This document shows, in pieces, positions 1 through 30,498 of a DNA stretch of 30,498 nucleotides (position 1 is its first letter; each line of letters opens with the position of its first letter). Origin of the DNA: Candidatus Parcubacteria bacterium (GTDB lineage: Bacteria > Patescibacteriota > Minisyncoccia > Phycocordibacterales > CAIZLB01); the NCBI GenBank assembly GCA_046049705.1, contig JBJOQZ010000037.1, positions 1 to 30,498 on the forward strand, read 5' to 3'. The position numbers were made by a program, and so were the translations under genes. The notes below the pieces were generated by a model. It was not told the DNA's origin. It saw nothing but the letters and a program-made list of their open reading frames with translations, and made no database searches.

Positions 1-2
1 CT

Positions 3-278
3 ACGACATTTGTTACTACGGATTCAGTAAGTGGGCAATCAACCACTACAAGTTTCTATGTAGTAGGAGATAAACTAAGAATCTCAGAAAACGGTATTGA
101 TCTTGGTCCTCTTACAAAAGAAAGCGTTAAAGTAATTGGATTTGATGTGAAATTAATCCAAAACTCTAATTCAAAGGCAATCAAGATAGAATTGAGTTTA
201 CTATCAGATGAAGCTACACCTGCAGTAATTTCAAAAAACTTTTATAATACAGTGGTCATTCGGGGGAGCTATCAATAA
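3..278 (+). CDS. 5'-truncated C-terminus of a probable type IV minor pilin-like protein
   Basis: Open frame from position 3 to TAA 276-278, ending KNFYNTVVIRGSYQ. It resembles C-termini of CPR pilin-like (PilW/PulJ-type) proteins and lies directly upstream of a PilX-like gene. Translated by hand. Confidence 0.55.
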   Translation, partial: TTFVTTDSVSGQSTTTSFYVVGDKLRISENGIDLGPLTKESVKVIGFDVKLIQNSNSKAIKIELSLLSDEATPAVISKNFYNTVVIRGSYQ

Positions 279-290
279 TGTAAGGTACAT

Positions 291-2042
291 ATGCATATAT
301 CAAAAAAACAATATAAAGTGTCGCAAAGTGGGCAGGTGGTCATGATTGCTGTCATGATTTTCTTGGTATTATCAGTGGTGGTAGTTGTTGGTATTTCATC
401 ACCTATTGCTTCTCAAATTAGAAATAGTAGCTTGGTGTTACAAACAAGAAAAAGCGTAAATGCTGCCGATGTATTGCAAGATGATGCACTATACCGTCTT
501 AATTCAGGCCGAACACTTCCTGCGACCATTGTCCTCTCTCTAAATGATTCTACTTCTACGGCACAAATTGCAGATGTCGGTGGAGCAAAACAAATCATAG
601 CTATCGGTGAATCAGGTCGTACAGAAAGAGCGTCTCGTGCAACATATAGCCAAGGTACAGGTGTATCAATCAACTATGGGCTTCAAGTTGGAAACGGTGG
701 TCTAGATATGAGTGGAGGACCGACAATATATGGAAATGTATACTCAAATGGAAACATAACTGGTTCTGGTGGATCTACAATCACCGGAAGCGCTAGTGTT
801 GCCTCATATCTAAGTTCGTCACCGATTCTTGAAAATAGTGCCACTGGAACTCCGTTTGCTAATATCGAAGTGGGTAAATCAAACAATGTTCAGCTGATTG
901 CTCAAAAATTTAGACTAGGTACAGCAAATCAAATTACTGCAATTAGTTTGTATGTCAAGAAAAGTGGAGCACCTGCAAATGCAACAATTAAAATCTTCAA
1001 TAATAGCGGAGGGTCAGTAGGGACTAGTCAGCAGGGAAGTACCGGGAGTATGAGTGCATCTTTGGTGACAACTGCTTATGATTGGATTGAGGTATATCCA
1101 TCGAGTCCAATATCACTGAGTGCGAATACTGATTATTGGCTTACTGTTGAATATCAAGGAAGCAATGCGAACTACTATACATTTGCTACCAACAATAATG
1201 CATATTCAGATGGTACTCTGAAGCTCAGAAATAAATCAGGTTCTTCTTGGGGGAGTTACTATGATGCAAGTCCGAACACTCAAGATATGTATTTCCAACT
1301 GATGACCGGTGCAACAGGGAGTATATCTGGTTTGATTGTAAATGGAAATGCAAATGCAGCAGTCGTAAATAGTTCTACCGTTGGTGGTAGTTTATATTGT
1401 CAGATGGGTAGTGGTAATAATAAGTCTTGCGATACCAGTCAACCTCTTCCTTCGGCTCTCCCTATGCCAGTCTCTGCCGCAAATATTCAAGCGTGGAAGG
1501 ATAATGCAGAGTCTGGAACAATTAGAAATTCAAGCTGGTCTATCGGTGGATCGACTATAGCGAGTACTACTGGTGCGATGAAAATTGTAGGTGACCTCAC
1601 TGTAAATGGTAGTGGTGTATTAGAGCTCAATGGCCCACTTTGGGTCACTGGTACTTTGAGTGTTAGCGGAGGTGGTGTAATTCGACTATCAAGTGCATAT
1701 GGAACTGGAGATGAGGTTATAGTGGTTGATCAGGCAAGTTTGACAGGAGGAGGTATGGTAACTGGTAATGGACAAGCGAGTAATTACATACTGCTAGTTG
1801 CAGAAGATAATACAAGTAATGCTATTGAGGCTTCGGGTGGTACAGGTTCAGTTGTTTTAGTTGCCCCTTATGGAACAATCACATTTAGTGGTGGTACATC
1901 TGCAAAGTCAGCAATTGCAAATCGTATGGTTATGTCAGGTGGTACAACTCTAGTATACGAATCAGGCTTAGCTGATATTTCATTTACAACAGGTCCTTCT
2001 GGTGCTTGGAATGTAGATGATTGGAGAGAAATCGCGCAGTAG
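291..2042 (+). CDS. PilX-like type IV pilus accessory/adhesin protein, Gly/Ser/Thr-rich beta-rich passenger
   Basis: Class III signal-like N-terminus (KVSQSG|QVVMIAVMIFLVLSVVVVVG) with a hydrophobic residue at +5, a G/S/T/N-rich beta-strand body and a WREI C-terminus. Confidence 0.65.
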   Translation: MHISKKQYKVSQSGQVVMIAVMIFLVLSVVVVVGISSPIASQIRNSSLVLQTRKSVNAADVLQDDALYRLNSGRTLPATIVLSLNDSTSTAQIADVGGAKQIIAIGESGRTERASRATYSQGTGVSINYGLQVGNGGLDMSGGPTIYGNVYSNGNITGSGGSTITGSASVASYLSSSPILENSATGTPFANIEVGKSNNVQLIAQKFRLGTANQITAISLYVKKSGAPANATIKIFNNSGGSVGTSQQGSTGSMSASLVTTAYDWIEVYPSSPISLSANTDYWLTVEYQGSNANYYTFATNNNAYSDGTLKLRNKSGSSWGSYYDASPNTQDMYFQLMTGATGSISGLIVNGNANAAVVNSSTVGGSLYCQMGSGNNKSCDTSQPLPSALPMPVSAANIQAWKDNAESGTIRNSSWSIGGSTIASTTGAMKIVGDLTVNGSGVLELNGPLWVTGTLSVSGGGVIRLSSAYGTGDEVIVVDQASLTGGGMVTGNGQASNYILLVAEDNTSNAIEASGGTGSVVLVAPYGTITFSGGTSAKSAIANRMVMSGGTTLVYESGLADISFTTGPSGAWNVDDWREIAQ

Positions 2043-2070
2043 AAAGATCTGCGGGCCAATTGTGTAAAAG

Positions 2071-2100
2071 TAAAAAAGCACTGGAAACAGTGCTTTTTTA
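2071..2100. terminator. Bidirectional intrinsic terminator
   Basis: Perfect 13-bp stem TAAAAAAGCACTG-GAAA-CAGTGCTTTTTTA with a GNRA loop and A/T tracts. Confidence 0.85.
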
Positions 2101-2106
2101 CTCCCA

Positions 2107-2115
2107 TGATATAAT
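2107..2115 (+). promoter_or_regulatory. Extended -10 promoter (TGnTATAAT) for tpiA, probably leaderless
   Basis: TGaTATAAT, followed 7 nt later by ATG 2123. Confidence 0.6.
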
Positions 2116-2122
2116 GTCTAAC

Positions 2123-3178
2123 ATGATTCAAAAAAGAAAAAAACTGCTTATGGCAGCAAACTGGAAGATGACTCCAGCTACAGAACAAGAGGCAAAAAAG
2201 AAAGCTCTTTCTTTCAAGAATATCTCAAAAAAATATCAAAAATTAACTAAAGATCAAATAGGACTTGAAATCTTGGTCTGTCCACCATTTCCATACCTTT
2301 CTGCTCTAAGTCAAATATTTAAAAACTCTCAAGCAAGAGTCGGTGCTCAAGATGTCTCACAATTTGATGGTGGTTCAAAGACTGCTGAAGTTGGTTCGAC
2401 TATGATTGCCTCAATTGGTGCTACATATACTATTGTTGGTCATAGTGAACGACGCGCTATGGGAGACACAGATGAATTTGTAGCGATCAAACTTGGACAA
2501 GTGATTCGAACTGGTATGACAGGCATTTTATGCATTGGAGAAAAAGTACGTGATCCCGAAGGAGAATATCTAAATGTCATTCAAGCTCAGATAAAGGCAT
2601 CTCTCGCTCGGATGAATAATACAGATTTCGCTCACCTGGTAATCGCATATGAGCCAGTATGGGCGATTGGAAGCGTGGACAATGTCGCATTGTCAGGACA
2701 TGAATTGCATCAGATGATTATTTATATCCGTAAAGTACTTCGTGAACTGTACAATGACTCAATTGCAAGTAGTGTGCGTATTTTATATGGTGGTTCGGTT
2801 CATGAAGGAAACGTCGAAGATATAATCTGGAACGGGGAGGTAGATGGACTTTTGATTGGTCGTGCAAGTTTTGATCCAAAATCATACGAAGCGATTTGTA
2901 AAGCAATTATCTCACCACAACTTGAAGCGCATAAGATTGCAACTCGACAAAAGATTCGCAATATTAAAAAGAATATTAAAGCCAGTCGAGCTCGTATGTC
3001 ACATACCCCACTTAGAGCCCAAATGCAAAAAGCACAGAAAGCTAAGTCAAAGCGTAAAAAAAGCCCAATGAAATCAGGTGCGCAAACAAATCAATCAAAA
3101 GCCAGTATAAAAGGTGGTATAAAAAAGAGTTCAAAAAATCGATCAAAAAGCGGTTCAAATAAAATGAAAAAAAGATAA
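2123..3178 (+). CDS. tpiA: Triosephosphate isomerase with Lys/Arg-rich C-terminal extension
   Basis: Motifs ANWKM, GHSERR, AYEPVWAIG, LYGGSV, LIGRAS. The ORF is open from 2021; start 2123 (or 2114) was chosen from promoter position and homology. Confidence 0.95.
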   Translation: MIQKRKKLLMAANWKMTPATEQEAKKKALSFKNISKKYQKLTKDQIGLEILVCPPFPYLSALSQIFKNSQARVGAQDVSQFDGGSKTAEVGSTMIASIGATYTIVGHSERRAMGDTDEFVAIKLGQVIRTGMTGILCIGEKVRDPEGEYLNVIQAQIKASLARMNNTDFAHLVIAYEPVWAIGSVDNVALSGHELHQMIIYIRKVLRELYNDSIASSVRILYGGSVHEGNVEDIIWNGEVDGLLIGRASFDPKSYEAICKAIISPQLEAHKIATRQKIRNIKKNIKASRARMSHTPLRAQMQKAQKAKSKRKKSPMKSGAQTNQSKASIKGGIKKSSKNRSKSGSNKMKKR

Positions 3179-3246
3179 AGCAAGACATGGTTTTTACTAT
3201 GAACTATGAACATATGTCTTTTATCACTCACATTTAACTAAATAAT

Positions 3247-4431
3247 ATGAAAAAAATTACAGATATTAGTGCTGAAGAATTCAAGGGAAAAGTCATCATC
3301 GTCCGTGTTGATTACAATGTTCCAGTATTTGATGGAAAAGTACTCGATGATGCTCGAATACGTGCGTCATTTCAGACTATTCAATTCTTGAGACAGCACG
3401 GTGCATCGGTTATCCTCATCTCACATATTGAAAATAAACAGGATCCTAGTTTGAGACCTATTGCCACACATCTACAAGAACTCTTTAAAACTGGAAAAAT
3501 AGATTTTGAAGTGGTATTTCACGCTGATTTGCAGACTGCACTTAGTCAGCCTAAGTCTTCATATAGCCAAGGAGGGGTACATCTTTTTGAAAACTTGAGA
3601 TCTGATGAAGGTGAAAAAAATAATGATCCAGCATTTGCTAAACGTCTGGCTGATCTCGCAGATATGTATATAAATGAGGCGTTTCCAGTATGTCATCGAG
3701 AGCATGCTTCTGTTGTGGCTCTCCCAGGACTTTTTCCTCAAGCTCATATGGCTGGTTTTACTTTGATAAATGAAATTGCTCATATCGAAAAAGGCTTACA
3801 TCCGACAAGGCCATTCCTCTTTTTACTCGGTGGAGCGAAGTTTGAGACTAAGCTCCCTTTGATTGAAAAGTTTTTAGCTAGAGCGGATAAGGTAGTGATT
3901 GGAGGTGCTTTATTTAATGATGTACTTAAAGCAAAAGGGTATGAAGTAGGAAAATCGTTAGTAAGTGGAGGAGGTGTAGATATTAGTCATGTGATTGAGC
4001 ATCCAACACTTTTAATTCCAAATGATGTACAAGTTATTGATACGACAGATAAACAAGGAATACGACAGAGTAAGCAGATCGATGCAATCGGGCACGAAGA
4101 TATGATTGTAGACATAGGTACATCACTCGTTGATTCTCTTAAAACATATATATCAGACTGCAAAGCCGAGGGTAAAAATATATTTGTATTGTGGAATGGA
4201 CCAATGGGTCTTTATGAAAAAGGGTATACAGATTGTACAAAAGGACTTGCTGAACTATTTATTTCAGAGGGAGTAGAAGGCTTGGTTGGTGGAGGGGATA
4301 CTTCGGCAGCTATTGCAGATGTTGCAGGTGTCTCAGCTTCAGATTCGCATATGTATGTTTCAACAGGAGGTGGAGCGATGATTGAATATCTTATGAACGA
4401 AACATTGCCTGGGATTGAGGCTTTGAAATAA
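3247..4431 (+). CDS. pgk: Phosphoglycerate kinase
   Basis: Motifs RVDYNVP, LFENLR, YINEAF, LGGAK, WNGPMG, GGGDT, STGGGA. Confidence 0.97.
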   Translation: MKKITDISAEEFKGKVIIVRVDYNVPVFDGKVLDDARIRASFQTIQFLRQHGASVILISHIENKQDPSLRPIATHLQELFKTGKIDFEVVFHADLQTALSQPKSSYSQGGVHLFENLRSDEGEKNNDPAFAKRLADLADMYINEAFPVCHREHASVVALPGLFPQAHMAGFTLINEIAHIEKGLHPTRPFLFLLGGAKFETKLPLIEKFLARADKVVIGGALFNDVLKAKGYEVGKSLVSGGGVDISHVIEHPTLLIPNDVQVIDTTDKQGIRQSKQIDAIGHEDMIVDIGTSLVDSLKTYISDCKAEGKNIFVLWNGPMGLYEKGYTDCTKGLAELFISEGVEGLVGGGDTSAAIADVAGVSASDSHMYVSTGGGAMIEYLMNETLPGIEALK

Positions 4432-4468
4432 TACAAGTCAAAAGAGCCAAAGCTAGTTTCACCTAGAC

Positions 4469-4909
4469 TTATACCATCTCAGCCTTTATCTTCTCTGCAA
4501 TATCATTTGCTTCTTGCGGGTTTGAATATTCTTTATGATCCCAGTGACGGAGTCCATCATCGTTGTGTCTAGGGATAAGGTGAATATGTGCATGGAAAAT
4601 AACCTGTCCTGCTGCAGCTTCATTATTCATAATAATATTTATCCCGTCAGCATTTGTAGCTTGCTTGAGAGCAAGACTTACTTTTTGCACGGTCATCATC
4701 ATTCGACATGCGGTTTCTGCAGGAAGGGTATAGATATTTTCAAAATGATCCTTTGGAATCACAAGGGTGTGACCTGGTTGAGTTGGTCGTATATCAAGGA
4801 AAGCCATTGTATAGTCGTCCTCATATACTTTTATAGTCGGGATATCGCCTTTTAAGATATTGCAAAAGACGCAGTCTGCGACATAGTTTCCGATTTGTAT
4901 ATCATTCAT
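4469..4909 (-). CDS. HIT family nucleotide hydrolase (Hint-like)
   Basis: DCVFC, GHTLVIPK, GQVIFHAHIHLIPR (histidine triad). Start 4909 preferred over 4918 from the -10 position. Confidence 0.93.
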   Translation of the reverse strand: MNDIQIGNYVADCVFCNILKGDIPTIKVYEDDYTMAFLDIRPTQPGHTLVIPKDHFENIYTLPAETACRMMMTVQKVSLALKQATNADGINIIMNNEAAAGQVIFHAHIHLIPRHNDDGLRHWDHKEYSNPQEANDIAEKIKAEMV

Positions 4910-4912
4910 GTG

Positions 4913-4931
4913 TAGCATTCTATGCTAAAAT
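4913..4931. promoter_or_regulatory. Back-to-back -10 elements (bidirectional promoter) for HIT and recJ
   Basis: Plus strand TGcTAAAAT 4923-4931 and minus strand TAGAAT 4922-4917, each 7 nt from its ATG. The palindrome TAGCAT-TCT-ATGCTA spans 4913-4927. Confidence 0.6.
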
Positions 4932-4938
4932 CCCGATT

Positions 4939-6816
4939 ATGTCAGCTCAATCCACCATCTCATCAAGCACTGAACCTAAAGATGGTATAACACCTCAATT
5001 GCCTGCTCAGCCTGCCAAGGCCACTCAACCTAAAAAGAGATATCAATATAAAAAAGATCAACTCGCAAAAGGTGATAATCTCCTTGAGCATTTATTGGCG
5101 ATTCGAGGGATCGAGGGTGAGGATAGAGATATATTTTTATCCCCAGATTTTGAGACAAATGTGCACGATCCATTTTTATTGAAAGATATGCAGAAAGTCG
5201 TAGACCGTATCTTGAGTGCTATTGAAGCTGGTGAGAAAATCCTTATTTATTCAGACTATGATGCCGATGGACTTCCAGGGGCAGCTATCGCACATGATTT
5301 TTTTACTACTCTTGGGTATGAACATGTTGCATATATTACTCCAGATCGACATGTCGATGGTTTTGGTGTGCATAGTCATATTGCGCGGACATATATTGAA
5401 GAGGGGTATACTCTTATTATTACTATCGATTGTGGAATCGCGGACAGTGCAGTAGCGGCTGAAATTAAGCAACTATATCCACAAGTAGACATTATTATAT
5501 CTGATCACCATCTTCCTGGAGCTGTGCTACCAGATGTATTTGCAATTATCAATCCAAAGCAAGCAGATTGTATGTATCCAGAGAAAATGCTTTGCGGTGC
5601 AGCAGTGATGTGGAAAATAGTACATGCGATTATTTTGCATATGCGAGAGACAGGGCACACTTCATCAGCGCAGTTCAAAAATGGATATGAAAAATGGCTT
5701 CTTGATTTAGCAGGTATGGCTACTCTATCTGACATGGTTCCACTCCGAGGTGAAAATAGGGTACTTGCTTATTATGGGTTGATAGTACTCCGTAAGACAA
5801 AACGACCTGGGCTACAAGCTCTTTGTACTACAAATAATCTCGAACTGTACAATATTGTGGAAGAAGATATTACATTTACCTTATCTCCAAGGATAAATGT
5901 CGCTTCACGATTAGCTGAACCAAAGCTTGCCTTCAATCTTTTGACTGCAAAAAACTATGACGATGCAGTATTGATTGCAAAAGAATTAAATCAAATCAAT
6001 ACAAAGCGTAAGACAATGGTTGCCCAGACTGTGAAGCAAGCAATGAAATTGATATCAGAAAAGTATCCGGATACAAGCAAGGTACCACTTCTCGTTCTTG
6101 GTAATCCAGATTGGAAACCACCGATTTTAGGGCTAGTAGCAACACATATTACAAAGCATATTCCAAAGCCGGTTTGGGTTTGGGGGAGGAGCGATGATGG
6201 TGTACTCAAAGGATCAATTAGATCAGTTGAAGGGTTTGATGTGGTCGAAATTATGTCTCATACTCCAAGTGAATTATTTATAAATAAAGGCGGGCATGCT
6301 ATGTCGGGCGGGTTTGCTATTGATTCAGATTGTATTCATAATTTGGAAAAAGAGCTTGTATGCGCATATGAAAAGGTACATGGGGTACATGAGCCTCTTG
6401 CTCATAGTTCAATTAATGAACATGGAGAGAATCAAGGTGAGTTTTATACAGAACAAGGTATAAGCCAAGAAATCGAAAAGACATATTATATTGATGCAGA
6501 ACTTCAGCCGGTAGATATTCATTCTGGTACATATGGAATAATTTCAAAATTAGCCCCGTTTGGTGTAGACAATGAAAAGCCTCTCTTTGCAATCACTGGT
6601 GTAAGTATAAAAGGGATGAAATTTTTTGGAAAAACTAAAGAGCATCTTGAAGTTGATTGCGGTAATTTCAAAGCTATTCAATTTTTCTCAACATATGCAG
6701 AGGATCAATTTGAAGATATGAAGAAAAAGGCAAAAGTAACCCTCATTGGGCATATTGAGAAGAATCAGTTTCGAGGGGCTACAGATATCAGATTAAGGTT
6801 GGTGGATATTGTATAA
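4939..6816 (+). CDS. recJ: Single-stranded DNA exonuclease RecJ (DHH family)
   Basis: SDYDADG, ITIDCG, SDHH, SDMVPL..ENR, GSIRS, GGHAMSGG, PFGVDNEKP motifs. Confidence 0.95.
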   Translation: MSAQSTISSSTEPKDGITPQLPAQPAKATQPKKRYQYKKDQLAKGDNLLEHLLAIRGIEGEDRDIFLSPDFETNVHDPFLLKDMQKVVDRILSAIEAGEKILIYSDYDADGLPGAAIAHDFFTTLGYEHVAYITPDRHVDGFGVHSHIARTYIEEGYTLIITIDCGIADSAVAAEIKQLYPQVDIIISDHHLPGAVLPDVFAIINPKQADCMYPEKMLCGAAVMWKIVHAIILHMRETGHTSSAQFKNGYEKWLLDLAGMATLSDMVPLRGENRVLAYYGLIVLRKTKRPGLQALCTTNNLELYNIVEEDITFTLSPRINVASRLAEPKLAFNLLTAKNYDDAVLIAKELNQINTKRKTMVAQTVKQAMKLISEKYPDTSKVPLLVLGNPDWKPPILGLVATHITKHIPKPVWVWGRSDDGVLKGSIRSVEGFDVVEIMSHTPSELFINKGGHAMSGGFAIDSDCIHNLEKELVCAYEKVHGVHEPLAHSSINEHGENQGEFYTEQGISQEIEKTYYIDAELQPVDIHSGTYGIISKLAPFGVDNEKPLFAITGVSIKGMKFFGKTKEHLEVDCGNFKAIQFFSTYAEDQFEDMKKKAKVTLIGHIEKNQFRGATDIRLRLVDIV

Positions 6817-6824
6817 TAGACTTC

Positions 6825-7718
6825 ATGAATCAATTTGAATCACAGATAGAAGGTACTACTTCAGAAGTTGCTTTAGATATGCAGCTGATTGCGTATACAG
6901 ATGGAGCTTCACGCGGTAATCCTGGACGAGGAGGGTATGGTGCCGTAGTCATCTATCCAGATAGTAAAGGAAAAATGCATATCGATGAAATAGGCGGCTA
7001 TGAAGACCCGACGACAAATAATCGTATGGAACTTTCCGCAGTGCTTGGTGCACTCAGTCATTTCATTGGATATTATGATCAGGCCTCGATTGAATCAATT
7101 CTCGAATTAAAGTCAGGTCCTACAGGAAAGGTAGATCAAAAACTATTGTTTTCAATATATACAGATTCGAGCTATGTTCTCAAAGGGATAAATGAATGGA
7201 TTCATGGATGGAAGCGAAACAATTGGATTACCTCGACAAAAGAGCCAGTTAAAAATGAAGATATTTGGCGAAAACTTGATGATACTTTGCTTGCTCTTAA
7301 AAAATTACCAATAGATATCAAATGGGTCTTACTTCCAGGACATGCGGGGGTGCCAGGCAATGAACGGGCTGATGAAATCGCAACCGGGTACGCAGATAAA
7401 AAAGATGAGTATAGGCAGTACCTATATAAAGGTAAAATTGAAGACTATCAAAATAAAAATGTTTTAGTGCCACCGACGATGGAAGATATTGTGAAAGCTA
7501 AAAAGGATAAAGATAGTCAATCTAAAAAAAGCAGCAAAAGTTCGTCTGGGACAAAAGCATATTCTTATGTCAGCTTGGTTAATGGGATATTGTATACAGA
7601 TAAGACATGGGCAGAATGTGAGAAAAGAGTTAAAGGTGTTTCAGGGGTTAAGTTTAAAAAATCAATTTCTGTTGAAGATGAAGAAATGATAAAAAAAGAA
7701 TTTACAAAAAATATATAA
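6825..7718 (+). CDS. rnhA: Ribonuclease HI with C-terminal hybrid-binding (Cauli_VI-like) domain
   Basis: YTDGASRGNPG, TNNRMEL, YTDSSY, GHAG..GNERADE. The C-terminal segment is YSYVSLVNG..KTWAECEKRVKG..KFKK. Confidence 0.93.
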   Translation: MNQFESQIEGTTSEVALDMQLIAYTDGASRGNPGRGGYGAVVIYPDSKGKMHIDEIGGYEDPTTNNRMELSAVLGALSHFIGYYDQASIESILELKSGPTGKVDQKLLFSIYTDSSYVLKGINEWIHGWKRNNWITSTKEPVKNEDIWRKLDDTLLALKKLPIDIKWVLLPGHAGVPGNERADEIATGYADKKDEYRQYLYKGKIEDYQNKNVLVPPTMEDIVKAKKDKDSQSKKSSKSSSGTKAYSYVSLVNGILYTDKTWAECEKRVKGVSGVKFKKSISVEDEEMIKKEFTKNI

Positions 7719-7728
7719 GTATCAGTAC

Positions 7729-7766
7729 AAAATAAAAACCATCTATGAATCGATGGTTTTTATTTT
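7729..7766. repeat. 15-bp perfect inverted repeat with the comEC ATG in its loop
   Basis: AAAATAAAAACCATC-tATGaatc-GATGGTTTTTATTTT. Confidence 0.8.
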
Positions 7767-9268
7767 TGTTCTGCATATGTGGCATTGCATTGTATATATT
7801 TCGCTTTTATACCTGGCCAAGCGAGGACTGGTACTTGAAAAATATTTCAGATCAACTCAAAGAACAAGATGTAGTTTGGTATTTAGAAGTGGTAGATGAA
7901 CCTGATATAAAAAACTTTGCAATTGATATTGTCGGGTACATCAGAGCATATTGTTTAGGTGATAATCAAGTATGTCAAAAAAAAGATATAGACAAGCGAT
8001 TCAAGACTAAGATTTATATACCAAGATCAAAATTCAATACTACTGAAAATCAGAGTATAGGTATGGAAGATATTAAAGTAGGAGATGAATTGGTGATTAA
8101 AGGTAAACTCAAGTTGCTTTCTGATCAGAAAAAAGAAAAAGAAGAGACGGGGCAAGGATATCTATCTTCAACCTCTACCGCATTGCAAAAAAGAATTGAA
8201 GTAAACAATAAAAAGAATAAAATATTTTCTACAATTCAAATCGACAAGATGTTGCAGATTGAGCTGCGAACAGAATTTCATTTTAAACGATTTCTTATTT
8301 CTGTTCGCAAGTATATTGAATCAAGTATTGCTAGATTCATCCCCAGTCCAGAAAGCGATTTGGCGGCAGGATTAGTGGTCTCTGGAAAAGACTCGCTATC
8401 CAAAGAGATATTAGAAGAGTTTAAAAGAGTTGGACTTATACATATCGTGGTTTTATCGGGCTCAAATGTTTCTATTATTTCTCAGGCACTTTTTAGTGCA
8501 CTTCGATTTGCACCACTTCTTATGAAAACAGTATTGGGTATATTTTTTATGACATGCTTTGCGGTCATGACTGGAGCTTCGCCGCCAGTTGTGCGATCGG
8601 TATTTATGAGTTCAGTGCCACTTCTTCTAACACCGTTGTTGAGCAAAATTCCAAAAAGAGATGTTCGGGTTGTTACTGGTACAAGTGGCCAGGTGAGTAA
8701 AAATAAAATAAGTATTTTTGAAAGTAATGCGACATTGGGGGTACTTCTTTTTGTTGTGTTAATTATGTCTATAATCAATCCACTGTATCCAATATATGAT
8801 ATTTCTTTTCAATTAAGTTTCTTGGCAACATTCGGGCTCATCGTCCTTTCTGGTCCGATATCAAAAAGACTGACTTTTATTCCGCAGCATTTTGGGATTA
8901 GGGAGATAGTAGCATCATCGCTCGCGACCCAGGTGTATATTGGTCCGCTTTTGTTACACATGAGTGGAGGCCTCTCAATTGTGTTTTTAATTGCAAATGT
9001 AGTTGTGCTTCCGCTACTACCTATCTTGATGTTCTTTATTTTTCTCCTTCCGTTTACTGGTTTCATTCTGCCTATACTTGCAGATGTAATCGGTAAAGTT
9101 TCATATATCTTATTACATTTCGTCATGCGATTTACCCACACTTTGTCCACATTTCCCTTAGCAGTTGTGGATTATGAAGGATTGTCTGGTACCGCCACCG
9201 CTGTCATATACATCTTCCTATTCATAATTACCGCACTATTTTTATCTTTTCCACAGCGCTGTGAATAA
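7745..9268 (+). CDS. comEC: ComEC/Rec2 competence membrane protein (no MBL domain)
   Basis: N-terminal TM, OB-like region, GLIHIVVLSGSNVS, PPVVRS..M, NP...DISFQLSFLAT, ANVVVLP and multiple TM helices. Confidence 0.9.
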   Translation: MNRWFLFLFCICGIALYIFRFYTWPSEDWYLKNISDQLKEQDVVWYLEVVDEPDIKNFAIDIVGYIRAYCLGDNQVCQKKDIDKRFKTKIYIPRSKFNTTENQSIGMEDIKVGDELVIKGKLKLLSDQKKEKEETGQGYLSSTSTALQKRIEVNNKKNKIFSTIQIDKMLQIELRTEFHFKRFLISVRKYIESSIARFIPSPESDLAAGLVVSGKDSLSKEILEEFKRVGLIHIVVLSGSNVSIISQALFSALRFAPLLMKTVLGIFFMTCFAVMTGASPPVVRSVFMSSVPLLLTPLLSKIPKRDVRVVTGTSGQVSKNKISIFESNATLGVLLFVVLIMSIINPLYPIYDISFQLSFLATFGLIVLSGPISKRLTFIPQHFGIREIVASSLATQVYIGPLLLHMSGGLSIVFLIANVVVLPLLPILMFFIFLLPFTGFILPILADVIGKVSYILLHFVMRFTHTLSTFPLAVVDYEGLSGTATAVIYIFLFIITALFLSFPQRCE

Positions 9269-9315
9269 CCTTGTGTACAAGTTACACACATATACACATG
9301 TGGAAATGTGGAAAA
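9247..9315. promoter_or_regulatory. Cluster of DnaA-box-like 9-mers
   Basis: Seven TTWTNCACA matches in 69 bp: three perfect (9247, 9260, 9307) and four with one mismatch (9272, 9282, 9290, 9299). Confidence 0.65.
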
Positions 9316-9346
9316 CTAAAACCATCAGGTTTTAGCCCGATGGTTT
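9316..9346. terminator. Hairpin between convergent comEC and sod
   Basis: AAACCATC(9319-26)...GATGGTTT(9339-46), with an alternative stem CTAAAACC-ATCA-GGTTTTAG (9316-9335). Confidence 0.55.
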
Positions 9347-9409
9347 GTGAAACATGACTATAATACTGCGTTTAACCAACTAACTCATCTTAAAAGAGAC
9401 ACAAATCTA

Positions 9410-10006
9410 CTAGGCAAGATACCTCCTTTCAGCCACTGTCCAATTGAGTGAATTGAACAATGCTTCAACATACTCCTTCTTTTGAGCAGGAATATAGTCA
9501 AAAAGATATGCATGTTCCCAAATATCGAAAGCGACAATAACATCAAGCCCTGTCAAATGTCCGATATGTTGCTCATCAACCCATGCGTTAATGAGTTGAT
9601 TTGTTATTGGATCATGGTACAAAATAGCCCATCCAATACCTCGTGTAAGTGCAGTGGCAGTAAAGTCAGATTTCCACGATTCAAACGAACCCCAGACTTC
9701 ATTTATTTTTAAAGCGAGTGCTGAATCAGCTGCAAGACCTGTTGCACCACCTTCAAATTGTGCAAAGAAATATTCATGGTTTCTGATACCATCAAATTCA
9801 AATGCAAATCTTCGGCGCATTTCATTTCGTGCATAGACGCGTTCCGGTGTGAGGTCTTCGGGTGCACTTGATTGTTTTGCTAATTCCGCTGCAATCAAAT
9901 TGGCATGCTTAACATATCCAGCATATAGCTTGAGGTGCTCCGCAAATGCTTTTTCTGAAATACCTGGCACTACCGGTATGGTAAATGTTTTTTCAATAAA
10001 ATTCAT
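9410..10006 (-). CDS. sod: Fe/Mn superoxide dismutase family protein
   Basis: EHLKLYAGYV, RNHEYFF, GIGWAIL, DIWEHAYLFDY (His, His, Asp, His metal ligands). Start at MNFIEK 10006. Confidence 0.9.
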   Translation of the reverse strand: MNFIEKTFTIPVVPGISEKAFAEHLKLYAGYVKHANLIAAELAKQSSAPEDLTPERVYARNEMRRRFAFEFDGIRNHEYFFAQFEGGATGLAADSALALKINEVWGSFESWKSDFTATALTRGIGWAILYHDPITNQLINAWVDEQHIGHLTGLDVIVAFDIWEHAYLFDYIPAQKKEYVEALFNSLNWTVAERRYLA

Positions 10007-10029
10007 ATGTATTGTTTTATGATCTGGTA

Positions 10030-11193
10030 ATGAATAATATAGATATCGAAGAAAGTCATGATGACAGTGTCTTGTGGGACAAGTCTTTATCACCCTCTAG
10101 ATTTCGGGGGTTAGTATATCACAAGTATACACTCTGCTTTGTTGTAGTTTTAAGTGTCATTGTGTTTGTTATTCAGCTACATATTCTTGGTTGGGTTACA
10201 TTAAAAAAATATCAAAGACACAATCAGGTCTCATTTCTACATATGCTGGATATCGGACAAGGAGATTCTTTTATTATTGATCACTATACTGGTCATCGAA
10301 TTGTTATTGATACAGGTAGTAATTCAAATATATTCATGACACAGCTTTATCAAGATCGCTGTTGTTTAATCAACTACCACAAGACAAGAAAAACTATAGA
10401 TCTACTTTTGCTCACACATGATGATGCAGATCATGCTGCCGCATTAGTAGGACTTCCGTCTGATATCAAAATCGGAACTATTATGACATCTCCATTTACA
10501 TACTCATATATAGAAAAATATATGCAACTAAAAAGTGATCAATTGAAGCTGAAACTAAAATCAAAATCAGAACAAAAATCAGAATCCGAAAAAAGTAAAT
10601 CGACCATACTTCCCGTAACAAATGGATTTAGCTTCAACATATTGAGTGATACATTTGAAATAATTTTTCCAAAGAATCAGGAATCAGTAAGTGAGCAAAG
10701 ATATCAGAAATTAGGCAGCGATAAAACTGAAAAAATTGGATCATCAAACTACTTACCAACTATTTCATCTCGTCGTCCAGAAAACGATAATTCGATTATC
10801 ATGAAAACAACACTAAACAATAAAACTATTTTATTTACTGGCGATGCAGGTTTTGAAGCTGAACTTGCATTGTTTGAGGACGGCAAAATAAAAAAGAAAA
10901 TTGAAAATATAGATATTTTAAAAGTTGGACATCATGGTTCGAAGTATTCGAGTGGTAGAGAATTTCTTGAAATAGCGAAACCTCAATATGCACTTATATC
11001 TGCGGGTAAGAAAAATACATACGGGCACCCACATAAATCCGTCCTTAAAAGACTGGAATCAGCTGGTGTTAAAAAAGAAAATATATTCCGTACTGATACT
11101 TGTGGACAGATACAACTTACAATATACAAAATGGGTGCCATCGGGCACCCAGACTGTAAATCAATATCTTATGATAATAAAGGTTTAGATTAA
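10030..11193 (+). CDS. ComEC-type metallo-beta-lactamase-fold nuclease with N-terminal TM anchor
   Basis: LDIGQGDS, THDDADH, LFTGDA, LKVGHHGS, SAGKKNTYGHPH. Start 10030 (vs 10012) is uncertain. Confidence 0.88.
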   Translation: MNNIDIEESHDDSVLWDKSLSPSRFRGLVYHKYTLCFVVVLSVIVFVIQLHILGWVTLKKYQRHNQVSFLHMLDIGQGDSFIIDHYTGHRIVIDTGSNSNIFMTQLYQDRCCLINYHKTRKTIDLLLLTHDDADHAAALVGLPSDIKIGTIMTSPFTYSYIEKYMQLKSDQLKLKLKSKSEQKSESEKSKSTILPVTNGFSFNILSDTFEIIFPKNQESVSEQRYQKLGSDKTEKIGSSNYLPTISSRRPENDNSIIMKTTLNNKTILFTGDAGFEAELALFEDGKIKKKIENIDILKVGHHGSKYSSGREFLEIAKPQYALISAGKKNTYGHPHKSVLKRLESAGVKKENIFRTDTCGQIQLTIYKMGAIGHPDCKSISYDNKGLD

Positions 11194-11427
11194 ACCTGCT
11201 TTTTTAAGTGTCGCGAAAGCACCATTTTTTTGAATGGTCTTAAGTGCTCGAGTAGATATAGTCAGTCGAACTGACGCATCGAGCTCAGGGATATAAATCT
11301 TCTTTGATTGAAGGTTTGTATACTTTCGAACCATACCAGTCGGGTTGAATTGAGTAGCACGCGTACGGTTTGAGTACCCGCCTCCCATTCGAGACCCTCT
11401 TTTTGTAATTGCGCAAACTTTTGCCAT
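11185..11427 (-). CDS. rpmB: 50S ribosomal protein L28
   Basis: MAKVCAITKRG...RKYTNLQSKKIY...RLTISTRALKTI. It overlaps the MBL gene end convergently by 9 nt. Confidence 0.88.
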   Translation of the reverse strand: MAKVCAITKRGSRMGGGYSNRTRATQFNPTGMVRKYTNLQSKKIYIPELDASVRLTISTRALKTIQKNGAFATLKKAGLI

Positions 11428-11491
11428 AAGTAGAGCTATGCTATCATACATTTTACATTTGGCAATATTATTCTAACTGTTTGTATACAAT

Positions 11492-12100
11492 ATGTTATTT
11501 ATCTTCTCAATCGCAATCCTTATTATGTCGGTAGTCATACATGAATTTGCCCATGGAATTGCAGCACTTTGGCAAGGTGATCCGACAGCAAAGCTCTCAG
11601 GGCGGCTTACCCTAAACCCTATAAAGCACATAGATCCGGTCGGTTCTATTGCAGTTCCTCTGATCTGCGCCATATTGCCTGGTTCAATTATGTTTGGTTG
11701 GGCAAAGCCAGTGCCATTTAATCCTTATAATCTAAGAAATAGGAAATGGGGTGAGGCTATAGTGGCGGGTGCTGGACCACTCTCAAATATCCTTATTGCC
11801 CTTATTTTGAGCCTTATAATTCGTTTTTTCATACCAGTCCTGTCACAACCAGTAGTAGAGCTTTTTATCCTAGCCATACTCACAAATTTGGTTTTAGCGA
11901 TATTTAACCTTGTTCCTTTACCGCCACTCGACGGCTCTAAAATCCTATATTCGCTCTTTCCGGCAAAAATGAGTAGATTTATAGCCATATTCGAGCGGTA
12001 CGGACTCATGTTTACTATCATTTTCATCTTTGCCTTTGTGCAGGTACTCGATCCAATTATTTGGGCGTTATTTAAACTACTTGTCGGTGATATAGGATAG
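11492..12100 (+). CDS. Site-2 protease (peptidase M50) family membrane metalloprotease
   Basis: HEFAH, GRLTLNP, FGWAKPVP, AGPLSN, FNLVPLPPLDG. Confidence 0.93.
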   Translation: MLFIFSIAILIMSVVIHEFAHGIAALWQGDPTAKLSGRLTLNPIKHIDPVGSIAVPLICAILPGSIMFGWAKPVPFNPYNLRNRKWGEAIVAGAGPLSNILIALILSLIIRFFIPVLSQPVVELFILAILTNLVLAIFNLVPLPPLDGSKILYSLFPAKMSRFIAIFERYGLMFTIIFIFAFVQVLDPIIWALFKLLVGDIG

Positions 12101-12118
12101 CACCTAAGGTGAATTTGC

Positions 12119-12147
12119 TTGCTTTTCACTTATACATATAGTAGTCT
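12119..12147 (+). promoter_or_regulatory. Sigma70-type promoter for rpsL-rpsG
   Basis: TTGCTT-17-TAGTCT. Confidence 0.45.
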
Positions 12148-12221
12148 ATACTCCACTTATAGAGGGGTATGAGGTCTTTTATTATTCATCTAGACCTACA
12201 TACATAATATTTAAGTAATTA

Positions 12222-12638
12222 ATGCCAACATTAAATCAATTAGTACGAAAAAACCGATCAAAAACTGCCCGAAAAAGTAAGGCGGTAGCTTTGACTCGTG
12301 GATTCAACCACTTGCTCAACCGACCGGTGTATTATAACTCTCCATTCAAACGAGGTGTATGTACAAAAGTAACAACTAAGACTCCAAAGAAGCCAAACTC
12401 AGCGATTCGAAAGATTGCCCGAGTTCGACTTACAAATGGTATGGAAGTTACTGCCTACATCCCTGGTATGGGACATAACCTCCAAGAGCACTCAGTGGTA
12501 CTTTTGCGAGGTGGACGAGTAAAAGACGTAGGTCTTCGATACACTATCGTTCGAGGTAAACTCGACTGTGCAGGTGTAGATAAGCGACGAAAACAACGGT
12601 CTGCATACGGTGCAAAGCGCCCTAAAGCAGCAAAATAA
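12222..12638 (+). CDS. rpsL: 30S ribosomal protein S12
   Basis: [39 protein letters not shown]. Confidence 0.98.
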
Positions 12639-12706
12639 TTATTATCTGTAGAGTAAATATATAGAAAGCGCTATATATTGAAGAACTACCTAACGAATAT
12701 AAAGAA

Positions 12707-13177
12707 ATGCGAAGAAAAATAAAACGAAAAAATATATTAAAGCCAGATATCAAATATAACTCTTTGAATGTGGCTAAATTTATCAACCGAATCATGTGGG
12801 ACGGTAAAAAAGTTACTGCGATGAATGTACTGTATCGAACTTTCGATACTATCGCAGAACAAGCAAAGACTGACAACCCTCTTGAAGTCTTTGAAACAGC
12901 CCTCAAAAATGCTGCCCCAGCGGTTGAAGTACGTTCACGACGAGTCGGTGGTGCAAACTACCAGGTTCCTCGAGAAGTACGACCTGAGCGAAAGAGCTAT
13001 CTTGCTATGGTATGGATTATCGATGCAGCTCGATCAAAAAAAGGAGCACCAATGCATGAAAAGTTAGCTACTGAAATCATTGCAGCTTCTAAAAATGAAG
13101 GTGAAGCTGTAAAGAAAAAAGAGAATACACACAAGATGGCAGAAGCCAACAAGGCATTTGCTCACTTTGCTTGGTAG
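12707..13177 (+). CDS. rpsG: 30S ribosomal protein S7
   Basis: [26 protein letters not shown]. Confidence 0.98.
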
Positions 13178-13212
13178 TTTAGTAATCTGTCCCCACAGAC
13201 AAATAATAGACT

Positions 13213-13248
13213 AAAGAAAACACTCGCCACTGCGAGTGTTTTCTTTTT
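13213..13248 (+). terminator. Intrinsic terminator after rpsG (bidirectional form)
   Basis: Perfect 15-bp stem AAAGAAAACACTCGC-CACT-GCGAGTGTTTTCTTT followed by TT. Confidence 0.88.
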
Positions 13249-13255
13249 GATAGTG

Positions 13256-13261
13256 TATAAT
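13256..13261 (+). promoter_or_regulatory. -10 element for the TPR gene, probably leaderless
   Basis: TATAAT followed 7 nt later by ATG 13269. Confidence 0.55.
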
Positions 13262-13268
13262 TCAAGAT

Positions 13269-14300
13269 ATGAAAAAATATATTCTCATTGGTGCAATCTC
13301 AGTGGCATGCATTATTGCGATAACTCTTGTGTTTATTAAAACACAAGAGAAGAAAAGTGTACTTAATCTAGATAATTTATTTCTTTCTGGTGACTATGAC
13401 CAGGCTATTACTAAAGCCACTGAAAAGCTAAATAACAATGAGTCAGATATTGAAGCACTTCTTATTCTGGCAGCAAACTATGCACAAAAAGGGAGTGTCT
13501 CTTTTCGTGAAGAAGAATATTCAGAGAAATCTATTCAATATGCTGATATGGTAATTGCACTAAATCCAAAAATCAGTGAAGCGTTTAGAATTAAAGGATA
13601 TGCATATGAGATACAAGAAAAGTACCCTAAAGCACATGAGAATTATGATCAAGCTATAGTCTTGGATCCAAAAAATTCTTTAGCAATTAGTAATAAGGCG
13701 CATTCATACGATTTAGAAGGGAGAATTGATAAGGCAAAAGAGTTATATACTTATGCACTTACCATTATGCCCAATAATAGCCACGCGTTACTTAATCTTG
13801 CTCGACTACAAGTAAGAGAAAATGATTTTGAAGGAGCAAAAGTTTCGCTTAATAATTTGTTTGCTTCAGAGCCACAGGTCAGATTTTTATCTGAGGGTCA
13901 CATGACTTTATCCTATTTATTTTATCTTGAAGGTGATATAGATTCATCATACGAACACATTGATCTCGCTATCAAAACAGATTCAACCTTGCCACAAGCA
14001 TATGTGCACAGAGCTCGACTTAATCTCGGTGGTGCACTTGATGCCGAGACGCCAGAAGAACTCAATGATGTAGTTACATCTGTCGAAGATGATTTAAATA
14101 GTGCATTAGCAATCAATCCAAATCAGGCAAGCGCATATACTATCTTTATGGAACTTCAGCTTGTGACTGGGGACAGTGCTGCACAAAAAGAATATCAAAG
14201 TAAGGCCCTACAGGCAGTAGAATTAGATATCACACTTGGGAAAGCGGAAAAAGAGTCATTGGTAAAATATTTAAAAGCTAAAGTTCAAGTAATAAAATAA
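13269..14300 (+). CDS. Membrane-anchored/secreted tetratricopeptide-repeat protein
   Basis: N-terminal KK plus hydrophobic helix, then repeated TPR patterns (AIALNPK.SEAF..KG.AY, ALTIMPNN..ALLNLA, AIKTDSTLPQAY..RA). Confidence 0.85.
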   Translation: MKKYILIGAISVACIIAITLVFIKTQEKKSVLNLDNLFLSGDYDQAITKATEKLNNNESDIEALLILAANYAQKGSVSFREEEYSEKSIQYADMVIALNPKISEAFRIKGYAYEIQEKYPKAHENYDQAIVLDPKNSLAISNKAHSYDLEGRIDKAKELYTYALTIMPNNSHALLNLARLQVRENDFEGAKVSLNNLFASEPQVRFLSEGHMTLSYLFYLEGDIDSSYEHIDLAIKTDSTLPQAYVHRARLNLGGALDAETPEELNDVVTSVEDDLNSALAINPNQASAYTIFMELQLVTGDSAAQKEYQSKALQAVELDITLGKAEKESLVKYLKAKVQVIK

Positions 14301-14302
14301 AT

Positions 14303-15868
14303 ATGAAAAAAACAATCTTCTTTCTTGGCATTCTCTTTGTAGTATTCTCTGTCGGTATTGACGTGACCGAGGCGAAAGCAAAAACTAAGAAGAAAGAATG
14401 TAGGTATACGCATATTTGTAACTACAATGTCGAAGTGGATGGAGTAAATTATCGTGTCACTGGTGGAGCAGAATATACTCGAACTTGTGGCAAAAATACA
14501 TTTCCTGCACGAGGGTGTGATTGGATAAGAGCCGAGATTATTAGTCGGATTAATCCTGGCAACCTATCAATGTCATGGGGATTGTCATGTGGAAATACCC
14601 ACTTCTATAGAGCTACAATACTTAGTACATCAGGGATGTGCGGGTCAGCACATGGGGGCACATTTACATCATTCCCCACAAGTGACCTTTGCACAGTTGG
14701 TAGTGTTATCAATAGTGCAGAAACCGATACGTCTTATACATGGGGTTGTGCTGGTACGGGCGGTGGAGCGAGTGCGAGTTGTTCAGCTGCAAAGCAAGTG
14801 AGTTTTGATTTATCTTGCGCAGCTGATCCAGCAACTGGTGTTGCTGGTGCGCCGGTAAACTTTGATGCCACTATCTCAAATAGTCCACAAGGTGAGAATG
14901 AATATACATATAATTGGCTTGTAAATGGAGTGCAATACAGTGATGATGATACGTTCCAATTTACTTTCAATAGTGCAACTGATACTGCTTCAGTTAAGGT
15001 TACTGCTCAGTATGGCTCTGAAGCAAAAGAAGTTGTATGTCCTTTTAATCGAGTTGATTGCAGTGGCGGACAGTATTATTGTGGTGACCAAGTAGACCCT
15101 GTAAGTTATGCTTGTTCAACAGGTCCTTCAAGCTGTCCTGTTGCCTCATGTGGCCCTGGATATGACATATCATTAGATAAAGAACTCGCACCAGGTGGCA
15201 CACTCCAAACTACAAATGTTGGAAATGGATATGTGCTATCAAATAATTTGTGTATAAATGGTAATGAGTTGAAATATGTAAACGGAGTCTCTACTTGGAT
15301 GTTTAATGTTGGATATAGTGCATGGACTTGGAGTTGTTCGCACCCAGATGTTCTTACAAGTGCGAATTGTAAAGCGAGGTGTAAAACGGGTGAGTATTAT
15401 TGCATGGGCCAAGGTGCATGTATTCCTGATACACAAAATTGTGATTGCCCACTAACTGGTACGGGTACAATAGTGGACCAGAGGTCATATTGTACAGATC
15501 AACAAACAGGTACTTGTATGGCCTGTGGAAGTGTTGTGAGGTATTTCAAATTGTCGCCAGACGAGGTGTCTAAAAATCAAGGTCAGCAATGTGGTGCCTA
15601 TTGGGACACAAACCCAGTTGCTGAGGAAAATAAACCTGAAGGTACAACTGATACTCGAGTAAGCTGTAAAATTACGACTGGACAAACAGTTATACCTGTA
15701 TCTTCATCAAACCCAGAAGGAGGAGTGGCCTATGGAGTAGGAATTGCGTCGCATGAACTTACTTGTACTCAGCAGTATCAACTCAATAATGAACCTGAAT
15801 GGCTTGATTTACTCACAAGTTCAATGCCTGCAAAGTGCCGTGCACTACCTGGCGTAATTGAACGTTAG
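14303..15868 (+). CDS. Secreted Cys-rich modular surface protein (PKD/Ig-like domain plus CG..LC..G..WxC..C modules)
   Basis: Signal peptide, about 30 Cys and a PKD-like segment (PVNFDATI...YTYNWLVNG...FTF...VKVTA). It starts 2 nt after the TPR gene stop. Confidence 0.7.
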   Translation: MKKTIFFLGILFVVFSVGIDVTEAKAKTKKKECRYTHICNYNVEVDGVNYRVTGGAEYTRTCGKNTFPARGCDWIRAEIISRINPGNLSMSWGLSCGNTHFYRATILSTSGMCGSAHGGTFTSFPTSDLCTVGSVINSAETDTSYTWGCAGTGGGASASCSAAKQVSFDLSCAADPATGVAGAPVNFDATISNSPQGENEYTYNWLVNGVQYSDDDTFQFTFNSATDTASVKVTAQYGSEAKEVVCPFNRVDCSGGQYYCGDQVDPVSYACSTGPSSCPVASCGPGYDISLDKELAPGGTLQTTNVGNGYVLSNNLCINGNELKYVNGVSTWMFNVGYSAWTWSCSHPDVLTSANCKARCKTGEYYCMGQGACIPDTQNCDCPLTGTGTIVDQRSYCTDQQTGTCMACGSVVRYFKLSPDEVSKNQGQQCGAYWDTNPVAEENKPEGTTDTRVSCKITTGQTVIPVSSSNPEGGVAYGVGIASHELTCTQQYQLNNEPEWLDLLTSSMPAKCRALPGVIER

Positions 15869-15913
15869 TTGTCGCCATACTAGTGACTGCAAGGCATAAG
15901 GGGGTTATCTGCA

Positions 15914-15942
15914 TTGCAAAATACCCTAAATAATGATAATTT
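15914..15942 (+). promoter_or_regulatory. Promoter for fusA
   Basis: TTGCAA-17-TAATTT with TG extension. Confidence 0.45.
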
Positions 15943-15980
15943 AAGCACACGACTTTTTCTCAAAGTCGGTGCTTTTATTT
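15943..15980 (+). terminator. Hairpin plus T-tract upstream of fusA (terminator or leader structure)
   Basis: AAGCAC-A-CGACTTT-TTCTC-AAAGTCG-GTGCTT followed by TTATTT. Confidence 0.55.
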
Positions 15981-16019
15981 AGAAATTTAGAATTTTTTAA
16001 CCATAATTTAATCAAATTT

Positions 16020-18176
16020 ATGAATCGAGATTATCCACTAGAGCGAGTACGAAACTTCGGTATCATCGCTCACATCGACGCAGGTAAGACAACTACATCA
16101 GAACGTGTACTTTACTATACAGGTATGAGTCACAAGATTGGTGAAGTTCACGAAGGTGAGGCCGTAACCGACTGGATGGAACAGGAAAAAGAGCGTGGTA
16201 TTACTATTACTGCCGCTGCAATCACTTGTTTCTGGAACCCTACATATATGGGGGCAGATGTTTCTAAAAAGCACCGATTCAATATTATCGATACACCAGG
16301 TCACGTAGACTTTACCGTAGAAGTAGAACGATCACTCAAGGTTCTCGATGGTGGAGTGGTGGTATTCGACGGAGTGGCCGGAGTAGAGCCACAGTCTGAA
16401 ACTGTATGGCGACAAGCGGACAAGTACCATGTACCTCGAATTTGTTTCATCAATAAGCTTGACCGTATGGGTGCTTCATTTGAGCGATCATATGCATCTA
16501 TCCTCGACCGACTAAACAAAAGCGCCATCCGAATGCAACTTCCAATCGGAGCAGAGGCAGATTTCGAAGGTGTAGTAGACCTTGTAAAGATGAAGGCGTA
16601 CCGATTTGAAGGTGAGATGGGCAGCCAGGTTATTGAAGGAGAAATCCCTGAAAACATGAAAGCTGATGCAGAAAAGTATCGAGCTGAACTTATCGAAAAG
16701 GCTTGTGAATTCAATGAAGATATGATGAATGCATACCTTGAAGGTAAAACTGATTTTACAGTAGATGAAATCAAGGCAGCTATGCGAAAGGGTGTAATTG
16801 CAAACAAAGTATTCCCAGTATTTACTGGTACGGCTCTTAAAAATAAGGGTGTGCAGTTGATTCTCGATGCTGTAGTTGATTATCTTCCATGTCCTACCGA
16901 TGTACCTGCAGTAAAGGGTGTAAATCCAGATACAGGTGAGGAGATTGAACGATCTGCTTCAGACTCTGAACCGTTTGCTGCTCTTGCATTTAAACTCCAA
17001 AACGATCCATTCGTAGGTCAACTTACATTCTTCCGAGTATATTCAGGTACAGTTGAAGCAGGTTCATATCTCTACAACTCAACAACTGGTCAAAAAGAAC
17101 GACTTGGACGAATTGTGCGACTTCAGGCAAATAAGCGAGAAGAAGTAAAGAAAGTATATGCCGGAGAAATTGCAGCAGCTGTAGGCTTGAAAGATGCAAA
17201 GACTTCACATACATTCTGTGATGAAGCTAATCCAATCATCCTTGATCCAATTAAGTTTGCAGAGCCGGTAGTATCACTCAAAATCGAGCCAAAGACTAAG
17301 GCTGATCAGGAAAAGATGGGTATTGCACTTAAGAAATTGATGGATGAAGACCCTACATTCCGAGTATCTTCAAACACTGAAACTGGAGAAACTATTATCT
17401 CTGGTATGGGTGAGCTCCACCTCGAAATCATGGTTGATCGTATGAAGCGAGAATTTAGCGTGGAAGCAAATGTTGGTAAGCCTCAGGTAGCCTACCGAGA
17501 AACTATCCAAGGTTCTGCTGAAGCTGAGTACAAGTACATTAAACAATCTGGAGGTAAGGGTCAATACGGTCACGTAAAGATCACTATCAAGCCGCTTGAA
17601 AAACTTGAAGAAGGAGCAAAAATTCCTAAAAACGTTCACCGAGAAGAAGGGTTTGAATTCATCGACTCTATCAAGGGTGGTGTTATTCCAGTTGAATTTA
17701 TCCCAGCGGTAGAAAAGGGTGTTAAGGAAGCTATGGATCGAGGTATCGTAGCAGGATTCACGCTTACAAACGTATCTTGTGAACTTACATTCGGTTCATA
17801 CCACGATGTAGACTCATCTGAAATCGCATATAAAATTGCAGGTTCTCAGGCATTCCAAGATGCTGCGAAGCGAGCTCGACCTGTTATCCTTGAGCCAATT
17901 ATGAAAGTAGAATGTGTAATGCCAGAACAATTCATGGGTGACGTTACAGGTTCACTCTCTGGAAAGCGAGGTCAAATCGAAGGTATGGAAGAACGAGGAC
18001 AAGGTCTTCGAGTTATCCGAGCCATGGTTCCACTTTCTGAAATGTTCGGTTATACAACTGATATTCGATCTATGACACAAGGACGAGGTTCAATGACTAT
18101 GGAATTTGATCACTACGACGTGGTGCCACCAAACGTTGAGAAGACGATTGTAGAATCACGAAAGGTGACTGCGTAG
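16020..18176 (+). CDS. fusA: Elongation factor G
   Basis: [51 protein letters not shown]. Start at MNRDYP 16020. Confidence 0.98.
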
Positions 18177-18215
18177 GGTAATACATCGCTTTAAATTGTA
18201 GGTCAAAATGTAATA

Positions 18216-18243
18216 ACCGCCGGGCCCACAAGGGCCCGGCGGT
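18216..18243 (+). terminator. Very GC-rich hairpin after fusA
   Basis: Perfect 12-bp stem ACCGCCGGGCCC-ACAA-GGGCCCGGCGGT; the U-tract is not immediately adjacent. Confidence 0.65.
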
Positions 18244-18261
18244 CTGCGTTTTGAGTATTTT

Positions 18262-18289
18262 TTGACACATCATAAAAATATGATACTAT
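18262..18289 (+). promoter_or_regulatory. Promoter for tuf-S10 operon
   Basis: TTGACA-16-TACTAT with TGn extension. Confidence 0.7.
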
Positions 18290-18626
18290 TGTCCTCAACG
18301 CATTTAGCGTTTTGTCTCTATCTTCTTTTTTGTTTTTGAAACATAAAGAAAACGACAACATAAGTTACTTTCAATAGCTCGTGAACGTACGTATGATGCC
18401 GAATTATGGCTTTATTAAGCTATAAGACGCGATTGAGTCCATTTGTTCTAGATCAAACCGGTTATTAACAAATCAATTCAATCAAAGCTTCATATAGACC
18501 TCTGACCCTATTGTCTTACAACTACATATTGCGTGGATACCCGTCCCTCGTTTCTTTATATCTATATGAAAAAGAAGCAATGGAGGCAATTTTTATCAAA
18601 CCAAATTATTTAATCAAAACATACAT

Positions 18627-19820
18627 ATGGCTGAAGCATTTGATCGCTCAAAACCCCATGTAAACGTAGGTACTATTGGTCACGTTGACCACGGTAAGAC
18701 AACTCTTACTGCGGCAATTCTTAACACTCTTCACCGAGCAGGTATGCAGGTGACTCTTAAGGGTGTAAATGAAATCGACAAGGCTCCTGAAGAAAAAGCT
18801 CGAGGTATTACTATCTCACTTTCTCACTCAGAGTACTCTACTGCAAACCGACACTACGCTCACATCGATGCGCCAGGTCACGCCGACTACATCAAAAACA
18901 TGATTACTGGTGCCGCTCAAATGGACGGTGCTATCCTCGTGGTAGCCGCTACTGACGGTGCGATGCCTCAAACACGAGAGCACGTACTTCTTGCTAAGCA
19001 AGTAGGTGTACCTAAGATCATCGTATTCCTAAACAAATGCGATATGGTTGATGATGCTGACATGATCGACCTCGTTGAAGCTGAAATCCGAGAACTTCTT
19101 TCAAAGAACGGATTTGATGGCGACAATGCACCTGTAATCCGAGGTTCTGCGCTCAAGGCTCTTGAAGCGACTGGAACAGACGATGAATGGTCTAAGAAGA
19201 TTCTTGACCTTGCAGAAGCACTTGATACATACATCCCAGTACCAGAACGAGAAACTGATAAACCTTTCCTTATGCCTATTGAAGACATCTTCTCTATCGA
19301 AGGACGAGGTACAGTAGTAACTGGTAAAATCGAAAAGGGTGTTGTTAAAGTGGGAGAAACTATTGAAATCGTCGGTCTTAAGGATACTGCTTCAACTGCA
19401 GTAACTGGAATCGAAATGTTCAATAAGCAACTCAATGAAGGTATGGCTGGAGACAACGCTGGTATCCTTCTCCGAGGTGTTAAAAAAGAAGATCTTACTC
19501 GAGGTCAAGTTATCTGTAAGCCAGGCTCAGTAAAGCCTCATACAGATTTCGAAGCCGAAGTATATATCTTGAAGAAAGAAGAAGGAGGTCGACATACACC
19601 ATTCTTTACAGGGTACAAACCACAGTTCTACGTCCGAACAACTGACGTAACTGGTGAAGTATCACTTGCTGAAGGTGTAGAAATGGTAATGCCTGGTGAT
19701 ACAGTTACATTCAAGGTAAAACTTGTTGCCCCTGTTGCTCTTGAAGACAAACAAAAGTTTGCGATTCGAGAAGGTGGTAAAACTGTAGGTGCCGGTGTTG
19801 TTACCAAGATTGTCGCGTAA
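18627..19820 (+). CDS. tuf: Elongation factor Tu
   Basis: [38 protein letters not shown]. Confidence 0.99.
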
Positions 19821-19872
19821 CACGTTTACTCATTGAGCCTTCGACAAGCTCTAATCTAATCTTTTGCCATCT

Positions 19873-20229
19873 ATGGCTACAAAAGAAGCGACAAAAAAGA
19901 AATCTAGTGTTAAAGAAGACGTGGTGTCAAAGCTTCGAATTCGAGTGCGCGCATACGAATCAAAAATTATCGATGCATCTATAAAACAGATCATGGATAC
20001 AGCACTTCGATATGATGCACAGGTAGTAGGACCAATTCCTCTTCCAACCGAAATTCGAAAGTACACTGTAAACCGAGCTTCTTTCGTGTATAAAAATGCA
20101 CGAGAGCAGTTTGAAATGCGTGTACATAAGCGCCTCATCGATATTATTAATCCAAATGCAAAGCTCGTAGAGGCTCTTACGAATCTCTCGCTTCCATCTG
20201 GTGTAAATATTGATGTGAAAATGATGTAG
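19873..20229 (+). CDS. rpsJ: 30S ribosomal protein S10
   Basis: LRIRVRAYE, GPIPLPT, REQFEMRVHKRLIDI. ATG 19873 preferred over TTG 19864. Confidence 0.97.
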   Translation: MATKEATKKKSSVKEDVVSKLRIRVRAYESKIIDASIKQIMDTALRYDAQVVGPIPLPTEIRKYTVNRASFVYKNAREQFEMRVHKRLIDIINPNAKLVEALTNLSLPSGVNIDVKMM

Positions 20230-20276
20230 AGCATCATTGGACATACACTATTCTCTACACACATAATATTGCTGCT

Positions 20277-20876
20277 ATGAAATTTATTCTGGGAACAAAA
20301 GTCTCGATGACTCAGCTCTTCGACGAAGGGGGCAAAGTACATCCTGTCACAGTTGTAAAAACTGGTCCGATGGTCGTCACGCAAGTGAAGACTGCAGACA
20401 AAGACGGATACTCTGCTCTTCAAGTTGGTTTCGGAAAGAAAAGCGCAAAAAATATCAACAAAGCCCAAAAGGGTCAAATGAAAGACGGTAATTACCAGTA
20501 CCTCAAAGAACTAAAAGGGATCGAAGCTACTGCCGAAGTCGGTGGTGCGCTCGAACAAACTTTTGAAGCAGGAGATATTGTTGAAGTTTCAGCAATTTCG
20601 AAAGCAAAAGGTTTTCAGGGTGTGGTAAAACGTCACGGTTTCCATGGAGGTCCACGGTCTCACGGTCAGAAGCACTCTGAACGAGAACCAGGATCGATTG
20701 GTGCCGGTGGATATCAGCGCGTTTTCAAAGGCCGAAAAATGGCCGGCCGAATGGGCGGTGATCGAGTCACTGTAAAAAATCTCGTTGTTGTCTCGGTAGA
20801 CAATGAGGCAAATGAAATCTATATCCGAGGTGCAATTCCTGGTCGAAAGGGCACATTAGTAGAAGTAAGAGGTTAA
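20277..20876 (+). CDS. rplC: 50S ribosomal protein L3
   Basis: GTKVSMTQ, KGFQGVVKRHG, PGSIG, MAGRMG, GAIPG. Confidence 0.97.
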   Translation: MKFILGTKVSMTQLFDEGGKVHPVTVVKTGPMVVTQVKTADKDGYSALQVGFGKKSAKNINKAQKGQMKDGNYQYLKELKGIEATAEVGGALEQTFEAGDIVEVSAISKAKGFQGVVKRHGFHGGPRSHGQKHSEREPGSIGAGGYQRVFKGRKMAGRMGGDRVTVKNLVVVSVDNEANEIYIRGAIPGRKGTLVEVRG

Positions 20877-20884
20877 TCAATACT

Positions 20885-21610
20885 ATGGCAGAAAAGAAAA
20901 CAACAAAAACTGTAAAGGCTACAAAGTCTAATGCAGATGTTTCCCTTGAGGCAAAGGTATTTGATATGGAAGGGAAGTCTGCTGGCTCTGTTACATTGCC
21001 AGAAGAAATCTTTGGCCTTTCATGGAATGCAGACTTGATTCATCAGGTGGTAACATCGATGATGTCAGATGCACGACAGCCTCTTGCTCATACTAAAACT
21101 CGAGGTGAAGTGGCAGGAACAGGTAAAAAACCTTGGAAACAAAAGGGAACTGGTCGCGCACGACATGGCTCACGTCGGTCTCCGATTTGGGTTGGTGGAG
21201 GTGTCGCTCATGGTCCACGAAACGAAAAGAGCTATGCTCGAAAAGTTAACAAGAAGATGAAAACAAAAGCTTTGTTTACACTCTTGTCTAAAAAGTTCCG
21301 AGACGGAGAAGTTATCTTCGTTAAGTCACTTGACCTTGCTGAACCTAAGACAAACAATGCGAAGTCATTCTTGACTCGTGTTGCTGATGGATCAGGCGAA
21401 GCAATGCTTGCAAAGAAGCGAAAGAATGCAGCTGTCATCATGGCACCTGAACTTTCACTAAATGCAAAGCGAGGATTTAAGAATTTCAATAACCTTGAAG
21501 TTGTTGAAGTACGAAACCTCAATCCGCTTGCACTCGTTAATTACAAATATGTAGTGATTGCTTCTCCAGAAGCTTCACTCGTCACTCTCGCTTCACGAAG
21601 TGCCAAATAA
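20885..21610 (+). CDS. rplD: 50S ribosomal protein L4
   Basis: [27 protein letters not shown]. Confidence 0.97.
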
Positions 21611-21915
21611 TGTCATTGAATATGAAAACATCAGTCAATAAACATGCGGTTGGCAGTATCAAGAAGCCTCGAATCACAGAAAAAGCTACTTTTTCTGCTG
21701 AGAAGGGTGCATACATTTTTGAAATTGCGCAAGATGCAACAAAAATTACGGTTGCGAAAGCAATCGAAGCTCTCTACAAAGTCGTGCCGGTTAAGGTCAA
21801 TATTGTCCGAACGCCTGCAAAGAAAGTCTTTGTACGAGGAAAGGTCGGTTATAAACAAGCAGTCAAGAAAGCGATTGTGTTCCTCAAAAAGGGAGACAAA
21901 ATCGATCTTGCATAA
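21610..21915 (+). CDS. rplW: 50S ribosomal protein L23
   Basis: KKPRITEK, ATKITVAKAIE, KKAIVFLKKG; synteny. Confidence 0.95.
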   Translation: MSLNMKTSVNKHAVGSIKKPRITEKATFSAEKGAYIFEIAQDATKITVAKAIEALYKVVPVKVNIVRTPAKKVFVRGKVGYKQAVKKAIVFLKKGDKIDLA

Positions 21916-21933
21916 TCGCATTGAACTACTCAT

Positions 21934-22776
21934 ATGAAACGATATAAACCAACAACTCCGTCTCGTCGAAATATGTCTCATGTTTCTTTGCGAAGCATGA
22001 TTACAACCGACACACCACATAAACCTTTGACAAAAGGTGGACACCGATCTGTAGGACGAAACAATACAGGTCGAATCACAACGCGTCATAAGGGGTCAGG
22101 GCATAAGCGAGTATATCGACTTGTCGATTTCAAGATGGACAAGAAAGAGATTCCTGCAAAAATCCTTACTGTGGAATATGATCCAAACCGAACAGGTTTC
22201 ATTGCCCTTGTGGGCTATGCCGATGGAGAAAAACGATATGTTCTTCTTCCAAAATCAGTTCGAGTTGGAGATAAAATTATCACTGCTCAAAAAGCAGAGG
22301 TAAAAGCTGGTAACCGACTTCCACTCCGAAACGTTCCTGTAGGTACATTTATCTACAATATCGAATTACGACCAGAAGGAGGTGCCAAACTTGTACGAGC
22401 TGCCGGATCTTTCGCTGAAGTGATCGGTCAAGACTCTGGGTATACTCAGATCAAGATGCCATCAACTGAAGTACGAAAAATTATTGATACTGCATGGGCA
22501 ACTGTCGGTGAAGTATCAAATGATGAAAACCGTCTTCAAAACTTTGGTAAAGCTGGACGAAGCCGATGGAAGGGTATTCGACCTACAGTTCGTGGTACTG
22601 CCATGAACCCAGTAGATCACCCACACGGAGGTGGTGAAGGCCGACAAGGACGAGGACGACGACGCGCTGTATCTATCTACGGTAAACCAACCGGAAAAGG
22701 ACAGAAGTCTCGAACTCCAAAGAAATACTCAAACAAGTTCATCGTATCTCGCCGACGAGTCGGAAAGAATCGATAA
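21934..22776 (+). CDS. rplB: 50S ribosomal protein L2
   Basis: GRNNTGRIT, EYDPNR, GKAGRSRW, VRGTAMNPVDHPHGGGEG. Confidence 0.98.
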   Translation: MKRYKPTTPSRRNMSHVSLRSMITTDTPHKPLTKGGHRSVGRNNTGRITTRHKGSGHKRVYRLVDFKMDKKEIPAKILTVEYDPNRTGFIALVGYADGEKRYVLLPKSVRVGDKIITAQKAEVKAGNRLPLRNVPVGTFIYNIELRPEGGAKLVRAAGSFAEVIGQDSGYTQIKMPSTEVRKIIDTAWATVGEVSNDENRLQNFGKAGRSRWKGIRPTVRGTAMNPVDHPHGGGEGRQGRGRRRAVSIYGKPTGKGQKSRTPKKYSNKFIVSRRRVGKNR

Positions 22777-22797
22777 TCTGTTTCAAGGTATCTCAAA

Positions 22798-22836
22798 ACA
22801 AAAACACCGTCGCAAGGCGGTGTTTTTGTCTTTTTT
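22798..22836 (+). terminator. Intrinsic terminator after rplB
   Basis: ACAAAAACACCGTC-GCAA-GGCGGTGTTTTTGT plus a T tract. Confidence 0.85.
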
Positions 22837-22940
22837 AACTACATACATCTAGGTCTGCGCAAGGTGTATCCTTAGGAATATGAGTAAGTCGGGGGTACAA
22901 AATAGGCAGATGAAGAAGGTGTGAGGGCTCATGTAGGGTA

Positions 22941-22968
22941 TTGACAAAAAAATATATTATGTTAATAT
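22941..22968 (+). promoter_or_regulatory. Promoter for the 23049 gene
   Basis: TTGACA-16-TAATAT with TGn extension. Confidence 0.65.
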
Positions 22969-23048
22969 CATGCTACTCATTAGAAATGGTAACCCTACCT
23001 ACAGTGAGTCTTTACTAAGTAAAGATTAATTAAAACTCTTATATTTAT

Positions 23049-23954
23049 ATGAATTTATTTTCAAAATTAGCTTCACTCACAATCGCTTTCGCCCTTATCT
23101 TTGGCGCTAGTTTAGGAGTAAATGCTAAAACTGCATCAGCAGTAGTCATTATAGCTGAGAACACAGCTGAAATGTGTACAGATGGTATCGACAATGACGG
23201 TGACTTCGTTACTGACTTGTCAGATACAGATTGCGTATCTTTTGCTCCAGCACCTGTTATGGGTGAATTAGGTGTAGAAAATACACTTGCACTCTGTACA
23301 GACGGTATCGACAATGACTTTGACTTCGTCACTGACTTGTCCGACACAAACTGTGCAGCTTTTGCCCCGGCCCCTGTTCTACCTGCTGAAAATACTGCAG
23401 AAAAGTGTACAGACGGTATCGACAATGACGGTGACTTCGTTACTGACTTGTCAGATACAGATTGTGCCGCTTTCGCACCAGCACCAGTAGTACCTACTAC
23501 TCCTACGACTCCATCAACACCTGCTATTACTCCTGGTTCACAAACTGGAGTGAGTGGTACAACTGGCGGTGGATTTAGCGGATCAACAGGTCTACCTACT
23601 GGTCAATCAGTATTAGGTGCTACAACTGGTCCTGCTACAGGTGCAAGTTGTAAGACTGTGATCACAAAGTACATGAAACTTGGTGATCGAAACACTGAAG
23701 TATCTAAACTTCAAGTTGCTCTCAATTCATTGATGGGTAAGAAACTTGCGATTACTGGAGTATACGATCAGGCTACATTTAATGCAGTCGTTGAATTCCA
23801 GAAAGCGCATTCTAAGTTAGTACTTAAGCCATGGGTAGATGCAGGTCTGATGAATACTGAAATCGCCACTGGATATGCGTACATTACTACAATCCACACA
23901 ATCAATAGCATGCTTTGTGGTGGTAACTACGGTCCACTTCCAGCACTAAAATAA
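23049..23954 (+). CDS. Secreted protein with three Asp/Cys metal-binding-like repeats and a C-terminal peptidoglycan-binding-like domain
   Basis: Signal peptide; CTDGIDNDGDFVTDLSDTDC x3; Pro/Thr/Gly linker; LGDRNTEVSKLQVALN...ITGVYDQATFNAVVEFQ (PG_binding_1-like). Confidence 0.75.
   Translation: MNLFSKLASLTIAFALIFGASLGVNAKTASAVVIIAENTAEMCTDGIDNDGDFVTDLSDTDCVSFAPAPVMGELGVENTLALCTDGIDNDFDFVTDLSDTNCAAFAPAPVLPAENTAEKCTDGIDNDGDFVTDLSDTDCAAFAPAPVVPTTPTTPSTPAITPGSQTGVSGTTGGGFSGSTGLPTGQSVLGATTGPATGASCKTVITKYMKLGDRNTEVSKLQVALNSLMGKKLAITGVYDQATFNAVVEFQKAHSKLVLKPWVDAGLMNTEIATGYAYITTIHTINSMLCGGNYGPLPALK
23175..23465 (+). repeat. Three intragenic direct repeats (60-nt cores at 23175, 23295, 23406)
   Basis: Cores 1 and 3 differ at only 2 of 60 nt, both synonymous. 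Periods are 120 and 111 nt. Confidence 0.9.
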
Positions 23955-23973
23955 TCTGAGTGTAGGGAATACC

Positions 23974-24007
23974 ACAAAAAGAGCCTCATACATGAGGCTC
24001 TTTTTGT
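23974..24007. terminator. Bidirectional intrinsic terminator
   Basis: ACAAAAAGAGCCTCA-TACA-TGAGGCTCTTTTTGT, perfect 15 bp. Confidence 0.88.
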
Positions 24008-24050
24008 TATATGTAAAAGCGGAGCCAAGGTTGGGGAGGTTACGATACTA

Positions 24051-24079
24051 TTGACTTTATATACTTTATGTGATAGACT
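24051..24079 (+). promoter_or_regulatory. Promoter for the GC-rich gene
   Basis: TTGACT-17-TAGACT with TGn extension. Confidence 0.6.
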
Positions 24080-24195
24080 TATGGTAGTCCGTTCTTTGAT
24101 ACCCATGTCTGCCACTTGGGTGGAAGATTATGTATAAAGGACGGCAGTCTCAGAAAAAAACTACGTTCCATGGCGGTAAAACCGCCATCCAGTAC

Positions 24196-25221
24196 ATGAA
24201 ATCAAAATCCACCCTTGCGGCCCTCATCGCCGCGACTCTCGCGCTCGTCTTGACGGGCTTTGCCGTGGCGCAGAATGCGCCGTACTACGATGTCTTGGGA
24301 GAAATCTCGACTTCGGATGTTACCAAAGTGTCCATGTCCGATTCAGACCCCTGGACAATGGAACTGCCTGTTCCACCAACTGAAGCGGCGACATTGTCCG
24401 GTTTCAATACCGGGTTTTATGTCAATGCTAGCGTCAATGAGCGTGGGGTCATTCTTGACTCCATGCGCATGACCCAGTGTACGTTCAGTCTATATCACCT
24501 TGATGTCCTCACAGGAGCAGAGACTCCTGTTTTGCGTCCAGGTGGTACAGTTACTGATATCCCAATCTCACTGTACACCAACGAATTCGTGACACCGCAA
24601 GGTGCTCATACTAGGCCTTCGGTGTTCACTACTGGGACGCTGGACTTCACGGGTAACTACAATAGCGTTGCAAATACGCCGGCTGTAGGAACCATAGTAT
24701 CAAACGTGGCTCGTCTCTGGATGACCAAACAACTGTTCACTTGGAACAATGTTCCGGATTTCACACGTCCGACCTTGAACCAAGGATACGTCGTGCGCTG
24801 GACCGTTAGGTTCGTGCCGGTCTACCAAGGGGTGCAATACCCTGAGGTGACGCTGAATCCTACATTCCGGTACAAGGTGATTGATATCCCTTTGCCAGAG
24901 TTTGTCAGCATCAGACAGTATGATGAAGGCGAAGGACATTCCAAAGGGAACGTCCTTCGGATGTCTGGCTCTTACCTTGAGTTCTTTGAGCTTCAGCGCT
25001 CGCCGGACTTGGTAAACTGGACACCATTCTCATCACAGGGTGAAGGGGCAAACTGGGTCGGGCCCAATACATATTCATTTGGTGGAGGTCTGATTGGACC
25101 AAACATCTTTGAATGGGTGATCCCGAGCACAATGACTAATGCTTTGCCACGCGAGTTCTATCGCATGGTGTGGACAGGTCGGCGGGGAAGCTGGAGACCC
25201 CAGTTTCCAGTGGCATCCTAA
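24196..25221 (+). CDS. Secreted hypothetical protein, GC-rich, with an LQRSxDLVNW...FYR C-terminal motif
   Basis: Signal peptide MKSKSTLAALIAATLALVLTGFAVA-Q. The ORF is open from 24130; 24196 is preferred as start. Confidence 0.75.
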   Translation: MKSKSTLAALIAATLALVLTGFAVAQNAPYYDVLGEISTSDVTKVSMSDSDPWTMELPVPPTEAATLSGFNTGFYVNASVNERGVILDSMRMTQCTFSLYHLDVLTGAETPVLRPGGTVTDIPISLYTNEFVTPQGAHTRPSVFTTGTLDFTGNYNSVANTPAVGTIVSNVARLWMTKQLFTWNNVPDFTRPTLNQGYVVRWTVRFVPVYQGVQYPEVTLNPTFRYKVIDIPLPEFVSIRQYDEGEGHSKGNVLRMSGSYLEFFELQRSPDLVNWTPFSSQGEGANWVGPNTYSFGGGLIGPNIFEWVIPSTMTNALPREFYRMVWTGRRGSWRPQFPVAS

Positions 25222-25242
25222 GAGGTCTGGCCAACCTCATCG

Positions 25243-25276
25243 AACCCCCTTCTGCGGCAGCGCAGTAGGGGGTTTT
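25243..25276 (+). terminator. Intrinsic terminator
   Basis: AACCCCCT-T-CTGCG-GCAG-CGCAG-T-AGGGGGTT followed by TT. Confidence 0.75.
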
Positions 25277-25357
25277 CTACTACCTCAAATCTGCAAACAA
25301 AGGTATAGGGACCAGTGTGCAAGAACATGATTAATCCCCACCCTCATCTCCAAATCT

Positions 25358-25386
25358 TTGCATAAAAAGCTTTTTTATGATATAAT
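25358..25386 (+). promoter_or_regulatory. Promoter for the CAP gene, leaderless
   Basis: TTGCAT-17-TATAAT with TGn extension; ATG 6 nt downstream. Confidence 0.7.
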
Positions 25387-25392
25387 ATAGAT

Positions 25393-26484
25393 ATGGTAAA
25401 ATTACTTGAAACAAGTAAAAATACTCTAAAAACATCCCTTTACAAGGCCAAATCTTGGGCAAAATATGCTCTAAAACATGCTTTGGTCTCAGGTGAACAT
25501 AATGGTCATAAGCCAGCTGTACTTAAACTCGAAGCAAGCTTTGCGATTATAGTCTTTTTTAGCCTCTCAATCTTTGGGATTAAACAAATTTCGACATTTG
25601 CATTATCCAAGCAATCATTTTTAAGTGAGGTGTATCCTGCTGTAGTAGCAACCCTTACCAATAATGGCCGACAAGCCATAAACGCGCAAAAACTTAAGCC
25701 ATTGGCCTATAATCCAGTATTAGAGGCTGCTGCGCTTAAAAAAGCCGATGATATGATTGCAAAGGGGTACTTTGCACATAATAGCCCTGACGGAAAACAG
25801 CCATGGGATTGGATTAGGGAAGAGGGTTACGAATATGTCTATGCGGGTGAAAACCTAGCTATAAACTTCGCAGATTCAATCGATGTATATCAGGCGTGGA
25901 TGAATTCACCTGGTCATAGGGCAAATATCCTTAATCAACACTATACTGAAGTCGGGATCGGGGCACGAAAAACCTATGTAGATGGCCGTGAAAGTATCAT
26001 AGTCGTCCAAATGTTTGGATCTCCTACAAAAGGGTATATCACAAAAAGAAATCAGGCTAACGATACGCTTTTAAGCCAAAAAAATCAGGTTTCCACTACC
26101 TCTAGTTCAACAATACTGACTCTCATTGTTGGCGCTACGACATCTACATCAACCGTAATTACAACAAATACTACAACCACTACTTCAACATCTATAAATC
26201 TTGCTGTTCTTGGTGCAAGTACTGATAGTGAAGAGTTTCAAACAGAAGATATCCATACAACAACAGCGTTTGTTGGTGGCATTGCTACAAATCCCAAATT
26301 AATTGGTCTGATACTTTACATTTTCTTCGTGATAATCATAAATATCGCCGTTATTGGCATCGGGCGAACCGAATATCACCATAATCATAAAAAGTCTATA
26401 TTTATAGCCGTAGTATTGCTTTCGGTCCTTTCACTTATTTCTGTATATTTCTTCGCTATTTCTCCAGAAGTACTTCTTGTATAG
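25393..26484 (+). CDS. Membrane-bound CAP (SCP/Tpx-1/Ag5/PR-1) domain protein
   Basis: LEAAALKKADDM...YFAHNSP, YAGENLA, AWMNSPGHRANIL...YTEVGIG; N-terminal TM, Thr-rich linker and two C-terminal TMs. Confidence 0.92.
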   Translation: MVKLLETSKNTLKTSLYKAKSWAKYALKHALVSGEHNGHKPAVLKLEASFAIIVFFSLSIFGIKQISTFALSKQSFLSEVYPAVVATLTNNGRQAINAQKLKPLAYNPVLEAAALKKADDMIAKGYFAHNSPDGKQPWDWIREEGYEYVYAGENLAINFADSIDVYQAWMNSPGHRANILNQHYTEVGIGARKTYVDGRESIIVVQMFGSPTKGYITKRNQANDTLLSQKNQVSTTSSSTILTLIVGATTSTSTVITTNTTTTTSTSINLAVLGASTDSEEFQTEDIHTTTAFVGGIATNPKLIGLILYIFFVIIINIAVIGIGRTEYHHNHKKSIFIAVVLLSVLSLISVYFFAISPEVLLV

Positions 26485-26512
26485 TCTATGAATAAAAAGT
26501 GAGCAGCTAGAT

Positions 26513-26540
26513 TTGACATTACTCATTTTTTTGTTAGTAT
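26513..26540 (+). promoter_or_regulatory. Promoter restarting the S10 operon at rpsS
   Basis: TTGACA-16-TAGTAT with TGn extension. Confidence 0.7.
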
Positions 26541-26584
26541 AACGAGCACTAGCTCTCCGTGAGCTATTATTTTTCGCATAAAAC

Positions 26585-26929
26585 ATGGCACGATCACTCA
26601 AAAAAGGTCCACTCGTAATCGAAAGATTACTCAAAAAAATCGAAGGCAAAAAACCATCTGAAACTGGTGTTATTAAGACATGGTATAGAGCATGTCATAT
26701 CTCTCCTGAGATGGTGGGCTTTATCTTTGGTGTCTACAACGGTAAAACGCATGTAGAAGTACTTGTTACAGAAGAGATGGTAGGTCACCGACTTGGTGAA
26801 TTTTCACCTACTCGAAAGTTTAATAGACACGGAGGTAAGATGCAGAAAGAGCTCGACGCTGCTAAAAAGCAAGCTGAAATTACAGCTGCTAAATCAGCCA
26901 AAGCTGCAACTACTCCAACTAAAAAATAA
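26585..26929 (+). CDS. rpsS: 30S ribosomal protein S19
   Basis: [27 protein letters not shown]. Confidence 0.97.
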
Positions 26930-26947
26930 TTAATCTAGGATAAGACC

Positions 26948-27424
26948 ATGAAAGCTACACTATCTAACTATCGACAATCTCCACGAAAAGTTGCACTCGT
27001 TGCAGGTCTTATCCGAGGAAAGAAAGTTTCAGACGCTATGAGCGCAGTTCGTTTTGCTGTAAAACGAGCTTCTAATCCTATTGAAAAACTTCTCAATAGC
27101 GCTATTGCAAACGCTAAGAACATGGGTGTAGAAAACCCTATGGATCTCTTCGTAACAGAGATTCGAGTCGATAAAGGAATTGTGCTCAAGCGATTTATGC
27201 CACGGGCACGAGGTTCATCTGCTCAAATTTTGAAGCGATCAAGTCATATTTACCTTACTCTTGGTGATAAGCCAGTAAAAGGTAAGCAGGCGGATGCGAG
27301 CAAAGTTGGAATAGCTGAAGCTCCTGTTAAGGCAGCTGGTAAAACAACTGCTAAAAAAGCTTCAAAGGAACCAAAAGCTGAATCAAAGGCTAAGGCACCG
27401 AAGACTAAGAAAGTTACTAAATAA
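26948..27424 (+). CDS. rplV: 50S ribosomal protein L22 with Lys/Ala-rich C-terminal tail
   Basis: RQSPRKV, NSAIANA, RFMPRARG, SSHI. Confidence 0.96.
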   Translation: MKATLSNYRQSPRKVALVAGLIRGKKVSDAMSAVRFAVKRASNPIEKLLNSAIANAKNMGVENPMDLFVTEIRVDKGIVLKRFMPRARGSSAQILKRSSHIYLTLGDKPVKGKQADASKVGIAEAPVKAAGKTTAKKASKEPKAESKAKAPKTKKVTK

Positions 27425-27435
27425 TCAATCAATAT

Positions 27436-28092
27436 ATGTCACATACAGTTCACCCATATGCACATAGAATCGGAATCATCAGAGGTTGGAAGTCTCGATG
27501 GTTTTCAACTCATGCTCGTTTTCGAAAGAATCTAAAGTGTGACGTGCTTTTGCGTGAATGGCTCGAAAAGAAGATGCGAGGACAATATATTGGTGATTTT
27601 GAAATTGAACGAGGTGAGAATAATCTTCGTATCATTATCAAGACTTCACGACCAGGTATGATTATCGGTCGAAATGGAGAAGGGGCTATCAAACTCAAAA
27701 ACGATATCCTTAAATTCATGAAGAAAATTGACGCTGATACTAAGGTTGATCTCAAAGTTGAAATCGAGGAAATCAAATCTCCAGAATCAAGCGCATCTAT
27801 TGTTGCTCAAATGATTGCTGAAGGTCTTGAAAAGCGTATGCCATTCCGACGAGTTATGAAGCAAATGGTTGAAAAGGTTATGGCGAGTCGAGAAGTACAA
27901 GGTGTACGTGTATATCTTGGCGGACGACTCGGTGGAGCCGAAATGGCCCGAATCGAAGAGCTCAAAAAAGGTCGAATCCCTCTTCAGACATTCCGATCAG
28001 ATATCGATTTCAAACGATATGAAGCAAACTTGCCATATGGAAACATTGGTATTAAAGTTTGGATTTATAAAGGTGAGGTATTCAATAAATAA
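27436..28092 (+). CDS. rpsC: 30S ribosomal protein S3
   Basis: HP..HRIGI, RPGMIIG, GRLGGAEMAR, GRIPLQT, GIKVWI. Confidence 0.97.
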   Translation: MSHTVHPYAHRIGIIRGWKSRWFSTHARFRKNLKCDVLLREWLEKKMRGQYIGDFEIERGENNLRIIIKTSRPGMIIGRNGEGAIKLKNDILKFMKKIDADTKVDLKVEIEEIKSPESSASIVAQMIAEGLEKRMPFRRVMKQMVEKVMASREVQGVRVYLGGRLGGAEMARIEELKKGRIPLQTFRSDIDFKRYEANLPYGNIGIKVWIYKGEVFNK

Positions 28093-28114
28093 TTAGCAAT
28101 CTAACGTTACTCCC

Positions 28115-28558
28115 ATGTTATTCCCTAAGAAAGTTAAACATCGAAAATGGCAGACAGGCCGAAAAAATGCTAAGAAGCTCGCAACACGAGTAGAGTCTCG
28201 AGCTGCAAAGATCTCTTTCGGATCTTTCGGTCTCAAAGCACAATCTGCTGCTCGTATGACTTCAAATCAAATTGAAGCTGCTCGAAAAGCATGTTCAAGA
28301 ACTCTAGGTAAAACTGGGCGTATCTGGATTCGAGTATTTCCTGATAGACCTGTTACTCAAAAAGGTGCTGAAACACCGATGGGTAAAGGTAAAGGAGATC
28401 CAAAAGGATTCTGTTTTGAAGTATTGCCAGGCCGTATGATTTTCGAAGTAGACGGTGCTGCATCTGAAGCAGTAGCTCGAGAAGCACTCCGAAAGGCTGG
28501 CACAAAGCTTCCAATTACTACAAAAGTTCTCGCACGAACTGAATTTGAAGCCGAATAA
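28115..28558 (+). CDS. rplP: 50S ribosomal protein L16
   Basis: MLFPKKVKHRK, QIEAAR, WIRVFPD, MGKGKG. Confidence 0.97.
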   Translation: MLFPKKVKHRKWQTGRKNAKKLATRVESRAAKISFGSFGLKAQSAARMTSNQIEAARKACSRTLGKTGRIWIRVFPDRPVTQKGAETPMGKGKGDPKGFCFEVLPGRMIFEVDGAASEAVAREALRKAGTKLPITTKVLARTEFEAE

Positions 28559-28572
28559 TTTACATCACTCAC

Positions 28573-28761
28573 ATGAAAGACCTCAATACAAAATCAAAAA
28601 AAGACCTCATCAAAATGCTCAATGACAAGCGAGATTCTCTCCAGTCATTTCGATTTGGTGGCGCTGGATCAAAGGTCAAAAATGTGAAAGAAGGTAAAAA
28701 TATTCGAAAGGATATCGCCCGAATCATGACAGCATTACAGTCTGTATCGCAAACAAATTAA
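28573..28761 (+). CDS. rpmC: 50S ribosomal protein L29
   Basis: IRKDIARIMT motif; synteny. Confidence 0.9.
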   Translation: MKDLNTKSKKDLIKMLNDKRDSLQSFRFGGAGSKVKNVKEGKNIRKDIARIMTALQSVSQTN

Positions 28762-28785
28762 ATTTAATACATTAAAAGTAATATT

Positions 28786-29052
28786 ATGAACAAAACTTCT
28801 GAAGCACCAAAAATGGTACACACAACCAAAAAGCGAGTCCTCAAGGGACGAGTAGTATCTGACAAGATGCAAGATACTATCGTTGTTCTTGTAGAACGAT
28901 TCGTAAAGCTTCCTAAGTACCAAAAGTACGTAGTGCGAACAAAGCGATATAAGGCACATGATGCTGGAAACACTAAGAAGATTGGTGATATCGTAAACAT
29001 CGAAGAGTGTCGACCGATGTCAAAAGATAAGCGATTCATAGTTATCCGATAA
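28786..29052 (+). CDS. rpsQ: 30S ribosomal protein S17
   Basis: [36 protein letters not shown]. Confidence 0.96.
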
Positions 29053-29062
29053 TACTAATACC

Positions 29063-29434
29063 ATGGTACAAGATAGATCACTTTTACAAGTAGCAGATAA
29101 TACAGGAGCAAAGATTGTTCGTGTATTCAAAGTGCTTGGAGCAGCAGGGAAGCGATATGCTGAAATTGGCGACACTGTTATTGTTTCTGTTCAGAAAGCT
29201 GAACCTCGAAAGACAGTTAAAAAGAAAGATGTACTTCGAGCGGTTATTGTTCGACAAAAGAAAGCTTTTCGTCGTAAAGATGGTTCATATGTTCGATTCG
29301 ATGAAAATGCAGTGGTTATCCTTGATAAAAATAAGGATGAACCTATCGCAGGTCGTATTTTCGGTCCTATCCCACGAGAAATCGCAGAGCTCGGATATCA
29401 GAAGATTGCCTCTTTGGCACCTGAGATTGTTTAA
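29063..29434 (+). CDS. rplN: 50S ribosomal protein L14
   Basis: VADNTGAK, RFDENAVV, RIFGPIPRE, SLAPEIV. Confidence 0.97.
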   Translation: MVQDRSLLQVADNTGAKIVRVFKVLGAAGKRYAEIGDTVIVSVQKAEPRKTVKKKDVLRAVIVRQKKAFRRKDGSYVRFDENAVVILDKNKDEPIAGRIFGPIPREIAELGYQKIASLAPEIV

Positions 29435-29458
29435 TCACCAATACGTAACATCACTACT

Positions 29459-29677
29459 ATGCATATCAAAAAAGGAGATACAGTAAAGGTTCTAACAGGA
29501 AAAGATGCAGGTAAAACTGGTAAAGTTTTACGTTCTTTCCCTGCGGACAATAAAGTATTGGTTGAAAAAATCAATCTTAAAAAGCGACATCAGCGATCAA
29601 GAAAACAAGGGGGTAAAGGCCAGGTAGTCGAGATGGCACATCCAATTCACGCTTCAAACGTGGTAAAGTCAAAGTAA
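29459..29677 (+). CDS. rplX: 50S ribosomal protein L24 (short, 72 aa)
   Basis: IKKGDTVKVLTGKD.GK.GKV (KOW motif), PIHASNV. Confidence 0.93.
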   Translation: MHIKKGDTVKVLTGKDAGKTGKVLRSFPADNKVLVEKINLKKRHQRSRKQGGKGQVVEMAHPIHASNVVKSK

Positions 29678-29695
29678 TAGTCTAAGTATATATTT

Positions 29696-30244
29696 ATGAA
29701 GCATACATCAATCAAAGAACTTGCAGCAAAATCTTATGACGCCCTTAAAGGTGAATTTGGATATGTAAATCTATTGCAAGCACCTAAGGTAGTGAAAGTC
29801 GTCCTTTCTTCTACAACTGGCTCAATTAAAGATCCTAAAAAGCGACAATTGATCGGTGATCGATTGGGTAAAATCTCTGGTCAGCACACAACTACAAAAG
29901 CAGCTAAAAAATCTATCGCATCTTTCAAAGTACGACAGGGAGATGCTGCTGGATGGCAGGTTACCCTTCGAGGTGAACGAATGTGGAGTTTCCTTGAGAA
30001 ACTTGTAAACGTTGCTCTTCCTCGAACGAGAGACTTTCGTGGTATTGAAGCAAAATCAATCGACGAAATGGGTAATTATACACTTGGTATCAAAGAGCAT
30101 ACTGTATTTCCTGAAACATCTGACGAAGAAATCAAGGATGTCTTTGGATTTGCGGTAACTATTGTTACTACATCAAAGTCGAAGAAAGAAACATTATCAT
30201 TACTTACTTATCTAGGATTTCCTTTTAAGAAAAAAGAAAATTAA
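29696..30244 (+). CDS. rplE: 50S ribosomal protein L5
   Basis: AKKSIASFKVRQG, VTLRG..M..F, ALPRTRDFRG, GNYTLGIKEH..FPE. Confidence 0.97.
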   Translation: MKHTSIKELAAKSYDALKGEFGYVNLLQAPKVVKVVLSSTTGSIKDPKKRQLIGDRLGKISGQHTTTKAAKKSIASFKVRQGDAAGWQVTLRGERMWSFLEKLVNVALPRTRDFRGIEAKSIDEMGNYTLGIKEHTVFPETSDEEIKDVFGFAVTIVTTSKSKKETLSLLTYLGFPFKKKEN

Positions 30245-30255
30245 TACGCAAAATA

Positions 30256-30284
30256 TTGACTTTGAGCACTAAAATTGTTAGCAT
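30256..30284 (+). promoter_or_regulatory. Internal promoter before rpsN
   Basis: TTGACT-17-TAGCAT with TGn extension. Confidence 0.6.
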
Positions 30285-30326
30285 GCTCAAAGCTCAATCA
30301 AGAGCTATTTTTTATAAAACAAATTC

Positions 30327-30498
30327 ATGGCAAAGACATCAACCTACGCAAGATCACTCAAAAAACCAAAGTTCAAAAGCCGAGTCGTTCGACGATTCTT
30401 TATATGTGGTCGAAAAAGAGGGTATATTCGAGAATTAGATATGTGCCGTATTTGTTTTAGAGAATTATCAAACGAATGAAGAATTCCAGGTATCCGAA
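30327..30498 (+). CDS. rpsN: 30S ribosomal protein S14 (type Z), 3'-truncated, with in-frame TGA at 30477 (error or pseudogene)
   Basis: Hand translation: MAKTSTYARSLKKPKFKSRVVRRFFICGRKRGYIRELDMCRICFRELSNE*RIPGIR. This matches type-Z S14 (CGR...CRICFRELA..G.IPG). It is missing from the ORF track. Confidence 0.85.

Follow-up and report, generated by a model that had tools for sequence, protein, structure and literature searches.

Why does a GC-rich gene for an exported protein lie among the ribosomal-protein genes of an AT-rich Patescibacteria genome, and is it foreign as a whole, in part or not at all? The hosts and attachment molecules of most environmental CPR bacteria are not known, and the gene encodes a protein whose end resembles that of exoproteins from another phylum. 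It was found in a window of 30,498 nucleotides, the whole stretch analysed here (Candidatus Parcubacteria bacterium, assembly GCA_046049705.1, contig JBJOQZ010000037.1), as the ORF P0001, which lies at 24196-25221 on the + strand and codes for 341 amino acids followed by a TAA stop codon. The original prediction read it as a secreted-protein gene possibly acquired from a host, on account of its composition and of a C-terminal motif that recurs in Verrucomicrobiota and other PVC bacteria. Here, we describe the gene and its locus, compare the encoded protein with its relatives inside and outside the CPR, and weigh the possible histories of the family.

An atypical gene in the rplB-rpsS gap

P0001 lies in a GC-rich block that extends from ~24140 to 25330. 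Its GC content is 0.51 and its GC3 0.56, against a genome mean GC3 of 0.315 (sd 0.067, 522 long ORFs); it ranks sixth in this set, with z = 3.6, and its codon-usage score is the eighth lowest. CGA is absent from its 17 Arg codons (P = 0.002 for 0/17, given a genome-wide CGA share of 30% among Arg codons), compared with 13/14 in tuf, 14/17 in rpsL and 27/33 in rplB. The description of a GC-rich, CGA-free gene in an AT-rich window was thus accurate down to the Arg counts, and the comparison with the whole genome confirms it as atypical. In the orthologue L191, an indel of 5 nt disrupts a longer frame that begins with the ATG at 24130, and 24196 is therefore the real start. As a side observation, TGA ends 45 of the 522 long ORFs under table 11.

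The gene and its signals form a ~1.3-kb insertion between two resident genes for surface proteins, P0002 (GC3 of 0.28) and P0003, within the gap between rplB and rpsS (Table 1). The length of this gap varies in the family, from 65 bp to over 1.5 kb, and within the genus the gap is a hot spot of variable genes for exported proteins. The P0002 homologue and the CAP gene of the same-genus genome G001 are adjacent, with a 149-nt spacer, and the intergenic region there holds a hairpin equivalent to the P0002 terminator; the CAP gene adjoins rpsS in G001, G002 and G004. No P0001 family gene is present at this site in these three genomes or in G003, whose gap contains a PEP-CTERM protein (23.1 bits, cut-off 16); an exosortase was not found in five genomes of the genus. 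The insertion is located at the same site in three diverged lineages (the window, L001 and L191) and is older than their split; the synteny of the three orthologues points to vertical inheritance here. No direct repeats, integration scars, mobility genes, integrase or tRNA were seen at its flanks. A CAP gene also stands beside the distant homologue P0018, and a complex prediction that paired mature P0001 with residues 70-215 of P0003, its CAP domain, scored 0.15, against a mark of 0.32, short of a verdict either way.

Table 1. Features of the P0001 locus and of the encoded protein, in order of position in the window
Feature	Position	Strand	Basis or remark
rplB, left-hand anchor of the rplB-rpsS gap	21934..22776	+	ORF; 95-99% identical in L001 and L191
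P0002, resident secreted protein	23049..23954	+	acidic double-disulfide repeats, PG_binding_1; NF033662 78 bits, PF01471 26.8 bits
Terminator of P0002, left edge of the insertion	23969..24012	+	inverted repeat I1; -24.2 kcal/mol, z = -7.2
Promoter-like site TTGACT-17-TAGACT	24051..24079	+	9/12 match, upstream TG; conserved in L001 and L191
Conserved structured 5' leader	24086..24195	+	most columns unchanged across the window, L001 and L191; fold z = -3.3
Sec-type signal peptide (residues 1-25), cleavage behind AVA	24196..24270	+	read from sequence; conserved in family alignment
N-terminal beta-sandwich module, residues 27-249	24274..24942	+	AF2 pLDDT mostly above 90
C-terminal FN3/Ig-like domain, residues 250-331, divergent FYR-tail	24943..25188	+	profile, Atlas, fold
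Variable insert between the tail motif blocks	25028..25153	+	W-to-FYR 46 aa, against ~25-30 aa in canonical tails
Basic extension after FYR, MVWTG[RK][RK]G.W[RK]..., 18 aa	25165..25218	+	conserved in family alignment
Terminator hairpin of P0001	25243..25274	+	-25.2 kcal/mol, z = -5.1; UUUUCU after the hairpin
P0003, resident membrane-anchored CAP/YkwD-domain protein	25393..26484	+	PF00188, 66 bits
rpsS, right anchor of the rplB-rpsS gap	26585..26929	+	ORF

A cleavable signal peptide, a promoter and a terminator of its own had been predicted for P0001, and all three agree with the present reading, with conservation in the family or in L191 and with the stability of the hairpin. The promoter-like site is one of a number of such matches in the region, a number no higher than in shuffled sequence. 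The leader columns are mostly invariant in the alignment of the window, L001 and L191, while the four-fold sites of the gene itself are 40% identical. No Rfam family matches the leader, and the upstream regions of the paralogues have no alignable leader in common, only CA-rich tracts. At the position equivalent to the P0001 terminator, a hairpin is present in L191 as well, although its sequence differs.

The abrupt change in GC at either end of P0001 is also what one would see if a fragment of a GC-richer organism had been joined into a CPR contig during assembly or binning. The chance of such an artefact is minute. The same arrangement is present in two other assemblies, with 94% and 74% protein identity, and the occurrence of the insertion at one site in three diverged lineages therefore speaks against an assembly chimera, as do the promoter and leader, which are AT-rich, native-looking and conserved. 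In addition, the junctions are crossed by Logan contigs: one of run X1 (2,758 nt) spans 23435-26192 with zero differences and at the depth of its flanks, and Logan contigs of run X4, from an independent study, bridge both junctions. Runs X2 and X3 have no contig cover over 24294-25319, and an X3 contig becomes unlike the window after 24290.

A predicted exported protein with a probable divergent FYR-tail

P0001 is predicted to be a Sec-exported, all-beta protein composed of two modules (AF2 model with pLDDT 84 and pTM 0.81). It starts with MKSK, a hydrophobic stretch and AVA followed by Q, with an AF2 helix at residues 5-23. The gene is under purifying selection, with a dN/dS of 0.11 on short and long branches alike, and appears to be functional; the signal peptide is the least constrained part (0.44-0.73), and the N-terminal module has values of 0.04-0.07. 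No Pfam or NCBIfam family matches the whole protein at E <= 1, and a PDB sequence search returned nothing. For the N-terminal module, no Pfam, NCBIfam, PDB-sequence or usable ESM Atlas match was obtained; in structure, residues 27-230 come closest to Ig and pilin-adhesin folds, with Z of 6.1-6.5, a range common for the tool. Foldseek against the PDB found only generic antibody Ig domains.

Only the C-terminal ~85 amino acids link P0001 to other phyla. This tail has AF2 strands at residues 251-326 (pLDDT 73 in a separate model of the domain) and its fold matches Ig/FN3 domains with Z of 4.8 and 4.6. It contains the two blocks of what we call the FYR-tail: LQRSPDLVNW at 24991-25020 (residues 266-275), of which all members of the P0001 family share L266, S269 and W275, and FYR at 25156-25164 (residues 321-323). 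Canonical tails stop 3-8 aa past FYR, whereas 18 conserved residues follow in the P0001 family; in run X4, whose strain is ~92% identical, 136 different letters take the place of the insert between the blocks.

The relationship was assessed with two profiles, A2, built from the tails of the P0001 family, and A5, built from canonical terminal LQxSxDLxxW...FYR tails on GC-rich metagenome contigs. In hhalign, A2 and A5 align at 97.6% (E 2.9e-12, 58 columns), with the two blocks in order and the upstream strands included, a score that is not fully independent because A5 members were picked partly by their tail motifs. A5 also finds members of the P0001 family in G020 (2e-7), G001 (3e-6), G004 (5e-6) and G000 (~1e-4; the P0001 tail itself 9.7e-5). 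With 22-31 bits to the canonical profile, the tails of the P0001 family are diverged variants rather than near copies of canonical tails, and A2, searched against 5.8e9 proteins at the setting for longer lengths and up to E = 10, recovers the P0001 family only. In the ESM Atlas, the 100 nearest clusters of the tail all lack a Pfam family, and Verrucomicrobiota, a label taken from the Atlas summaries, is the commonest phylum among the top-ranked clusters listed, with a feature score of 0.92 to Verrucomicrobiota clusters and a presence in 8 of 10 shape rows. Among 80 metagenome loci selected by the first block alone, ~20 also carry [FY][YF]R and then a stop 35-46 aa later; the motif that the original prediction had ascribed to PVC bacteria is real. 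Taken at the level of sequence, these results support the FYR-tail as a real domain, one that Pfam and NCBIfam do not list and with which many secreted proteins of GC-rich organisms of the Verrucomicrobiota type end.

Further canonical tails are found on unrelated GC-rich secreted proteins of G003, of G001 and of contig C61 of G000, and the tail-bearing genes of G003 lie ~0.15-0.2 above its native GC3. Of 300 other Patescibacteria genomes, A5 matched two at E <= 1e-3, in neither case at a protein end. Within Patescibacteria, the tail is thus hardly found beyond this genus and family, which argues for a cross-phylum origin of the domain.

Origin of the family and of its composition

The P0001 family comprises ~20 full-length homologues in total. 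A phmmer search of 1.84e9 proteins gave 15 matches, three of which, the repeat proteins P0020, P0023 and P0024, were set aside as spurious chance matches. Wherever the contig is long enough for a judgement, the homologue is surrounded by small-genome housekeeping genes on a contig of the Patescibacteria type, metagenome loci matching a narrower family alignment come only from CPR MAGs (Candidatus Paceibacterota or Saccharibacteria), and the exhaustive phmmer search found no full-length or N-terminal relative outside CPR-type contigs. Family matches are present in 3/4 other genomes of the genus and 4/36 in the family, with 0/24 for other families of the order. Of the original idea, a cross-phylum origin is thus supported for the C-terminal domain, which reaches Verrucomicrobiota-type tails and is rare in Patescibacteria; acquisition from a host is not supported for the gene as a whole, for which the search found no full-length relative off CPR-type contigs.

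The GC-rich composition is shared by the whole family. GC3 is 0.44-0.73 in every homologue and 0.25-0.40 in the neighbour genes, and the three syntenic orthologues have values of 0.56, 0.59 and 0.55 at a dS of 1.7 and with no more than 40% identity at four-fold sites (phi 0.16). Their synonymous sites are nearly randomised, yet GC3 is unchanged; its high value is therefore no fading trace of a recent transfer, and composition alone neither dates nor proves a transfer. Neutral amelioration, a less probable course, would require an ancestral GC4 of ~0.72-0.81 with phi at its upper confidence limit, a value that a GC-rich donor could supply. For substitutions on two short branches, polarised with L191 as the outgroup, 17 S>W and 15 W>S changes were counted in P0001, compared with 18 and 45 in the AT-rich flanks, where the counts point to a parsimony bias.

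We favour, with slightly more belief than doubt, an old acquisition at the level of the domain from a PVC-type donor, followed by the rise of a CPR gene family of which GC-rich codons are a standing property. A member of the CPR lineage would once have taken a tail-bearing gene, or the tail alone, from such a donor, and the family would then have diversified, duplicated and moved inside the CPR lineage, its GC-rich codon usage being kept by selection or by biased gene conversion. In this model, the N-terminal ~220 aa would be an elaborated Ig-like sandwich, forming a small family (~20 members) within one Patescibacteria family, and the C-terminal ~85 aa a divergent copy of the PVC-type FYR-tail. 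With no N-terminal donor homologue in the data searched, transfer of a whole gene and independent origin with capture of the domain are not separable.

The history implied by the original prediction, in which a Verrucomicrobiota/PVC host recently supplied the gene in full and its GC-richness is an un-ameliorated signature, would account for the GC3 of 0.56 against 0.32, the absence of CGA, the separate promoter and terminator and the PVC-type tail. It would also fit the PEP-CTERM protein encoded at this gap in G003, which, with no exosortase found in five genomes of the genus, indicates that Gram-negative-type exported genes enter the genus, and the documented transfer of genes into Patescibacteria, with Omnitrophota among the donors (PMC12455944). 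We nevertheless regard it as very unlikely, given that no full-length or N-terminal homologue lies off CPR contigs among 1.84e9 representatives, that GC3 persists in the syntenic orthologues and is raised in all ~20 members across differing genomes and loci, that the tail is diverged, and that flanking repeats and mobility genes are lacking; the saturated synonymous sites and the absence of integration scars also speak against a recent foreign signature. A rather doubtful, purely native history would have the tail resemble the PVC domain by convergence or through very old FN3-like ancestry, with the GC-richness arising from gene-specific selection or GC-biased conversion. The restriction of homologues to the CPR and the stationary GC3 agree with this, as does the rate of evolution: P0001 diverges as quickly as the neighbouring native surface genes (74% amino acid identity, compared with 75% and 64%). 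Divergence along the cassette is also mosaic, with a dS between the window and L001 of 0.02 for CAP and 0.27 for P0001, which hints at recombination. The same fast-evolving neighbours are, however, not GC-rich, and convergence fits poorly with two ordered blocks and upstream strands that align to canonical tails, and with a canonical profile that picks out the P0001 family independently. The tail is, moreover, nearly absent from the 300 Patescibacteria genomes, yet occurs on several unrelated GC-rich proteins in the genus, a pattern that fits import better than ancient inheritance.

It has also to be considered that the family circulates among Patescibacteria on a mobile element or from GC-richer relatives, each AT-rich genome then holding a fairly recent CPR import. 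Horizontal transfer in Patescibacteria is mostly within the phylum (PMC12455944), the family loci differ between genomes (twice beside smpB), and in the family tree the three paralogues of G001 are scattered and one sequence of genus g2 is nested among those of g1. The L002 family gene, with a GC3 of 0.53, is close to its neighbours (0.39-0.53), and the ribosomal genes of the same-genus G003 have a GC3 of 0.46-0.58. G003 itself, however, has no member of the P0001 family, and its tail-bearing genes still exceed its native GC3; the insertion shows no integrase, repeats or tRNA, and the three syntenic orthologues point to descent in place. We consider circulation of this kind quite improbable.

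Parallels and possible role

The closest parallel to P0001 is the FYR-tail of Verrucomicrobiota/PVC exoproteins, which likewise combines LQxSxDLxxW and [FY][YF]R in a beta-sandwich, forms the last domain of a Sec-exported protein and occurs on unrelated cargo within one genus. P0001 differs in that its genome is that of a Patescibacteria cell, which lacks an outer membrane, in having a variable insert of ~20 aa and an 18-aa basic extension, and in a cargo module not found outside the CPR. The C-terminal domain of the T9SS (Bacteroidota, Por_Secre_tail, PF18962/TIGR04183) is also a small Ig-like beta-sandwich at the end of secreted cargo and is, to our knowledge, the sole well-studied folded C-terminal address tag. 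The T9SS requires an outer membrane, and neither tail model matches P0001 at E <= 1. PEP-CTERM (TIGR02595) likewise gives no NCBIfam match in P0001, which has no hydrophobic C-terminal helix. The all-beta sandwich is shared with the FN3/Ig E-set domains of adhesins and with Gram-positive pilins (CppA 5xcb, BcpA 3kpt, RrgB 2x9z), from which P0001 differs by having no LPXTG, C-terminal TM segment, isopeptide signature or sequence similarity. Finally, P0001 resembles the horizontally acquired genes and islands described in Patescibacteria by Gios et al. 2025 (PMC12455944) in its atypical composition, patchy distribution, self-contained organisation and exported product, possibly for host contact; unlike those genes, it has no whole-gene donor homologue, and its atypical composition is stable across a diverged family.

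Since its sequence contains no TM segment, lipobox, LPXTG or PEP-CTERM, P0001 would act without a covalent anchor, as a surface or released binding protein, and the tail, together with the variable loop, would meet its partner either on a host cell or on the envelope of the cell that makes it. A more specific model, which is quite unlikely, proposes that this genus of freshwater bacteria lives on Verrucomicrobiota-type hosts and has captured the 'address' domain of a host exoprotein, so that P0001 and the other tail proteins dock at the host's FYR-tail site, with the insert tuning host range and the GC-rich codons being actively maintained. If true, the tail would mark the host of an uncultured CPR lineage and provide a first handle on what FYR-tails bind.

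Returning to the favoured reading of an old domain acquisition, the family cautions that atypical composition need not signal recent transfer, and it offers a natural case for separating amelioration, codon selection and biased gene conversion. The range of this abundant Verrucomicrobia end-domain is extended to cells without an outer membrane, which limits ideas on the role of this domain, and a surface domain typical of a possible host phylum, present in one CPR genus, is a testable lead to the hosts of these bacteria and to the molecules by which they attach.

The P0001 gene and its setting in the rplB-rpsS gap

P0001 is encoded by an open frame in the gap between rplB and rpsS of a ribosomal-protein gene row, flanked by the surface-protein genes P0002 and P0003, with which it forms a cassette (see table). 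The genome, G000, comprises 660 kb (78 contigs, 82% complete, 39.6% GC), and the sequencing runs containing the window sequence are freshwater metagenomes. A longer frame from ATG 24130 is interrupted by a 5-nt indel in the orthologue at locus L191, which places the start at 24196. As originally predicted, the protein begins with a cleavable signal peptide, of classical type and kept in all relatives, and the gene has expression signals of its own: a promoter-like site at 24051-24079 (9/12 match), alone not above chance, is kept in the 74%-identical L191 orthologue, and a hairpin at 25243-25274 (-25.2 kcal/mol, z = -5.1) is followed by a short U tract; L191 has a hairpin at this position too, but its sequence differs. 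Purifying selection acts on P0001 (dN/dS 0.11 for the whole gene), with 0.04-0.07 for the N-terminal module and 0.20-0.30 for the tail. The gene is real and constrained, and looks expressed.

Genes of the rplB-rpsS region, tail-bearing proteins and GC-rich open reading frames (identity and dS: window against L191)
Gene	Position	Features	Amino-acid identity	dS
rplB	21934-22776	left end of gap		
P0002	23049-23954	exported; acidic double-disulfide repeats and peptidoglycan-binding domain	75%	1.55
P0001	24196-25221 (+)	exported, 341 residues	74%	1.70
P0003	25393-26484	exported; CAP/YkwD domain between membrane anchors	64%	saturated
rpsS	26585-26929	right end of gap		
G003 tail protein	L204:499-1719	GC3 0.69 or 0.70		
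G003 tail protein	L197:1447-2589	GC3 0.69 or 0.70		
G001 tail protein	L206:691-1749	GC3 0.62, neighbour 0.39		
G000 second tail protein	C61:17795-18685	GC-rich ORF, GC3 0.52; FYR-type tail, E 7e-4 to family profile		
G000 ORF	C21:7412-8059	GC-rich		
G000 ORF	C32:2654-3349	GC-rich		
G000 ORF	C6:1470-2492	GC-rich		
G000 ORF	C59:387-1529	GC-rich		
G000 ORF	C39:1985-2716	GC-rich		

G001, which belongs to the same genus, has its P0002 and P0003 homologues side by side, with a 149-nt spacer carrying a terminator of the same kind, so that the window holds ~1.3 kb extra between the two genes. The five-gene order of the window is found again in two other assemblies, at L001 and L191 (protein identity 94% and 74%, respectively), and the insertion predates the split of these three sampled lineages. 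A chimeric assembly would also place an unusual gene here; however, a 2,758-nt Logan contig from run X1 covers 23435-26192 with zero differences and a depth equal to the flanks, and in run X4, from another study, contigs of a ~92%-identical strain cross both P0001 junctions, which, together with the order at L001 and L191, shows that the insertion is no artefact. Neither direct repeats nor mobility genes were seen flanking it. The rplB-rpsS interval (window 22777-26584; loci L023-L055) is variable in this family, measuring from 65 bp to >1.5 kb, and its exported-protein genes differ from one member of the genus to another: G002, G003 and G004 carry genes that resemble those of lipoproteins (with the lipobox L-[ST]-[AS]-C), and the G003 gap encodes a GC-rich 232-aa protein (L055:3654-4349; GC3 0.61) with a sorting signal of the PEP-CTERM type (TIGR02595; 23.1 bits, curated cut-off 16 bits); a search of five genomes from the genus found no exosortase (PF09721). 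CAP-domain genes are likewise present in this interval.

The three cassette genes evolve rapidly and at similar rates, while the ribosomal proteins of the syntenic trio are 94-98% identical (dS 0.34-0.49). Between the window and L001, divergence is mosaic, with dS of 0.02 for the CAP gene (against L001:9204-10295), 0.15 for P0002 and 0.27 for P0001, which suggests recent recombination or a sweep in part of the cassette.

The leader at 24086-24195 is invariant in most columns across lineages with only 40% identity at four-fold coding sites, folds at z = -3.3 and includes a GGCGG-UAAAA-CCGCC hairpin immediately 5' of the start codon. It contains no Shine-Dalgarno sequence, matches no Rfam family and may be a cis-regulatory RNA. 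Several paralogues (L008, L011, L006, L021) have C/A-rich, G-poor tracts, e.g. ACAACAACACAACCACAACAACAAACC, 30-40 nt 5' of the start codon, in the place expected for a Shine-Dalgarno sequence.

The FYR-tail and the predicted structure

The recurrent C-terminal pattern named in the original prediction is real. Among 80 loci returned from a scan of metagenome contigs for DNA coding LQxSxDLxxW, ~20 have [FY][YF]R 25-30 aa downstream and a stop within a further 3-8 aa, in most cases at the end of a long open frame and on contigs of 52-67% GC. This domain, here termed the FYR-tail, is borne by sulfatase, M64 peptidase, Calx-beta, DUF11, LamG/Ig/PA14 and FG-GAP/ASPIC proteins, among others; the complete carriers examined have signal-peptide-like N-termini, and neither Pfam nor NCBIfam has a model for the tail. 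A profile of 13 canonical tails from metagenome contigs (A5) aligns with that of the P0001 family tail (A2) with a probability of 97.6% (E 2.9e-12) over 58 columns, including strands upstream of the motif. Since the A5 members had been chosen by the motifs themselves, A5 was also used as a search profile, and it recovered P0001-family members in G020 (2e-7), G001 (3e-6 and 1e-4), G004 (5e-6) and G000 (1e-4). In the ESM Atlas, residues 250-341 have a feature score of 0.92 to unannotated clusters, with Verrucomicrobiota the commonest phylum among the matches listed and accounting for 8 of the 10 listed shape neighbours; the N-terminal module has no neighbour there. A2 retrieved no protein outside the P0001 family from a large protein database, up to E = 10. 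The P0001 tail differs from the canonical form in a ~20-aa variable insert between the two motif blocks, exactly the stretch replaced in the X4 strain, in 18 conserved basic residues after FYR and in its low scores against the canonical profile.

The P0001 tail is similar to a domain that is characteristic of PVC-type bacteria and otherwise rare in Patescibacteria: in 300 other genomes of the phylum, the canonical profile gave two matches at E <= 1e-3, neither a terminal tail. Within this genus, further canonical tails (LQxSxD..W...F[FA]R in those of G003 and G001) terminate unrelated GC-rich proteins with signal peptides; in the G003 and G001 proteins, the N-terminal parts show no relation to P0001. 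G000 has at least 24 ORFs with GC3 >= 0.47, enriched in signal-like N-termini as called by a crude rule (11/24 vs 114/476, P = 0.03). One of them, on contig C21, shows similarity to a DNRLRE domain (30.5 bits, under the cut-off of 34). One and the same tail-like stretch lies at the end of contig C61 (18500-18673) and the start of C49 (17-190), probably marking an assembly break inside or beside a repeated tail-bearing gene.

An AlphaFold2 model built from the family alignment is confident and all-beta (pLDDT 84, pTM 0.81). Residues 27-230 are predicted to form an elaborated Ig-like sandwich, closest among solved structures to pilin and adhesin domains of Gram-positive bacteria (Z 6.1-6.5, a range rated common by the tool), and residues 250-330 an FN3/Ig-like domain (Z 4.6-4.8). 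P0001 has no transmembrane segment, lipobox, LPXTG or PEP-CTERM signal, so the mature protein would be released or held non-covalently.

Family range, base composition and origin

Of 5.8e9 proteins searched by word index, 10 proved to be relatives of P0001, and exhaustive phmmer against 1.84e9 representatives gave 15 matches, three of which were rejected as repeat proteins matched by chance; further searches brought the family to ~20. It has no sequence relatives in Pfam, NCBIfam or the PDB and, among sampled genomes, occurs in three of four other genus members, in 4 of 36 from the family and in none of 24 other families of the order. Members occupy different loci, with smpB adjoining in two cases; G001 has three copies dispersed over the family tree, and a second-genus sequence is nested among them. 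The distant family member P0018 (L017:8692-9867) is longer (474 aa), has an additional region at its C-terminus and adjoins a CAP-domain gene (L017:10001-11425) in a genomic context other than the window's.

The foreign composition first noted for P0001 was borne out: GC is 0.51 and GC3 0.56, against a genome mean of 0.315 (sd 0.067; z = 3.6, rank 6 among 522 ORFs), by synonymous-codon score the gene is 8th from the bottom of the same set, and a GC-rich block extends from ~24140 to 25330. None of its 17 Arg codons is CGA, compared with 13/14 in tuf and 14/17 in rpsL (P = 0.002 against the 30% genome-wide share). CGA makes up 27 of 33 Arg codons in rplB and 80-93% in translation genes of the window (12222-12638, 15969-18176, 18627-19820, 21934-22776), an unusually strong preference for a single codon.

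This composition would fit the proposed acquisition of a secreted-protein gene from a PVC host, but a recent transfer of the whole gene is not supported: all relatives on contigs long enough to judge lie amid small-genome housekeeping genes, and the family is confined to CPR. The composition is, moreover, stable. GC3 is 0.44-0.73 in every family member and 0.25-0.40 in neighbours. Between the window and L191, third bases agree at only 40% of four-fold sites and there is almost no association between strong/weak states (phi 0.16, CI -0.01 to 0.33), yet four-fold G+C of P0001 is 53% in both (two neighbours, 14-29%); neutral decay to the neighbours' composition would require an ancestral GC4 of ~0.9-1.1 (point estimate) or 0.72-0.81 (upper limit). 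The simplest reading, therefore, is that the raised GC3 is being maintained; candidate causes are selection on codon usage or mRNA, or GC-biased gene conversion, hypothesised to operate in bacteria, at a recombining surface-antigen gene.

What stands of the original interpretation, which is partly supported, is the link of the motif to a PVC-type domain, which may have a sorting or anchoring role. In an ancient transfer, a PVC-type donor would have supplied the tail, either alone or together with its first cargo, and the P0001 family would thereafter have spread inside the CPR lineage. Horizontal transfer into Patescibacteria is frequent; most of it takes place inside the phylum, and PVC partners are occasional (PMC12455944). 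New here are a diverged variant of an uncatalogued FYR-tail domain and the CPR-specific protein family that carries it. From sequence and predicted fold, we infer that P0001 is a binding protein, either displayed at the surface or released, and would act at the cell-cell interface; docking to a host by tail-bearing proteins is an attractive, if improbable, reading.
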